From an uncultured delta proteobacterium (GTDB lineage Bacteria > Desulfobacterota > Binatia > JACPRU01), in NCBI GenBank assembly GCA_963745025.1, contig CAVUWD010000011.1:416001-480000 (forward strand): 64,000 nucleotides of DNA. Reading direction: 5' to 3'. Below, piece after piece: positions 1-64,000 of the stretch. Under the pieces are notes generated by a model, which was not told the origin of the DNA, did no database searches, and worked only from the letters and a program-made list of their open reading frames with translations. Positions within the stretch are counted from its first letter, which is position 1. Each line of letters begins with the position of its first letter. Made by a program: the position numbers and the translations under genes.

Positions 1-855
1 CACGCGATCGGTGGCGATGCCGTTCGCTCCGATACCGGCGGCGAAGTCCCAGCGCGCGAGCAGGCCCTCTGCCGCGGGCTCGCCGCCCGCGCCGAGCGCG
101 CGCACCTCCTCGCGGCCGAGCGCGCGGCCGTAGAGCTTCGGGCGATCGAGCTTGCCGTTGAAATGTCCGCCGACGATCGGTCGCGACGCGTCGCCGCTCT
201 CCACCCAGCCCGCCATCACCAGCGGCACACCGGCGTCAGCGAGAACGGCGTCGGCCCGGGCTTCGACGAACGCGTCGCCGTCGATCGGGCAGACGGGACC
301 GAGCAGGCTGTTCACCGAGTTGACGATCGGGGTTTGCGCGATCCAGGCGCGACCGGCCGCCGGATCGAAGCCGGCCGCGATCGAGTACCAGACCGAGGGG
401 AGCAGCGGCTTCCCGGAAGCGACGACCGCCACGCGGCCCCTGCCGTCGCCGAGCAGCAGCGCGGGCCCTTCGGCGTCGAGCACGAGCGCGTATCCGGCCT
501 TGCGGGGCCCCGACCAACGGGTGATCAGCCCTTGGCGCCCCTTCGCCGGCGTCGTCGGATAGACGTAGGCGTGCAGGGCGAAGGCGCCACCGGGGTGAAG
601 CCGCCCGCGGTCGTCGACCACCACGTGCGAGCCCGGGTGGATCGGCTGGAAGCGGCCGGGGTACACGCCGGAGAGCGCGGTCTCGACCGGCATCTCCTTG
701 AAGCCGGGGCCGGCCGGATTGGTATCACCGTTCACCAGACGAACGACGTCGGCGCGATACGAACCCGGCTCCGATGCGCTGACGAAGAAGCGGATCGTCT
801 CGCCGGGCGCGACGCTCGGGCGATCGCTGTATCCGTGAATGTCGGTCTTCTGCAC
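1..855 (-). CDS. dmfA2: N,N-dimethylformamidase large subunit homologue (5' part; runs off window start)
   Basis: Not in the ORF track. My translation from GTG at 855 is MQKTDIHGYSDRPSVAPGETIRFFVSASEPGSYRADVVRLVNGDTNPAGPGFKE, matching the DMFase large-subunit N-terminus (GYxDRPSVxxGETIRF...GDxNPAGPGxKE). Purine-rich RBS upstream; lies directly after the small-subunit gene. Confidence 0.85.
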   Translation of the reverse strand, partial: MQKTDIHGYSDRPSVAPGETIRFFVSASEPGSYRADVVRLVNGDTNPAGPGFKEMPVETALSGVYPGRFQPIHPGSHVVVDDRGRLHPGGAFALHAYVYPTTPAKGRQGLITRWSGPRKAGYALVLDAEGPALLLGDGRGRVAVVASGKPLLPSVWYSIAAGFDPAAGRAWIAQTPIVNSVNSLLGPVCPIDGDAFVEARADAVLADAGVPLVMAGWVESGDASRPIVGGHFNGKLDRPKLYGRALGREEVRALGAGGEPAAEGLLARWDFAAGIGANGIATDRV

Positions 856-866
856 GAGCCCCCCCT

Positions 867-1223
867 TCAGGATGCGACGAGATTGCGAACGCGCTCGAGG
901 AACACGCCGTGCAATGCCTCTTCCTCGGTTGCGAAGACCGGCTCGTCGCGTACCTTCGGCGGCTCGCCGCGTACGCCCGAGAGCTTGCCGATCCGATATT
1001 CACGCCACGGCTCGACCGCCACCACCGCGAGCTTTTCCACCTGCGGCGCGCGCCGGAAGTAGTTGAGCAGGCGCCGGAGTGCTTCGCTCTGCGGGCCGCG
1101 TGCCCCATGCGGGTTCGCGCGATGCTCGGCGATCACGTCGTCGGTCGCGAGCGGCTTCAGCTCAGCACGCAGCTGTCGGTCGAAGCGCTCGTAGTATTGG
1201 AGGGCCTTGTCGCGGACGCTCAT
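867..1223 (-). CDS. dmfA1: N,N-dimethylformamidase small subunit homologue
   Basis: 118 aa with EHxANP-G, NYFR, W.EYRI and F.TEEEALH.VFL motifs as in DmfA1; GGAGG RBS; adjacent to the large subunit. Confidence 0.8.
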   Translation of the reverse strand: MSVRDKALQYYERFDRQLRAELKPLATDDVIAEHRANPHGARGPQSEALRRLLNYFRRAPQVEKLAVVAVEPWREYRIGKLSGVRGEPPKVRDEPVFATEEEALHGVFLERVRNLVAS

Positions 1224-1237
1224 ACGTGCCTCCTTCT

Positions 1238-1341
1238 TGGGGACGTTCTTGACCTTCGTAACCTTCGTCGCGCCTCTCCGCTAGCAGGACTTCCTAGCAC
1301 GACGGCCGTGACGAAGGTTACGAAGGTCAAGAACGTCCCCA
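1238..1341. repeat. Perfect 32-bp inverted repeat; empty (non-autonomous) copy of the RAYT-flanking repeat
   Basis: TGGGGACGTTCTTGACCTTCGTAACCTTCGTC (1238-1269) and its exact reverse complement (1310-1341), 40-nt spacer. Confidence 0.95.
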
Positions 1342-1346
1342 CAGGC

Positions 1347-2231
1347 TCAGCGCGGCCCGGCGAAGGCCGGATTCGCCTTCTTCCAGGCGTCGAGCGGCTG
1401 TTCGCTTCGCCAGCGTCGCGCGTACTCGCCGAGCGGTTCGAAGACCACGCCGTCGTGGCGCTCGAAGTGATCGATCAGGCGCTCGAGCATCCGCATGCGG
1501 TGTCCGCGCCCGATCACCTGCGGGTGGAGGGTCAGCGTGTAGAGGCCGCCGCGACAGTTCGCGTACGCATAGTCGAAGTCGCCCCTCCAGATCTCCTCGA
1601 CGACGGAAGGCGCGGAGAGGCCCGTGTTGCTGCCGAGGATGAACTCGAACGGCGGGAAGTCGTCGAGGCCCCAGGTGACCGGCAGCTCCACGAGCGGCGT
1701 CGACTCGCCGAAGACGTACGGCTCGTCGAGCGACCAGCGGTCTCCCCTACGCAGGTAGTACGGATGAAAATCGCTCCCCATGCAGCTCGAGTCGTATTCG
1801 AAGCCGTACTCGAGTAGGAGGTCCACGGTTCTCGGGCTCAGGTCCCACGCCGGGGAGCGGTAGCCTCGCGGCCGTTCTCCGCCGACCTTTTGGAGCGCTT
1901 CGAGGCCGCGCTCGAGGATGCGCCGCTCCCCGGCCTCGTCGAAGCTCGCGGGGTTCTCGTGCACCCATCCGTGGTGGACGATCTCGTGGCCGTCGTCGCG
2001 GATCTGCCGGACGAGGTCCGGATAGGCGAGCGCCGTGTGGCCGGGCACGCACCAGCTCGTGCGAATGCGGTGGCGGCGCAGGAAATCGAGGATGCGAACG
2101 GTGGCGACGGCACCGAACTCACCGCGAGAGATCATGCTCGGGTTCCGCGACTTCATCGAGCCGATCCACACCGACATCGCGTCGAAGTCGAACGTGACGG
2201 AGCAGGAGAGTCTGCGGTTCGCGGGGCTCAC
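1347..2231 (-). CDS. Polysaccharide deacetylase family (PuuE/PgdA-like) metal-dependent amidohydrolase
   Basis: TFDFD, HEIVHHGWVHE, GYRSPAW, YDSS and LHPQVIGR motifs; GTG start at 2231 overlaps the upstream stop (GTGA). Confidence 0.85.
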   Translation of the reverse strand: MSPANRRLSCSVTFDFDAMSVWIGSMKSRNPSMISRGEFGAVATVRILDFLRRHRIRTSWCVPGHTALAYPDLVRQIRDDGHEIVHHGWVHENPASFDEAGERRILERGLEALQKVGGERPRGYRSPAWDLSPRTVDLLLEYGFEYDSSCMGSDFHPYYLRRGDRWSLDEPYVFGESTPLVELPVTWGLDDFPPFEFILGSNTGLSAPSVVEEIWRGDFDYAYANCRGGLYTLTLHPQVIGRGHRMRMLERLIDHFERHDGVVFEPLGEYARRWRSEQPLDAWKKANPAFAGPR

Positions 2232-3118
2232 GGTTTCCTCTCCTTTCGCGCGAGATGCGACGGCCATTCCCGGTAGAGCCGGGCGCGGCGGCGGCGATCG
2301 CGGAACGTCGGTGCGGCGCCCGTTTCCCGGTTCGCGTGCAAGAGACCGAGGTCGAGCTCGGCCCGGATCACCGTCTCGCGGTTCGCCTCGGCCTCCGCGA
2401 GCACGCCCCGCGCCGGCCACGGCACGTCGCACGGTCCGAGGATCGAGCTTCGACCCCACGCGCCGGGAAGCGGCGCGCCGGGCGCGCCGACCGCGCAGCA
2501 GTGCACCACGTAGATCTGGTTCTCGATCGCGCGCGCCTGCGCGCAATGCCGGACGCGCCAGAAGCCGTGCTCCGTCAGCGTGAACGACGGGCAGAGGACG
2601 ACCTCGACGCCTTGCTCCGCGTAGCTCGAGGCGCACTCGGGGATCTCCGCCTCGTAGCAGATGGCGACGCCCACGCGTGCGAAGCCGAGATCGACCGCCT
2701 CGAGCCGCTCGCCCTCCCCGCTTCCCCACGCGGACTCCGCCGGGAAGATGTGGGTCTTCGCGTGCGTGTGAACCCGTCCGCCCGGCTCGAAGAGATGCGC
2801 GACGTTGAGCGTCTGGCCCCCCGGGCGAACCAGGTGAGAGCCGGCGAGGATCGCCTGGCCGCGCGCGCGTGCCTCGCCGGCGAAGAGCGCGCGGTATTCA
2901 CCCGTGAAGGTATCGATGCGCGGCAGGTCGGCGAGCGGCGCCTCGCGCCATCCCGGGAGGGCCGTGAAGAGCTCGATCGTGAAGAGCTCCGGGAAAACCG
3001 CGAGGTCCGCGCCGCGCGCGTCGTCGAGGAGCGTGCGGACGTGGACGGCGAAGTCCGCGAAGTTCCTGACGGGCCGGAGCGCGAGCTGACAGGCGGCTAC
3101 CGAGAGCGTGCGAGCCAT
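2228..3118 (-). CDS. Carbon-nitrogen hydrolase (nitrilase superfamily)
   Basis: Glu-Lys-Cys triad contexts VFPELF, AKTHIF and ICYEAEIPE; ARAIENQ; ATG at 3118. Confidence 0.9.
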   Translation of the reverse strand: MARTLSVAACQLALRPVRNFADFAVHVRTLLDDARGADLAVFPELFTIELFTALPGWREAPLADLPRIDTFTGEYRALFAGEARARGQAILAGSHLVRPGGQTLNVAHLFEPGGRVHTHAKTHIFPAESAWGSGEGERLEAVDLGFARVGVAICYEAEIPECASSYAEQGVEVVLCPSFTLTEHGFWRVRHCAQARAIENQIYVVHCCAVGAPGAPLPGAWGRSSILGPCDVPWPARGVLAEAEANRETVIRAELDLGLLHANRETGAAPTFRDRRRRARLYREWPSHLARKERKP

Positions 3119-3173
3119 CGCCGAAACCCCGGTGAATCTAGAGCACGGCGCGGGCTCCGGCAACAAGCGACAA

Positions 3174-4381
3174 GGGGACGTTCTTAACCTTCGTGACCTT
3201 CGTGACTCCGGCTGACCCTGGGGATCCTTACGTCAGGGAACTGGCAACGTTGCGAGGAGCGCAGACCAGCGTTTGCTGCCCTGACGGCCGCGGCGCGCAA
3301 TGCGACAGAGGGATTCGGGCCGAATCCCGATGGCTTGGGCAAGCTGCGAGGCCCGCTGTCCGAGACATTCGATCCAGAGGAAGGCAAGCGCTTCCCTCGC
3401 CTTCGAGCAGGCCGGGAGCTTGTTGCCAGACGTGAGCGCAGCGCGCGGAGCGCCCGTGGCCGCGGTGACGAAGTCGATGAGCACGTCGAGCGGCGGAGGG
3501 TTCTGGCGCAACGGAGCAATCGCCGGCGGGGCAGCCTCTCTTCGGATCTGATCCAGGAACGCCTCGCTCCTGAGGATACGTTCTTCCGCTCGCTGTCGGC
3601 GGCTGCGCTCTGCAAGGGTCGCGACCGTTCGCCAGACCTTGCCGCGCCGGGTCGTTTCGCGCATCGGTTTCTCGTCGAGGCCCTCCGCGACGAAGGTTCT
3701 GTAGTTCAGCCGCCCGGTCTCGCGGGTCTGGCCGAAAGCCGCCAGGACGTACTCGACGTCGAGGAAGCGTGCGGGTCGGTTTCCGAGAATTGCCGGGTGA
3801 CCTGTCGTCGACTCGTAGTCGAGCTGGTCGATGCTGGTGAGGAGCTTGGCCCGGATGGGGTTCAGGTGGATGTAGCGCACGAGCTCGCGGAAGTACTCGG
3901 CCTCTTCGCAAAGGATGGACTTGAAGCGGTTCTGGAAGAGGTGTCCGGCGCGCTTGTGGCGGAGATTGAAGGACACGGCGTAGCCTGTGAGGAGCGAGCT
4001 CATCGCTCGGCTGATCGGCCTATTGCGGGTACGGGCGAGGATGTGGAAATGGTTGGGCATAAGAGAGAAAGCGTAGATCGAGATCGCTCCCGCCTCGACC
4101 AGGCGTTCGAGGCGGTCGAGGAAGTCGAGGCGGTCTTCGTCGGTGACGAAGATCGAGCAGCGCTCTATCCCGCGCGCCATCAGGTGATGGAGCGCCCCCT
4201 CCGCGTCGAGCCTCGGTCCCCTCGGCATGTTCGTGGCCGCGGGGGCAGAGGGTGGCGCGGATTGTGTTAGCAGCGACGCGGCAGGAGGAGGAACAAGAAG
4301 AAAGAGCGGGGACGCTCCCAACCTTGATGACCTTCGAGGCGAGAACGCCCGACGAAGGTTGCGAAGGTAAAGAACGTCCCC
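3174..4381. mobile_element. RAYT locus bounded by 31-bp inverted repeats
   Basis: GGGGACGTTCTTAACCTTCGTGACCTTCGTG (3174-3204) and inverted GACGAAGGTTGCGAAGGTAAAGAACGTCCCC (4351-4381); extra degenerate direct copy at 4308-4338. Confidence 0.8.
3233..4228 (-). CDS. REP-associated tyrosine (Y1 HUH) transposase, RAYT-type, with C-terminal HTH extension
   Basis: MPRxxR start, HHLMARG, LMPNHFHIL (HUH), GHLFQNRFKS, RYIHLNP (catalytic Tyr); C-terminal helical HTH-like segment. Confidence 0.9.
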   Translation of the reverse strand: MPRGPRLDAEGALHHLMARGIERCSIFVTDEDRLDFLDRLERLVEAGAISIYAFSLMPNHFHILARTRNRPISRAMSSLLTGYAVSFNLRHKRAGHLFQNRFKSILCEEAEYFRELVRYIHLNPIRAKLLTSIDQLDYESTTGHPAILGNRPARFLDVEYVLAAFGQTRETGRLNYRTFVAEGLDEKPMRETTRRGKVWRTVATLAERSRRQRAEERILRSEAFLDQIRREAAPPAIAPLRQNPPPLDVLIDFVTAATGAPRAALTSGNKLPACSKAREALAFLWIECLGQRASQLAQAIGIRPESLCRIARRGRQGSKRWSALLATLPVP

Positions 4382-4395
4382 TATCGTCGCGCGCC

Positions 4396-5172
4396 ATGAC
4401 CACCACGACCTACGACTGGGACGCGATCGTCAACGGGCTGAATCAGTACCTCCGCCTGCGTTCGATTCCGATCGGCATGAAGCTCTTCGAGAGCGTCGAA
4501 GAGATGGAGGCGATTCCGAAGATCCGTCGGCCCAAGGCCAAACACACCACCGACCAGATCGTAGCCCAGGCCCGTCAGCTCGGCTGGACCGTCGGGATCA
4601 CCATGGCGGATCTCGTCGGCGCGCAGTGCGGGACGGTGATCGGACTCCATCCACGGGACGACGAGTGGCTCTCCGGCAAGGCGATGGCCGGGGTGTGGTT
4701 CAAGACCGTCGAGGACTCGGCCGCTCACCAGCGCGCGATGGATTGCGTCCCGCACGGGCGCTACCGCGCCATGGCGGTCGCGCCGTTGACGAGCGGCCGT
4801 CTCGACCCGCCGGACGTCTGCCTGATCTACGGTACGCCGGGTCAGATGATCTTCTTCATCAACGGTCTCCAGTGGACGGGGTACAGGAAACTGAGTTTCA
4901 CCTCGGTCGGCGAGTCGGCTTGCGCCGATTCGTGGGGCAAGGCGCTGAAGACGGGCGAGCCCGCGCTCACCATCCCCTGCTACGCGGAGCGGCGCTACGG
5001 AGGCGTGGCCGACGACGAGCTCCTGATGGCCATTCCGCCCCGCTTCCTGCCGGGAGCGATCGAGGGGCTCGCGGCGCTCAGCCGCAACGGGCTGCGCTAT
5101 CCGATCCCGCCCTACGGCATCCAGAGCGACGCCGCCGCGGGACTCGCGGTGAGCTACTCGAGCAAGAAGTGA
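4396..5172 (+). CDS. DUF169 family protein
   Basis: PIGMKL, ARxxGWT, PDVCLIYGTPGQM, ESACADSW and PCYAERRYGG pattern. Confidence 0.75.
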   Translation: MTTTTYDWDAIVNGLNQYLRLRSIPIGMKLFESVEEMEAIPKIRRPKAKHTTDQIVAQARQLGWTVGITMADLVGAQCGTVIGLHPRDDEWLSGKAMAGVWFKTVEDSAAHQRAMDCVPHGRYRAMAVAPLTSGRLDPPDVCLIYGTPGQMIFFINGLQWTGYRKLSFTSVGESACADSWGKALKTGEPALTIPCYAERRYGGVADDELLMAIPPRFLPGAIEGLAALSRNGLRYPIPPYGIQSDAAAGLAVSYSSKK

Positions 5173-5252
5173 GCTCGACCGCTCGCCGCGTCGGAGCGCG
5201 ACTACCGAAGCTCGTTCGCATTCTCCGCCGAGTCGTTCTCAGCTCCCCGGCC

Positions 5253-6539
5253 TCAGCGCGGCGGCGGCTTCTCCCAACCGAGAAGATTGATCTCGTCGAG
5301 CGGAACGGGATCTCTGTCGAGCACCAGGACCAATCGCAGGCCGTCGGTGAAGAACGGGCTGCCGTCCGTCATGTGGTGGGGCTGCGACGACGGGGCGGCG
5401 CCCACGCCCTTCACCCAGCCGAAGCGCGCCACGCCTTGTGAGCGCAGCATGTCCTGCGCGAGGTAGTTCCTGGCCTCGTCGACGTCCGGGTCGACCTCGT
5501 GTCCGATGAAGCTCTTCCAGCTGAAAATGAGACCCACGTCGCGGCTGATCTGGCCGATCCATACCGGCTTGCCCGCGAGCCGGAGCTGCGTCCGCCAGAT
5601 GCGCAGGTGGTTGCGCTCGCGGGCGGTCTCGCGCGATTTCTGCAGCGCAATGTCCTGGCGCCGCCCGAAGAGGTAGATCGGGCTGATCGGTGCGTGCCGG
5701 TACTGACTGGAGAAGAAGTAAGACCAGAAGGTCTCCAGGGCCGAGCTCCCCCTCAAGACCTCGGTGACTTGCCAGCCGCTGCGGACGAAGCTCGGGAAGA
5801 CCTCGTCCGCCTGGCCGATCAGGACGAAGTTCAGCGGGTCCTCCATGCCGCGGCCGTCCTCGGTCGCGGCGCAGCAGGGCATGGCTTCGAGCGCGGCCCG
5901 CAGCTCGGCCTCGCTCACGTCGCGGATCGGTTCCGCGCTGAGCTTCTCGAGATCGACCTCCTGGTAATCGGCTTTCACGTTGGCGATCTTGATCATGAAG
6001 AAGAACTGCACCAGCCGGTCCGGTCGGATCAGGTCCACGTTCACCGCCTTGGCGCCGCGGCTCGAGTTGGTGAAGACGAACCCGCTGATGCTCTGGCCGG
6101 GGCCGACGTAAGAGCCGATCGCGCTGGCCAGGAATTGGGCGCGCATGCGCTCGTTCGCCGATCCCGAGAAGCGGTAGCGGGCGCGATTCGCGGCCTCGAG
6201 CGGCGTGAAGTAGTCTGGATCCAGTGCGAGCGGGAGGAACCAGTAGGCGTCCTCCGTGTGGTTGGCGATCACCAGGCTCACCGGCTGGATGTTCTGCTTC
6301 GCCAGCGACACCCCGAACAGCCGCTCGACCTCGTCGTCACTGGGTATGGCGACGCTCACGCGGAGGCCGGCGCGATCCTGCGTCACGGCGCCCGCCGGGA
6401 GGGCGAGGGTGTCGATCGGCGCAGGGCGATAGCACGCGCAGCCTCCGGCGATGGCGCAGACGGCGAGCAGCGCCGACGCCCGAGACGCTCTCGGCGCGCT
6501 TCGACGAAGGCCATCGAGCGCTCGCAGACGGACCCCCAT
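5253..6539 (-). CDS. Exported protein with LssY-like C-terminal domain
   Basis: Hydrophobic/lipobox-like N-terminus; DPLNFVLIG, APISPIYLFGRRQD, RNHLRIW, WIGQISRDVG and HEVDPDVDEAR; start uncertain. Confidence 0.7.
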   Translation of the reverse strand: MGVRLRALDGLRRSAPRASRASALLAVCAIAGGCACYRPAPIDTLALPAGAVTQDRAGLRVSVAIPSDDEVERLFGVSLAKQNIQPVSLVIANHTEDAYWFLPLALDPDYFTPLEAANRARYRFSGSANERMRAQFLASAIGSYVGPGQSISGFVFTNSSRGAKAVNVDLIRPDRLVQFFFMIKIANVKADYQEVDLEKLSAEPIRDVSEAELRAALEAMPCCAATEDGRGMEDPLNFVLIGQADEVFPSFVRSGWQVTEVLRGSSALETFWSYFFSSQYRHAPISPIYLFGRRQDIALQKSRETARERNHLRIWRTQLRLAGKPVWIGQISRDVGLIFSWKSFIGHEVDPDVDEARNYLAQDMLRSQGVARFGWVKGVGAAPSSQPHHMTDGSPFFTDGLRLVLVLDRDPVPLDEINLLGWEKPPPR

Positions 6540-7142
6540 GAAGGAAGTCGTAGAGCACCGAGCGCCCGATCTCAAGAGCCGCGAGCGCAGGCGCGGAGAC
6601 TTTCAGACCGTGCGCGAGAACCCGCCGCGGGCTGCGCCGGGCCGGCGGAGGTGATGCGCGCGCGGTTCAGCCTCATCTCCCTCTCATCTCTTTCTCATCT
6701 CCCAAACCTGATTGTGGTGCATGCAGCAGGGCTCCGTCTCGTTTGTTTCTTATCAGTGGGACAATGCCAGCCAATACTTCTCACATCTAGGATGTATTGA
6801 CACTGCGCCGCACTGGGATGGGGCTCAACACCGGTCAGCAACTCGGTGATCTGCTGGCAGTTGACGCGTCGTGGCTCGCGGGTTGCCCGATCTGCAATTA
6901 CGGGCATGCAACTTGCTGCTGCCGATATTCCAGAAGTGATAGCAGCATTTGCCATTGATGCTGTGAAGGATGTCGACCCATGGTTGTCGTGTCTCGCACT
7001 AGAGGACGGGGCAGCCCTCGGCAGTTCGTCTCTCCCCTTACGCTTCAGTTCTCCGCCCGGACACGCGCGCCGCCGTAGTTGTGGGAGATCTTGCTTCAGT
7101 TCCGCGCGGCGCAAAACGTACGAGATTGCGGAGGGTCGCACC

Positions 7143-7652
7143 ATGAAACCGTACAGACGATCTTATCCCATTCTCTGTTTAGCCACGCTTCTGCTCGGCG
7201 CCATCGCCTGCGGTGGTGACGGCGGTGGGGGGGACGGTGAAAGCTTCATCGTCACGGGCTTGTGGACTATGGCGCCCACGGGGGTTGCCGCGGCGACGCC
7301 CAACAACGCCGATTGCAACGACCTCGCGTCCGGAGTCGGTGCCTTCCCGGGCAGGGAGTTACAAGTCACGCAGCTAGATGGCACTGTTACAGCGACCGGT
7401 GGATTCGATGAGTTCAACGGCACCGTGAATACGTCGGACCAATCGTTCCAGCTCCTCGATGCCCAGGAAACGGTCATTGATCTCGGCGCTACTATTCCTG
7501 GATGCGTCGTCACTGCGATCGTGAACATCGACTTTTTCAATGCTGCTGGGGATAGCGCAGACCCCGTCAACGAGGCCGGGGGGTTTACTGGCAATTCGGC
7601 ATGCCCTTTCCAGTGCACGCTCGTGTTCAACACCACTGCAGTTAGGAGTTGA
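7143..7652 (+). CDS. Hypothetical lipoprotein
   Basis: GGAGG RBS; signal with lipobox LLGAIAC followed by a Gly linker; more A/T-ending codons than neighbouring genes. Confidence 0.7.
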   Translation: MKPYRRSYPILCLATLLLGAIACGGDGGGGDGESFIVTGLWTMAPTGVAAATPNNADCNDLASGVGAFPGRELQVTQLDGTVTATGGFDEFNGTVNTSDQSFQLLDAQETVIDLGATIPGCVVTAIVNIDFFNAAGDSADPVNEAGGFTGNSACPFQCTLVFNTTAVRS

Positions 7653-7746
7653 AGGGCGCTCATGACTGGCTGTCAGTAGAACCTGGCGCTCGACCAGAGC
7701 AGGATCAGAGTACCCGACTCCCACGGCGAACAAAGGAGGTCGCGTC

Positions 7747-8991
7747 GTGGTGAGAGTGTTCGTGATCGCGATTCTCGCGGCGGGATGCAGCGGCTCGGTC
7801 GCCGTTCCGCCGCGGGCTCTAACCACCGAGGGCTCAGTATCGGCCGCCGCCACCGACCCCGAGGTCGCCGAGACCCTGCGGCGGGCCGCTGAGATCGAGC
7901 ACGAATTGCGAGAGCGGGGCCTCGTCCTCGACGACGACCCCGAGCTTCAGGCGTATCTCGATTCGGTGGGGCGGCGGGTCGTCTCGGCCGCTCGCCTGCC
8001 GGCGCCGGAGTATCGCTTCGGCGTGCTGCGCGACCCGTTCCTCAACGCGTTCGCTCTGCCGAACGGCAGCGTCTACGTGCACATGGGCATGATCGCGAGG
8101 ATCGAGAGCGAGGCGCAGCTCGCCTACGTCCTCGGTCACGAGGTGGCGCACGTTTCCCGCGGCCACAGCCTCGCTCTGCTTCGTCGCATCGAGTCGACGA
8201 CGGTGAAGGCGAAGCTCGCCGACGTCCTCGTCGGCGTCGTGGCGGCGCCGATCATCGGGGCCGTGCATGCGGGGACGATCTCCGCTTACAGTCGCGAGAA
8301 CGAAGCCGAGGCCGACAGCGAGGCGCTGCAGCTGGGCGCTGCGGCAGGCTACAGCGCCAAGGACGCGATCCGCCTCTTCTCGCTGATGGACGATCGCGAG
8401 GAGCTGAGCGGCGCGGCGGTCTACTTCAGCGACCATCCGGCCGGCTCCGAGCGAATCGCCGCCGCCGTCGATCTGCTGGCGAGCGGCGCAGTTCCGGCGG
8501 GCGGGATCGACGGCCGAGAGACGCACCGCGCCGCAACCCGCCGCGCCGCGCTGCGCACGATCGACCTCTGCCTTCAGCGCCAGTTCTACGCCAAGGGCCT
8601 GAGGGAGGCCGACACGCAAAGCGCGCGGCGCGGCGACGATCCGTGGCTTCTCTACTACGGCGCAGAGGCTCATCGGCTGATCGCGGCCGACCCGCAGGGG
8701 GCCGCCCGGGAGGACGCGCTCCGCCATGGCCGCGCCCGTCCGGAGGATTCACTGGTCGAATCGTTCCGTTCGCGCCGGGCGGACGAGCAAGCCGCCGCGG
8801 AGAAGGGGTTTCGCAGGGCGCTGGCCGTCGACCCGACCTTCGCACCGGCGCATCGCGGGCTCGGACTGCTGGCACGCGACCGGGGCGATCGCGCCACGGC
8901 TCACGACGAACTTTCCGCTTATCTACGCGGCGCCGACTCGGTTCCGGACCGCCGCTCGATCGAGCGCATCCTCGAGGAGATCGGCTCATGA
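7747..8991 (+). CDS. M48 family Zn metalloprotease lipoprotein with C-terminal TPR (BepA-like)
   Basis: Lipobox LAAGC; NAFALPNG, GHEVAH (HExxH), YSRENEAEAD, SDHP; AGGAGG RBS. Confidence 0.9.
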   Translation: MVRVFVIAILAAGCSGSVAVPPRALTTEGSVSAAATDPEVAETLRRAAEIEHELRERGLVLDDDPELQAYLDSVGRRVVSAARLPAPEYRFGVLRDPFLNAFALPNGSVYVHMGMIARIESEAQLAYVLGHEVAHVSRGHSLALLRRIESTTVKAKLADVLVGVVAAPIIGAVHAGTISAYSRENEAEADSEALQLGAAAGYSAKDAIRLFSLMDDREELSGAAVYFSDHPAGSERIAAAVDLLASGAVPAGGIDGRETHRAATRRAALRTIDLCLQRQFYAKGLREADTQSARRGDDPWLLYYGAEAHRLIAADPQGAAREDALRHGRARPEDSLVESFRSRRADEQAAAEKGFRRALAVDPTFAPAHRGLGLLARDRGDRATAHDELSAYLRGADSVPDRRSIERILEEIGS

Positions 8992-9758
8992 TCCACCGGC
9001 TCGATCGCCGAGCCTTGCTCGTGCTGCTGGCCCTGGGCGGCGGTGCGCTGTCGGCCTGCATGACGATGGCGCGCGTGCATCCGGAGCTCGAGGCGCGCCG
9101 CTCGCGCATCGCGCGCGTCGCCGTGCTCCCGCCCGAGACGAAGTTCACGCTCGTCACGTTCAAGGGAGACAACCCACGGATGAGCAGGGAAGAAGAGAAC
9201 GCGAAGGCCGCGCTGCCGGGGATGATCGCGGCGAAGCTCCGCGAGCACGGGCTCGTCATCGACGAGGCCGGCGTCGCGTCCAGCTCGGATCTCCGGTTCC
9301 AGGCAACCGAGCTGCAGGCGACTTTCGGTCAGGCGCTCGGCGACCTGTTCGCGACGCCGGCAGGAACCAAGCCGATCCAGACGAGCAGGTCCCTCGGCGC
9401 TCAGGCGGCCCGGGTTGCCGACCCTCTCGGGGTGGATGCCCTCGCGCTCGTGCGGGTCGAGGGTTACACGAAATCGGGTGGTGAGATCGCCAAGGACTAC
9501 GCAAAGAGCGTCGCCGGCACCCTCCTGACTCTCGGCATCCTGGTTCCGGTCCCCTCCCCGATGAGCGGGGCGGCTATGGTCTGCGCGTTAGTCGACGGGA
9601 GCACGGGCGACGTGCTTTGGACGAACGTCGTTCGCTCGCAAAGCGTCAGCTTCGATACCTCGGGGATGCAAGCTCTCGTAGACGCCGTCTTCAAGGACTT
9701 CCCGGCTGGTAGGTTCGGCGCCGAGGGCGCCGCCGCGGTGAAGCCTGGGGAGAATTGA
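8988..9758 (+). CDS. Hypothetical lipoprotein
   Basis: ATGA overlap with the M48 gene; lipobox LSAC; LVDGSTGDVLW motif common in outer-membrane lipoproteins. Confidence 0.75.
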   Translation: MIHRLDRRALLVLLALGGGALSACMTMARVHPELEARRSRIARVAVLPPETKFTLVTFKGDNPRMSREEENAKAALPGMIAAKLREHGLVIDEAGVASSSDLRFQATELQATFGQALGDLFATPAGTKPIQTSRSLGAQAARVADPLGVDALALVRVEGYTKSGGEIAKDYAKSVAGTLLTLGILVPVPSPMSGAAMVCALVDGSTGDVLWTNVVRSQSVSFDTSGMQALVDAVFKDFPAGRFGAEGAAAVKPGEN

Positions 9759-9845
9759 GCCCCGGGCTCGTTGATCACCGCGGCGCGCGGGGCGCAGCCG
9801 CAGGTCGGCGCCCCTTGAATACCGACGCTCTCGCAGACCGGTAAC

Positions 9846-10083
9846 GCCTTCGCCTCGAATGCTTCGGAACGACGAAGAGCGCGGTCGGTTGTGATCGGCC
9901 CGTACTCGGGTCGATCACAACCGACCGCAACCGCGCGGAGCGCGGAAGACACTAACCCTCGACACTGGTCTATTGTCTTCCGCGCTTGCGCGCGGTGGCT
10001 GGATCTTCCGGTCGACCCGAGCACGGGCCGACCGGAAGATCCAGCGCTTCCGGAATTTCCAGCGCGTGTGGCGAAGACTGAGG
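9846..10083. repeat. ~240-bp three-hairpin palindromic element (family B), copy 1
   Basis: Hairpins 9881-9928 (loop CCG-TACT-CGG), about 9930-9996, and 9998-10045 (inverted core); right end GCGAAGACTGAGG; homologous to 62241-62479. Confidence 0.85.
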
Positions 10084-10165
10084 CATCTTGCAGACCGGAT
10101 CATTTCAGTTGACCTCGTGCGGCAGCGGAACGTAGGTTCCGAAAGATTTTATCGGGGGGCACACG

Positions 10166-10990
10166 ATGGGAGAACTCGACGGCCGCGTCGCAATCATCAC
10201 CGGAGGAGCCAGCGGGATCGGCGCGGCCAGCGTGCGCTTGTTCGTCGAGAGCGGCGCTCGGGTCGTAGTCGGTGATCTGCAGAGCGACCTCGGCAACGCA
10301 CTGGCGCGCGAGCTCTCGCCGAACGTGATCTTTCAGAAAACCGACGTCTCGAAGGAGAACGACGTTCGCACGCTGGTGTCTCGCGCCGAGACCTCCTTCG
10401 GCCGCCTCGACTGCATGTTCAACAACGCGGGCTTCGGCGGCGCTCTGGGCGGCATCGCCGAGACGCCCGTGGAGGAGTGGGACCTGACCTTCGACGTGCT
10501 CGTGCGCGGCGTCTTCCTCGGCATGAAGCACGCGGCGCCGCTGCTCCGCCGTCAAGGCGGAAGCATCGTCTCCACGGCGAGCGCGGCCGGGCGCATCGGC
10601 GGCTACTCCCCCCACGCCTACGCGGCGGCCAAGGCGGCGGTCATCCAGCTCACCACGTCCGTCTCGCTCGAGATGGCCGAGGATCGCGTGCGGGTGAACT
10701 GCATCTGCCCCGGATTCATCGCCACGCCACTTGCTCTGAACACGGTCGGCAAGCCGCAGAGCCTCATGGAGTCCCGGAAGTCCTGGATGATCCAGGCGCA
10801 GCCGATCAAGCGCCCGGGAGAGCCCAGGGACATCGCGGAGATGGTGCTCTTCCTGGCGAGCGATCGCTCGAGCTTCGTCACGGGCCAGGCGTTCGTGGTG
10901 GATGGAGGATTCTCGGCGGGCCGCCCCTGGCGGGACCAGCCCGACTGGATGCGCACGGCGCGTGCTTTCAAGGTGTACCGCCAGAGCTGA
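10166..10990 (+). CDS. Short-chain dehydrogenase/reductase (SDR)
   Basis: TGGASGIG, NNAG, YAAAK, VNCICPG, VDGG. Confidence 0.95.
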   Translation: MGELDGRVAIITGGASGIGAASVRLFVESGARVVVGDLQSDLGNALARELSPNVIFQKTDVSKENDVRTLVSRAETSFGRLDCMFNNAGFGGALGGIAETPVEEWDLTFDVLVRGVFLGMKHAAPLLRRQGGSIVSTASAAGRIGGYSPHAYAAAKAAVIQLTTSVSLEMAEDRVRVNCICPGFIATPLALNTVGKPQSLMESRKSWMIQAQPIKRPGEPRDIAEMVLFLASDRSSFVTGQAFVVDGGFSAGRPWRDQPDWMRTARAFKVYRQS

Positions 10991-11104
10991 CGGCCCGTAT
11001 CGCGGAGCTGACCGGAGTCGGCAGGGGGATTCGATTGAAGAGTAGTCGCACGCAGGATCTCGATTTGCGCGAGGCGTTCGCCAAACACGAGCTCGGGACG
11101 AGGT

Positions 11105-12448
11105 ATGGAAATGGGCAGCCCTGATCGAGAGCTTCTCGGCCGATTGAACCTGGAGCCTTTGTGGATGCCGTTCACGGCCAACCGCCAGTTTAAGGCGCTT
11201 CCCCGCTTGCTGGTCTCCGCGGAAGGCATGCACTACACCTCCCACGACGGGCGCCGGATACTGGACGGCATCGCCGGCCTGTGGGCCGTGAACGCGGGCC
11301 ACTGCCGCAAGCCGATCGTCGAAGCCATCCAGAAGCAGGCGGAGCGCCTGGACTACGCGACCGGCTTCCAGATGCACAGTGCGGGCCCGTTCATTGCCGC
11401 TGAGAAGCTCGTGCGAATCGCACCGCAGGGCCTCGATCACGTCTTCTTCGTCAACTCGGGATCCGAGGCCGTCGACACGGCGTTGAAGATCGCGCTCGGC
11501 TACCACCGGGCGCGGGGCGAAGGCACCCGGCGGGTGCTGATCGGGCGCGAGCGCGGCTATCACGGCGTCGGCTTCGGCGGCGTCTCGGTCGGCGGCATGG
11601 GGTCGAACCGCAAGACGTTCGCGGGCCAGCTGCTGCCCGCCGTGGACCACCTGCCCCATACCCACAGCCTGGAGAAGAACGCCCATTCGCGCGGCCAACC
11701 GCAGTGGGGCGCCGAGCTCGCGGACGACCTCGAGCGGTTGATCCAGCTGCACGACGCTTCCAACGTCGCGGCGGTGATCGTGGAGCCGATCGCCGGCTCG
11801 ACGGGCGTGCTGATCCCGCCCAAGGGCTACCTCGAGCGCCTCCGGCAGATCTGCGACCGGCACGGCGTGCTGCTCGTCTTCGACGAAGTCATCACCGGGT
11901 TCGGCCGCACCGGCAGCGCCTTCGCGGCGCACACCTTCGGCGTCACCCCCGACATGATCACCTGCGCCAAGGCGCTGACCAACGCGGCCGTGCCGATGGG
12001 CGCCGTGATCGTGAAGCGCAAGATCTACGACGCGTTCATGCAGGGCCCCGAAGACGCAATCGAGCTCTACCATGGCTACACGTACTCCGGGCATCCGCTG
12101 GCGGCGGCAGCGGCCGCGGCGACGCTCGACCTGTACGAGCAAGAGCGCTTGTTCCAGCGCGCCGCGGAGCTGGCGCCCCACCTGGAAGACGCCGTGCACT
12201 CGCTCGCGGGCCTGCCGCGCGTCATCGACATCCGCAATTTCGGCCTGGTCGCCGCGATCGAGCTCGAGCCGATGACGGGCAAGCCGACGGCGCGCGCGTT
12301 CGAGGCCTTCCTTCGCTGCTACGAGAAGAACGTGCTCGTCCGCACCACCGGCGATACGATCGCCTTGTCACCACCGTTGATCATCGAGAAGAGCCAGATC
12401 GATCAACTGGTCGAGACCGTGGGCGGCGTCCTGAAGACGCTGCCTTGA
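11105..12448 (+). CDS. Omega-amino acid/beta-alanine:pyruvate aminotransferase (class III PLP)
   Basis: WMPFTANRQFK, SGSEAVD, YHGV, FDEVITGFGR, AKALT and HGYTYSGHP. Confidence 0.92.
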   Translation: MEMGSPDRELLGRLNLEPLWMPFTANRQFKALPRLLVSAEGMHYTSHDGRRILDGIAGLWAVNAGHCRKPIVEAIQKQAERLDYATGFQMHSAGPFIAAEKLVRIAPQGLDHVFFVNSGSEAVDTALKIALGYHRARGEGTRRVLIGRERGYHGVGFGGVSVGGMGSNRKTFAGQLLPAVDHLPHTHSLEKNAHSRGQPQWGAELADDLERLIQLHDASNVAAVIVEPIAGSTGVLIPPKGYLERLRQICDRHGVLLVFDEVITGFGRTGSAFAAHTFGVTPDMITCAKALTNAAVPMGAVIVKRKIYDAFMQGPEDAIELYHGYTYSGHPLAAAAAAATLDLYEQERLFQRAAELAPHLEDAVHSLAGLPRVIDIRNFGLVAAIELEPMTGKPTARAFEAFLRCYEKNVLVRTTGDTIALSPPLIIEKSQIDQLVETVGGVLKTLP

Positions 12449-12449
12449 A

Positions 12450-13703
12450 TCATCGCTCTCGGGATCCCTTCCGTCGTTCCCAAGTCACCACGCGCGGCAG
12501 CGCCGCCGAGGCGGCCGCTCCGGCGAACCCGCCGAGCGCCGAGACCAGGAATGCCCAGCGGAAGCTGCCGGTGTGCTCGGCGAGGAAGCCGCCGAGCTCG
12601 GGGCCGACGAGCTGCGCCAAGCCGAAGAAGAGCGTGATCGCGCCGAAGGCCGGCGCGAACGAGCCCTCCGTCGTGTGGTCGCGCACGTACGCGGCGACGA
12701 CCGAGCCGAGGCCCGACATCATGATCCCGAAGAGCAACGCCGACGCTCCGACCCACGGCTCGGCTCCGATGAGCACGGCGAGCGGGCACGAGCCCATCGC
12801 GGCGAAGCCCCAGACGAGCGTCGGACGGCGCCCCACCCGATCCGAGAGCTGGCCGAGAAGGATGCCGCCGGCGGCGATCGAGAGGCCGACCAAGCCGTAG
12901 TCGATCGACGCGTGCCAGGCGCTGAAGCCGGCATCCGACTGGAGCGCCGCCACGAGGTAGCTCGAGTAGACGGAATAGCAGAGCCCATAGCCCGCGTACG
13001 CGGCCGTCACCGCCACCCAGCCGGGCACGCCGCGGAGCGATGCCAGCGCCAGGATCTCGCGGACGATCGGGGCATGCGTCTCGGCGGGACGCTCGTCGTC
13101 CGGCTCGCGGAGCCAACCGAGCGCGAGGATCGTCGCCAGGGCGGCGAGCGCGGTTTCGACGGCCCACACCTCTCGCCACTCGCTCGCGCCGTAGCGCGCC
13201 TGGACGAGGTGCGTGAGCTCGCTCGCGAAGAGCACCGCGATCCCGATGCCGGAGGCCATGAGGCCGATCGCGAAGCCGCGGCGGTCCTCGGAAACGACGG
13301 CACCCGCGAGCCCGGGCGCGGGGATCCAGATGAATGCCCCCGCGATCCCGGTGGCGATCATGCCCCCGAGAAGAGCTCGCGGGCTCGCCGCCACGGTCAT
13401 CGCCGCGAGCCCCGCGGTCGACACGACGAGACCGAGCATGATGAGACGAGCCGGGCTGGCCTTCGTCGCGGCGAGGCTGACGAGCAGGACGCCGGCGAGA
13501 TAGGCGGTGAGATTCGCGGTGCCGAGCCAGCCGGCGAGAGAGTACGAGTGCAGGAGATCGCCCTCGATCGCCGGCAGCACGAGCGGGTAGGTGAAGCGGC
13601 CGAACCCCTGCGCCACGCCGACGGCGAGCACGACGAGCGCGAGGACGAGCTTCGCCGATCGCGAGAGAGGCGGTTGACGGATCGCGCCGGGTCGATCCGT
13701 CAC
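12450..13703 (-). CDS. MFS transporter (YbfB/YjiJ-like)
   Basis: About 12 hydrophobic segments; GFGRFTY and LSDRVGRR (MFS motif A); GTG start inferred. Confidence 0.85.
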   Translation of the reverse strand: MTDRPGAIRQPPLSRSAKLVLALVVLAVGVAQGFGRFTYPLVLPAIEGDLLHSYSLAGWLGTANLTAYLAGVLLVSLAATKASPARLIMLGLVVSTAGLAAMTVAASPRALLGGMIATGIAGAFIWIPAPGLAGAVVSEDRRGFAIGLMASGIGIAVLFASELTHLVQARYGASEWREVWAVETALAALATILALGWLREPDDERPAETHAPIVREILALASLRGVPGWVAVTAAYAGYGLCYSVYSSYLVAALQSDAGFSAWHASIDYGLVGLSIAAGGILLGQLSDRVGRRPTLVWGFAAMGSCPLAVLIGAEPWVGASALLFGIMMSGLGSVVAAYVRDHTTEGSFAPAFGAITLFFGLAQLVGPELGGFLAEHTGSFRWAFLVSALGGFAGAAASAALPRVVTWERRKGSRER

Positions 13704-13906
13704 TTCGTCATGCGCGCCTCTTCGGCGCTGCTCCCGCGCATTGCTTCGATAATCGCCGTGCGCAATGATCGCAGGGCGACCGCGCGGATGGTCTCGAGGT
13801 CGTCGAAGCACGCGGCAACTTAGCGTCGTCGGCATGGCGAAGGAATAGACGGGAACGGTTTGAAGCGCTTCGTCTGACGGAAGCGCTCTGTTGACAGGAC
13901 GAGACG

Positions 13907-15445
13907 ATGGCGGCGGGCGACCCGATCACCGAGACCAGCTACGGCAAGCTCCAGGGAACGCGGGCCGACGGGGTGTGCGTCTATCGCGCCATCCCGTTCG
14001 CGAAGCCTCCGGTCGGCCGCCTGCGGTTCCGGCCGCCCGAGCGTCCCGAGGGTTGGAGCGGGGTGCGCGATGCCACACGCTTCGGCCCGGGCTCGTATCA
14101 GGCCGACCGGCCGCTGGCGCCGATCCTCGGCATCGTGGTCCCGGAGCAGAGCGAGGACTGCCTGACTCTGAACGTCTGGACTCCGGCCGCCGGGGAGGGC
14201 GGGCGCCGGCCGGTGCTCTTCTGGATCCACGGGGGCGCCTGGGTGATCGGCGCGGGGTCCGAGACGACGTACGACGGGGCGAGCTTGGCGCGCCGAGGCG
14301 ACGCCGTCGTCGTCACCGTCAACTACCGGCTCGGCCCCTTCGGATTCCTGCGCGGCCGCGAGCTTCGCGCCGGGCTCGACAGCAGCGGCAACGAGGCCCT
14401 GCTCGACCTCGTGGCCGCGCTCGAATGGGTGCGCGACGAGATCGCCGCGTTCGGCGGCGACCCGCGGAACGTCACGGCGTTCGGCGAATCCGCCGGCTCG
14501 GTGAACATCGCCTGCCTGCTGACGATGCCGCGGGCGCGCGGCCTATTCCACAAGGCGATTTGCCAGAGCGGCTCGCTGAACCTGACGTGCTCGCCCGAGG
14601 CGGCGCTCGCCACGACGCGCGCGATCCTGAGGGAGCTCGGGATCGCGCCCGAGCGGGCGAGCCTGCTACGCGACGTTTCCGCGCGGGACTTGGTGTCGGC
14701 GCACAATGCCGTGGGGCGGAAAACGATCGTCCCACCATTTTCGCCGGTCGCAGACGGAGACCTCATCCCCGCCCGCCCGTTCGCGGCGATCGCGGCGGGC
14801 TCGGCGCGCGGCGTGCCGCTGATCGTCGGCTCGAACCTCGAGGAGATGAAGCTCTATCGCTTCCTCGATCCGGCGATCGACGCGCTCGACGGGTCGGGCC
14901 TCGTCGACCGGTGCTCCGCGCTCTTGCCCGGCTCGGACGCCGAAGGCCGTCCGCACGGCCGGCGGGCGGCAGAAGTCTACCGCGCGGAGCGCGCGGCGCG
15001 CGGCGATGACGCTTCGCCGGCCGAGACGTGGCTGGCGATCTCGACGGACCACTTCTTTCGCGCCGGGGCGCTGAAGCTCGCCGAGCTCCAGTCGTCGCAC
15101 ACGCCCGACGTGTTCGTGTACCAGTTCGCATGGAAGGGGACGACCCCGGGAAAGCCGCAAGGCGCGGTGCATGGCCTCGACGTGCCGTTCGTGTTCGGCA
15201 CGCTCGACGTCTCGAAGATCGGCGCGATCGCCGGCCGCACGCAGGCGGCGCGGGTGCTCTCCGAACGCATTCAGGATGCGTGGCTCGCCTTTGCCCGGAC
15301 CGGGCGTCCGCGAAGCTCGGGGCTGCCCGACTGGCCTGCGTATGCTCCGCCGCGGCGCGCCACGCTCGAGCTCGGCGAGCGCTCGGTCGTGCGCGAGGCA
15401 CCGCAAGAAACCGAGCGGACCCTCTGGGAAGGGCTCATCGGTTGA
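13907..15445 (+). CDS. Type B carboxylesterase (PnbA-like)
   Basis: SEDCLTLNVW, WIHGGA, NYRLG, FGESAG nucleophile elbow, AVHGLD. Confidence 0.95.
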   Translation: MAAGDPITETSYGKLQGTRADGVCVYRAIPFAKPPVGRLRFRPPERPEGWSGVRDATRFGPGSYQADRPLAPILGIVVPEQSEDCLTLNVWTPAAGEGGRRPVLFWIHGGAWVIGAGSETTYDGASLARRGDAVVVTVNYRLGPFGFLRGRELRAGLDSSGNEALLDLVAALEWVRDEIAAFGGDPRNVTAFGESAGSVNIACLLTMPRARGLFHKAICQSGSLNLTCSPEAALATTRAILRELGIAPERASLLRDVSARDLVSAHNAVGRKTIVPPFSPVADGDLIPARPFAAIAAGSARGVPLIVGSNLEEMKLYRFLDPAIDALDGSGLVDRCSALLPGSDAEGRPHGRRAAEVYRAERAARGDDASPAETWLAISTDHFFRAGALKLAELQSSHTPDVFVYQFAWKGTTPGKPQGAVHGLDVPFVFGTLDVSKIGAIAGRTQAARVLSERIQDAWLAFARTGRPRSSGLPDWPAYAPPRRATLELGERSVVREAPQETERTLWEGLIG

Positions 15446-15637
15446 CGCGACTTCCGACTACCGGGCCCCCTGCCCATACCGTTCGTATTAGAACACCTGC
15501 TCCCTGCGTGGCTTGAGCGGCTGGGTTCGCGCGGGATTCTTCGGATCCCGATAGCCGAACGGCATCCATTCGCGAATCCCCCGATTGGCTTCGCGAGACG
15601 CTTGCCGTACCTAGCACAGGCTGTAGGATGCCCGTCC

Positions 15638-16831
15638 ATGGTCAGGCCGGGACCGCTTCACGGCTATCGAATCATCGACGTGACCTCGATGATCTCCGGA
15701 CCTCTGGCGACGCAAATCCTGGCCGACCAGGGCGCGGACGTGCTCAAGGTCGAGAATCCGGACGGCGGCGACCACACGCGCGCCGCGCCGAACCGGCGTG
15801 GCGGCTTGTCGGCGCTGTTCCTCAACAGCAATCGCAACAAGCGCTCGGTCGCCGTCAACCTGAGGCACGAGCGGGGCCGGGCCGTCTTGATGCGCTTCGT
15901 CTCGCGCGCCGACGTCTTCGTGCAGAACTTCCGTCCGGGCGTGGCGGAACGCATGGGCCTCGGTGAAGACGCGATTCGAGCCGCGGCGCCCACCATCGTC
16001 TACGTCTCGATCAGCGGCTTCGGCGAGCGCGGTCCGATGGCTGCAAAGCCCGTCTACGATCCGCTGATCCAGGCGTTCAGCGGGCTCGCGACCGTCCAAG
16101 CGGGATCGGACGACGCCAGGCCGCGCCTCGTGCGCACGATCTTGCCGGACAAGCTCACTGCCATCACCGCCGCGCAGGCCATCACCGCCGCGCTCGCGGC
16201 TCGAGAGCGGACCGGGGAGGGACAGCACGTGCGGCTATCGATGCTCGACGCGGTGATCGCGTTCCTTTGGGGGTCGGACATGGCGAGCCAGACATTCGTC
16301 GGCGGCGAGCTCCCCCAGGCGGAAGCCGCGAGCTTCATCGACCTGATCTACGAGACGAGCGATGGCTACCTGAGCGTGGCGGTGCAGACGGACCGCGAGT
16401 GGCAGGCGCTCGCTCGAGCGCTCGAACGCCCGGAATGGCTCGCCGACGAGCGCTTCCGCACGCCCGCGCTGCGCCAAGACAACATCGACGTCCGGCTCGC
16501 GCTCACGCAAGAGGTGTTGCGCACGCGGCGCTCCGCGGAGTGGCTCGAGCGCTTGGAAGCGGAAGGTGTTCCCTGCGCGCCGGTGCTCACCCGCGCCGAG
16601 GTGATCCGTCATCCGCAGATCCTGGAGAACGAGACCGTCTGCGAGATCGACCATCCGCGAGCGGGCCGCTTGCGCCAGGCACGACCGGCGGCACGCTTCT
16701 CACGAACACCGTGCTCGATACGCAGCGGAGCTCCCCGGTTGGGTGAGCACACCGCCAGCGTGCTCGCAGAATTCGGGTTCTCCGCGGCCGAAATCGCCGA
16801 GCTGAGAGCATCGGGCGCGATCGGCAGATGA
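15638..16831 (+). CDS. CoA-transferase family III (CaiB/BaiF)
   Basis: LADQGADVLKVE, NRNKRS, QNFRPGV, SISGFG, YD motif. Confidence 0.93.
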   Translation: MVRPGPLHGYRIIDVTSMISGPLATQILADQGADVLKVENPDGGDHTRAAPNRRGGLSALFLNSNRNKRSVAVNLRHERGRAVLMRFVSRADVFVQNFRPGVAERMGLGEDAIRAAAPTIVYVSISGFGERGPMAAKPVYDPLIQAFSGLATVQAGSDDARPRLVRTILPDKLTAITAAQAITAALAARERTGEGQHVRLSMLDAVIAFLWGSDMASQTFVGGELPQAEAASFIDLIYETSDGYLSVAVQTDREWQALARALERPEWLADERFRTPALRQDNIDVRLALTQEVLRTRRSAEWLERLEAEGVPCAPVLTRAEVIRHPQILENETVCEIDHPRAGRLRQARPAARFSRTPCSIRSGAPRLGEHTASVLAEFGFSAAEIAELRASGAIGR

Positions 16832-16863
16832 GCAGGTGAGCAGATAAGCAGATAAGCAGATAA
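16824..16863. repeat. Tandem 8-mer GCAGRTRA x5
   Basis: GCAGATGA GCAGGTGA GCAGATAA GCAGATAA GCAGATAA, spanning the stop codon. Confidence 0.85.
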
Positions 16864-16940
16864 GGATGATCCGTCCATCGGAGCACCGCCGGACCGCCGC
16901 GCGCGCGGCCGGGCGCAACAGAGGATGAGAGGAGAACGTC

Positions 16941-17768
16941 ATGGCCAAACGCACTCTCGAAACCCGAACGACCGATCTGATCGCCGAGGCCGAGGACGGG
17001 GTTGCGATCCTCACGATGAATCGCCCCGCGCGGCGCAACGCCATGTCTGGCGAGATGCTGGCCGCGCTCGCCGCCACGCTGTCGGCCTGCGAGACCGATC
17101 CCGAGATCGCCGCGATCGTGCTGACGGGCGCGGGTGGAGCGTTCTGCGCGGGCGGCGACGTCAAGGGGATGGCGGAAGCCTCGCGCGGCGGCGGGGCGGG
17201 ATCGGGGATCGACGAGCAGATCCATGCCCAACGGATCAACCAGCGCGCAACGGCGGGACGGCTCTACAAGATGCCCAAGCCGACGATCGCCTCGATTCCG
17301 GGCGCCGCGGCGGGCGCGGGACTTTCGCTCGCGCTCGCCTGCGACCTGCGCATCGCGGCGGAGACCGCGGTGATGACGACGGCGTTCGCCAAGGTCGGCT
17401 TCTCGGGTGATTACGGCGGGACCTACTTTCTCAGCCGGCTCGTCGGCAGCGCCAAGGCGCGTGAGCTCTACTTCCTCTCCGACCGGATCGACATGAAAGA
17501 GGCCGCGCGTCTCGGGCTCGTCAACTGGGTCGTGCCGGCCGATCAGTTGACGGCGCGCACGATGGAACTCGCGCATCGGCTGGCGCGCGGGCCGCGCGTC
17601 GCCTATCGCTACATGAAGGAAAATCTGAACCGCGCGGTGGCGGGTGAAGTGGACGATTGCCTCGATCTCGAGGCGACGCACCACATCCACGCGGGCCTCA
17701 CCGAAGACCATCGGGAAGCGGCGCGCGCCTTCGTCGAGAAGCGCGAGCCGGTGTTCAAGGGGCGGTAG
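16941..17768 (+). CDS. Enoyl-CoA hydratase/isomerase family
   Basis: NRPARRNA, FCAGGDV, GAGLSLALACDLR, FVEKREP. Confidence 0.93.
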   Translation: MAKRTLETRTTDLIAEAEDGVAILTMNRPARRNAMSGEMLAALAATLSACETDPEIAAIVLTGAGGAFCAGGDVKGMAEASRGGGAGSGIDEQIHAQRINQRATAGRLYKMPKPTIASIPGAAAGAGLSLALACDLRIAAETAVMTTAFAKVGFSGDYGGTYFLSRLVGSAKARELYFLSDRIDMKEAARLGLVNWVVPADQLTARTMELAHRLARGPRVAYRYMKENLNRAVAGEVDDCLDLEATHHIHAGLTEDHREAARAFVEKREPVFKGR

Positions 17769-17810
17769 CGAGCCCGCCCCCGACTTGGCCGCCGCAAGCT
17801 TCTTCCGGGG

Positions 17811-18131
17811 TCAGGAAACCTTGCTGCCGGGGGAAACGGCGCAGTCGGAGGTCACCACCACGACGCGATCGCCGTCGCGGGCGGCGAGCAGCATTCCCTG
17901 GCTCTCGACGCCGCGAAGCTTCGCGGGCTCGAGATTGGCGACGACGACGATCTGCTTGCCGACGAGCGCGGACGGCTCGTAACTCGCGCGGATGCCCGCA
18001 ACGATCTGGCGCTGCTCGCCGCCGAGGTCGATCCGCAGGACGAGGAGGCGGTCGGCGTTCGGGTGGAGCTCGGCCGAAATCACGGTCGCCACCCGCAAGT
18101 CGAGTTGCTGAAAGTCAGCCAGCGTCGCCAC
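17811..18131 (-). CDS. tRNA-binding OB-fold protein (MetG C-terminal/Trbp111/CsaA-like)
   Basis: DFQQLDLRV, HPNADRLL, RQIVAGI and NLEPAKLRGVESQGMLLAA. Confidence 0.9.
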   Translation of the reverse strand: MATLADFQQLDLRVATVISAELHPNADRLLVLRIDLGGEQRQIVAGIRASYEPSALVGKQIVVVANLEPAKLRGVESQGMLLAARDGDRVVVVTSDCAVSPGSKVS

Positions 18132-18411
18132 TTCCCCGCCCTTCCAGCACCCCCATGGCTTCGAGCGCCTCTGCCTCGAGGCGAGCGCGGAGCCGCCGAT
18201 AATCTTGGTCCGAAAGCTTCCCCAAGTGAAAATCGAACTCCGCTTCCTTGATCGCGGCGAGCGCTTCCTCCTTTTGCTTGCGCCAGCGCTCTTCGCGAGG
18301 CGACTCGGGTGCGGGCAGAAGCAGAAGCGGCAGTGCGAAAAGCGGGCCCGCCACCGCCCAGGCGACGACAGCGATGAGCCCGAGGCCGGCGACGTAGAGG
18401 AGAAGGCTCAC
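18115..18411 (-). CDS. Small membrane protein of the ccm operon (CcmI N-terminal-like)
   Basis: N-terminal TM helix; IKEAEFDFHLGKLSDQDY; overlaps ccmH. Confidence 0.6.
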   Translation of the reverse strand: MSLLLYVAGLGLIAVVAWAVAGPLFALPLLLLPAPESPREERWRKQKEEALAAIKEAEFDFHLGKLSDQDYRRLRARLEAEALEAMGVLEGRGSGDAG

Positions 18412-18878
18412 CGTTCGCCCTTCGCCAACTCCGCCTCCAGCCGACCGCGATCGTGCTCAGAGATCTCCGCCCGAGGTGCCGTGGATGCGGCATCGGCACG
18501 CGCGGTCGCAGTCCAGCGCCGGACACTCACGGTGAGCACCACCGCGCCCATGCCGATCAGCGCGAACGGGAGGAGCCATGCGCTCAGATTGAAGCCCTCC
18601 GGCACCGGCGCGGAGAGGATCTTTTCACCATAGGTGTCGCGGAAGTGGAGCAGGATCTCGTCCTGCGAAAGGCCCTGGTCGACCAACGTGCGGACTTCCT
18701 GTTTCAGCGGAATCCCCGAGCCGCACTGCAGGTGATTACACGAGTGAACCGTCAACCCGCAGCCGCACTGGCAGGTGAGCGACTCTTCGATCTCTTTGGT
18801 CGTCACCGCAGCCGACGCGCCGGCCGACGCGAAGACCACGAGCCCAAAAAGAGCGGCCGCCAGCCTCCGGTGTCGCAC
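18408..18878 (-). CDS. ccmH: Cytochrome c biogenesis protein CcmH/NrfF
   Basis: Signal peptide, LTCQCGC, YGEKILSAP and a WLLP TM helix; directly after ccmF. Confidence 0.88.
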   Translation of the reverse strand: MRHRRLAAALFGLVVFASAGASAAVTTKEIEESLTCQCGCGLTVHSCNHLQCGSGIPLKQEVRTLVDQGLSQDEILLHFRDTYGEKILSAPVPEGFNLSAWLLPFALIGMGAVVLTVSVRRWTATARADAASTAPRAEISEHDRGRLEAELAKGER

Positions 18879-20900
18879 TCAGGATTCCTCGGCCCGGGAT
18901 AGCGCCGCCGACGTCTCCCGCGCCTGGATCGTCGCGCGCACGTGTCGCTCCGCAGGTGTCGGCGTCATCACCACGGCTGTGCCGATCATCATCACGGCGC
19001 CGCCGATCCAGAGCCAGGACACGAGGGGGTTCAAGAAGGTTTGAAACGTGACGAGCCCGCTCGACGGATCGAGAGCGCCGAGCACCAGATAGAGGTCCTC
19101 GCGGAGGGTCTTGCGAATCGCCACCTCCGTCGTTGGCTGCCCCGGCCGCTTGTAGAAGCGCTTTTCCGGCCGGAGCACGCCGATCGACTGACCGGCGCGA
19201 AGCACCGTCACTTCGGCGCGGGTGATCGACAGATGCGGGCTGTCCTCCTTGGTGAGACGATCGAAGCGAAGCTGGTAGCGACCGATGGAGAAGGTCTGCC
19301 CTTCGGCGACCGTCGCTTGCACCTCGTCCTTGAAGAGCGAGGAGCCGGTGATGCCGAGGAAGACCAGAACGATCCCGAGGTGAATGACGTAGCCCCCATA
19401 CCGGCGGTGATTCTTCGAAACCAAGTGAGCGAGCGCGGTAACCGCCGATTCCCCGACGAGCGTCTGGCGAGCGCGCGCGCCGCGGTAGAATTCCAAGGCG
19501 ATCGTCGCAGTCACGAACGAGCAGAGCGAGAACGAAACCAGGCCCGCAAGCTGCCGCATGCCGAGCGCGAAGAGCGCGAGCCCGCTGGCGAAGCCGAACG
19601 CGAGCGGGCCCGCGAAGTTCCGCTGGAGATTCCGCGGCGTGGCGCGTCGCCAGGCAATGATCGGGCCGATGCCGGTGAGAAAGAGCAGGCTGAGGCCGAG
19701 GGGGGCGTTCACCTTGTTGAAGAACGGCGGGCCGACGGTGATCTTCACGCCGCGAACCCATTCCGAGATCACCGGGAAGATCGTTCCCCAGAAGACCGTG
19801 AAACAGATGCCGAGCAGGATCAGGTTGTTGAAGAGGAACGCGGCCTCGCGCGAGAAGAAGGACTCGAGCTGGTTCTGCGAGCGCAGCAGCGGCAGGCGCC
19901 AGATCACCAGACCGACCGACACGGCCAGCGCGCCCGCCAGGAACCAGAGGAAGAACGGCCCGAGCCCCGACTGCGTGAAGCTGTGCACCGACGAGATGAC
20001 TCCCGAGCGCGTGAGGAACGTGCCGAAGATCGTCAGCGCGAAGGCGAGGATGATGAGCGAGACGTTCCACACCTTCAGCATGTCCTTCTTTTCCTGGATC
20101 ATCACCGAGTGGAGAAACGCCGTCATCACGAGCCACGGCATGAAGGCAGCGTTCTCGACGGGATCCCACGCCCAGTAGCCTCCCCAGCCGAGCACCTCGT
20201 AGGCCCAGGCGCCGCCGAACACGTTCCCAAGCGTCAAGAAGCACCAGGCAAAGAGCGTCCAGCGCCGCGTGGAGCGGATCCACGCATCGCCGAGCTGGCC
20301 GGTGGCGAGCGCAGCGATGCAAAAGGCGAACGGAACGCTCACCGTCACGTAGCCCGTGTACAGCGACGGCGGGTGGATCATCATCCAGTAGTTCTGGAGC
20401 AAGGGATTCAGATCGGAGCCCTCGCTCGGCGCAAACGGAAGCCGTCGGAAGGCGGGAACCACGAAGACGAGCAGCGACAGGAAGAAGAGACTGATCGTCA
20501 TGAGCGTCGCCGTGACGTAGGGCATGAGCAGGCGATGACGATCGCGGTTTTGCACGTGCACGATCGTCGACGAGAGATTCAGGACGAAGAGCCAGAGAAG
20601 CAGGCTTCCCGCCATTCCCCCCCAGAGCGCCGCAACCGTGTACTGGAGGGGCAGCGTGCTCGAGGAGTAGCTGGCGACGTACTCGATCTGCAGATCACGC
20701 GTGATGAGCGCGTGCAGCATGATCGCGACGGCCGCGACAACGCAGCCGAAGACGGCGAGCGCGGCGCGGCGGCCGCTGGCGACGAACTCGCCCTTCGCCC
20801 CGCGCGCGCCGTAGACGCACGCGACGATGGAATAGAGCGCGAGGCACCAGGCGAGCTGGAGAGCCAACGTGCCGAGGTCGGAGAGATGGATCCGATCCAT
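18879..20900 (-). CDS. ccmF: Heme lyase CcmF
   Basis: WGGMAGSLLLW, NPLLQN, IHPP, WGGYWAWDPVENAA (WWD), TRSGVISSVHSF; ATG at 20900. Confidence 0.96.
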   Translation of the reverse strand: MDRIHLSDLGTLALQLAWCLALYSIVACVYGARGAKGEFVASGRRAALAVFGCVVAAVAIMLHALITRDLQIEYVASYSSSTLPLQYTVAALWGGMAGSLLLWLFVLNLSSTIVHVQNRDRHRLLMPYVTATLMTISLFFLSLLVFVVPAFRRLPFAPSEGSDLNPLLQNYWMMIHPPSLYTGYVTVSVPFAFCIAALATGQLGDAWIRSTRRWTLFAWCFLTLGNVFGGAWAYEVLGWGGYWAWDPVENAAFMPWLVMTAFLHSVMIQEKKDMLKVWNVSLIILAFALTIFGTFLTRSGVISSVHSFTQSGLGPFFLWFLAGALAVSVGLVIWRLPLLRSQNQLESFFSREAAFLFNNLILLGICFTVFWGTIFPVISEWVRGVKITVGPPFFNKVNAPLGLSLLFLTGIGPIIAWRRATPRNLQRNFAGPLAFGFASGLALFALGMRQLAGLVSFSLCSFVTATIALEFYRGARARQTLVGESAVTALAHLVSKNHRRYGGYVIHLGIVLVFLGITGSSLFKDEVQATVAEGQTFSIGRYQLRFDRLTKEDSPHLSITRAEVTVLRAGQSIGVLRPEKRFYKRPGQPTTEVAIRKTLREDLYLVLGALDPSSGLVTFQTFLNPLVSWLWIGGAVMMIGTAVVMTPTPAERHVRATIQARETSAALSRAEES

Positions 20901-20905
20901 CTGCG

Positions 20906-20978
20906 CTAGCTCGACAGTCTGCGCGGCCGGAGCCGGGGTCGCGACCAACGGGAGCGATTCATCATTGCAGCCTCCTAG
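20906..20978. repeat. ~70-bp CTAG-bounded repeat (family C), copy 1
   Basis: CTAG...TCGCGACCAACGGGAGCGAT...GCAGCCTCCTAG; the right CTAG contains the ccmE stop. Confidence 0.8.
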
Positions 20979-21418
20979 CCCTGGCGGTCCGGGGCCGATT
21001 TGCCGGCTTCGGCCGCCGTCTTGGCCTCGTACTTCGACGGGCAACTGGTGAGCACCTGGCTCGCCTCGAGCACCCCGCTCGTGTAGCGGCCCTCGACGAT
21101 CACGTCCCGGCCGTCGGCGAACATGTCGGGCTTGATGCCGGTGAACGACACGGGCAGCGAAAGCTCCTGCCGATTCGCGTCCGAGAACTCCGCGAGATGG
21201 AACCGCAGGCGAAGCGACTTCGCATCGTAGTCGATCGACCCGGGCTGAACGCGACCGGCCACGCGCAGGGGCATGTTCCCGTACTGCTCCCGCTTCGGCA
21301 GGAATTCCTGGATCGTCAAGTAATACGCAGAGGTTTCACGGATTCCCGTGTACATCAGGTAGCCGATGGTGGCGACGATCACCATCGCGCCGACCACGAA
21401 GCGTAGATTTCGGTTCAC
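20975..21418 (-). CDS. ccmE: Heme chaperone CcmE, CxxxY variant
   Basis: N-terminal TM, YYLT, RVAGRV, KPDMF and CPSKY. Confidence 0.93.
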   Translation of the reverse strand: MNRNLRFVVGAMVIVATIGYLMYTGIRETSAYYLTIQEFLPKREQYGNMPLRVAGRVQPGSIDYDAKSLRLRFHLAEFSDANRQELSLPVSFTGIKPDMFADGRDVIVEGRYTSGVLEASQVLTSCPSKYEAKTAAEAGKSAPDRQG

Positions 21419-21471
21419 GAATCCAAATCCTCCTGCCGAAGCGTAGTGGATAAGGCTCCGGACGGCAACTG

Positions 21472-21537
21472 GGCTACCGGCTACAGGCTACAGGAAAAGA
21501 CTCCGTGCGCCTTTCCCGTAGCCTGTAGCCGGTCGCC
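21472..21537. repeat. Inverted heptamer (GGCTACM) tandem repeat hairpin
   Basis: GGCTACC GGCTACA GGCTACA ... CGTAGCC TGTAGCC GGTCGCC. Confidence 0.8.
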
Positions 21538-21672
21538 GTCTTTAGACCACATGAGTCCAGGCGACCGGCGCGGTTCGGGCGCTCTCGGCCTCGGGCGGTG
21601 CGGACGGGTTTGTCGTCGAAGTTTGCCACGGCCCCGAGCGTCCATTAGTCTCGCCGTCGTCGGATTGCAAAG

Positions 21673-22998
21673 ATGCGCGCGCCGCTCGATCCCTCCGTCT
21701 TCGCCGACCGCCGGAAGCGTTTTCTCGCCGAGCTGCCGGCCGGCTCTTTGGCGCTCCTTCCGGCCGCGCCCGTCGCGATCCGCTCCGGCGACGTGGAGTA
21801 CCCCTACCGCCAAGACAACGACTTCTACTACCTGACCGGTTTTTCCGAGCCAGAGGCGCTCTGCCTGCTCGACACGGTCGGCGCCGAGCGCTTCATCCTC
21901 TTCGTCCTGCCACGCGATCCCGACCGCGAGACGTGGACGGGCAAGCGCTCCGGCGCCGAGGGGGCCCGCGACCGCTATCGGGCTGACGCCGCTCATACGA
22001 TCGAGCAGTTCGAGGACGTCTTCGCAAAGCTTCTCGACGGGCGTGACCGACTCTACTTCGCGCTCGGCCGTCACGAGCGGCTGAATCAACGCGTGCTCGA
22101 ACAGGTGCGGCGCTCACAGGCGACGCGCGAGCGCTCAGGCGCGCCGGCGCTCGCTCTGGTCTCGCCGGCCGACGTTCTCCACGAGATGCGCCTTCACAAG
22201 GCGCCCGAGGAGATCGAGCGCATGCGGCGCGCAGTGACGATCAGCGCCGTGGCGCACCGCGAGGCGCTCTTGGCCGCTCGGCCCGGGGCGAACGAGCACG
22301 AGATCGAGGCGACCATCGACTTCGTGTTCCGGCGACTGGGCGGCACGGGACCGGCCTACCCGTCGATCGTGGCCTCGGGCCGGAACGCGACGATCCTCCA
22401 CTACACGGAAAACTCCCGCGAGCTCGAGGACGGAGACTTGCTGCTGATCGATGCAGGCGCGGAATACGACCATTATTGCGCGGACGTCACGCGCGCCTAC
22501 CCCGTCGCTGCCACCTTCTCGGCGGAGCAGCGGCAAGTCTACGAAATCGTGCTCGCTGCCCAGAAGGCAGCCATCGAGAAGGTATCGCCCGGCGTGACGT
22601 TCGACGACGTCCACGGCGTGGCGCTGCGAGGCCTCGTCGAGGGTCTCTGCTCGCTCGGCGTTCTCTCGACGTCCGTCGACGAGGCGATCGACAAGACCGC
22701 CTACCGGCCCTTTTTCATGCACCGCACCAGCCACTGGCTCGGCATGGATGTCCACGACGTCGGCAAGTACCGGCTGGGTGACAAGTCGCGGGTGCTGGAG
22801 CCCGGGATGGTGCTGACGGTCGAGCCCGGACTCTACTTCTCCGAGAGCGGGGACGGAGGAGCGGCGCGGCTTCACGGGATCGGCATCCGCATCGAGGACG
22901 ACGTGCTCGTCACCGAGCACGGCCACGAGGTCCTTACCGCTGAGATCCCCAAGGAGATCGGCGATCTCGAGCGTCTCGCCCGCGAGCGCCCGCGGTAG
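21673..22998 (+). CDS. pepP: Xaa-Pro aminopeptidase P
   Basis: YRQDNDFYYLTGF, LHY, LIDAGAE, ADVTR, HWLGMDVHD, TVEPGLY, GIRIEDD. Confidence 0.95.
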   Translation: MRAPLDPSVFADRRKRFLAELPAGSLALLPAAPVAIRSGDVEYPYRQDNDFYYLTGFSEPEALCLLDTVGAERFILFVLPRDPDRETWTGKRSGAEGARDRYRADAAHTIEQFEDVFAKLLDGRDRLYFALGRHERLNQRVLEQVRRSQATRERSGAPALALVSPADVLHEMRLHKAPEEIERMRRAVTISAVAHREALLAARPGANEHEIEATIDFVFRRLGGTGPAYPSIVASGRNATILHYTENSRELEDGDLLLIDAGAEYDHYCADVTRAYPVAATFSAEQRQVYEIVLAAQKAAIEKVSPGVTFDDVHGVALRGLVEGLCSLGVLSTSVDEAIDKTAYRPFFMHRTSHWLGMDVHDVGKYRLGDKSRVLEPGMVLTVEPGLYFSESGDGGAARLHGIGIRIEDDVLVTEHGHEVLTAEIPKEIGDLERLARERPR

Positions 22999-23143
22999 CT
23001 CCCTCCGGTTCGTCGATTCGCTGACTGCGCGCGGCGTAACCAATGGTGACGTCGTGACATCTTTTCAGCAGGTCTGCACAAAAAATCGTCGCGCGGGACG
23101 CATCGCGGCGAAAATAGCCCCGGAAATACGGCAACTCGAAATC

Positions 23144-23158
23144 GGGCATGGGGTTTGC
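23144..23158 (+). promoter_or_regulatory. Putative sigma-54 -24/-12 promoter
   Basis: GGGCATGGGGTTTGC: GG-N10-GC spacing, close to TGGCAC-N5-TTGC, 28 nt upstream of the ATG at 23187. Confidence 0.6.
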
Positions 23159-23186
23159 GTGACTAGGAGGATGGAGGTCGCCCGCG

Positions 23187-23390
23187 ATGACCAGCACGAC
23201 GCTCGCCGGGAAACGATGCCGCACCAGCAAGTGGGTGAACGGCCCGGGTGGACGGGTCGAGCCCATGTCCGAGGGAAGGATACGCTACGTGTCGGAGAAT
23301 GTCGGTCGCTTGATCGTGTTAGTAGACTGGGACAAGGGTGGTTCCAGCGTGCTCTTCCCCGAAGAGATCGAGCTTCTCGACGCGGCGTAG
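23187..23390 (+). CDS. Small hypothetical protein (67 aa)
   Basis: GGAGG RBS; protein-like beta-rich composition (LIVLVDWD...LFPEEIE). Confidence 0.7.
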   Translation: MTSTTLAGKRCRTSKWVNGPGGRVEPMSEGRIRYVSENVGRLIVLVDWDKGGSSVLFPEEIELLDAA

Positions 23391-23399
23391 CCGACGACG

Positions 23400-23470
23400 C
23401 TAGCCGGGTAGGTTGCCTGGCCGGAGCCGGTTCGCGACCAACGGGAGCGATCTGTGGCGCAGTCTCCTAA
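23400..23470. repeat. Family C repeat, copy 2
   Basis: CTAG...TTCGCGACCAACGGGAGCGATCTGTGGCGCAGTCTCCTAA; contains the stop of the 23467 gene. Confidence 0.85.
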
Positions 23471-23763
23471 CCGCCGTTTCGCCGCAGATACGAGTCGATC
23501 GTCATTCGCTCGTCCAGGCTGAGCGGCGGCTGGCGAGCTTCGTGGATGCGCTGATCCATTCGGGGAAGCACCATGTTCCAGAGAGGATACTTCATGCTCG
23601 ACGGCTGGAAGGGAGAGTGACAGGTGGTCCCGCAGCGTTGTCGATAGAGCTCCGCCGCGGCCGAGCCCTCCTCCGGAAGCGGTCTCGTGCACCCGGTAAG
23701 GATCGACAGGGCGCCGAGCGCCGCGACGCCGAGCCCAATGATCCCTTTACCCCCCATCGTCAT
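23467..23763 (-). CDS. Small monoheme c-type cytochrome lipoprotein (CX3CH motif)
   Basis: Lipobox ILTGC; LYRQRCGTTCH; W...RM candidate distal Met; start at 23763 or 23757. Confidence 0.75.
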   Translation of the reverse strand: MTMGGKGIIGLGVAALGALSILTGCTRPLPEEGSAAAELYRQRCGTTCHSPFQPSSMKYPLWNMVLPRMDQRIHEARQPPLSLDERMTIDSYLRRNGG

Positions 23764-23782
23764 TCGCGTACGGTGACGAGGC

Positions 23783-24463
23783 ATGTCGTATCGTGCTCTC
23801 ACGGTCGTCGCGGTTCCTTTCGCGCTCGTCATTACCTCCTCCACACCGGCTCTCGCCTTTCATTCGCTGGCCGATCACGTCAAGAACGGTCCAGCGGCGG
23901 CGAACGCTCGGGAGTCGTTCCGCTGCCTCGATCGCGGCGATGAGAGCGACGACGACACCGTCAAGCTCGACTGGTACGGCCGCGGCAAGGATCTCGCCGA
24001 GCAAGCGATCCGGCAAGACGATATGAGCCCGGATGCCCATTTCGCTCTGTTCGCGAACTGGGGGCGATGGCTGCAGACCGACGGGTGGCTGAAAAACTCG
24101 TACCACCTTCCCGCGCTTCACCGCGAGCTCGACCGCGCGCTCGAGCTCGATCCCAATTATGCCGACGCGCTCGCAGCCAAAGGCGGCCTCTATCTCCAGC
24201 TCCCGCGCTTTCTCGGCGGTGACGCCGTCAAGGCCGAGACGCTGCTGGTGCGCGCGATCGAGCTCGATCCCGCCGCCGTGGGCGCCCGGCTCGAGCTCGC
24301 CGATCGCTACCTGTACCTCGATCGCCGCGATGAGGCGCGGGATCTCAGCGGCACGGCGCTGCGCCTGGCCATCGAGCAGGGGAAGCCTCACTTCGTCAGC
24401 CGTGCCGCCAAGCTCTTAGAGGAAATCGGGCCGCCGCCGACACACGCGGAAGCGAAGCGCTAG
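23783..24463 (+). CDS. Secreted TPR-containing protein
   Basis: Signal peptide (PALA); repeated RALELDP/RAIELDP; LPRFLGGD. Confidence 0.8.
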   Translation: MSYRALTVVAVPFALVITSSTPALAFHSLADHVKNGPAAANARESFRCLDRGDESDDDTVKLDWYGRGKDLAEQAIRQDDMSPDAHFALFANWGRWLQTDGWLKNSYHLPALHRELDRALELDPNYADALAAKGGLYLQLPRFLGGDAVKAETLLVRAIELDPAAVGARLELADRYLYLDRRDEARDLSGTALRLAIEQGKPHFVSRAAKLLEEIGPPPTHAEAKR

Positions 24464-24597
24464 CTCGGCAGGATGCTGCATCCCCTTTGATCGCGCCCAA
24501 CGGGCGCGATCCGTGGCGCAGTCTCCTAGCCCGGCAGGATGCTTCGGCCGAAGATGGTTCGCGAGCAACGGGAGCGATCCGTGACGCAGTCTCCTAG
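24460..24597. repeat. Family C repeat, tandem copies 3 and 4 sharing a central CTAG
   Basis: CTAG at 24460, 24526 and 24594; both units CNCGGCAGGATGCT...TCGCG..CAACGGG.GCGATCCGTG.CGCAGTCTC. Confidence 0.9.
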
Positions 24598-24620
24598 GTC
24601 TCCCCGCGACTCCGATCGAC

Positions 24621-26294
24621 CTACGACGTCACGGCACCGAGCGATGCCGATGACACGTGGCGCGCATATTTCGCCATCACGCCGCTTGCGTAGCGGGGCT
24701 CCGGGGGTGTCCAGGCAGCGAGGCGCTTCTTCATCTCTTCGTCGCTGATCTCGACGTCGAGCCGACGTGCGGTGATATCGAAGGAGACGACGTCGCCCTC
24801 GCGGACCGCGGCGATCGGCCCCCCCACTTGCGCTTCGGGCGCGACGTGCCCGGCCATGAGTCCGCGCGTGGCTCCCGAGAATCGGCCGTCGGTGAGCAGC
24901 GCCACCGTGTCGCCGAGCCCCTCGCCGACCAGCGCCGCGGTCACGCCGAGCATCTCGCGCATTCCGGGCCCGCCCTTCGGGCCTTCATAGCGGATGACGA
25001 CGACGTCTCCGGGCTTGATCCTTCCGGCGCGTACCGCACCGAAGGAATCTTCCTCGCACTCGAAGACGCGCGCCGGACCCCGGTGAGTCAACCGCTCGTG
25101 GCCCGCGACCTTCACCACGCAGCCCTCGGGCGCCAGGTTCCCCTTGAGAATGACGAGGCCGCCGGTCGCCTTGAGCGGCCGATCGAGCGTCACCACCACC
25201 TTCTGGCCGGCCGTCTCCTTCGCGCCGCGGGCTTCTTCGCCTACGGTCTTGCCAGTGACCGTCGGCTGCTTCTCGTGGAGCAGGCCGGCAGCGGCCAGCC
25301 GCTGCGCGACCAGCGGCACGCCCCCGGCGTGATAGAGGTCGGTCGCCACGTACTTGCCGCCGGGAACGAGGTCGACGATCAACGGGGTCTTGCGGCTGAT
25401 GATGTCGAAGTCGTCGATCGAGAGAGGCACTCCGGCCTCGCGGGCCACGGCGAGAAGATGCAGCACGCCGTTCGTCGAGCCACCAGAGGCGACCACGCCG
25501 GCGATCGCGTTCTCGATCGATGCGCGGGTGATGATCGCGCGCGCGGTCACACCGCGGCGAAGCAGGTCCATCACCAGCTCGCCGCAGCGATAGGCCGCGC
25601 GATCCTTCTCCTCGAGCATCGCCGGAACACCGTTGGCCCCCATCGGCGAGATGCCGAGCATCTCGAAGGCCATCGCCATCGTGTTCGCCGTGTACTGGCC
25701 GCCGCACGCGCCCGGGCCGGGACAGACGACGTTCTCGAGCTCGGCCAGATCGGCGTCCGAGATCTTGCCCGCGGCGTGGGCGCCGACCGCCTCGAAGATG
25801 TCCCCGACCGCGACGTTCCTGCCGCGGAAGCGACCGGGGGCAATCGAGCCCCCGTAGAGCATCAACGACGGGAGATCGAGGCGTGCCAGCGCCATGACCG
25901 TGCCGGGGATCGTCTTGTCGCACCCCGAGATCGCGACGACTGCATCGAAGAGGTATCCGCGCGTGGCGAGCTCGATCGAGTCGGCGATCACCTCGCGAGA
26001 GATGAGCGACGTCTTCATTGCCTCCGTCCCCATGCTGATCCCGTCCGAAACCGCGATCGTGTTGAATTCGAGCGGCGTGCCGCCCGCGGCTCGAACGCCT
26101 TGCTTCACTTTCTCGGACAGACGGCGGAGATGAAAATTGCAAGGCATCGCATCGGTCCAGGTATTCGCCACCGCCACCAAAGGTTTCTTCAGGTCGTCGT
26201 CGGTGAGGCCGATGGCTTTGAAGTAGGACCGCGCCGGAGCGCGGTCGGGGCCGTCGAGGAGGCGGCGGCTCTTGGCACGGATGTCGTTTTCCAT
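24621..26294 (-). CDS. ilvD: Dihydroxy-acid dehydratase
   Basis: [51 protein letters not shown]. Confidence 0.97.
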
Positions 26295-26392
26295 GCGGCG
26301 GAAGTTACTGGGAGCCCCGCACGCCTGCAAGGGAGAGGGGCAGTGGGGACGTGACCCTTCGCCCGCCGTCCAGTAGAATCTCAGCCCGAGAG

Positions 26393-27319
26393 ATGGCCAG
26401 ACGAGAATCCTCGCGCATGACGGCGGTGGAGACGTTCCTGCTCGAATTCCAGGACCGCGTGACGAGCGCGCTCGAGGAGGAAGACGGTCAAGCCCGCTTC
26501 GAGGACGAGCGCATCGACGGCGACGGAGGCGGCTTCGCGAGGCCGCGGGTGCTTTCAGACGGGCCCGTGCTCGAGCGCGCTGCCGTGAATTTTTCGCACA
26601 CGGTCGGCCGCGACCTGCCGGCGCCCGCGACGGCTCGGCGGCCCGAGCTCGCCGGCGCCAGCTACGACGCGATCTCGGTCTCGCTGATCGTGCATCCTCG
26701 AAATCCGTACGCGCCGACGAGCCACGCGAACTTCCGCTTGTTCCTCGCGACACGCGACGGCCAAGAGCCCGCCTGGTGGTTCGGTGGCGGGTTCGATCTG
26801 ACGCCCTACTACGGCTTCGAGGAAGATGCGGTTCATTGGCACCGCTCGGCGAAGGAGGCCTGCGACCCGTTCGGCGCCGAGCTCTACGCGCGCTACAAGC
26901 GGGCGTGCGATGAATATTTTTTTCTCAAACATCGCGACGAGCCCCGCGGCATCGGCGGTCTCTTCTTCGACGACCTTACCGAGGGCGGCTTCGAGCGCTC
27001 GTTCGCTTTCGTGCGCAGCGTCGCCGAGCACTATCTCCTCGGCTATCGCCCGATCCTCGCACGGCGAAAGCGTCATCCGTTCGGGGAGCGCGAGCGCTCG
27101 TTTCAGCTCTTCCGCCGCGGCCGCTACGTGGAGTTCAACTTGATTTACGATCGCGGCACGCGCTTCGGCCTGCAGTCGGGGGGGCGCGTCGAATCGATCC
27201 TCGCCTCGCTGCCGCCGCTGGTGTCGTGGCGCTACGGCTGGCGACCCGAGCCGGGAACGGCGGAAGCCGAGCTCTACGAGAAGTTTCTGCGACCGCGTGA
27301 CTGGATCCGCACCGAGTGA
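26393..27319 (+). CDS. hemF: Oxygen-dependent coproporphyrinogen III oxidase
   Basis: [46 protein letters not shown]. Confidence 0.97.
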
Positions 27320-27394
27320 TCAGGCCGCGACCACATGCTCGGTCGGTCCGCAGCGATTCGTCCTCGGCCGAAAGGGGGCCGCGTCCCGCGTTCC

Positions 27395-28627
27395 TCAACG
27401 CGCAAGCAGGGCGAACTGGTTGACGGTGAAAAATTCGTTCCGTACCCGAGCGTCCACGACGACGCGGTTCATAGTCGTGACCGCGGCATCGCCGGTCACG
27501 TGATTGATGACCGTTTGTCCGATCCACAGCGGCGCGCGGACGCGTTCGTTGCCGGGGCTAAACGCCGGATTTCCGTAGAGCGTGAAGATCGTCTTGGTGT
27601 GCTTTCCCTGCCGGTCGTACGCGAAGACGTACAGGGCCACGCCCGTCTGCTCGTCGATGAAGAGCACACGCTTCGCGTACGGGTGATTCGGATCTTTGGG
27701 GGTGCCTTCGAGCAAGAGCATCGTGCGCAGTTCCCAAGGGTCGGCCGGATAGCCGCGGCGCGGCTCGAAGGTCGCTTTCGCAGCTCTCACTGCGACCGGC
27801 GCCAGCAGCGTGGCGCGCCCGAGGAAGCGCCAGTCGTACTCGTGCAGGTACCCCCAGAAGCCGTAGAAGTCCTCGTTCAAGAGCTCGCTCGACATCATCC
27901 GCTCTCGCGGGTCGACGTTGACCTGACGGACCTTCCGCATCTCCGGTATCCAGGCGAAATTCAGATCGCTGGTGCGATCGTCGTCGTAGCGTAACTTGAG
28001 CCTCATCTGGTTCTTCACGTCTTCCGGTGCGAGAACTTGATAAAACTCCTTGAAGAGGACCCCGTCGCCCTCCCAGAGGTTGGCCTTCGCGTCGAGCCGA
28101 TGCATGCCGTACCCCAGGGCATAGTAGAACTCCATATCGCGCACCATGTGCCCGGTTCCGTCGAGGATTTGAAACACTCCCCACGCCTGGGCGGAGTCGA
28201 TCGACTCGTGGCACCGATAATTCCACGCGAGCTTGAGGCCGGCTTGAGGGTCCGCCGGATCGATTTGCGGAAACGGACGACCGGCGACGTAGCCTTCGAG
28301 GCTTCCATCCGGGCGAAGGCGGGGCTGCCCGGCATTTCGTCGCGTCGCCTCGACATAGGCGGGGCTCGGGGGCAAGTCGGTGGTCCGCTGCGTGCGAATC
28401 TCAAGCTCTCCGCTCTTGACCTTTTCGACGAGCTCGGCGGGGAGAAGGCCTTCCGCGCGTTGCCAATTCCCCCGGGAAAGCACGGCGGGCATTTCCGCTT
28501 CGGCGGGGTCCTTGGACGGGGCTATCGACCGTTCGATGTCGCCCGTGGCATCTAAACTGTCCGCCAGGCTACTCACGCTTGCGGTTAGCATTGTTGCGAA
28601 CACGATCGGCACGATGAAGATTCGCAT
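27395..28627 (-). CDS. DUF1329 family exported protein
   Basis: Signal peptide; GRPFPQIDPADPQAGLKLAWN, AWIPEMRKVR and HPYAKR; GGAGG RBS. Confidence 0.8.
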   Translation of the reverse strand: MRIFIVPIVFATMLTASVSSLADSLDATGDIERSIAPSKDPAEAEMPAVLSRGNWQRAEGLLPAELVEKVKSGELEIRTQRTTDLPPSPAYVEATRRNAGQPRLRPDGSLEGYVAGRPFPQIDPADPQAGLKLAWNYRCHESIDSAQAWGVFQILDGTGHMVRDMEFYYALGYGMHRLDAKANLWEGDGVLFKEFYQVLAPEDVKNQMRLKLRYDDDRTSDLNFAWIPEMRKVRQVNVDPRERMMSSELLNEDFYGFWGYLHEYDWRFLGRATLLAPVAVRAAKATFEPRRGYPADPWELRTMLLLEGTPKDPNHPYAKRVLFIDEQTGVALYVFAYDRQGKHTKTIFTLYGNPAFSPGNERVRAPLWIGQTVINHVTGDAAVTTMNRVVVDARVRNEFFTVNQFALLAR

Positions 28628-28655
28628 GGGTATCCTCCGTCCTACCTTATAATCG

Positions 28656-28670
28656 GCATCTTCCGTGCCT
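28656..28670 (-). promoter_or_regulatory. Putative sigma-54 -24/-12 promoter of the DUF1329 gene
   Basis: Minus strand AGGCACGGAAGATGC: GGCACG with GG-N10-GC spacing, 28 nt before the ATG. Confidence 0.6.
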
Positions 28671-28973
28671 GACAGCTAGGGTCGTAGAATCTCAATTTCC
28701 CGTCGCTACGGCATGCCCGCAGGAGCCCAGGTGCCGCCAAAAGGTGCGATTGGCCCGAATCGAGTCAACCGCCGAATAGGCTGAAACGTAGTTTTGGCGC
28801 GAATCTTGTCCACTTGGTCGAGAAGCCGGACCGCGACGCGGTCGTCGAAGATCGCCGGCCTCGGCAACCCGGGGAACGAGTGCTAGGGCATAGCGCCCCT
28901 TGCCATCGGTGGACGAGGGGCCACGCGCCCTTCGCGAGCACGCTCGAGTTTGCCTTACCCATCGGCCGTAGGT

Positions 28974-31013
28974 TCACGCGTTGCCCCGGCCGTAGAGCCG
29001 CAGGACGAAGCCCCCCCGCTTGCGGAGCTCGTCTGGCGTTCCCGCTGCCGAGAGCGCCTCGACGATCTCGCCGATCGACATGTACGCCTTGACCGCCTCG
29101 CGAGTCGGACCGACGATGTTGTCGCGGGCGCGATAGGCGTCGACCAGCCGCCGCCGGGCCGCCTCGACGGCACGGGGGTCGCGCTCGCGCTTCACTCTTT
29201 CCAGACGCGCGATTTGCTTCGAGCGCCAGGCGGGGTCGGGCTTGAGGGCTTCGGCGCGTTCGGCCCGGCCGAGTTCCTCGTCCCCCTCGGTGACGAAGGC
29301 ATTCACGCCGATCACGGTCCGGCGGCCGCTGTCGATCTCGAGCTGACGGCAGTAGGCCGCTCGGTGCGTTTCGTCCGACATCCATCGCCACGACTGCTCG
29401 CCTTCCATCGACTCGAGATGGGCAAGGATCGCTTGCGCCCGGCGCTCGAGCTCGTTGGTCAATGCCTCGATGCAGTAGGAGCCCCCGAAAGGATCGACGA
29501 CGCGCGTGATGCCGCACTCAAGGGCGATCACCTGCTGGGTCCGGATCGCGAGGGTCTGGCTGAAGGGCGTGGGGATCGCGAGCGCCTCGTCGAAGGCGTT
29601 GACGGAAAGCGACTGCGCGCCTCCCGCCACGGCGGCCAACGCGTGGAGGGTCGCCCGAACCAGGTTGACGAGCGGCTGTTGCTCGGTGAGACTCACCCCG
29701 GAAGTCTGCACGTGGAAGCGGAGCCAGCACGATCGGTCGTCTTTCGCACCAAACCGCTCGCGCAGCATCCGGGCCCACGTCCGCCGCATGGCGCGGAACT
29801 TCGCGAGTTCCTCTAGGAAGTCGCTCTCGGCGTTCAGGAAGAACGAGAGGCGCGGCGCGAAGGCGTCGATCGCGACGCCGCGCGAAAGCGCCGCCTGGAT
29901 CGTGTACACGCCTTGAAAGAGGCCGAACGCGATCTCCTGCGCCGCCGAGATGCCCGACTCGCGCGTGTTCCTGACCGAGATGCTCGTGTGGTTCCAGCGC
30001 GGCAGCTCGCGGGCGCAAAATTCGATGATGTCGACGTAGTGATTGCCGCGGAGATCGGGAGGGTCGCCCCACGGAAGCACGTAGTTCTGGATCGTGCCGG
30101 AGAGGCGCTCAAGAGGAATCCCCCGTTCCTCGGCCAACGCGACGATCATGCAGAGGACTGGAATCGAGTTGCCGGTCTGGTTGATGCTGATCTTCTCCAG
30201 ATCGATGCCGTCGAAGACCGTTTCGATGTCGGCAAGGGTGTCGATCCAGACCCCGCCGACGCCGATCAGCCCCTCCGACCGCGGATCCGACGACTCGAAG
30301 GGCGCGTATCCCATTCCGGTCAGGCTGACGCCGGTCTGGCCCTGCTCGATCAGGTAGCGTAGGCGCTCGTTCGTCTCCTCCGCGGTGCCGACCCCCATCA
30401 CTTGGCGGACCGTCCACTTTCGCGTGCGGTAGCCGAGTTCCGAGACGCCGCGCGTGAACGGGTAGTGCCCCGGAAGGCCGAGATCACGATCGGGATCGAA
30501 GCCTGCGAGATCGTGCTGCGTGTAGACGGGCTGCAGTTGAATTCCCGACGTGGTCGTCGGTTCTTCCGTTACGGCGCGTCCGCGGTCAGCCTGTCCGCCA
30601 TTCTCGGCGGCCTGCCCGATTCCGAGATCCTTGCGCAGAAAGTCCGTGATCTCGGAGAGCTTCGAGCCCGGCCCGAAGACCGCCCGGACGCCGCGCTCAA
30701 CGAGCCTCTCTCGGATCTCTCTCCGGACGATGCCCCCCATGACCACAGGCACGTCGCCGAGGCCTCGCCTCGACAGCTCACCGAGCAGGCTCTCACCGAG
30801 GACCGCGGCATCCCGATCCATTACCCGGTAGCCGATGGCATCGACGCCCTCCTGCAACGCCGCCTCCGCCACATGAGCGGGCTCGGCATAGCCGATCGAA
30901 ACCACCTCGAAGCCGCCGTCCCGGAGACCGGCGAGTACCGCTTGATAGCCCGCGGTGTGGCCGGAGGTATCGCTGGCGAAGAGCACCTTGCGCGGCATGA
31001 GCGCAGCCTCCAT
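28974..31013 (-). CDS. B12-dependent acyl-CoA mutase family protein with fused N-terminal cobalamin-binding domain
   Basis: N-terminus LRDGGFEV, ALQEGVD, VMGG, VFGPG; barrel PGHYPFTRG, GTIQN, FAPRLSFF, LRFHVQT, DEAL, DPFGGSY; TGATG coupling to the thiolase. Confidence 0.9.
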   Translation of the reverse strand: MEAALMPRKVLFASDTSGHTAGYQAVLAGLRDGGFEVVSIGYAEPAHVAEAALQEGVDAIGYRVMDRDAAVLGESLLGELSRRGLGDVPVVMGGIVRREIRERLVERGVRAVFGPGSKLSEITDFLRKDLGIGQAAENGGQADRGRAVTEEPTTTSGIQLQPVYTQHDLAGFDPDRDLGLPGHYPFTRGVSELGYRTRKWTVRQVMGVGTAEETNERLRYLIEQGQTGVSLTGMGYAPFESSDPRSEGLIGVGGVWIDTLADIETVFDGIDLEKISINQTGNSIPVLCMIVALAEERGIPLERLSGTIQNYVLPWGDPPDLRGNHYVDIIEFCARELPRWNHTSISVRNTRESGISAAQEIAFGLFQGVYTIQAALSRGVAIDAFAPRLSFFLNAESDFLEELAKFRAMRRTWARMLRERFGAKDDRSCWLRFHVQTSGVSLTEQQPLVNLVRATLHALAAVAGGAQSLSVNAFDEALAIPTPFSQTLAIRTQQVIALECGITRVVDPFGGSYCIEALTNELERRAQAILAHLESMEGEQSWRWMSDETHRAAYCRQLEIDSGRRTVIGVNAFVTEGDEELGRAERAEALKPDPAWRSKQIARLERVKRERDPRAVEAARRRLVDAYRARDNIVGPTREAVKAYMSIGEIVEALSAAGTPDELRKRGGFVLRLYGRGNA

Positions 31014-32197
31014 CACACTCGCTCCAGGAGAGTTCCCGTACCAAGCCCGCCACCGCAGCACATGGTCACCAAGGCCCTTCGCCCACCCGACCGCAAGAGC
31101 TCCTGCACCGCCTTCGTCGTGAGCACGCAACCGGTTGCTCCGAGCGGATGACCGAGGGCGATCGCGCCGCCATTCGGATTCACCCGCGCGAGATCGGCAT
31201 CGACAACGCGCGCCCAGGATAGGACCACCGAGGCGAATGCTTCGTTGATCTCGAACACGTCGACGTCGCGAATTCCGAGGCGGTTGCGCTCGAGGAGCTT
31301 TCGAGTCGCCGGGATCGGTCCCTCCAACATGAGCACCGGGTCGCAGCCCACGAGGCAGGTGTCGACCACCCGCGCGATCGGCCGGCAACCGAGCTGCGTT
31401 GCCTTCTCCCCGGTCATCAGCAGCACCGCGGCGGCTCCGTCCGCGATCTGCGACGAGGACCCCGCCGTGTGAATGCCGTCCTCGCGCGCCACGGGCTTCA
31501 AGGCCGCCAGCGCCTCGAGGCTCGTCTCGCGGGGCACCTCGTCGCGAGCGACGATCCTCGTCTCTCCGGTCCGCTCTCCGTTCGCGTCGGTGACCGGCAA
31601 TACGACGGGAATGATCTGTTTCTCGAAGCGCTTCTCGGCGACCGCGCGCGCGGCCCGGAGCTGCGACTCGAGGCCGAGTCGGTCGGTGTCTTCGCGCCGG
31701 ATGCCGTACTTGACGGCCATCCGCTCGGCGCCTTCGAACTGGCTGGTGAACTCGAATCGCTCCCAATATCTGCGGTCGATCGGCTTGCCGAATCCCGCCT
31801 TCGCGCCCGCGATCGCATCGCCGCCGATCGACACCAGGCTCATGTTCTCGACGCCGCAGGCGAGCACGACGTCCTCGGCGCCCGAGGCGAGCAGGCTGGC
31901 TGCCAGATTCACTGCGTGCTGGCTCGACCCGCATTGGGAATCCACGGTCGAGCAAGCGACCTCTACGGGGCCGCCGGCCGAGAGCCACGCGGTGCGGGTG
32001 ACGTTCATCGCCTGGGCGCCCACTTTACCGATGCAACCGCCGATGACCTGGCCGACCGCACCAGGCTCGACGCCAGCCCGCCGCAGCACCTCCATGATCA
32101 CCTGACCGAGCAAGTCCGTGGGATGAGCCTTCGCAAGCGAGCCGTTTTTCTTGCCGATCGGCGAACGACCCGCTTCGACGATAACAACGTCAGTCAT
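31013..32197 (-). CDS. Acetyl-CoA C-acyltransferase (thiolase, FadA5-like)
   Basis: RSPIG, VDSQCGSSQ (Cys), NEAFAS, GHPLGATG, MCCGGG. Confidence 0.93.
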   Translation of the reverse strand: MTDVVIVEAGRSPIGKKNGSLAKAHPTDLLGQVIMEVLRRAGVEPGAVGQVIGGCIGKVGAQAMNVTRTAWLSAGGPVEVACSTVDSQCGSSQHAVNLAASLLASGAEDVVLACGVENMSLVSIGGDAIAGAKAGFGKPIDRRYWERFEFTSQFEGAERMAVKYGIRREDTDRLGLESQLRAARAVAEKRFEKQIIPVVLPVTDANGERTGETRIVARDEVPRETSLEALAALKPVAREDGIHTAGSSSQIADGAAAVLLMTGEKATQLGCRPIARVVDTCLVGCDPVLMLEGPIPATRKLLERNRLGIRDVDVFEINEAFASVVLSWARVVDADLARVNPNGGAIALGHPLGATGCVLTTKAVQELLRSGGRRALVTMCCGGGLGTGTLLERV

Positions 32198-32583
32198 GAA
32201 TCCTCCTGACCGCGATGTACAAGAACGCCGCCGCTTTATCCATTCTCGGCGCCAGGTGATCTATCGTGTCGGCGTGAAGGCAGGCCAAAGCTCGCCTTCG
32301 CGATCGCGTCGTCTGGAAGACTGCCGCACGGAAAGACCGCGGGAGATGGACTTAGCAAGCACTAGCGCCAGATCTCAAGAACGGGCCTGCCCCAATGCCG
32401 TTTAGATAACACGGCGTCCTCGTCGGCGCGATACTCGTCGATGCCCGATCTCGAGTTCCCAGCGTTCGTGGTATCCCGAGCTCCGCCACCGCCCGCGCAG
32501 CGAGGAGCTCCGCCAGGCGCAAGCACTCGCGGAAGCAGCGGGCCTCTGGCGATTCGATTCGCGCCGGCGGTAGAACGTGCCGC

Positions 32584-33741
32584 ATGCAGATCGAACCCTT
32601 CCGAATCGCCGTTCCGGACACCGTTCTCCTCGACCTTCGCGAGCGCTTGTCGCGCACGCGCTTTCCCGACGAGATCCCGGGTTCGGGCTGGACGTATGGA
32701 ACGAACCTCGCCTACTTGCGGGAGCTCGTCGCGTATTGGCGGGAGCGCTACGACTGGCGAGCGGCCGAAGCGGCACTGAACCGCTTTTCGCAGTTCCGGG
32801 CCCCCGTCGGCGGCCTCGGCATTCACTTCATCCACGAGCGCGGCGTCGGCCCGAAGCCGCTGCCGCTGCTGATCACGCATGGCTGGCCTGGATCGGTCGC
32901 CGAGTTCGTCGAGATCATCGGCCCGCTTGCCGACCCCGCCCGTCACGGCGGCGATCCGGCGGACGCCTTCGACGTGATCGCGCCATCGATGCCGGGCTAC
33001 GGCTTTTCCGATCATCCCACGGAAGGCGGGATGACGCCCGAGCGCATCGCCGGGCTCTGGGTCGAACTGATGCGCGGGCTCGGCTACGAGCGCTTCGCCG
33101 CACAGGGCGGCGATTGGGGCGCGATGGTCACGACGTATCTCGGCGCGCGCCACGCGGCACATCTCGTCGGCATCCATTTGAGCATGGTGATCGCGTTTCC
33201 GGAGAATGCCGCGAACCCCTCACTCGACGGCGTGAGCGAAGAAGAGCTCGCCGATCTCATGCGCGCGCGCGCGTTCATGAAAGAGGAAACCGGCTACCAG
33301 CGCATCCAGGGGACGAAGCCGCAGACGCTCGCCTACGCCCTCAACGACTCGCCCGCCGGCCTCGCCGCGTGGATCGTCGAAAAGTTCCGCACCTGGAGCG
33401 ATTGCGGCGGCGACGTCGAGCGGCGCTTTACGAAGGATCAGCTGCTCACCAACATCATGCTCTACTGGGTTCCGCAGACGGCGAACTCCTCGTGCCGCCT
33501 CTACTACGAGGCGATGCACGCCGGCCAGTTCGCTCCGCGCGATCTGCGCGTAGACGTCCCGACCGGCTGTGCGATCTTTCCCGGGGAGCTCGCGAGGCCG
33601 CCGCGGCGCTGGGCGGAGCGCGCGTTCAACGTCCAGCGCTGGACGCGCATGCCCTCGGGCGGCCATTTCGCGGCGATGGAAGAGCCCCGCGCGCTCGTCG
33701 AGGACATCCGCGCGTTCTTCCGACCGCTGCGCGGACGTTGA
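32584..33741 (+). CDS. Epoxide hydrolase (microsomal-type, EHN domain)
   Basis: YDWR, HGWPGS, PSMPGYGFS, QGGDWG, DSPAG, GGHFAAME. Confidence 0.95.
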   Translation: MQIEPFRIAVPDTVLLDLRERLSRTRFPDEIPGSGWTYGTNLAYLRELVAYWRERYDWRAAEAALNRFSQFRAPVGGLGIHFIHERGVGPKPLPLLITHGWPGSVAEFVEIIGPLADPARHGGDPADAFDVIAPSMPGYGFSDHPTEGGMTPERIAGLWVELMRGLGYERFAAQGGDWGAMVTTYLGARHAAHLVGIHLSMVIAFPENAANPSLDGVSEEELADLMRARAFMKEETGYQRIQGTKPQTLAYALNDSPAGLAAWIVEKFRTWSDCGGDVERRFTKDQLLTNIMLYWVPQTANSSCRLYYEAMHAGQFAPRDLRVDVPTGCAIFPGELARPPRRWAERAFNVQRWTRMPSGGHFAAMEEPRALVEDIRAFFRPLRGR

Positions 33742-33954
33742 GCCCGCGCTTCCGACCTCGCAGGGCCGCTCCTCGGAAGCGATGTCCCTCTCCCGAAGAG
33801 CGATTCGTGTGTGCGAAGTCCCGCTCATTCTTCGCAACTACGCCGAAACCCTTCGGCACCTTGGCCAGACAGCCCACGCTGCCGAGCTGGAGACTCGAGC
33901 GGACACGTGGATCCACTCGAGTCGCTGACCCGGAACCGGCACCATCTGGGCAAA

Positions 33955-34535
33955 AAAAACAGGATCTGATCGATCACGGGCGGGTCGGTGATCACCGACA
34001 CGATGGTCATCTCGATCCGGCATTTGGGGCACAGCAGCGGGTCCACCTCGAGGATGCGCCGCAAGAGCCTTGCCCATGAGGCGCGGCTGCGTTTTCGCTC
34101 GGGAGAGAGGGTCTGTGGCGGATCCTACCCGGGGCGCTTGTCCCGGGGCGGGCGGCAGCCACCGAATCTTCCTGCGCCCCGGGTGCGCGAGGCGTAGGCG
34201 CCGTAATAGCGTACGACGTGTTGGCGGCGGTCGGGGATCTGGGTGGTGATGGTGTGGATCCACTCCAGGGGATCGAGAACGAGCTCGGTCGCGCCGCTTC
34301 TCGGATCGGGCGGCGTGGTGATCCGGACACGGCCTTGGTTGCCGATCTCGATTGTGTCGATGCGGATCGGGGCCCGCGTGATGCAACGTACGAGCCTCTC
34401 CAGCGAACGGTGGTCTTCGGCTTCGACGGGCTCGTCTCGGTGCACCGAGAACCCCGACCTCTGCCAGGACAGGAGACTGTTGCGGAACTCCTCCGAGAGA
34501 CGCTTCGCTCGGTGTAGCCGCCCGAGAACGAGGTG
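33955..34535 (-). pseudogene. IS91-family (Y2) transposase C-terminal remnant
   Basis: SGFSVH, LVRCITRAP, DPLEWI, HVVRYYG, SWARLLRRILEVDPLLCPKC; in-frame TAG at 34125-34127; N-terminus missing. Confidence 0.85.
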
Positions 34536-34610
34536 GCCAAGGCCGGCTTTTGGATCGTCGAATCAACGGGGACTTCACGAGCTCTACGCAAACGGCGTAA
34601 GAGTGCGTCG

Positions 34611-35105
34611 GTGCCTGCGCCCGGTCGAAACTGCCCGTGCCCTTGCGGCTCGGGCGTCAAGTACAAGAGGTGCTGCCTGCCCAGGGATGAAGCGGCGAGG
34701 CCCAAGACCGCGCCACCACCACCACCACCCAGCCGCATCATCCACCATCGAGGGCGCCCGCTGATGGTCTCCGGCGGCGATCTCCATCCTGGCCTGCTCG
34801 ATCATGCCGTCGACTACTTCGAAAAGAAGAATCGTGGCGAGGGTCCGGCTGCGCAGATGGCGCGGTTCGTCGAGCCCCTGCTCGAAGCGGCCGGCGGCGA
34901 TCCGGCGGGCATGGAGCGCGCCTTCAGCCTCGGCATGGTGTTCTGGAACCTCGCGCTCTGCGAGGGCGATCAGCGGGAGACGATGCTCGCCGATCTCGCA
35001 CGGACACTCGCCAAGAACGAGGATGACGCGGTCGAGTTCCGGTCCCTCGCCCTCAGCATGGTCGAGCGCCACCGGATGATGTTCCCTGGGCTGCACAGGA
35101 AGTAG
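34611..35105 (+). CDS. SEC-C motif protein
   Basis: PGRNCPCPCGSGVKYKRCC at the N-terminus; start uncertain (34533 or 34611). Confidence 0.75.
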   Translation: MPAPGRNCPCPCGSGVKYKRCCLPRDEAARPKTAPPPPPPSRIIHHRGRPLMVSGGDLHPGLLDHAVDYFEKKNRGEGPAAQMARFVEPLLEAAGGDPAGMERAFSLGMVFWNLALCEGDQRETMLADLARTLAKNEDDAVEFRSLALSMVERHRMMFPGLHRK

Positions 35106-35131
35106 GGATAGGGAGTAGGGATAGGGAGTAG
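35102..35131. repeat. Purine-rich tandem repeat (GTAGGGATAGGGA)
   Basis: GTAGGGATAGGGA GTAGGGATAGGGA GTAG between two CDS. Confidence 0.7.
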
Positions 35132-35140
35132 GGGGGAGCA

Positions 35141-36001
35141 GTGTCCGAGAGGCGGGCAAGCGACGACGTCCGCACGAGCGAAACTCGCGCCATCGTCCGG
35201 CGGCTCATCGATGTCGGGGAGGGTCTGCCTGACAGTGTCCGCCGCGACATCGTCGATCTGAGCGACGCTGCCGTGTCGCCGCTCCTGGAGATCCTCGAGG
35301 ACGCGAGTCTCGCCCTGGGGAACGCTCCAGGCGCCGGCTGGGCACCCGTCCACGCGGCTCGACTGCTCGGCGAGCTGCGTGCGGCTCGGGCGGTCGAGCC
35401 CATGCTGGGTGTCCTCGCCCGGACCGACCCACTCGATCTGCTTCACGATCAGCTCCTCAACTCGCTACCCGCGATCGGCGCGTCCGTGGTCGAGCCGGCG
35501 CTGCGCGCCTACGCCGCGAACGACGACCACGACTTCCGGGTGAGCGTCGCCTCGGTCCTGGCGCGAACCGGCGTCCGCGACGACCGCGTTTTCACCGTGC
35601 TCCTCGACACCCTCGAGACGAAGCCCTCGCACGGTGCCGGTGACCTGGCCGAGTACGGAGACGAACGGGCTGTCCCGCACCTCTCCAGCGCCTTCGACGA
35701 CCACGGGATCGTCGAGAGCGACAGCCCGCTCGCAAACCAGGATCTCGTCGAGCTACGGGCGGCGATCGAGGAGCTGGGCGGCAGCCTGACGCCCGCGCAG
35801 GACGAGAAGTACGCCCGGGCGCTCGAACCAGCCGAGCGCTGGCGACGGCAGATGCAGGCAGCACTCGAGTCGCGCGAAGCGGCCCGGCGGCGAACGCAGC
35901 CCGGCCGCAACGACCCGTGCTGGTGCGGCAGCACGAAGAAGTACAAGAAGTGCCACCTCGTCGCCGACCAGAATCACGCGTCGACCGACCGAGCCCGCTG
36001 A
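35141..36001 (+). CDS. HEAT-repeat protein with C-terminal SEC-C motif
   Basis: HAARLLGELRAARAVEPM and LAEYGDERAVPHL HEAT-like units; PGRNDPCWCGSTKKYKKCH. Confidence 0.85.
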   Translation: MSERRASDDVRTSETRAIVRRLIDVGEGLPDSVRRDIVDLSDAAVSPLLEILEDASLALGNAPGAGWAPVHAARLLGELRAARAVEPMLGVLARTDPLDLLHDQLLNSLPAIGASVVEPALRAYAANDDHDFRVSVASVLARTGVRDDRVFTVLLDTLETKPSHGAGDLAEYGDERAVPHLSSAFDDHGIVESDSPLANQDLVELRAAIEELGGSLTPAQDEKYARALEPAERWRRQMQAALESREAARRRTQPGRNDPCWCGSTKKYKKCHLVADQNHASTDRAR

Positions 36002-36167
36002 TGATGTCTGCCCCCGCCGTCGGGCCGATCGCCCGGAAGATCCTCACGTCGATCCACACGCTCGAGACCAAACGGTCGCCAACCTCGCCGCCCGGCGCCA
36101 AGGTCAGCACGAGACGGAACGCATCTTCCGCGAGACCCTCGACGACAACACCCACGTCGAGATCAGG

Positions 36168-36608
36168 ATGAAGGACGACCCGGACGTCCTGGAGTCCTGC
36201 GCCTGGGGCTTGATCTACGCGATCGGCGTCCTCCCGTTCGCCGACGTGCGCCCACGCGGCAGCTCCGAGATCGACTTCCAGGACAAGGACGAGTGGACCG
36301 TGGCCGACATGCTGCGTCACTTGACCTTCGTGCGCGGCAGGCTCCACTTCCACGCTGACTACGTGCGCGGCCGGATGCTGAAGACGACCGTCGAGATCGA
36401 CAAGGACGGCAAGATCCTCCTGGAGACGATCAACCGGGGCGAGACAGCGGACCCGTTGGGTCGCAGAAGCTCCTGGCCCTGGTCGGCAACGGACCGCCCG
36501 AGCAGGGGTCACCCTGACGCAGCTCGGCACTCGCCTCCTTGGCCAGTCAGCGGCAGCGTACTTCTCCGCGGGGGGAGAGCAGCACGGTGTATCTCGATGA
36601 TGCAATGA
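36168..36608 (+). CDS. Hypothetical protein, possibly degraded at both ends
   Basis: Coding-like core (FADVRPRGSS, HFHADYVRGRMLKT); frame is open upstream of the ATG, and the tail after about 36450 looks non-coding. Confidence 0.55.
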   Translation: MKDDPDVLESCAWGLIYAIGVLPFADVRPRGSSEIDFQDKDEWTVADMLRHLTFVRGRLHFHADYVRGRMLKTTVEIDKDGKILLETINRGETADPLGRRSSWPWSATDRPSRGHPDAARHSPPWPVSGSVLLRGGRAARCISMMQ

Positions 36609-36642
36609 GCCAGCCCGAGCAGTCCTCCTGCCGTCGTCACGG

Positions 36643-37203
36643 ATGCACGCCGTCATGAAGGCTCCGTTCACCGCACGTCAGGGAGAGTTTCTGGCTTTCA
36701 TCTATCGCTTTACCGTCCACTACGGCACTGCACCCTCTTTCGAGCAGATCGCGGACCACTTCGGCGTCAGCTCCCCGAGCGTCAATGGGATGATCAAGAC
36801 GCTCGAGCGTCGCGGGCTGCTGAGCCGCGTTCCCGGTGTGGCGCGATCCCTGCGCGTGCTTGTGCCCACATCTTTGCTACCGGGGAGCGAATTCGGATCG
36901 GGCTCGCGAGCCCGCCGCAGCATGGGCTCACGCCGGCACGACACGGCGGCGGTGCCTCCGGTAGACATGGCCGTGACAGCCGCTATTGCGGTGCTGGAAG
37001 TGTTGCTGCCCGATCTCCAAGCCGCAGACAAAGCTGCAGCGGTGCGGCAAGCGGCGAATGCCGTTCACTCGTCGCTGGCCAAGATGGGGCTCGGCGACCA
37101 TGAGGCGCTCGTGGTAGCTCGGCGCGTGGCGGCAGAAGTGTCCCGATGGCATCTTGATGGACGGGGTACGTTCGTCCATCGGCGTCGATGGACGAAGCGC
37201 TGA
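36643..37203 (+). CDS. LexA-N/MarR-like winged-HTH DNA-binding protein
   Basis: FTARQGEFLAFI, PSFEQIADHFGVSSPSV, LERRGLL, ARSLRV; no S24 peptidase domain. Confidence 0.8.
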   Translation: MHAVMKAPFTARQGEFLAFIYRFTVHYGTAPSFEQIADHFGVSSPSVNGMIKTLERRGLLSRVPGVARSLRVLVPTSLLPGSEFGSGSRARRSMGSRRHDTAAVPPVDMAVTAAIAVLEVLLPDLQAADKAAAVRQAANAVHSSLAKMGLGDHEALVVARRVAAEVSRWHLDGRGTFVHRRRWTKR

Positions 37204-37204
37204 T

Positions 37205-37849
37205 CCCCGCTCGACCCACGCGAGGGCTTCGTGACGCTTGCGGCGAGACTCGAGAAGGCGGGCGATGGTCAGGCAGTCCTCCGGCGTGAGCCCCGTGCGC
37301 TCGCAGATTTCTAGGTAGGCGACGATGTCGCGCCGCGCGGCGAGGATCGCTCTCAGACTTCACCCCAGCGACGGCGGAGGTAGTCCCGGCCTTCCGCCGC
37401 CTCGAACCGGCGTCTCACTTCCTGCTCGAACGCCGAAAGCCCCTTGCGTCCGAACGCTCTGGCCGCGTCCGCTTCGGGCCGGTGGCAGAATCCGTATGGG
37501 TCCTCCTCCATCTGCGCGGCGAGCTTCCTCGCCGTGTCGGCGGGGTTGGCCCCCGCGGCTCGCCGCACAGCGATCCGGCGGCAGAAGAGGCTCGCCACGA
37601 ACGAGCCGAAGGCCCTGCCTGAGTCGTCCACCTCCTCGGCCTTCTCGTGGCATCCAGCGATGAAAGTCTCGTAACCCGGCCGGCGCGCTCCGCCTCGCCT
37701 CGTCGGACGAGTTTCCAGATGTCCTCGTCGAGCGCCTCCAGGTCCTCGACGAACGAAGCGACGGCTCGCCGGAACACGAATCGACCCGGCTCGAGCGCGT
37801 CCGTGATCGCGGCCTCCAGAGGGTCCGCCGACCGCTTCCCCGAGCTCAT
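37205..37849 (-). pseudogene. Degraded helical hypothetical gene (frameshift, stop and truncation)
   Basis: MSSGK...ALEPGRF frame shifts near 37680 into YETFIAGCHEKAEEVDDSG; stop at 37353, then coding-like ...EALAWVERG ending at the neighbouring gene. Confidence 0.65.
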
Positions 37850-37852
37850 CAG

Positions 37853-38146
37853 CTACGCGCTCCGTCGAACGTGGTCCTCGAGCAACCGGTGGATCAGCGT
37901 TTGGTAGCCTACCCCCTCGCGAGTCGCCTCCACGCGAAGCGCGCGCAAGACGTCGGGGTCGACGCGGATCGCGATCAACTCGCGCGCCGAGCGGCCGAAA
38001 GGCGGCCGACCCACCCGCCGGGTCCGCTTCAACTGCTCGTCCGTCAGCTCCGGGACGTCCGAGAAGTCAATCTTCTCGTCTCGCGTATGCCGCCCTCTCT
38101 TTGCGGCTCGCCCGCCGCGCGCTGATGATGCGGATCGCTTCGCCAT
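37853..38146 (-). CDS. brnA: BrnA antitoxin
   Basis: IDFSDVPELTD, GRPP, IAIRVDPDVL, GYQTLIH. Confidence 0.9.
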   Translation of the reverse strand: MAKRSASSARGGRAAKRGRHTRDEKIDFSDVPELTDEQLKRTRRVGRPPFGRSARELIAIRVDPDVLRALRVEATREGVGYQTLIHRLLEDHVRRSA

Positions 38147-38354
38147 CTGAAGACCTCCTGACCATGTAGACAACCGTGAGCACTCGACCCTCGTCCGAAA
38201 GGCCGATGCGCAAGCTTCTCTGCTCCCCGCCTGAGTGCGCCTCGTCGGCGAGGTCCAATCCCTCGGGATCCGAGAAGATCGACGCCGCCTCGAAGAAGGT
38301 GACGCCGTGCTTTTCGAGATTCCGTGTCGCCTTCTCGGGGTCCCAGCGGAACAC
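38067..38354 (-). CDS. brnT: BrnT ribonuclease toxin
   Basis: FRWDPEKATRNLEKHGVTFFEA ... IRIISARRASRKER; GTG start; overlaps brnA. Confidence 0.92.
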   Translation of the reverse strand: MFRWDPEKATRNLEKHGVTFFEAASIFSDPEGLDLADEAHSGGEQRSLRIGLSDEGRVLTVVYMVRRSSDGEAIRIISARRASRKERAAYARRED

Positions 38355-38647
38355 GGTTCTGTATATACCAAAAGGGCCGGGAAGTCTATGATCGGGCAGA
38401 CGCCCGACCTCGGGATAGAGGATCTGCCGAACGTGCCGGCATGAGACGTCCAGGAGTTGTTCGCCTACGTCGCGGACGCTTAGCACCGGCTCCAAAGCGA
38501 GAGACCCGCCGCACGTACCTGTTACGAAACCGAGCGCCGCGTCGCCGCCTCCCGCATCGTCAGGCTCGCCGCCTCGTTGTCGATGTACGCATCCGCCGTC
38601 CTCCGACCCACCGCCTGGGGAGAGGTAAGTGAAAGACCGTACGTACC

Positions 38648-40009
38648 TCAATCCGCGCTCGGCCGTGCGAGGTCGAGGAGCTCCGACGCCCGTGGGATCC
38701 CGTCGACGCCGAGCGCGGCCGTTGCAAGCCTGGCCGCTCGCTCCGCCCCGAGGCACGGCTCGGCGAGCGCGTCGAACTTGCGGCGCAGGCGGGACCGCTG
38801 CTCCGAGAGGTCGGTCGCAGGTACGCCCGTATCCGCTTCCGCCTCGAACCGGCGCGTGCCGGCCAGGACCGCGACCCTCGCACGCGTGACCTCACGATCC
38901 GCGTCGGCCACCACGCGGACGCGATCCCGCAGCCGGATGAGCGCGGGATCCGCCATTCGCCGATCGCTGTACGTCGCGAGATCGGCCGTGTCGACGCCGA
39001 GGAGCGCCATCGCCGTCGTCGCGCGTAGGCTGAACTTCCCTTCGAGCCCGGTTCTCGGCTCGGCGATGTTGCAGACGCGGAGCAGCGCGGGCGCGACGGT
39101 CAGCTCGACGTCGTCGATCGCGGCTGGATCGATGTCGTGCCGCTGACGCAGGCCGCGCCCCGCCTCGATCGCCGCGTGGGTCAAATAGCACGCGGCGTGG
39201 TACTTGAAGAGCGTGTCGCGGACGAGGAAGCGTCCGCGCAAGCGATCGAGCCGCGAGATCTCGGGCCGATCGCCGGCGTGCGTCTCAAGGAATCCCTGCT
39301 TCGCCTCGAGCACGTCCGCGGCCGCCGTGAATCCGCCGCGCGCCAGTAGCGCCGCGAGCAACCCCGCCGAAGCCGCGCGACCCGCATGGAGCGGCTTGGT
39401 CATCGTTCCGAACGCCGACTTGAGCCCGGCCGCCTGGCTGCCGGCGAGGCCCATCGCGTGAAGCCATTGGCCGGCGCCGAGCCCGAGCAGATGCGCAGAG
39501 GCCGCCGCCGCGCCGAACGTGCCGAGCGTCGCGGTCGAGTGGAAGCCGACCTCGTAGTGCTGTGCGCCGAGCAGGACGCCGAGGCGGCACTCGAGCTCGA
39601 TCCCGGCGACGAGCGCAGTCAGCAGCGCTCGCCCCGTCACCGCCTCGCGATCGGCGAGCGCGAGAAGCGCCGGCAACACGGGGACCGTCGGGTGGCCGGT
39701 CATCCGCATGTGCGTGTCGTCGAAATCGAGCGCGTGGCCGGCTGCGCCGTTCACGAGGGCCGCCGTCAGGCGCGTGGCACGCTCGGGGCGCCCGACGAGG
39801 CGGGCTTCCCCCGAGCCCTCGGGACGGACGATCGTCTCGACGAGAATGCCGACCAGAGGCTCGCGAACGCCGGCGAGCGCAACCGCAAGGAAGTCGAGCA
39901 GACAGTGCCGCGCCGCCTCTCGGGCGTCTTCGGGGATCTCTTCGTAACGAAGCTCGCGAACCGAATCGACGAGCGCTTGGGTGACTGCGGCTCCGGCTTC
40001 ATCGTTCAT
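38648..40009 (-). CDS. MmgE/PrpD family protein
   Basis: NGAAGHALDFDD, GHP, GFHST, KPLHAG, KYHAAC, GKFS. Confidence 0.93.
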   Translation of the reverse strand: MNDEAGAAVTQALVDSVRELRYEEIPEDAREAARHCLLDFLAVALAGVREPLVGILVETIVRPEGSGEARLVGRPERATRLTAALVNGAAGHALDFDDTHMRMTGHPTVPVLPALLALADREAVTGRALLTALVAGIELECRLGVLLGAQHYEVGFHSTATLGTFGAAAASAHLLGLGAGQWLHAMGLAGSQAAGLKSAFGTMTKPLHAGRAASAGLLAALLARGGFTAAADVLEAKQGFLETHAGDRPEISRLDRLRGRFLVRDTLFKYHAACYLTHAAIEAGRGLRQRHDIDPAAIDDVELTVAPALLRVCNIAEPRTGLEGKFSLRATTAMALLGVDTADLATYSDRRMADPALIRLRDRVRVVADADREVTRARVAVLAGTRRFEAEADTGVPATDLSEQRSRLRRKFDALAEPCLGAERAARLATAALGVDGIPRASELLDLARPSAD

Positions 40010-40122
40010 GCGATCCCCTTAGCAAAAAAGCGCCACGCACGCCGCCTCCGGCTGCTTGCCGGAACTGAGAGAAGGGCGCGAGGGGCGCCAGGGATCACGC
40101 GGCCGGCGGTGGCCGACGTCGA

Positions 40123-40605
40123 TCACGAACGCTCCTCGATGATGCCGTCACGGCGGAGGGCCCAGAAGCGAGCCGGCTCATCATTCGAGACGGCCGTGAA
40201 CGACCAGCCCACGTGCGCGCGGCAGCGTCCGCAGCACGCGACCTCCCACGCATAGCCCGGATACCACGCGAACTCGGTCGTCGGCGGGCCGGCCACGGCG
40301 AGATTCTGCGCCCAGCGAACCGTCACGACTTCGTGCAGGAAGCCGTGCGGGTTGAGGAACGTTTGCGCCGTCCCCGAGGCGCTCATCGCGAAGACCGCCG
40401 ATGCGTCGCTCAGCGGCTCGCCGCACTGGCGACAAAGGATCCGCTTCGGCCGCTCGGCCGATTCTCGGTCCGCAGGAAGCGGCCCCTGCGCCCTATCCTT
40501 CGCCGGCGCGGACGACCCCGATCGGGCATCCCACGCCGGTGCCGCCGAGGCCGCAGTAGCCCCTGGGATTCTTCGCGAGGTACTGCTGGTGGTACTCCTC
40601 TGCAT
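40123..40605 (-). CDS. Bacterial cereblon-like (CULT) zinc-binding protein; start uncertain
   Basis: [32 protein letters not shown]; nearest in-frame ATG (40605) lies inside msrA. Confidence 0.85.
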
Positions 40606-41152
40606 AGTAGAACTCCGGCGCGTCGCGAATCTCGGTCGTGATCGGCCCGAAGCCGGCGCCGGCGAGTCGCTGCTGATAGAGCGCGCGCGACGCCTCAGCG
40701 GCTTCGCACTGTGCCGGCGAGGCGCAGTAGATCGCGGAGCGGTATTGCGTGCCGACATCGTTGCCCTGGCGCATCCCCTGCGTCGGGTCGTGATCCTCCC
40801 AGAAGATCTTCAACAGCGCCGAGAAACTCGTGCGCTTCGGGTCGAATACCACGCGCACCACCTCGGCGTGGCCCGTCAGCCCGCTGCAGACTTCCTCGTA
40901 GGTGGGGTTCGGCGTCGAGCCGCCCGCGTAACCGACGGCGGTCGAGTAGACCCCCCCGGCTTCCCAGAACTTCCGCTCGGCGCCCCAGAAACAGCCCATG
41001 CCGAACAGCGCGAGCTCCATGCCGTCGGGGAACGGCGGCGCCAGCCGGTTTCCGCTGACGAAATGACGATCGGGTACGGGCATCGTCCGCGCCCGGCCCG
41101 GAAGGGCTTCGGCGGGAGATGGGACGTCGAGGTGGCGCTTGAAGAGGCTCAT
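40493..41152 (-). CDS. msrA: Peptide-methionine (S)-S-oxide reductase, cytoplasmic
   Basis: [41 protein letters not shown]. Confidence 0.97.
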
Positions 41153-41299
41153 GAGAATGGCTGTAGATCGGCGGCCCTGCTGGGTCAACGCGGCGGGATC
41201 GGGTCGTCACTACGCGCTCGCCCGCGAATCCGGCAACTGCGCGGACGGAACGCTCGCCGTGGGGCGTGGACTTGCGCTACTACTAGACACTCCGGGATC

Positions 41300-42217
41300 A
41301 TGACCGCCACGCTCGACTGGCTCGGTTGTGCGACGTTTCGCCTGACGCTCGGCGGCCGCATCGTCTATCTCGACGCCTATCTCGATCGTGTGCCGAGCGC
41401 GAAGCCGATCGGCCTGGAGGTCGCCGCGATCGACCGCGCCGACTGGATCGTGGTCGGCCACTCCCACTTCGATCACCTCTACGGAGCGGAGCGGATCGCG
41501 CGGCAGACCGGCGCGACGATCATCGGCTCCTACGAGACCGTGCGCATCATGGAGGCGCAGGGGATCCCCGACCGGCAGCTGATCGCCGTCGCGGGTGGCG
41601 AGACCGTGCGTCTCTGGGAAGACGTGACGGTGAAGGTCTTCCCGAGCCAGCATTCGTGCGTCTGGTCGCACCGCGCGATGGCGGACGTCGACCAGGTCTG
41701 CCTCGGGGATCTCGGCGTCACCTACCAGGAGCAGCAGGCGCGCCTGCGCGAGCTCTTCGGCTGGCTCGCCGCGCTCGGCGACGAGGTCCTCGATCACCTG
41801 CGGGTCTCCGGCCAAGGCGGCCGCGGCGACGGCGGCCCGCTCCTCTATCTATTCGAAACGCCCGAAGGCTCGCTCCTCTACCAAGACACGTCGGGCTGCT
41901 GGACGGCCCTGTTGCGCGATCTCCGTCCCGACGTTGCGATCCTCGCCGCCGCCGGACGCGGCAATCTCGACGGCGAGCCGATCCAGGGCTCGCTCGTCGA
42001 CTTCGTCGCCCGCGAAGTCGAGCTGCTGCGCCCGCGGCGGGTGGTGCTCAGCCACCACGACGATTGGCTCCCGGGCTTTTCCCGGGCGATCGACGTCGCA
42101 CCGATTCGCGAGGCGCTCGCGCGATCGGCGGCGACGACCGATCTCGTCGAGATGGGCTACTTGGAGGGTGTTCGGATCTTCGCCGACCTTCCGACCCGAC
42201 CACGCCCGCGCGCATGA
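41300..42217 (+). CDS. MBL-fold metallo-hydrolase (UlaG-like)
   Basis: WLGCATF, GHSHFDH (HxHxDH), SHHD. Confidence 0.88.
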   Translation: MTATLDWLGCATFRLTLGGRIVYLDAYLDRVPSAKPIGLEVAAIDRADWIVVGHSHFDHLYGAERIARQTGATIIGSYETVRIMEAQGIPDRQLIAVAGGETVRLWEDVTVKVFPSQHSCVWSHRAMADVDQVCLGDLGVTYQEQQARLRELFGWLAALGDEVLDHLRVSGQGGRGDGGPLLYLFETPEGSLLYQDTSGCWTALLRDLRPDVAILAAAGRGNLDGEPIQGSLVDFVAREVELLRPRRVVLSHHDDWLPGFSRAIDVAPIREALARSAATTDLVEMGYLEGVRIFADLPTRPRPRA

Positions 42218-44328
42218 ACCCCGGCGAGCTCCGCTCCGCATTCGTCCTGGCGAGCGAATTCAAGGAGGGCGACCTCGCGCTCGGGGGGACGAGCGACGAG
42301 CGGCTGCGCGCCGAAGCTCGTCGAGCGATCGCCGCGCTGCGCGTCGGCGAGATCGCTTCCTCGGCGTTCGTCGACGACGGCGTCAGCGAGGCGCTGGCGC
42401 GCTCGCTCGACGCGCCGCTCGCGGCCGAGCTCGCTCCGTTGACGATCGCGGAGCTGAAGCGCCTTCTGCTCGGACCCGACGGCTCACGATGGGCGGCGCG
42501 AAACCGGGGCGGGCTCGGCGCCGAGGTCATCGCCGCCGTTGCCAAGCTGATGAGCAACGAGGAGCTCGCTCGCGTCGCGTGCGCGCTATTCAATCCGCTC
42601 CCCGGCGGCGGCGTCGCCATCGGATCGGCCGGACACTTCGGCTCGCGCATCCAGCCGAACAGCCCGGGCGACGACGAGGAGGAGATCCTGCTCTCAATCC
42701 TCGAGGGACTCGCCTACGGCTGCGGCGACGTCATTCTCGGCCTCAACCCCGCGAGCGACGACGTCGACACCATCGTTCGCCTCGAGCGTCTGCTCGAGGC
42801 CGTGGTGCAGCGTCTCGCGCTGCCGACGCGGTTCTGCGTGCTCTCGGACATCGTCAAGCAGACGCGCGCACGAGCCCGGACGCGGGTCGACGTCGGCTTC
42901 CAGAGCCTCGCCGGAACGTCGAAGGCGCTCGGCGGAATGGTCGGTCTCGACGTCGACGGCCTCGCCGAGCTCGCGCGCGGCTTCCCGGGCCTGTACTTCG
43001 AGACCGGCCAGGGCTCGGAGGTGACAAACGGCGCCGCCGAAGGCGTGGACATGGTGACGCTCGAGGCACGCGCGTACGGCGTGGCGCGTGCCATCGCCAA
43101 GCGGCCGGGAGAGCGAGGTTGGACGATCGTCAACGACGTCGCCGGCTTCATCGGGCCCGAAGTCTTTCGCACCCCCGCCCAGCTCGAGCGTGCCTGCCTC
43201 GAAGACGTCGTCATGGCCAAGCTTCACGGTCTCACCATGGGGCTCGACGTGTGCTCGACCTTCCACATGGGCATCGAGCCGCAAGAGCTCCGCCACCTGA
43301 CCGAGACGATCACGGTGCGCGGCGCGCCCGCGTACCTCATGGCCGTGGCGGGAAACGCCGATCCGATGCTCGGCTACCTGACGACCTCGTTTCGCGAGCA
43401 TCCGCGCCTGCGCCGGCGGACGGGCCAGCGGCTGGCGACCGCGATGGAGGAGCGCCTGACCGCGCTCGGCGCAATCGAAGCTCCGGGGAACGGGCCAGCG
43501 AGTGTCGAGCGGACCGCGCGCCTGTACGCCGCCTTTGCGAAGGCCGGAGGCGAGACCCGCTCGTCGGAGGCTCTGTGCGGCGAGGCCAAGCGCAAGATCG
43601 ACGCCCTTCGCAGCCGGGGCTTCGATCTCGGCTACGGACACGGCCCCGATTTCAGCGATCCTCCCGAGGTCCGCGCACGCATCGCCGCGCTCTACGCGCA
43701 CGCGCGGCGAGCGCTCTACGCGAAGCTCGACGACGACGCCATCGCCGATGCCGCCGCGCAACCCTTGCGCGTGCGAACGCTCGCCCGCGATCGCGACGAC
43801 TATCTCGCCCATCCGCCGTCCGGGGAGCGCATTCGCGACGAGGACGTCGCGAGGGTCGCGGGGCTTTATCCGACGCGACGTCCGGAGATTCAGATCGTCA
43901 TCGCGGATGGTCTCAACGCCGACGCGGTCAACGAGAACCTTCGCGAGGTGCTCCGGCCGATCCGACGCGGCCTTCAGGAGACCGGGCGGCATGTCGGCGC
44001 CCGCGAAGTCGTCGTCGACGACGGTCGGGTGCGCGCCGGCTACCACGTCGGCGCTCTTCTCGACGTCGATGTGGTGGTGCACCTGATCGGCGAACGGCCC
44101 GGGACGGGCCTCAATACGCTCTCCGCGTATCTCACCTACGGTCGCGACCCGCACGGACGATCGCGATGGAGCCCCGATCTCGACCACGCGGCGACGACGG
44201 CAATCTGCGGCATTCATCGGCGCGGCAAGCTTCCGCAAGCCGCCGCGGAAGAGATCGTTCGCTGCGTGGTGCGCATGCTCGCGGAGCGCTGCTCGGGCGT
44301 CGCGCTCGGCGCCACGCCGCGCGGCTGA
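42214..44328 (+). CDS. eutBC: Ethanolamine ammonia-lyase, fused large and small subunits (EutB-EutC)
   Basis: EutB: KEGD, KLMSNEEL, RIQPN, GLNP, FQSLAGT, YFETGQGS, GFIGPE; EutC: HARRA, DRDDYL, IADGL, RVRAG, LIGERPG, SAYLTY. Confidence 0.9.
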   Translation: MNPGELRSAFVLASEFKEGDLALGGTSDERLRAEARRAIAALRVGEIASSAFVDDGVSEALARSLDAPLAAELAPLTIAELKRLLLGPDGSRWAARNRGGLGAEVIAAVAKLMSNEELARVACALFNPLPGGGVAIGSAGHFGSRIQPNSPGDDEEEILLSILEGLAYGCGDVILGLNPASDDVDTIVRLERLLEAVVQRLALPTRFCVLSDIVKQTRARARTRVDVGFQSLAGTSKALGGMVGLDVDGLAELARGFPGLYFETGQGSEVTNGAAEGVDMVTLEARAYGVARAIAKRPGERGWTIVNDVAGFIGPEVFRTPAQLERACLEDVVMAKLHGLTMGLDVCSTFHMGIEPQELRHLTETITVRGAPAYLMAVAGNADPMLGYLTTSFREHPRLRRRTGQRLATAMEERLTALGAIEAPGNGPASVERTARLYAAFAKAGGETRSSEALCGEAKRKIDALRSRGFDLGYGHGPDFSDPPEVRARIAALYAHARRALYAKLDDDAIADAAAQPLRVRTLARDRDDYLAHPPSGERIRDEDVARVAGLYPTRRPEIQIVIADGLNADAVNENLREVLRPIRRGLQETGRHVGAREVVVDDGRVRAGYHVGALLDVDVVVHLIGERPGTGLNTLSAYLTYGRDPHGRSRWSPDLDHAATTAICGIHRRGKLPQAAAEEIVRCVVRMLAERCSGVALGATPRG

Positions 44329-44351
44329 GAAGAGGGAGCCTGGTCGTAAGG

Positions 44352-44447
44352 CCTCAGTTTTTGCAGGAATTCAACAAAGCCGTCGCAGAATGATCAGCGC
44401 GTGTCTTTGTGTTCGAGCCGTACTCGGATCGAACACAAACACACGCG
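44352..44447. repeat. Family B half element
   Basis: CCTCAGTTTTTGCAG end followed by hairpin CGCGTGTCTTTGTGTTCGAGCCG-TACT-CGGATCGAACACAAACACACGCG (44398-44447). Confidence 0.75.
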
Positions 44448-44522
44448 TTCCTCCTTGTTCCGCACATTGCGGTAGCCATCCTCCGGCAGAAACTGTGGCC
44501 TTACACCCGGTCCCTTTTCCTC

Positions 44523-46514
44523 CTACAGCGGCGCCGGAGGTCCACTGAGCGGCGAGAAGAAGCGCCGGTCCGCCTCCGCGCGCGCCGCGAGGTGCTGACG
44601 CAGGCGCTTGCAGATCTCGGGATGGTCGGCCGCCCGGTTCGCTTGCTCGTTCGGGTCCGTTCGCAAGTCGTAAAGCTCCTCGCTCCCGTTCGTCGCGTCG
44701 AGGATGTACTTCCAGCCCTCCTCGCGCACGCCCATTTGATAGTCGTCGTTGGCGACGAAGAAGTACGCGCGCGGGCGACGTGCCGGATCGAACAAGCTTC
44801 GCCCCTGCCACGATCCCGCCGGCGGCACGCCGAGCACGTCGGTGATCGTCTGGTTGATGTCGACGTGGCTGCCGATGATCGGCGAGCGACCGCCGTGCGG
44901 GAACAGGCGCGGGCTCCAGAGGATCATCGGCACGTGCACGTTCTCCTCGTAGAGCGCCGTGCCGTGTCCATACCCTTCGTGCGGTTCCCCGAACGCCTCG
45001 CCGTGATCACCGACGATCACCACCAGCGTGTCGCGGTCGAGCCCGCGCTGGCGCAGCGTCAGAAACAGCCGGCCGAGCTGTCGGTCGGTCTCGGCGAGCA
45101 CGTTCAGATAGCGGCCCAAGTCGTAGTCGTCCGTCGGCCGCTTGTCACCGAAGAAATCCGTCAACGGCCGGCCCGGTGTCGGCTCGTAGGGGTGATGGGT
45201 CTGCACCGTCCAACCCATGAGGAAGAACGGCTTCGCGCCGTCTTCCCCGATCCAGCGCAGCATGCCGTCGATCATGCAGCGATCCTCGACCCCCCACGAC
45301 GAGAGCGGCTCGGTGCAGTCGAGATCGCTTCCCTGTCGAATCGTTTCGAAACCTCGGTCCGCCAGGAAGCCCCTCCAGTTCGCCCAGCTGAGATCGCTCG
45401 AGGTGACGAAGCCGGTGCGGTAGCCGCGCTCTTTGAGGACGTCGGCGAGCGAGGTGCCGGGCAGCTGGGGAAAATCCGTGGTCACGTCGCGCCAGCTCAT
45501 GTGTGGCTGGACCGAAAGCAGCAGCGCGGCGAGCGCATCCGAGGAGCGCCCCGCCGGGGAATAGAAATTGCCGAACACCAGCGCGTGCTGCGCTTCGTCG
45601 GTGAGGGTCGGCGTCGCCTTGTAAGGGCTGCCATAGAGCTCCAGCCAGCGTGCCGACACCGACTCCATGACGAGCAGGATCACGTTACGTACCCGGCCGT
45701 GCCGGAAGGGAAGGCCCGTCTTGAGGCTCGCCTTCTTCAGCAAGCCGGTCTTCGTGGAGGCGGCGCCGCGCTCGGCGGCGGTCAGAAAATCGTCCCGATC
45801 CGGCTCGAGCACGGGATCGGCGAACGCCGTCGGCGCTTCACCGATCGCCGCCTTGAGCGCGGAAGCGAGAAAGGTCGTGTGCGCGTTCTCGGCGACGCGC
45901 CGGTCGATGCGGTGATTCCAGCCGCGGAAAAACTCGCGGCGACCACCCGTGCTCCACGCAACGGCCAAGACGAGAAGCGTCACGCGAAGGATTCGCCCTG
46001 ACAGCGGCGAGACCGCGCTCGTCAGAGCGTGCGAGAGCGCGGCGAGCTGCGTGACGGCAACGAGACTGGCAAGCGCGGTGAACAGCAGAGAGAACGTCAA
46101 GAACGGTGCGATCGAGGTCACGAAGCTCTTCAGCGCGCTGGAGAGGCAGAGCAGCGGGTAGGTCAGCGGAGTCAGGAAGAAGCCGAACACCACGAGATTG
46201 ACCACGCCAAAGACCGCGCTCAGCAGGTAGATCATGCAAAAGAAGGCATGCCCCGCGAGACGAAGACGCGGCGTGCGCCGAAACACGAGCACGAGTCGAT
46301 GGAGGACGCCTACGGTGCCCGCGTAGCAAACGTCACTATAGGAGATCGCCGCCAACCCGCTAACGAAGGAGGCCAAATCACCCGGCCGATCCGCGGCAAG
46401 CCATTGGAGATAGAACGCTTTGGTTGCGACCAGGACGATCGCCAGCCAGAACGCGGGCCAAAACGCCGTCAGGTTTTCGGTTGGATTTTTGCCGCGGTGA
46501 AATGCGTAAAGCAT
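44523..46514 (-). CDS. Membrane-anchored sulfatase/LTA-synthase family protein
   Basis: About 5 N-terminal TM helices; NVILLVMES, THHPY, VGDHGEAF, HVPM; start uncertain. Confidence 0.85.
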   Translation of the reverse strand: MLYAFHRGKNPTENLTAFWPAFWLAIVLVATKAFYLQWLAADRPGDLASFVSGLAAISYSDVCYAGTVGVLHRLVLVFRRTPRLRLAGHAFFCMIYLLSAVFGVVNLVVFGFFLTPLTYPLLCLSSALKSFVTSIAPFLTFSLLFTALASLVAVTQLAALSHALTSAVSPLSGRILRVTLLVLAVAWSTGGRREFFRGWNHRIDRRVAENAHTTFLASALKAAIGEAPTAFADPVLEPDRDDFLTAAERGAASTKTGLLKKASLKTGLPFRHGRVRNVILLVMESVSARWLELYGSPYKATPTLTDEAQHALVFGNFYSPAGRSSDALAALLLSVQPHMSWRDVTTDFPQLPGTSLADVLKERGYRTGFVTSSDLSWANWRGFLADRGFETIRQGSDLDCTEPLSSWGVEDRCMIDGMLRWIGEDGAKPFFLMGWTVQTHHPYEPTPGRPLTDFFGDKRPTDDYDLGRYLNVLAETDRQLGRLFLTLRQRGLDRDTLVVIVGDHGEAFGEPHEGYGHGTALYEENVHVPMILWSPRLFPHGGRSPIIGSHVDINQTITDVLGVPPAGSWQGRSLFDPARRPRAYFFVANDDYQMGVREEGWKYILDATNGSEELYDLRTDPNEQANRAADHPEICKRLRQHLAARAEADRRFFSPLSGPPAPL

Positions 46515-46713
46515 CCGTGCTTTCCGGCTGTCGGCAGCGTCTGCGCCGCGCAGCCTCGCATTCACTCTAACACGCGAGCCCGCGCGATGGCCGGGCGCGA
46601 CGGTCCGCGGGAACGTTCTGAAAATGCTCGACAAAGCAAGGACGCGAAGGCGAGACGCCGCTCTTGGCAGAAGGGGCGCGAACGCCTAGGCTCCGCCGCA
46701 GGGCGCGCCCAGC

Positions 46714-47964
46714 ATGACGGACCTCTCTGACATCGTACGCGCCGAGTTCTACGCGAAGAACGGCTATCCTCACGAGGCCTGGGAACGTCTCCGCCGCGAT
46801 TCCCCGGTCCACCGCTTCGAGTTGGATGGATACGATCCATTCTGGGCGATCACCTGTTACAGGGACATTGCCCGCGTGTCACGCCAACCCCGTCTTTTTC
46901 GCAACGAGCCACGTCTGGTCTTTTCGTCGAAGCGGTTCCCCGTGCGGCGCCCGGAAGAAGTGGCGCGGTCGCTGCTCAACATGGATCCCCCCGAGCACGG
47001 CAAGTACCGCGGGCTCGTCAATCGACGCTTCACACCGCACGCACTGTCGTTCCTCCGCCGGCACGTCGAGGATCTCTCCGCGAAGATCGTCGAGGATGCC
47101 GCTCGGGGATTGATCGACGGCATCGTCGAGGTCGGCGAATCCGATTTCGTCGCCGAGGTCGCCGCGCGACTGCCGCTCGCCGTGATCCTCGAACTTCTCG
47201 GCGTGCCGCGCAGCGACTGGGAGACGGTCTTCGACTGGACGAACCAGGCGATCGCGCCGGGCGAGCCGGAATATCGCCGCGGCAGCACGGTACTCGAGAC
47301 CGCCGAGCGCGCCCGCCTGGCCCTCTTCGATTACTTCGGCCGCTACGTGGCCGAGCGACGGCGTGAGCCTCGCGAGGACCTGGTCAGCGTGCTCGCGACC
47401 AGCCGGATCGAGGGCGAGCCGGTCAGCGACTTCGAGATCCTTTCCTACTGCTTCCTGCTTGCCGTTGCGGGCAACGAGACCACGCGGAACGCGACGTCCG
47501 GCGGCGTACTGGCGCTGATCGAGCATCCCGGCGAGCTCCGGCGCCTGCGCGAGGATCCGGGACGATTGCCCTCTGCAGTCGAAGAGGTCCTGCGCTGGAC
47601 GTCGCCCGTCATCCACTTCTGCCGTACCGCCTGCGAAGACACGGAGCTCCGCGGCCAAACGATCCGCAAGGGAGATCTGTTGATCCTCTTCTATCCGTCG
47701 GCCAATCGCGACGAGGAGGTGTTCCCCGAGCCCTTCCGCTTCGACGTCGGACGCTCGCCGAACGAGCATCTCGCGTTCGGCATCGGCGAGCACTTCTGCC
47801 TGGGCGCGAATCTCGCGCGGCTCGAGCTCCACGCGATCCTCGGGGAAGTCGTCCGTCGGCTCGACGCGCTCGAGCTCGCCGGCCCCCTGGAGCGTGTGCG
47901 GTCGAGCTTCGTCGGCGGCATCAAGCGCATGCCGGTACGCTTCCGTATGCGCCCCGCAATTTGA
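46714..47964 (+). CDS. Cytochrome P450 (CYP125/142-like)
   Basis: MDPPEH, AGNETT, EEVLR (ExxR), FGIGEHFCLG heme Cys. Confidence 0.96.
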   Translation: MTDLSDIVRAEFYAKNGYPHEAWERLRRDSPVHRFELDGYDPFWAITCYRDIARVSRQPRLFRNEPRLVFSSKRFPVRRPEEVARSLLNMDPPEHGKYRGLVNRRFTPHALSFLRRHVEDLSAKIVEDAARGLIDGIVEVGESDFVAEVAARLPLAVILELLGVPRSDWETVFDWTNQAIAPGEPEYRRGSTVLETAERARLALFDYFGRYVAERRREPREDLVSVLATSRIEGEPVSDFEILSYCFLLAVAGNETTRNATSGGVLALIEHPGELRRLREDPGRLPSAVEEVLRWTSPVIHFCRTACEDTELRGQTIRKGDLLILFYPSANRDEEVFPEPFRFDVGRSPNEHLAFGIGEHFCLGANLARLELHAILGEVVRRLDALELAGPLERVRSSFVGGIKRMPVRFRMRPAI

Positions 47965-47998
47965 TATTCGGTCGCCCGGGGAGATATTCCCCGATTCG

Positions 47999-49144
47999 AT
48001 GGCAGGCAAGCGGGTCAATGTAAGCGAACTCTTTTCCGCGACGCAGGCGCGCGGTAAGCAAGCACGCGAGCGCGCCCGCGCCGTCGAGAAGCTCAGCCTA
48101 TCCGAAGAGCGCTTCTTCCAGGTCTTTCAGGCAAGCCCGGTCGCGATTATCCTCCGCACCCTGGACGAGGGGCGGGTCATCGATGTCAACGCCCGCTACG
48201 CGGAGCTGGTCGGCTTCGAGCGCGAAGAGCTCGTGGGTCATACCGTCGACGAGATGGGCTTGTGGGTCGACCGGAACGAAGGCGAGCACGTTCTCGCGCG
48301 GCTCCGGCGCGAAGGGACGTTGCGCAACGTCGAGGGTCGGTTTCGTCACAAATCGGGAGAGATCCGTGACGTGCTGATCTGGGGCGAGCTGACCGAGATC
48401 GACGGCGAGGCGGTCGTCATCGGCTTGATCATCGACATCACCGAGCGCAAGTCGATGGAGACGGAACTGATGCGCTCACGAGAGCAGCTCCGGTTGCTGA
48501 GCGCGCGCCTGCAGCAGATCCGCGAGGAGGAGAGGATCCGCATCGCTCGTGAGCTCCACGACGAGCTCGGGGGCTTCTTGACCGTGCTGAATCTCGACCT
48601 CTCGTCGCTCGGCAAGGAGCCGACGACCCAGTCGCCCTCCTTTCGCCAGAAGCTCGACGCCATGTCGAAGACGATGGTCGCGGCGATCGGCTCGGTGCGA
48701 AGGATCTGTAGCGACCTTCGCCCGAGCGTCCTCGACCACATCGGACTCACCGCGGCGATCGAGTGGCAGGTGCAGGAGTGGCAGGAAAAGACCGGCGTTC
48801 GCTGCTCGATGTCCGCGATGATCGACGACGAAAGCCTCGATGCCGGACGCGCGACGGCGGCATTCCGCGTGCTGCAGGAATCGCTCACCAACGTGGCCCG
48901 CCACGCGCAGGCCACCAGCGTCCGCGTGCGGCTGTGGACCGAGGGAGCGCAGCTGCGTCTGGAGGTCCGCGACAACGGCCGCGGGATCGCGGAAACGACG
49001 ATCGGCGAGCCCACGTCGCTCGGTCTGCTCGGCATGAAGGAACGAGTGCTCTCGTTCGGCGGCACCGTGGACGTGCACGGCGCCGCGGGCGAAGGGACCA
49101 CGGTGGACGTGTCCATTCCGCTCGAGGAAGCCGCGACGTCGTGA
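47999..49144 (+). CDS. PAS-domain sensor histidine kinase (HisKA_3, NarX/UhpB type)
   Basis: PAS region; ERIRIARELHDELG, LRPSVLD, QESLTNVARHA, DNGRG, GLLGMKER. Confidence 0.93.
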   Translation: MAGKRVNVSELFSATQARGKQARERARAVEKLSLSEERFFQVFQASPVAIILRTLDEGRVIDVNARYAELVGFEREELVGHTVDEMGLWVDRNEGEHVLARLRREGTLRNVEGRFRHKSGEIRDVLIWGELTEIDGEAVVIGLIIDITERKSMETELMRSREQLRLLSARLQQIREEERIRIARELHDELGGFLTVLNLDLSSLGKEPTTQSPSFRQKLDAMSKTMVAAIGSVRRICSDLRPSVLDHIGLTAAIEWQVQEWQEKTGVRCSMSAMIDDESLDAGRATAAFRVLQESLTNVARHAQATSVRVRLWTEGAQLRLEVRDNGRGIAETTIGEPTSLGLLGMKERVLSFGGTVDVHGAAGEGTTVDVSIPLEEAATS

Positions 49145-50676
49145 GCGGGGAAGCACCCGCGGCGGGTGGTCTCTACGAGCTCTGTCGTTCGCGGTTCCCG
49201 CGCGATCTGGATACCACCGTTCTCGAGCTCGAGGACGGCCGCGCGTACCGCTATCGCGACCTCGAGCGCACGTCGGCGCGCTACGCGCGTCTGTTCGCCG
49301 AGCGCGGCGTCCGCAAGGGCGACCGCGTCGCGGTCCAGGTGGACAAGTCGCCGGAAGCGGTCTTCGTGTATCTGGCCTCGCTCCGCGCCGGCGCGATCTA
49401 CTTGCCGCTCAACCCCGCCTACACGCCGGCCGAGTTCGCCTATTTTCTCGCCGACGCCGAGCCGCGCGTCATCGTCTGCCGCCCGGAATCCGAATCGGCG
49501 GTCCGCGAGACCGTTCGCGCTCTGCCCACGCCTCACGTCCTCACCCTGGGTACCGACGGCGACGGCTCGCTGATCGCAGAGAGCGCTCGTCTCGCCGGCG
49601 ACTTCCGATCACCCCCGTTGGCGGCCGAGGATCTCGCCGCGATCCTCTATACGTCGGGCACGACCGGGCGCTCGAAGGGGGCCATGCTCAGCCACGGGAA
49701 CCTCGCGTCGAACGCTCTCGCGCTCTTCGCGCTCTGGGATTTCCAACGAGAGGACGTGCTTCTCCACGCGCTGCCGATCTTTCACGCGCACGGCCTCTTC
49801 GTCGCGATTCACACCACGCTGCTCGCGGGCGCACGCATGCTCTTCCTGCCGCGCTTCGAAGTCGACACCGTGATCCGCTTGCTGCCGCGAGCGACGGTCC
49901 TCATGGGCGTGCCGACCTTCTACACGCGACTCCTCTCTCATCCCGAGCTCACGCCGGAGCGTTGCGCGAGGATGCGCCTCTTCATTTCCGGCTCCGCCCC
50001 TCTGCTCGCGGAGACCCATCGGCGCTTTCGCGAACGAACCGGACACGCGATCCTCGAGCGCTACGGCATGACCGAGACCCTCATGAACACCTCGAATCCG
50101 CTCCACGGCGAGCGGCTGCCCGGGTCGGTCGGGCGTCCGCTCCCGGGCGTCGAGATCCGAGTCGCCGACGCGGAAGGACACGTTCTCGGAGCGGGGGAAA
50201 TCGGCGTTCTCGAGGTGCGCGGTCCGAACGTCTTCTCCGGCTACTGGCGCATGCCGGAAAAGACCCAAGCCGACTTCCGCGCCGATGGATTCTTCGTCAC
50301 CGGCGACGTCGGCCGGATCGACGAGCGCGGCTACGTGCACATCGTCGGCCGGGCGAAGGAGCTGATCATATCCGGCGGGCTCAACGTCTACCCGAAGGAG
50401 ATCGAAGGCGTCATCGGGCGCATCGACGGCGTCATCGAGTCGGCCGTGGTGGGCGTTCCCCACCCCGACTTCGGGGAGGCCGTGATCGCCGTCGTCAAAC
50501 GCGACGCCGGCCGCGACGACGTGACGGAGGATGCCGTGCTTCGCGCCGCGAGAACGGAGCTCGCGGCGTACAAGGCTCCGAAGCGGATCTTCTTCGCCGA
50601 GGAGCTCCCGCGCAACGCGATGGGCAAGGTGCAGAAGAACCTTCTTCAGGAGCGGTACCAGCGGACCTTCGGGTAA
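49141..50676 (+). CDS. matB: Malonyl-CoA synthetase
   Basis: QVDKS, YTSGTTGRSKG, LPIFHAHGLF, LERYGMTET, PRNAMGKVQK. Confidence 0.9.
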   Translation: MSGEAPAAGGLYELCRSRFPRDLDTTVLELEDGRAYRYRDLERTSARYARLFAERGVRKGDRVAVQVDKSPEAVFVYLASLRAGAIYLPLNPAYTPAEFAYFLADAEPRVIVCRPESESAVRETVRALPTPHVLTLGTDGDGSLIAESARLAGDFRSPPLAAEDLAAILYTSGTTGRSKGAMLSHGNLASNALALFALWDFQREDVLLHALPIFHAHGLFVAIHTTLLAGARMLFLPRFEVDTVIRLLPRATVLMGVPTFYTRLLSHPELTPERCARMRLFISGSAPLLAETHRRFRERTGHAILERYGMTETLMNTSNPLHGERLPGSVGRPLPGVEIRVADAEGHVLGAGEIGVLEVRGPNVFSGYWRMPEKTQADFRADGFFVTGDVGRIDERGYVHIVGRAKELIISGGLNVYPKEIEGVIGRIDGVIESAVVGVPHPDFGEAVIAVVKRDAGRDDVTEDAVLRAARTELAAYKAPKRIFFAEELPRNAMGKVQKNLLQERYQRTFG

Positions 50677-50714
50677 GCCTTCGGTCTGCAACGATCGCTG
50701 CGAAGCCTGAGGAG

Positions 50715-50764
50715 CGCTGGAGTTTCCGGTCGGGCCGAGTACGTCCCGACCGGAAACTCCAGCG
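50715..50764. repeat. Family B-related hairpin between convergent genes; probable terminator
   Basis: CGCTGGAGTTTCCGGTCGGG-CCGAGTACGT-CCCGACCGGAAACTCCAGCG followed by TTTTT. Confidence 0.8.
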
Positions 50765-50833
50765 TTTTTCCGAGTTCGTAGCAATCGTGAGGTTGCCTCT
50801 GACGTAATCCGCAGCGAGCGGAGGACCTAGCCG

Positions 50834-51442
50834 TCAGTGCGCGGGCGCTTCGCCCCAGACCGCCTCGAGGCGCTGGTCGCGGCCGCAGCCGCGCCGGTAG
50901 AAGCGGTAGCGGATCGGGTTCTTCCGGTAGTAGCTCTGATGGTAGTCCTCGGCCCGGTAGAACTGCGTAGCCGGAACGATCTGCGTGACGATCGGGCCCG
51001 GTACCCGCAACGCTTTGGCGACATCCCTCTTCGATTCCTCGGCCAGCCGCCTCTGTTCTTCGTCGTGGTAGAAGATCGCCGAGCGGTACTGATCGCCGCG
51101 GTCGCAAAACTGTCCGTCGGCGTCGGTGGCATCGACGTTTCGCCAAAAGACCTTCAGCAGGTCTGAATAGCTCACCTTCTTCGGGTCGTAGACGACCTCG
51201 ATCGACTCGGCGTGACCGGTCGTACCGGAGCCCACCTCGTCATAGCTGGGATCCTTGGTGTGGCCGCCCGTGTAGCCGACGGTGGTCGACAACACACCCG
51301 CCACGTTGTCGAAGGCCGGCTGCATGCACCAGAAGCAGCCTCCCGCGAACGTCGCCGTCGCCTCTTCGCCGCGAGCGCTGACGGCGCCGCCGAAGAGCAC
51401 CGCCGCGAGCGCGAGGAGCGAGAGCGGAGCGGCTCGGCTCAC
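50834..51442 (-). CDS. msrA: Exported peptide-methionine (S)-S-oxide reductase
   Basis: Signal peptide; AGGCFWCM, GHAES, GQFCDRG.QYRS, AEDYHQ, GCGRD. Confidence 0.95.
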   Translation of the reverse strand: MSRAAPLSLLALAAVLFGGAVSARGEEATATFAGGCFWCMQPAFDNVAGVLSTTVGYTGGHTKDPSYDEVGSGTTGHAESIEVVYDPKKVSYSDLLKVFWRNVDATDADGQFCDRGDQYRSAIFYHDEEQRRLAEESKRDVAKALRVPGPIVTQIVPATQFYRAEDYHQSYYRKNPIRYRFYRRGCGRDQRLEAVWGEAPAH

Positions 51443-51926
51443 GATACCTTACCGGGCACGAACTTCAGAGCGATCCCATTGTTGCACCAGCGCTGCCCGG
51501 TCGGCGGCGGGCCATCGTCGAACACGTGGCCCTGGTGCCCGCCGCAGCGGATGCAGTGATACTCGGTGCGCGGCACGAGGATCTTGTAATCGCTCTTCGT
51601 GCCGACGTGGCCCGGGATCGTCGTGAAAAAGCTCGGCCAACCCGTACCGCTGTCGAACTTCATCTTCGACGTGAAGAGCTCGAGCTCGCACCCGGCGCAG
51701 ACGAACGTGCCCTCCCGGTGCTCTTTGTCGAGCGGGCTCGAACCCGCCGGCTCGGTCGCTTCCTGGCGAAGCACCGCGAACTGCTCCGGGGTGAGTATCT
51801 TCCGCCATTCCTCCTCGGAGTGGCGAACGGGTTGGATGCCGGGGGAAGCTTGTCTTCCGCGCCACTTCGGCAGGCGCCGAAGAGAAATGTGGCAAGTGAG
51901 CCCAAGAGAAAGCTCCTTCTGTGCAT
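51439..51926 (-). pseudogene. msrB: Peptide-methionine (R)-S-oxide reductase with Tat-like leader, frameshifted near 51843
   Basis: MHRRSFLLG...FGAC leader in one frame; EWRKIL, CAGC, SGTGWPSF, GHQGHVF and RWCNNG in another; the shift falls in a C5 run. Confidence 0.85.
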
Positions 51927-51972
51927 GTCGAAACCTCGATGTCAGAACACGCGGCGAGCCGGTTCGGTTCCC

Positions 51973-52090
51973 CGGCCGTCGGCTATCGGCTATCAGCTCT
52001 CGGCTTTCAGCAAAAGAAATCGCAGTAGATTTTGCCCGAAACTGACAGCCGAGAGCCGCCTTGACGCCGATAGCCAATAGCCGGTAGCCG
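51973..52090. repeat. Inverted heptamer (CGGCTAT-like) tandem repeats
   Basis: CGGCTAT CGGCTAT CAGCTCT CGGCTTT ... GAGAGCCG ... GATAGCC AATAGCC GGTAGCCG. Confidence 0.8.
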
Positions 52091-52111
52091 AAACCCGGAA
52101 AGGAGACCGAC

Positions 52112-52654
52112 ATGCCCGTCAAGATTCCCCTGCCGAGCGATGCCGAGCTCGCCCCCGAAACCCGGGAGGTGCTCGCGACGCTGCCGCCGCTCAACATCTT
52201 TCGGATGATCGCTCACGCCCCGGCGAACCTGAAGCCGTTCGTCGATTACGGGATGTCCCTCCTCTTTCAGACCGAGTTCGACGCGCGCAAGCGCGAGATC
52301 GCGATTCTGCGCGTCGCCCACGTGACCCGCTCGCGATACGAGTGGCATCAGCACGTGACGATCGCTCGCCGCGTGGGCGTGACGGACGAAGAGATCGCCA
52401 AAATCGCCGTCGACGGTCCGGTCCGCGGTCTTGACGAAGAAGGCAACCTCCTCTGCCGAGTCGCCGACGAGATCAGCCGCGACGTGCGCCTGAGCGACGA
52501 GGCTCTGTCGGCGATCCTCGAGCGCTACGGCCGACGCCAAGCGGTCGAACTCATCCTCGTCTGCGGCCACTTCAACATGGTGAGCCGCATCCTCGAATCG
52601 ACGCGCGTCGAAGTGGAGGGGGAGAACGTCTTGTCGAAGTGGAAGATGCCGTGA
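52112..52654 (+). CDS. Carboxymuconolactone decarboxylase/AhpD-like protein
   Basis: LNIFRMIAH, REIAILRVA, YEWHQH; AGGAG RBS. Confidence 0.88.
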   Translation: MPVKIPLPSDAELAPETREVLATLPPLNIFRMIAHAPANLKPFVDYGMSLLFQTEFDARKREIAILRVAHVTRSRYEWHQHVTIARRVGVTDEEIAKIAVDGPVRGLDEEGNLLCRVADEISRDVRLSDEALSAILERYGRRQAVELILVCGHFNMVSRILESTRVEVEGENVLSKWKMP

Positions 52655-53036
52655 TGCCATCTGAAGAATTCGATGACGTTCTCCGCTTCTGGTTCCCCAA
52701 GGAATTGAGCGGCGACCATACGGGCGTCGGGCGCTGGTCCTGTACGAAAAGAGCCAATCACGTAGAGCCCCGGTTACGATTCGGTTACCGACGCGTCTTT
52801 TGCCTTGACGGGTGGTCGGTCTTTGGTCTTCACTTTGCCGAATCGAGGGCTCCTTCTTTGGAACTCGAGCGTCAAGTGCAGCTGCGACGCGCTCCGCCCT
52901 GCGATCGTCGGCGTGCGTCGCAGGGATTGTCCGTAACGGCTCGATCCCCCGAGCTCGATTCGCAGAGGCTCCGGGGGGTCATTGTTCCGAACGACGATCG
53001 CGGGTCGAAGTGATCGGATCGCCGGGGAGGAGACAG

Positions 53037-55859
53037 ATGCTTGCATATGACACACGATGGTTCGTTTCGATTGCACTGCTGCTTCTCTCTTTCGAAGGAC
53101 GCGCGATGGCGGGTGACAAAGGCGCCTGCGGCGGGCTCTCGGGCGGGGCCTTCGGACTCTGTAATGCCTTCTGCAACGCGAAGGAGTGCGCGTCAGAGGA
53201 TAGTGAGTCCAAGTCGTGCCGGCAGCTGCGGCGCAACTTCGAGCGTAAGACCGGCAGCTCGTTGTTCCCTTGCGAGAACGCCCCGGTCGGCAACAACAAG
53301 TCCGGCCCGATCGACATCACTCCCGACGGAGGGAAGGTCGTCGCCGCCAACACCGACACCGACACCGTGTCGTTCTTCGAGGTCGACGCCAATGGGTTGC
53401 TCAGCAAGGTGCAGGAGATGACCGTGGGCGACGAGCCGCGCTCGGTGGCGACGTTGCTGAACAAGCCCTGGGCGTATGTCGCCAACGCCGTGAGCGGCAC
53501 GGTGTCGGTGCTCAACGTTGACGACTACTCGCTCGTGGCCACCATCGCAGTGGGCACCGAGCCCCAGGCCGTCGTGGCATCCCCGAACGGCCGCTTCGTC
53601 TACGTGGCCAATGCCAGCGACAACTCGGTCGACGTGATACGCACGAAGACCAACACGGTGATCGCGACCATCCCGGTCGGCCGCAGCCCTCGTGCGCTCG
53701 CCATCACCAACGACGGCGATACCGCCGATGACGACGAGTCACTGTACGTGGCGAACTTCTTCGCCCGCCCGCGCACCGGCTTCACGCCGCCGAGCAGCGC
53801 CAATCTGGGCGGCGCCGCTGGTGCCGGTGCCGCGTTCCCGGTGGGCGCCAATGGCCAGCCGGTGGTCGGCGAGGGCATTTTCGACGACTCGCGGGAGGCC
53901 GTGGTCGACGTCATCTCGACCGCCACCAACACAGTCGTCGACCATGTGGTGCTCGCGCCCATCGCAAACACAGGGTTCAACTTCCCCCGCGGTGCGTTCG
54001 TGAACACCCCCGGGGTGAACGACGCGCCGCGCACGATCTTCGCCGACGGCGGGACGGACGGCACGGTGGCGCAGGCGACCGGCGCCTTCCCGAACATGCT
54101 GCAAAGCATGGTGATCTTCGGCGACCGCGGCTTCGTGCCCAACACCGCCGCTTCGCCCGAGCCGCCGCTGCGCTTCAACATCAACGTGCAGAGCCTGATG
54201 TCGGTGTTCGACGTCGCCAGCAACACGGAGATCGCCGACCAGACGTTCAACATGAACCGCGGGATCAACTTCGACCTGCCGGCCGGCCTCCTCGATGCTC
54301 AGGTCCGCGACAACACGGAGCGCATGTTTCCCTCGGTGCCGGTCGACATCGATTGCTCCGACGCCACCGGCAGGTGCTGGGTGGTGAGCCAGGGCAGCGA
54401 CTTCATCGTGCGCATGGATTTCGACGGCACGGGCAAGCCGACCATCAACGCCCCGGCCGCGCCCGGACCGTTCGCCGTCAGCCCGGTGGTGCGCATCTTC
54501 ACCATCGATCCCGCTAACGCGACAAGTTCGGGGCGCAACCCGCGCGGCATCGTGCTCAACGCCGACGGCACGCGCGGATACGTCGTCTGCCCGACTACCC
54601 GCGACGTCGTCGTCGCGGATCTGGTCGGCAACACCGTCCTGCAACGGGTCCGTTCTGCCGACCTGCCGGTCAACCCCCTCGAACAGTCGATCCTGCGCGG
54701 CAAGATCGACTTCTTCACTTCGCGCCCCTTCTGGTCCGACCGCGGCTGGGGCGGCTGCGGGTCCTGCCACCCCGACGGCCGCACTGACCAGGTGACGTGG
54801 GCGTTCGAGGCCGGCCCGCGCCAGACCGTGTCGCTCGACGGCACCTTCAGCAACGTCGATGGGCTATCCGATCAGCACGCCCTCAACTGGACGCCGGTGC
54901 GCGACGAGAACGAGGACTTCGAGCTCAACACGCGCGGCATCATGGGTGGACGCGGCTTCATCACCACCAACACCGACATCAACGGGGACGGAATCGCCCC
55001 CGACTCCGACCCCAACGTCCGCAACTTCGGCCCCGCCAGCAGTGACCGCTCGACGCAACAGACGGATCTCAAGAACTGGATCGCCTTCGCGGTCCGGAGC
55101 GCCGTCGCACCCCCGAGCAACAGCGGCAATCCATCGCGCGGCCGCGACATCTTCGGAGCTGGCCCGCCCGAGGGTACCAACTGTGTGGCCTGCCACAGCG
55201 GCCCCAAGTGGACGACCAGCCGCATCACCTACGATCGGGTCGACGTCAACCCGGTGCCGGGCACGGATACCGGGATCGTCAACACCGCTGATCCGGGCTC
55301 AGTCTTCCTGAACGGCTTCAACTCGGCGGCGGGCGCCGGGCGACTCTGCGAAGTACCGACACCGCCCGGTGCAACCAACCGGCTCCGAATTTCGCGCCAG
55401 ATCGGTACGTTCACGGCCACCAATCCGATCGAGCTGCGCCACGGTTCCATCAGCCCGATCAACACGGTGGCGCCGGCTTTGGCGGTCAACGCCGCGTTCG
55501 GCGGCGACGGGTTCAGCGCGCCGACGCTGCTCGGCATCTTCGACAGCGCGCCGTACTTCCGCCACGGCGAAGCCCAAACCCTCGAAGAGGTATTCGGCAT
55601 CGGCACCGATCCGAACTTCCTGTCGTCGGTGCGAACGCACTGGCGCTCCGGCACGAGCGGCGTGGCGAACATCCTCGACAGCGATCCGACCGCGGTCGCC
55701 GACCTGATCTCGTTCCTTCGTACCATCGACGACAGCACGCCGCCGTTCCCGGCCGCCGATCTGGCACCGAACGATCCGACCTTCGCGGACGCAGCCGCAC
55801 TGTGTGACTGCCAGAAGGATCCGCCGCTCGGTAGCCCGGTGCTCGACTGTAGCCCCTGA
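53037..55859 (+). CDS. Secreted YVTN beta-propeller plus di-heme cytochrome c (CCP/MauG-like) protein
   Basis: GGAGGAG RBS; signal peptide; YVAN repeats; CGSCHPDG and CVACH; PTLLG..DSAPYF.HG. Confidence 0.9.
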   Translation: MLAYDTRWFVSIALLLLSFEGRAMAGDKGACGGLSGGAFGLCNAFCNAKECASEDSESKSCRQLRRNFERKTGSSLFPCENAPVGNNKSGPIDITPDGGKVVAANTDTDTVSFFEVDANGLLSKVQEMTVGDEPRSVATLLNKPWAYVANAVSGTVSVLNVDDYSLVATIAVGTEPQAVVASPNGRFVYVANASDNSVDVIRTKTNTVIATIPVGRSPRALAITNDGDTADDDESLYVANFFARPRTGFTPPSSANLGGAAGAGAAFPVGANGQPVVGEGIFDDSREAVVDVISTATNTVVDHVVLAPIANTGFNFPRGAFVNTPGVNDAPRTIFADGGTDGTVAQATGAFPNMLQSMVIFGDRGFVPNTAASPEPPLRFNINVQSLMSVFDVASNTEIADQTFNMNRGINFDLPAGLLDAQVRDNTERMFPSVPVDIDCSDATGRCWVVSQGSDFIVRMDFDGTGKPTINAPAAPGPFAVSPVVRIFTIDPANATSSGRNPRGIVLNADGTRGYVVCPTTRDVVVADLVGNTVLQRVRSADLPVNPLEQSILRGKIDFFTSRPFWSDRGWGGCGSCHPDGRTDQVTWAFEAGPRQTVSLDGTFSNVDGLSDQHALNWTPVRDENEDFELNTRGIMGGRGFITTNTDINGDGIAPDSDPNVRNFGPASSDRSTQQTDLKNWIAFAVRSAVAPPSNSGNPSRGRDIFGAGPPEGTNCVACHSGPKWTTSRITYDRVDVNPVPGTDTGIVNTADPGSVFLNGFNSAAGAGRLCEVPTPPGATNRLRISRQIGTFTATNPIELRHGSISPINTVAPALAVNAAFGGDGFSAPTLLGIFDSAPYFRHGEAQTLEEVFGIGTDPNFLSSVRTHWRSGTSGVANILDSDPTAVADLISFLRTIDDSTPPFPAADLAPNDPTFADAAALCDCQKDPPLGSPVLDCSP

Positions 55860-55866
55860 ATCATCT

Positions 55867-55901
55867 CGCCGGAGTGGGGTGGATCCCACCCCACTCCGGC
55901 G
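55867..55901 (+). terminator. Perfect 16-bp hairpin downstream of the di-heme gene
   Basis: CGCCGGAGTGGGGTGG-ATC-CCACCCCACTCCGGCG, 7 nt after the stop; no U-tract. Confidence 0.6.
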
Positions 55902-56082
55902 TCCCGATCCAGAGAACGTCTTGGCGAGGTGGGAGATACCATGACGGGATCGGCTATCACTCTTCGGCTGTCGGCTGAGAACAACCCTCGGTGAAGTGAC
56001 TGGTGGAAGAGGCTCTCGGGCAAAGTCGAGGACCGACCCTCGATTGGCATCGAATCCGGGGGCGCGAACGCCGGGGCTAGCA

Positions 56083-57420
56083 TTGAACCGACGCTCGGAT
56101 GGAGCCGGACGGAGGCGCGACGGCGACGTGATCGTCGTCGGCGCCGGCGTGGCGGGGCTGGAAGCGGCGCGCGTGCTCGCCGATGCGGGCGCGAGCGTCG
56201 TCGTGCTCGAGGCGCGCAGCCGGATCGGCGGACGGATCTTCACGCGGAGGGTTCCCGGAGCGGGCGCGCCGGTCGAGCTCGGCGCGGAGTTCGTGCACGG
56301 CCGGCCGCCCGAGATCTGGAGCATCGTCGTCGACTCGAAGCTCGCCATCCACGAGGTGTCGGGAGACGCGTGGTGTCGGAGCGGCGGCGCGCTCGGCCCG
56401 TGCGGTCGATTGCACGGCGAAGCACGGAGGCTTCTCGCTCGGATGTCGGCGGGGTCACGCGACCGGTCGTTCCAAGAGTTCCTCGCTGCCGAGGGGGGCG
56501 CCGCCTCCCCCGAAGTAGAGTCGCGGGCCAAGTCGTTCGTCGAGGGGTACAATGCCGCCGACGCGCGGCGCGTGAGCGTTCGCTGGCTGCTCGAGGGGCG
56601 CGCGGCCGACCGGAGAGTCGGCGCGAACCGCGCGTACCGCCTGGTCGGAGGCTATGACCAGCTCGCGGAGCAGCTTGCGCGCCGGTCCGACGGATCGCCC
56701 CTGGACATCCGGCTACGCGCCCCGATCGTCGAGGCCCGCTGGCGGCCGGGTGCGGTGGAGATCGCGACGGGGGGAGCACGGCGGTTCTGTGCCGTGCGGG
56801 CGATCTTCGCGCTTCCGCTCGGCGTCTGGCAGGCGGCGAGCGGCGCTGCCGGGGCGATGCGCTTCGTTCCCGCCCTCCGAGACAAGCAAGCCTCGATGCG
56901 CGCGCTGGCGATGGGTCGAGTCCTCAAGGTCGTGCTCGTGTTTCGCCGCCGATTCTGGGATCGGCTCGTGCGCGGCGGGAAGCGCCTGTCAACCGCGGGC
57001 TTTCTCTTCTCGGACGATGAGCGATTTCCGACGTGGTGGAGCAGCCTGCCCGCCCGCGCGCCGATGCTGACGGCGTGGGTCGCGGGACCGCGCGCCGAGG
57101 CCGGGGCGCGTGCGAATGCGGCTCTTCTCCAGCGGGCGCTCGCTGCGCTGGCGGACCTCCTCGACGTCGATCCTGCCCGGGTCCGCGCCGAGCTCGCGAG
57201 CTGGCACGCGCACGACTGGACGACCGACCCTCATTCGCGAGGCGCGTACAGCTATGTGACCGTGGGCGGTTTGGAGGCGCCCCGGGCACTCGCCGAGCCG
57301 GTGCGCAGGACGCTCTTCTTCGCAGGCGAAGCAACCGACACGAGCGGCCACAACGCCACGGTGCACGGCGCGATCGCCAGCGGTCGGCGCGCTGCCGGGG
57401 AGGTGCTCGCGACGCTGTAG
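56083..57420 (+). CDS. Flavin monoamine oxidase family protein
   Basis: [49 protein letters not shown]; start uncertain. Confidence 0.9.
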
Positions 57421-57512
57421 CTTGGCTGCCCGGGCATCCTTCCCAAGACCAGTCGCCCCGGCGGGCGGGCCAGTCTCGACAGGCGGGCTCGCTGGAATCT
57501 ACGACGAGTCCC

Positions 57513-58362
57513 ATGGGACGCGCGCGACTCGGCGAATACCTGTTCGGCATCCAAGGGCTCGCGCTCATCCGAACGTGGATGACGAGCGACGCTCGAGCCT
57601 CGGCGAAGCGCGTCGATGAGATCGGCAAGGTGTACGCAGAAGTTAATGAGGGCCTGCCATCCGTCGTACTCGACCTTCCCGAGTTGGAGGTTCGGCCGGG
57701 CTATGGGGCATGGGCGAGCACCTACGACTATCTACCGAATCCGCTCATCCAGCTCGAAGAGCCTTCGGTTCGCGCTCTCATCGACCGCTCACCGCCGGGC
57801 CGAGCGCTCGATGCGGCCTGCGGAACCGGCCGGCATACGGAGTATCTGCGATCGCGCGGCCACACGGTCATCGGCGTCGATGCCATGCCCGCGATGCTCG
57901 AAAAGAGCACGTAGTCGCGTCGTCGGTGCGGAATTCCGGACCGGCAATCTGGAGGCACTGCCGATCGACACCGCAAGTGTGGACGTGGCGGTGTGTGCGC
58001 TCGCGCTCACCCACGTCACCGACCTCGGCCCCTCGGTCGCCGAGCTCGCCCGCGTGGTGAAGCCCGGCGGCCAGGTCGTCGTCCCCGACCTCCACCCCTT
58101 CATGCTGCTGCTCGGCGGGGGAGCGCTATTTCAAGCAAGCGACGGCCGGTACGGGCTCGTTCGCAGCCACGTGCACCCGCACGCGGCCTACCTCGCCGCC
58201 TTCCGCTCCGCGGGGCTGAAGGTCGAGGAGTGCCTGGAGCTCTCGTGGCCCGAGGAGTACGTCGAGACCATGGCCGGGCCCCTCTTCTGGCTCGCTCCCG
58301 ACGCGTTCCGTGCGGCCATGGCCGGGCTTCCGGGGGCGCTGATCTGGGATCTTCGGCGGTAG
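57513..58362 (+). pseudogene. Class I SAM-dependent methyltransferase, frameshifted near 57905
   Basis: LDAACGTGRH motif I in frame 1 (stop at 57912-57914); DVAVCALALTH, ELARVVKPGG and DLHP in the next frame. Confidence 0.85.
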
Positions 58363-58477
58363 CCGCACTACGCGGCGCGACGCTGCGCACCGCAGCGAAG
58401 GTCGTCGCCGGAACGGCGAATCAGCTATCGGCTGAGAATGATCTTCAGCCGAGAGCCGACAGCGGATTGCCGATTTC

Positions 58478-59683
58478 CTACATATACTTCCGAAATTCCA
58501 TCCTGGCGACTGCGCGGCGGTGAACCTCGTCGGGACCGTCGGCGATCCGCAGGGTGCGGATGTGTGCCCACATGCGGGCCAAGCCGAAGTCGTTGGTCAC
58601 GCCGCCGCCGCCGTGCGCCTGGATCGCGTCGTCGATGATCTTGAGCGCCACGTTCGGCGCTTTCACCTTGATCGCTGCGATCTCGGTCCGCGCGGCCTTG
58701 TTGCCGACGGTATCCATCATCCAGGCCGCCTTCAGCGTGAGCAGACGCGCGCACTCGATCTCGATGCGCGCGTCGGCGACGCGCTCCTCCCAGACCGAGT
58801 GCTCGGCGATCCGCTTGCCAAACGCGGTGCGCGAGAGCAGGCGCTTGCACATGACCGCGAGCGCGCGCTCCGCGACGCCGATCGTGCGCATGCAGTGGTG
58901 AATCCGCCCCGGCCCGAGACGGCCCTGCGCGATCTCGAAACCTCGCCCTTCTCCGAGCAGGAGGTTCTTCGCCGGGACGCGCACGTTGTCGAACGTCACG
59001 TCGCCATGACCGTGCGGCGCATCGTCAAAACCGAAAACCGGCAGCCAGCGGTTCAACTTGATCCCCGGCGTGTCGCGCGGCACCAGGATCTGGCTCTGCT
59101 GACGGTGACGCTCGGCCTTGGGATCGGTCTTGCCCATGAGGATCAGAATCTTGCAGCGGGGGTCGTGGATCCCCGACGTGAACCACTTCCTGCCGTTGAT
59201 CACGTATTGGTCGCCCTCGCGGCGGATCTCGGTCTCGATGTTGGTGGCGTCCGACGACGCGACGGCGGGCTCGGTCATCGCGAAGGCCGAGCGGATCTCT
59301 CCGGCGAGCAGCGGCTCGAGCCACTCCTTCTTCTGCTCCGCGCTCCCGTAGCGCTCGATGACCTCCATGTTGCCGGTATCGGGCGCCGCGCAGTTGAAGA
59401 CTTCCGAAGCGAATTCGACCTTGCCCATCTCCTCGCAGAGAAACGCGTACTCGAGATTGGTGAGGCCGGCGCCGCGCGTGGACTCGGGCAGAAAGAGGTT
59501 CCAGAGCCCCGCCGCACGCGCCTTCTTCTTGAGCTCTTCGAGGAGCGGAAGCACCTGCCAGCGGTCCGGCAGGGCGTCATGCTGGCGATGCATCTCTTCC
59601 TCGTTCGGGTAGATGTGCGCGTCCATGAAGGCGCGCAGCTTGTCGAGGTACTGCTTGGTTCTCTCGGTCGGCTCCAAGTTCAT
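58478..59683 (-). CDS. Acyl-CoA dehydrogenase (ACAD10/11-like)
   Basis: [47 protein letters not shown]. Confidence 0.95.
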
Positions 59684-59880
59684 GGCATTCTCCTCCACAA
59701 GTAGGTCCAGCAGACCACTCCTACGACAAACTCGTGGATTCGGGTAGACTCCCCCCGTATCCAAACGAGAGCCGACCGTGGAGCGCCTTCGCCTCGTACC
59801 CTCCTGCGCCTTCTCCCTGTTGATCCACTTCGGGCTGCTGCCACTCTTGCTTCGCGGTTTCCGTTGAGCAAAGTCGAGAG

Positions 59881-61242
59881 ATGGCGAACTACGATTTCGA
59901 CCTCTTCACCATCGGCGCCGGCTCTGGCGGCGTGCGTGCGAGCCGCCTCGCCGCGGGCCTCGGCGCGCGCGTCGCGATCGCCGAGGAGCGCTATCTCGGC
60001 GGCACCTGCGTGAACGTCGGATGCATTCCGAAGAAGCTTCTCGTCTACGCCTCCGAGTTCGCCGACGACTTCGAGGACGCGGGCGGGTTCGGCTGGGCGG
60101 TGGGAGAGCGCCGGATCGACTGGCGCGAGTTGATCGCTCGCAAGGACCGCGAGATCGAACGGCTGAACGACCTCTACCGCCGGCTCCTCGAGGCCGCCGG
60201 CGCGCGCATCGTCGAGGGGCACGCCGTCGTGGTCGATGCGCACACGGTTGCGATCGAGGGACGGCGCTACACCGCGCGAACGCTCCTCGTCGCCACGGGG
60301 GGCTGGCCGTGGAAGCCAGGGATTCCAGGCGCGGAGAACGCCATCACCTCGAACGAGGCCTTCCATCTCGAGACGTTGCCCCGCCGCGTGCTGATCGGCG
60401 GCGGCGGTTACATCGCGGTGGAGTTCGCCGGCATCTTCAAGGGTCTCGGCGCCGAAGTCACCCAGGCCTACCGAGGACCGCTCTTCTTGCGCGGCTTCGA
60501 CGATGATCTGCGCGCCGCGCTCGCCGCGGAGATGCGCGAGCGCGGCGTCGATCTGCGCTTCGACACGACGATCGTGGCGATCGAGCGAGACGACGGGTCG
60601 CTCCGCGTCCGGCTGAGCGACGGCCGGGCGGCGGAGGCGGACCAGGTGATGCTCGCGACCGGCAGGACACCCAACACGCGCGGCATCGGACTCGAGGAAG
60701 CCGGGGTGGAGCTCGATCGGGTCGGCGCGATCCGCGTCGATCCGCTGTCCCGCTCGTCGGTGCCGAGCATCTACGCGATCGGCGACTGCACCAACCGGAT
60801 GAATCTGACGCCGGTCGCGATCGCGGAGGCGCGCGCGTTCGTCGAGACCGCGTTCCGCCAGAACCCGACGCCTATGGACTATCGCGACGTGCCGACGGCG
60901 GTGTTCAGCCAGCCGAGCCTCGGCACGGTCGGGCTGACCGAGGCCGAAGCGCGCGAGCGCTTCACGGCGATCGACGTCTACCGTTCGACGTTCCGCCCGC
61001 TCAAACACACGCTCTCCGGGCGCGGCGAGAAAACGCTGATGAAGCTCGTCGTCGACCGCGCCACCGACCGGGTGCTCGGCTGCCACATGATCGGCCCCGA
61101 CGCCGGCGAGATCATCCAGGGCTTCGCCGTCGCGCTGCGCTGCAACGCGACCAAGGCGCAGTTTGATGCCACCGTGGGTATCCATCCGACCGCGGCCGAA
61201 GAGTTCGTGACGATGCGCGAGAAGGCGGTCGATCCCGCCTGA
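59881..61242 (+). CDS. gor: Glutathione-disulfide reductase
   Basis: [45 protein letters not shown]. Confidence 0.95.
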
Positions 61243-61433
61243 GGCTGGAGAGGTAACTCCTCACGCTTCGGCAAGACGGAACGCGCGCGGAGCGCGGAAG
61301 AGCCGCATTCCACGCTCCGCGCGGCGGCTCAGGAATCCCCAGCCTTGGAGGCAAAGACTGAAGGCACTATCTGGAGAGATCTTCTCCCGACGCGCGATCC
61401 GCGATAAGGACGATCGCGGCAGGAGGTGTGCCT

Positions 61434-62225
61434 ATGACGGGCGCTGCGTCGACCGAGGTCGTTCTCTACGAAGTTCGCGACGGTGTCGCGAAGCTCACGC
61501 TGAATCGCCCCGACCGTCTGAATGCCTGGACGCCCGAGATGGAGGCTCGCTACTTCGGGCTCCTCGAGCACTCGGTCGACGATCCCGCCGTGCGCGCGAT
61601 CGTCGTGACGGGAGCCGGCAAGGGATTCTGCGCGGGTGTCGACATGGAAGCGCTCCAGGCGATCGGCGGCGGCGGCACGTTCGCTCCTTCCGGCAAGCCG
61701 CAGACGTTTCCCCTGACGATCGCCAAGCCGATCCTCGCGGCGATCAACGGCGCGTGCGCCGGCTTGGGCCTCGTGCAGGCGCTGATGTGCGACCTGCGCT
61801 TCGCGGCGGCGGGCGCCAAATTCACGACCGCCTTCGTGCGGCGCGGCTTGGTCGCCGAGCATGGTTCCTCCTGGATTTTACCGCGGCTCGTCGGGCCCGC
61901 GCGCGCGCTCGACCTGCTGCTCTCCGGCAGGGTCGTGCTCGCCGAGGAGGCGCTCGCCATGGGCATCATCAACCGGGTCGTCGCCCCGGACTCTCTACTC
62001 GATACCGCCATGGACTATGCGCGCGGTCTCGCCGCACACTGCTCTCCGACCGCGATGGCTGCGATCAAGCACCAGGTCTATCGCCACTCGGAGACCGATC
62101 TCGCCACGGCGATGCGGGAATCCAACGAGCTGATGGCCGCGTCGCTCCAGCGGCCCGACTTCCGAGAGGGTGTGGCGAGCTTCGTCGAGCGCCGGCCGCC
62201 GCGCTTCGCGCCGCTCGGAAAGTAG
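61434..62225 (+). CDS. Enoyl-CoA hydratase/isomerase family
   Basis: NRPDRLNA, FCAGVDM, INGACAGLG, AEHG; AGGAGG RBS. Confidence 0.93.
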   Translation: MTGAASTEVVLYEVRDGVAKLTLNRPDRLNAWTPEMEARYFGLLEHSVDDPAVRAIVVTGAGKGFCAGVDMEALQAIGGGGTFAPSGKPQTFPLTIAKPILAAINGACAGLGLVQALMCDLRFAAAGAKFTTAFVRRGLVAEHGSSWILPRLVGPARALDLLLSGRVVLAEEALAMGIINRVVAPDSLLDTAMDYARGLAAHCSPTAMAAIKHQVYRHSETDLATAMRESNELMAASLQRPDFREGVASFVERRPPRFAPLGK

Positions 62226-62240
62226 ACAAGTGCCGTACGG

Positions 62241-62479
62241 CCTCAGTCTCCGTAGAACCCGCGGGGATACGGAAAACGCGGTCGGTATGGATCGGCCCGT
62301 ACTCGGGTCGATCCATACCGACCGCAACCGCGCGCAGCGGAAGGCGATAACCAACGCGAGTTGGTCTATTGTGTTCCGCGCTTACGCGCGATTGCGCTTG
62401 GTTTCCATCGGTCCGAGTCCGGATCGACGAAAACCAAGCGCGGTTTCCCCTATTGCCGAGCATTCTACCGAAACCGAGG
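62241..62479. repeat. ~240-bp three-hairpin palindromic element (family B), full copy
   Basis: Ends CCTCAGTCTCCGTAGAA / TTCTACCGAAACCGAGG; hairpins 62278-62325 and 62394-62441 around a central stem. Confidence 0.85.
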
Positions 62480-62534
62480 GATACCGCCCGCCCGCTTTCT
62501 CCGTCGTGCCGACTCGTTATAATGACCGGCGCTC

Positions 62535-64000
62535 GTGCACAGGCGTCCTCTCCTTCTCGTCCTGATTCCGGTCGTTCTCGCTGCTTCCCGGTCCCGTCCG
62601 GTGCTCGCGTCGGCGTTTTGGGACGACGCGCGGCCATCCGCCGCGGGCCAGGTCTTCGTGCTTGCGCCGCAAGGCATCCGTAGCGAGACGGCCGAAGCCG
62701 TGCATCGCGAAGAGCTCCTCGTCGTCGATCTCTCGGATGAATGGGCCCCGTTCATCTTCAGCGAGAGCGACGGGGCGGGCAAGGACGTGAAGCCGAACCC
62801 GTACCGCAAGACCTTCATCGCTCTCGCCGACGACCGCGCCACGTCCGACGAGCTGTTTCTCGAGAGCCCCGCCGGGCAGGCCGCCGTGCTGTCGACGGTC
62901 CCCGCGCCGCTCCGGTCGCAGACGCCGAACGAGCGGTCGGGGGACGAGCAGCAGGCGCTCGAGCGCGCGCGGCATGCCCTGATCGCCGGGCGAACGCCGA
63001 ACTTTCTCGAGGTGTACGGGATTCCGCCGACGCTGTCGGTGCTGGCCCGCCGCGTCGCGCAGCACGCCGCGAAGACCTGCTACGCGACCATCGATCCGCA
63101 AGCGCTGCGTGGGCTCGACTTCGAGATCAGCTTCCAGTCTCGCGAGCAGGCTCGCGCGGACTACGACGAGGCGATGAGCGATGCCGCATGGGTTGCGGGG
63201 GCGCTCGCGGCACTCGGCGACGACGCCGAGGGGTTGTTGCCCGACGCGGCGGCGGCGAAGCTACTCGCCGCGGATCCGCAGGTCAACATCGCAAGGCTGG
63301 ACCGCTACCGCCGCGGCCAGGCGCGCCTGCGTGCCGCGCGCGCGGTGCAAGACCGACTCGTCTGCGAAGGCCTGCTCTTGCCCGGCCGCTTCACCCCCGA
63401 CACATTCGACCTGGCCACGCACCGCGCCCTCGCCGAGTTCGAACGGGAGAACGACATCTTCGGCTGGGGATTCGTCAGCGGCGACACCAAGGAAGCGCTG
63501 CTGCGCTCTTCACTCGAGCTTCAGTTCGAGACCTTCCGTCGCATCCTGGCGGAGCGCATCGCCGATGCCGCCGGGATCGTCGAGGACGGGTCGGTCTCGA
63601 AGGGCGCCGAGCCAGCCAGCTACGTGAACGAGGCGGGTGAAGCCTGCCCCGTGCCGAACGTGATCGGCGATTTTCTCGCGGCCCTGCTGAGCGCGATGCA
63701 GATCACCATCCCGGACGACATGGTGGGGTTCTTGCAAAAATTCCAGGCCGGAGGGTTCGCCCACGTCTTCGTGGCGTTTCGGCCGCCGCCCCTCCCTCCG
63801 TATTACGCACCGGTGATGGACCTCTCGGCCGAGATCGATCGCGGCGACGTGTGGTACGACGTGCCCCTCGACGCGGGCGGCAAGCCGCTTCCGCAGCTGC
63901 GGCGGCGTTATCCGTCCTTCGCGCTGTTCGTCAACTGGCGTGGCCAGAAGATCCCGCTCGTCCGCTGGCGGACGACGATCGGATCGTGGCGCAGCGAGCT
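62535..64000 (+). CDS. Large secreted protein, possibly L,D-transpeptidase-related (runs off window end)
   Basis: Not in the ORF track. GTG at 62535 gives MHRRPLLLVLIPVVLAA signal; VDLSDEWAPFIFSE, PNPYRKTF, EIDRGDVWYD and LVRWRTTIGSW; TATAAT at 62518-62523. Confidence 0.7.
   Translation, partial: MHRRPLLLVLIPVVLAASRSRPVLASAFWDDARPSAAGQVFVLAPQGIRSETAEAVHREELLVVDLSDEWAPFIFSESDGAGKDVKPNPYRKTFIALADDRATSDELFLESPAGQAAVLSTVPAPLRSQTPNERSGDEQQALERARHALIAGRTPNFLEVYGIPPTLSVLARRVAQHAAKTCYATIDPQALRGLDFEISFQSREQARADYDEAMSDAAWVAGALAALGDDAEGLLPDAAAAKLLAADPQVNIARLDRYRRGQARLRAARAVQDRLVCEGLLLPGRFTPDTFDLATHRALAEFERENDIFGWGFVSGDTKEALLRSSLELQFETFRRILAERIADAAGIVEDGSVSKGAEPASYVNEAGEACPVPNVIGDFLAALLSAMQITIPDDMVGFLQKFQAGGFAHVFVAFRPPPLPPYYAPVMDLSAEIDRGDVWYDVPLDAGGKPLPQLRRRYPSFALFVNWRGQKIPLVRWRTTIGSWRSE

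Follow-up and report, generated by a model that had tools for sequence, protein, structure and literature searches.

Analysis of the window, the whole 64,000-nucleotide stretch of DNA considered here, revealed one intact open reading frame on the minus strand (28974..31013, stop codon 28974..28976) that encodes a fused B12-domain/barrel acyl-CoA mutase, with a stop-free translation of 679 aa from the first ATG. Immediately upstream lies a 394-aa ORF for a degradative thiolase (31013..32197, minus strand; Pfam Thiolase_N and Thiolase_C), the TGA of which overlaps the first mutase ATG to give TGATG. The first-pass annotation of this DNA had reported both a single ORF of ~679 aa and its coupling to the thiolase by TGATG; the ORF and the overlap are there, but the likelier start lies 15 nt downstream, at a second in-frame ATG (30998..30996, Met6). 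A GGAGG Shine-Dalgarno-like site read from the sequence (31007..31011, minus strand) stands 8 nt upstream of this second ATG, and both are kept in the related contigs L101 and L103, in which the weaker GGAG ahead of the first ATG has become CGAG. Gene calls in four fused relatives also begin at the second ATG (MPRK), giving a product of 674 aa, so the literal TGATG overlap may not be the start in use and the 674-aa product is the more likely one. Whichever ATG is used, the spacing between the thiolase and mutase genes is at most 13 nt.

The fusion is not an assembly artefact, since the same full-length fused ORF recurs on independent metagenome contigs (L101, 97% nucleotide identity) and also in four clusters of database proteins, each set coming from one of four sources. 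Comparison with L101, a single close-strain pair with 45 nucleotide differences, gave a dN/dS of 0.24 for the whole ORF, with the barrel at 0.19 and the B12 domain at 0.35; in this one comparison the fused ORF is under purifying selection. Contigs from RNA libraries are short and near-identical to the locus, none spanning the thiolase–mutase junction, and are weakly suggestive of transcription.

The best NCBIfam model for the thiolase was the steroid 3-ketoacyl-CoA thiolase NF005889 (FadA5-type; 502 bits, just below the 515-bit cut-off), and it scored 373 bits against the generic acetyl-CoA C-acyltransferase model TIGR01930 (cut-off 241). The order thiolase then mutase is kept in L101 and L103, though both flanks differ, and the L103 thiolase is 96% identical. 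Outside the mutase unit, Pfam and contig comparison identified a strain-variable segment (27342..28942) with a DUF1329/LolA-like gene (27395..28627, minus strand); it is absent from the otherwise collinear L101 and L102, in which the alignment jumps from window position 28943 to 27341. No MeaB-type chaperone gene lies beside the window mutase; the three copies in the genome are elsewhere.

Domain layout and predicted fold

Pfam placed a B12-binding domain at aa 12-117 of the fused ORF (39 bits, cut-off 32) and MM_CoA_mutase (PF01642) at aa 153-655 (509 bits), and found no MeaB/G-domain (PF03308) in the ORF, in agreement with the earlier description of a B12 domain first, a barrel second and no G-domain between them. 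The ORF also scored 476 bits with TIGR00641 (cut-off 304), and its B12 part 67 bits with TIGR00640 (cut-off 57). From PF02310, TIGR00640 and alignment to methylmalonyl-CoA mutase (MCM) from humans, the N-terminal, Rossmann-like B12-binding domain spans aa 7-130 (30624..30995, minus strand) and bears His19 within SGHTAG, R63-V-M-D66 where other mutases have SxL, and G93-G94; Foldseek matched it to 2yxb (TM 0.80) and to HcmB (4r3u_C, TM 0.87).

A low-complexity linker (aa 131-152; 30558..30623, minus strand), delimited by pLDDT and the barrel alignment of the clade described below, occupies the place of the N-terminal helical arm of split barrel subunits; about 35 aa of linker are predicted to be disordered, with pLDDT <50 at aa 135-149. 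The MCM-type TIM-barrel substrate/CoA domain follows (aa 153-655; 29049..30557, minus strand), as judged from PF01642, PDB alignments and invariant columns, and contains RQV205MGV, a shortened loop S230-L-T-G-M-G-Y236, W256, Q309-N-Y311-VLPWG, S346-V-R348-N349, RFH434-V-Q436-TS and N472-AFD-E476. Its best fold match was 4r3u_A (E 9e-36, TM 0.77 on target). The C-terminal tail (aa 656-679; 28977..29048, minus strand) carries the clade-conserved ELRKRGGFxLRLY (clade alignment columns 640-686), with low pLDDT at aa 668-679. Confidence in the AlphaFold model of the fused protein was moderate (pLDDT 72.7, pTM 0.66) and was low at aa 178-205 and 471-490, which cover active-site segments.

Rebuilt active-site motifs and the VRN clade

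In MCM, the Tyr of RQYAGF and the Arg of the QNDILKE(F/Y)xxR loop bind the substrate carboxylate, and the His of SGYH hydrogen-bonds the thioester carbonyl; we take these sites to be Tyr89, Arg207, Tyr243 and His244 in P. shermanii numbering, and the Foldseek matches included PDB entries titled 'Y89F' (5req) and 'H244A' (1e1c). In the fused ORF these motifs, among others, are altered, as was revealed by HMMER alignments to the MCMs of human and M. tuberculosis and to HcmA of 2-hydroxyisobutyryl-CoA mutase (HCM; 4r3u). RQYAGF of MCM, RQIAGF in HCM, reads RQVMGV; the AFDL(A/P)T loop is swapped and shortened; QNDILKEFMVRNTY reads QNYVLP-------W, a 7-residue gap that removes the MCM loop Arg; SGYH reads SVRN; DGHDRG reads SGHTAG, in which His19 is retained and aligns with the human MCM His; and S-T-L of the B12 domain reads R-V-M. 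FDEAL, RFHxQTSG and PFTRG are retained. Every altered motif listed in the first-pass annotation (RQVMGV, a lost AFDLPT, a shortened QNYVLPWG, SVRN, SGHTAG and RVM) was therefore recovered, as were the cobalt-ligating His and the DEAL Glu that it described as kept. The Tyr-His pair, present in every solved MCM or HCM sequence aligned, is missing here, and with the Asp of DxHxxG lost as well, the standard mechanism or His-on binding may fail.

These substitutions are not unique to one genome, as decay would have it, but are conserved across a large clade. RQV was found in 119 of 120 database homologues, within the fuller motif W(T/S)xRQVxGxG, and S-x-S-(V/A)-R-(N/D), more fully WNH(T/S)S(I/V)S(V/A)R(N/D), in 115 of the 120; among 46 clade barrels derived from loci, 40 had RN and six RD, and all 46 had G(V/L)W. 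In our trees, which were built without IcmF, PCM, IaaGH or alkylsuccinyl-CoA mutase references, the clade was monophyletic (SH-aLRT 100, stem 0.46-0.51) and fell outside the group in which paralogs with MCM or ICM motifs sit together with one ECM-named protein and three references from HCM operons, rather than nesting among HCM, MCM-like, ICM-like or ECM references. Motifs and trees agree with the earlier proposal that the protein is not a methylmalonyl-, isobutyryl- or ethylmalonyl-CoA mutase, and they set it apart from HCM likewise. By its sequence, this group is a distinct, conserved and so far uncharacterised branch of the MCM superfamily, and our literature search found no published description of it; we name it the VRN clade after S-V-R-N. 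Asn at the SGYH His position also occurs in other uncharacterised subfamilies, as GYN (L075, L077, L088, L090 and host paralog 4) or AYN (L109-L113). The host genome encodes ten barrel paralogs, separate ones of which bear canonical MCM, ICM-like and ECM-like motifs, and the names in source annotations are generic ('methylmalonyl-CoA mutase family').

All the clade members seen belong to uncultured Chloroflexota, Binatia, Rokubacteria, Methylomirabilota, Nitrospinota and Desulfobacterota. A pattern-based scan of species-representative genomes placed 42 clade loci among the best 80 listed, all of them in MAGs; tar-biofilm MAGs are among the sources of some members. The barrel gene precedes the B12 gene in 37 of 37 informative loci in this set, a His-bearing B12 subunit with co-varying motifs adjoins the barrel in 37 of the 42, and the other five end at a contig edge. 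The N-terminal fusion is confined to four near-identical protein clusters, the B12 domains of which share 82-98% identity; the remaining members examined are split, so the domain-permuted architecture that had been put forward is a local form and not a general feature.

The B12 domains of the clade have a signature of their own. The His ligand is present in 29 of 29, the Asp two residues ahead of it in none (an Asp four residues ahead is common), and R-(I/V)-x-D stands where SxL would be expected. The fused B12 domain shares these motifs and is 38-56% identical to the small subunits, so it is the clade's own partner. Since the deviations run through the whole clade, a cobamide site of an unusual kind is a reasonable lead.

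Linkage to the thiolase proved much narrower than the clade. It is found in strains with 96-97% DNA identity and in one of the 42 other loci among the best 80 listed (L027, in which a 76%-identical thiolase is again linked to a clade mutase in a different gene order), so it does not hold as a conserved feature and gives no basis for deducing what substrate the clade acts on. Among the loci scanned from the same 80, CoA-activating enzymes lie within 3 kb of clade genes in ten of 41 and a MeaB-type chaperone lies nearby in one of 41; with neighbourhoods this heterogeneous, no single pathway emerges.

Proposed function and alternatives

We consider it likely, from motif conservation and domain content, that the product of the ORF works as a single-chain acyl-CoA mutase of the VRN clade, dependent on adenosylcobalamin and with a rebuilt pocket, and the rebuilt active site suggests a substrate outside those so far identified. 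The cofactor would be bound base-off/His-on via His19 of the N-terminal domain, and Co-C homolysis would yield a 5'-deoxyadenosyl radical that takes a substrate hydrogen, whereupon the CoA-thioester carbon would shift to the neighbouring carbon in the way of MCM, ICM and HCM. In the pocket, Val205 stands where MCM has Tyr and HCM Ile, the loop with the MCM Arg is gone, and Arg348-Asn349 replace Tyr-His. The hydrogen bond to the thioester carbonyl may be supplied by Asn349 instead, while Arg348 may hold a substituent that is polar or anionic (carboxylate, hydroxyl or oxo) in a substrate outside the five characterised ones. The fusion probably arose in a narrow Binatia lineage when the clade's small-subunit gene moved from behind to in front of the barrel gene. 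In this lineage the mutase is probably co-expressed with the thiolase, and its substrate or product would most likely lie next to a 3-ketoacyl-CoA thiolysis step.

A less probable reading is a divergent HCM-like mutase acting on tertiary alcohols, in which a 2-hydroxy-2-alkyl-acyl-CoA would be converted to a 3-hydroxyacyl-CoA for a dehydrogenase and cleavage by the adjacent thiolase. HcmA is the best sequence and fold match, only marginally above MCM, and Val at the Tyr89/Ile90 position is close to the HCM Ile. L103 carries an SDR gene and a CoA-transferase III remnant before thiolase-mutase on the same strand, an arrangement that could do without an acyl-CoA dehydrogenase or a hydratase, but L103 is mosaic relative to G000 and this CoA-transferase is truncated. 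At L044 the clade gene is linked to genes for an acetoacetate decarboxylase and a FadB-like 3-hydroxyacyl-CoA dehydrogenase, and a TPP enzyme lies near L023 as in the hcm cluster of M. petroleiphilum. Nevertheless, the clade falls outside the HCM group in the tree, keeps neither the DFDMPT loop nor SGYH of HCM, and lacks the operon of hcl-type ligase and MeaB found at L115-L117.

We regard as similarly doubtful a substituted-succinyl-CoA or substituted-malonyl-CoA mutase, like the proposed phenylsuccinyl-CoA mutase IaaGH or the alkylsuccinyl-CoA mutase of anaerobic alkane degradation, in which the invariant Arg348 would bind a free carboxylate in place of the deleted MCM Arg. Recurring neighbours of clade genes include family III CoA-transferases (L017, L025), acyl-CoA dehydrogenases (L027, L030, L033, L036), acyl-CoA ligases (L020, L022, L046) and hydantoinase A/B-like proteins (L020, L046, L044, L027), IaaCE being hydantoinase-like, and some members come from tar-biofilm MAGs. 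These neighbours match the iaa gene content given in PMC8360864, namely CoA ligase IaaB, CoA-transferase IaaL, mutase IaaGH and acyl-CoA dehydrogenase IaaF. In contrast, no clade locus among the best 80 listed has the whole gene set, and the window's own subclade mostly has other neighbours. Mutases of cultured Aromatoleum and Desulfatibacillum are absent from the 42 clade loci, all MAGs, although in a pattern-based scan with the best 80 listed this is not proof.

Loss of the Tyr-His pair and the DxHxxG Asp, in a genome whose ten paralogs make some redundancy plausible, might also point to a non-catalytic paralog that binds B12 as a sensor, regulator or scaffold, much like the inactive beta subunit of MCM. 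We find this very improbable: in contrast to MCM beta, the clade has retained the cofactor His, FDEA, RFHVQT and PFTRG and always has a B12 partner, its replacement residues are invariant over many phyla, and its neighbours are metabolic acyl-CoA enzymes, not regulators. Least probable of all is an ordinary MCM, ICM, ECM or HCM whose motifs have drifted, or else gene decay in this genome, a reading which the generic family names in source annotations would suit but which is contradicted by the clade-wide motifs, the tree separation from all four groups, the sub-cut-off models (NF006944, 459 against 876 bits), the separate canonical paralogs and the dN/dS of 0.24.

Returning to the preferred reading of a VRN-clade mutase with a rebuilt pocket, the chances seem about even that the clade as a whole carries out a rearrangement beyond those of MCM, ICM/IcmF, ECM, HCM/RCM and PCM, using Arg-Asn for Tyr-His and an Asp-less His-on site that may prefer a different cobamide, and that its ten-paralog host is a reservoir of several new B12 radical isomerases. 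Each new substrate class of B12 acyl-CoA mutase (ECM, HCM, PCM) opened a pathway, respectively acetate assimilation, fuel-oxygenate degradation and quaternary-carbon catabolism, and supplied a tool for making branched building blocks. Conservation across several uncultured phyla suggests that the VRN-clade reaction is a recurring metabolic step and, since the clade replaces residues found in every solved MCM or HCM aligned, it offers a test of how far a 1,2-acyl shift depends on the canonical active site. The fused mutase is a good biochemical target, its single-chain form being convenient for expression, cofactor-binding studies and substrate screening, and the altered B12 signature serves as a natural experiment on what the Asp-His ligand pair does.

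Relation to known mutases

The phenylsuccinyl-/benzylmalonyl-CoA mutase IaaGH of Aromatoleum aromaticum and the postulated alkylsuccinyl-CoA mutase of anaerobic alkane degraders are, according to PMC8360864, two-subunit B12 mutases amid genes for an acyl-CoA dehydrogenase, a CoA ligase and a CoA-transferase of family III. Neighbours of like type are found repeatedly around VRN-clade members, a likeness in gene content. IaaGH and the alkane mutases come from cultured hosts, whereas the 42 clade loci among the best 80 listed include no cultured organism. ECM is marked by RTY(A/S)GH, CSYH and a C-terminal B12 domain; these motifs were seen in the JGI-named ECM P0145 and host paralog 10, both separate in the tree from the fused ORF, which has RQVMGV, SVRN and an N-terminal B12 domain.

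To our knowledge, the fused isobutyryl- and pivalyl-CoA mutases IcmF and PCM-F, which share one architecture, are the only characterised single-chain mutases in which the B12 domain lies on the N-terminal side of the barrel, and Foldseek aligned the fused ORF to IcmF (PDB 4xc6) across both domains. IcmF is about 1,100 aa long with a MeaB-like G-domain between them, whereas the fused ORF has a short linker and no PF03308, and the match is weak in sequence (154 bits; NCBIfam IcmF NF045497, 197 bits against a cut-off of 1500). The ICM signature, Phe in RQFAGF with Gln replacing the MCM Arg, is found in host paralog 3; in the fused ORF, RQVMGV takes the place of the first motif and the loop is deleted.

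MCM (human 2xij/8gju, M. tuberculosis 6oxc, P. shermanii 1req) has the same two-domain composition and fold as the fused ORF and shares with it the His ligand, GG, PFTRG, RQ, HxQTSG and FDEAL, but its B12 domain is C-terminal, and its Tyr (RQYAGF), Arg (FMVRNTY), Tyr-His (SGYH) and Asp (DGHDRG) are all replaced or deleted, with Val205 for Tyr and the Arg within the 7-residue deletion. No NCBIfam mutase equivalog reached its cut-off with the fused ORF.

HcmAB (PDB 4r3u) gives the best match to the fused ORF in both sequence (HcmA to the barrel, E 2.6e-113) and fold. HCM keeps SGYH, the DFDMPT loop, of which the Asp counts as a functional residue, and a full-length QADILKEYMAQKEY loop, whereas the fused ORF has SVRN, a shortened replacement loop and QNYVLP-W. 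In the hcm operons of Methylibium petroleiphilum PM1, Xanthobacter autotrophicus Py2 and Mycobacterium sp. ELW1, the B12 gene is followed by genes for a 2-HIBA-CoA ligase and a MeaB-like protein and then hcmA, an order not seen at the window locus. HCM has Ile of RQIAGF where the fused ORF has Val, both small and aliphatic, and its separate small B12 subunit resembles that of the split members of the VRN clade.

Domain order, start codon and motif changes of the fused mutase

Pfam placed the B12-binding domain of the minus-strand mutase ORF (28974..31013; a stop-free translation of 679 aa) at aa 12-117 and its MM_CoA_mutase barrel at aa 153-655, and found no MeaB domain, in agreement with the first-pass annotation, which had described a single ORF with the B12 domain first. 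Only generic NCBIfam domain models scored above cut-off against this ORF, and the MCM and IcmF equivalogs scored far under their own cut-offs. The thiolase ORF upstream (31013..32197, minus strand, 394 aa) ends in a TGA that shares a TGATG overlap with the first ATG of the mutase gene, as the first pass described, but a second ATG (Met6; 30998..30996, minus strand), preceded 8 nt upstream by GGAGG, is the likelier start. This ATG and its GGAGG are both retained in two closely related metagenome contigs, L101 and L103, whereas the GGAG preceding the first ATG reads CGAG there, and the gene calls of four fused relatives begin at the second ATG to give 674 aa; the thiolase-mutase distance is at most 13 nt in any case.

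HMMER alignments with the solved human and M. tuberculosis MCMs and with HcmA bore out every motif change named in the first pass. The mutase reads RQVMGV where the references have RQ(Y/I)AGF, SVRN for SGYH, SGHTAG for DGHDRG and R-V-M for S-T-L; its AFDLxT loop is substituted and shortened, and the QNDILKEFMVRNTY of the references has become QNYVLP followed by a 7-residue gap, with which the Arg is lost. PFTRG, RFHxQTSG and FDEAL are retained.

The mutase gene differs from its counterpart in L101 by 45 nucleotides and 19 amino acids, with a dN/dS for this single close-strain pair of 0.24 overall, 0.19 in the barrel and 0.35 in the B12 domain. An AlphaFold2 model from a 27-row alignment (pLDDT 72.7, pTM 0.66) showed a disordered linker at aa 135-149 and was of low confidence over aa 178-205 and 471-490; its active-site loops were too uncertain for residue roles to be assigned from it. 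Foldseek ranked HcmA top for this model, followed by MCMs, and matched the N-terminal domain to small B12 subunits. Short contigs with one to three differences inside the barrel (X16, X18, X20) were found in four RNA-library runs, possibly through DNA carry-over, and no contig in these runs bridged the thiolase-mutase junction. Rfam had no match in the window, indicating no cobalamin riboswitch, and scans for consensus promoters and terminators around the putative operon found nothing.

The VRN clade and its B12 subunits

Among the best 120 matches of a protein search, four were two-domain proteins of 674 aa with 89-98% identity, one of them named Candidatus Binatia, and 116 were barrels alone (427-571 aa, 57-81% identity) from Binatia, Dehalococcoidia, 'Deltaproteobacteria', Rokubacteria, Methylomirabilia, Nitrospinae and Thermodesulfobacteriota. 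The substitutions are not unique to this genome but are kept across these homologues: W(T/S)xRQVxGxG occurs in 119 of the 120 (the sole exception is a fragment), S-(V/I)-(N/D)-x-(F/Y)-DE in 119, WNH(T/S)S(I/V)S(V/A)R(N/D) in 115 and GG(V/L)W in 114, and V205, W256, R348, N349, H434, Q436, N472, D475 and E476 are invariant in a 27-sequence alignment. When one genome per species was scanned by pattern, 341 relatives were confirmed, and the best 80 of these included 42 loci (L011-L052, 55-71% identity; all MAGs, 18 from Chloroflexota) of what we call the VRN clade, after its S-V-R-N motif; the other 38 showed 40-47% identity and different motifs. Arg is invariant at the Tyr position of SGYH across 46 clade barrels taken from loci and is followed by Asn (40/46) or Asp (6/46); all 46 also carry G(V/L)W. 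Taken at the level of sequence, the altered motifs are a trait of a conserved clade rather than gene decay. Of 151 genomes sampled from the host's class, five had matches at E <=1e-150, the source genome among them and all five in its family, and the fused form was absent from the other four. No clade member was found at 60% identity among 432 matching records of a plasmid collection, and the ESM Atlas held nothing beyond generic 'methylmalonyl-CoA mutase family' clusters.

In IQ-TREE quick searches (LG+G4) of 77 and 78 barrel sequences, the clade (40 rows), which is defined by a motif whose columns stayed in the alignment, formed a single branch (SH-aLRT 100; stem 0.46-0.51). These trees were built without IcmF, PCM and IaaGH, with 27 near-duplicates left out and four long-branch rows removed from the second. 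Elsewhere in the tree and together lay the HCM references, a JGI-named ECM, the source genome's paralogs with MCM, ICM and ECM motifs, and archaeal MCMs; the three HCM references, from annotated hcm operons of M. petroleiphilum PM1, X. autotrophicus Py2 and Mycobacterium sp. ELW1, carry RQIAGF and SGYH. The sister of the clade was a pair from Nitrospinota MAGs (L053:2166-4185 and L054:5286-7297), which combine S-VRN and RQVCGF with full-length VFDHPT and QNFVLTGF loops and may represent an intermediate form.

Alignment of 26 clade small subunits with three fused N-termini showed the His in all 29 B12 domains and Asp at His-2 in none, that position being Ser, Pro, Leu, Ala or Arg; Asp at His-4 is frequent, R-(I/V)-x-D stands in place of SxL, and GG is retained. 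Within this alignment, DGHDRG-type motifs appear in two canonical small subunits taken from the same loci, indicating that the odd cofactor-site signature is a clade trait and that the deviations first noticed in the window's B12 domain are real and clade-wide.

In 37 of the 42 clade loci, the barrel gene is followed on its own strand by the B12-subunit gene, usually within ~160 nt and twice at ~1.7 kb, and the remaining five loci meet a contig edge right after the barrel; a large-subunit gene followed by the small one, as in these split loci, is the ordinary order. When the N-terminal 140 residues were searched against proteins of 373-1189 aa, the domain was N-terminal in only the four close relatives among 27 matches and C-terminal, in an ECM-like arrangement, in the other 23 (32-36% identity). 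The permuted architecture claimed earlier is thus real in the window and four close relatives, but the clade as a whole is typically a split pair. Identity of 38-56% to the clade small subunits, and motifs shared with them, mark the window's B12 domain as the clade's own partner, which the fusion reused after a move ahead of the barrel. As a plausible route, the gene pair would first have been duplicated in tandem, after which the two inner genes, B12 and barrel, would have fused and the outer two been lost. A Rokubacteria MAG carries a different fusion (L049:8340-10634): a 764-aa ORF that combines a B12-binding domain with a family III CoA-transferase and neighbours a second barrel of MCM-like type. 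A search of mostly open-access literature returned no description of the clade, its motifs or a G-domain-free B12-barrel fusion, and a term search of the main text of the Binatota genome paper (PMC8262859) gave no mention of mutases.

Gene neighbourhoods and other B12 enzymes of the genome

The thiolase linkage proposed for the mutase is kept in three metagenome contigs 96-97% identical to the window locus at the nucleotide level (L101, L102 and L103), with differing flanks on both sides, but a thiolase was present in only one of 42 other clade loci, L027, where it is 76% identical and the order is barrel, B12, acyl-CoA dehydrogenase, thiolase and thiolase-like protein. Synteny with the clade locus of a same-genus genome (L044/L099) was nil outside the mutase. 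The segment directly downstream of the mutase (27342-28942), carrying a DUF1329/LolA-like gene, is missing from L101 and L102, which are otherwise collinear and 97% identical, and represents a strain-level insertion or deletion. In L103, homology extends upstream for 80 nt past the thiolase start, and the stretch beyond holds, on the same strand, an SDR and a family III CoA-transferase, the latter truncated. The apparent four-gene operon of CoA-transferase, SDR, thiolase and mutase counts as weak evidence, since only a C-terminal part of the CoA-transferase is left and the contig has a mosaic structure when compared with the source genome. Ten sites on seven source-genome contigs (C9, C10, C16, C8, C13, C6 and C12) carry 87-97% identical copies of a sequence of about 115 nt from the end of this contig (L103:1-115), probably a small repeat or insertion-sequence end that may account for the mosaicism.

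Genes within 3 kb of clade genes included acetyl-CoA hydrolase/transferase-family CoA-transferases (L011, L012, L013, L043, L052), family III CoA-transferases (L017, L025), acyl-CoA ligases (L020, L022, L046), luciferase-like oxidoreductases, some of F420 type (L011, L012, L013, L016, L018), acyl-CoA dehydrogenases (L027, L030, L033, L036) and metallo-beta-lactamase-fold proteins (L028, L030, L032, L033). Hydantoinase A/B-like proteins, with acetophenone carboxylase or caprolactamase as best model, were found at L020, L046 and L044 and at greater distance at L027; L044 also has a FadB-like protein and an acetoacetate decarboxylase, and L036 a MeaB. A CoA-activating enzyme lies near the clade gene in 10 of 41 loci. 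Acyl-CoA catabolism is the theme common to these neighbourhoods, and no one consistent pathway emerged across them within 3 kb. NCBIfam supplied only generic names for 17 neighbours and for the nine mutase paralogs of the source genome.

This 5.65-Mb genome encodes ten barrel paralogs, an unusual expansion of B12 mutases, together with eight further B12-domain matches and three MeaB genes, none near the window's mutase. The other nine barrels (C11:70222-71763, C19:83574-85091, C13:358649-360112, C16:360459-361994, C16:666981-668498, C16:478617-480152, C6:325392-326972, C19:353684-355216 and C11:31620-33047; loci L002-L010) are 33-45% identical to the window's mutase, and most have an adjacent B12 subunit. 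By motif, one is a canonical MCM, one is ICM-like, one is ECM-like with a C-terminal B12 domain, and six fall outside known types, with GYH replaced by, for example, GYN, TYY/TYF, GQH, AYN or VNH. Asn at the catalytic His position also occurs in two further uncharacterised barrel subfamilies, one with RQLAGF and GYN (L075, from cultured Brevibacillus ginsengisoli; L077; L088, Desulfobacteraceae; L090, Bacillota) and one from metagenomes with RQQSGY and AYN (L109-L113). Elsewhere in the window, a 1000-aa frame at 41326-44328 (plus strand), with EutB at aa 302-719 and EutC at aa 785-994, is a fused B12-dependent ethanolamine ammonia-lyase whose true start may lie downstream of the one listed; minus-strand ORFs carry a BrnT ribonuclease-toxin domain of a type II toxin-antitoxin system (38067-38756) and an IS200-like Y1 transposase domain (3233-4321).

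Proposed mechanism and substrate

The cofactor and CoA motifs that it keeps, the obligatory partner with its His, the invariant new residues and the low dN/dS of a single close-strain comparison suggest that the window's mutase is probably active, as an AdoCbl-dependent radical isomerase of a CoA thioester. In MCM, the His of SGYH supplies a hydrogen bond. From the alignment and the known MCM structure, Asn349 (Asp in one subclade) would take over this bond and Arg348 would bind a polar or anionic substituent, while Val205, the deleted loops and Trp256 would reshape the pocket for a substrate outside the five known ones.

Two readings of this substrate, each by analogy with a known enzyme, fit parts of the genomic context. 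It could be a 2-hydroxyacyl-CoA rearranged by an HCM-like logic, a reading suited by the SDR and the thiolase. Alternatively, the radical isomerase could act on a substituted succinyl-CoA, by a logic like that of IaaGH, the proposed phenylsuccinyl-/benzylmalonyl-CoA mutase of A. aromaticum; the CoA-transferase, ligase, hydantoinase-like and acyl-CoA dehydrogenase neighbours suit this reading, and the IaaGH pathway presumably also has a hydantoinase-like component. The set of enzymes for the IaaGH pathway, as published, includes a CoA-transferase, a ligase and an acyl-CoA dehydrogenase (PMC8360864).
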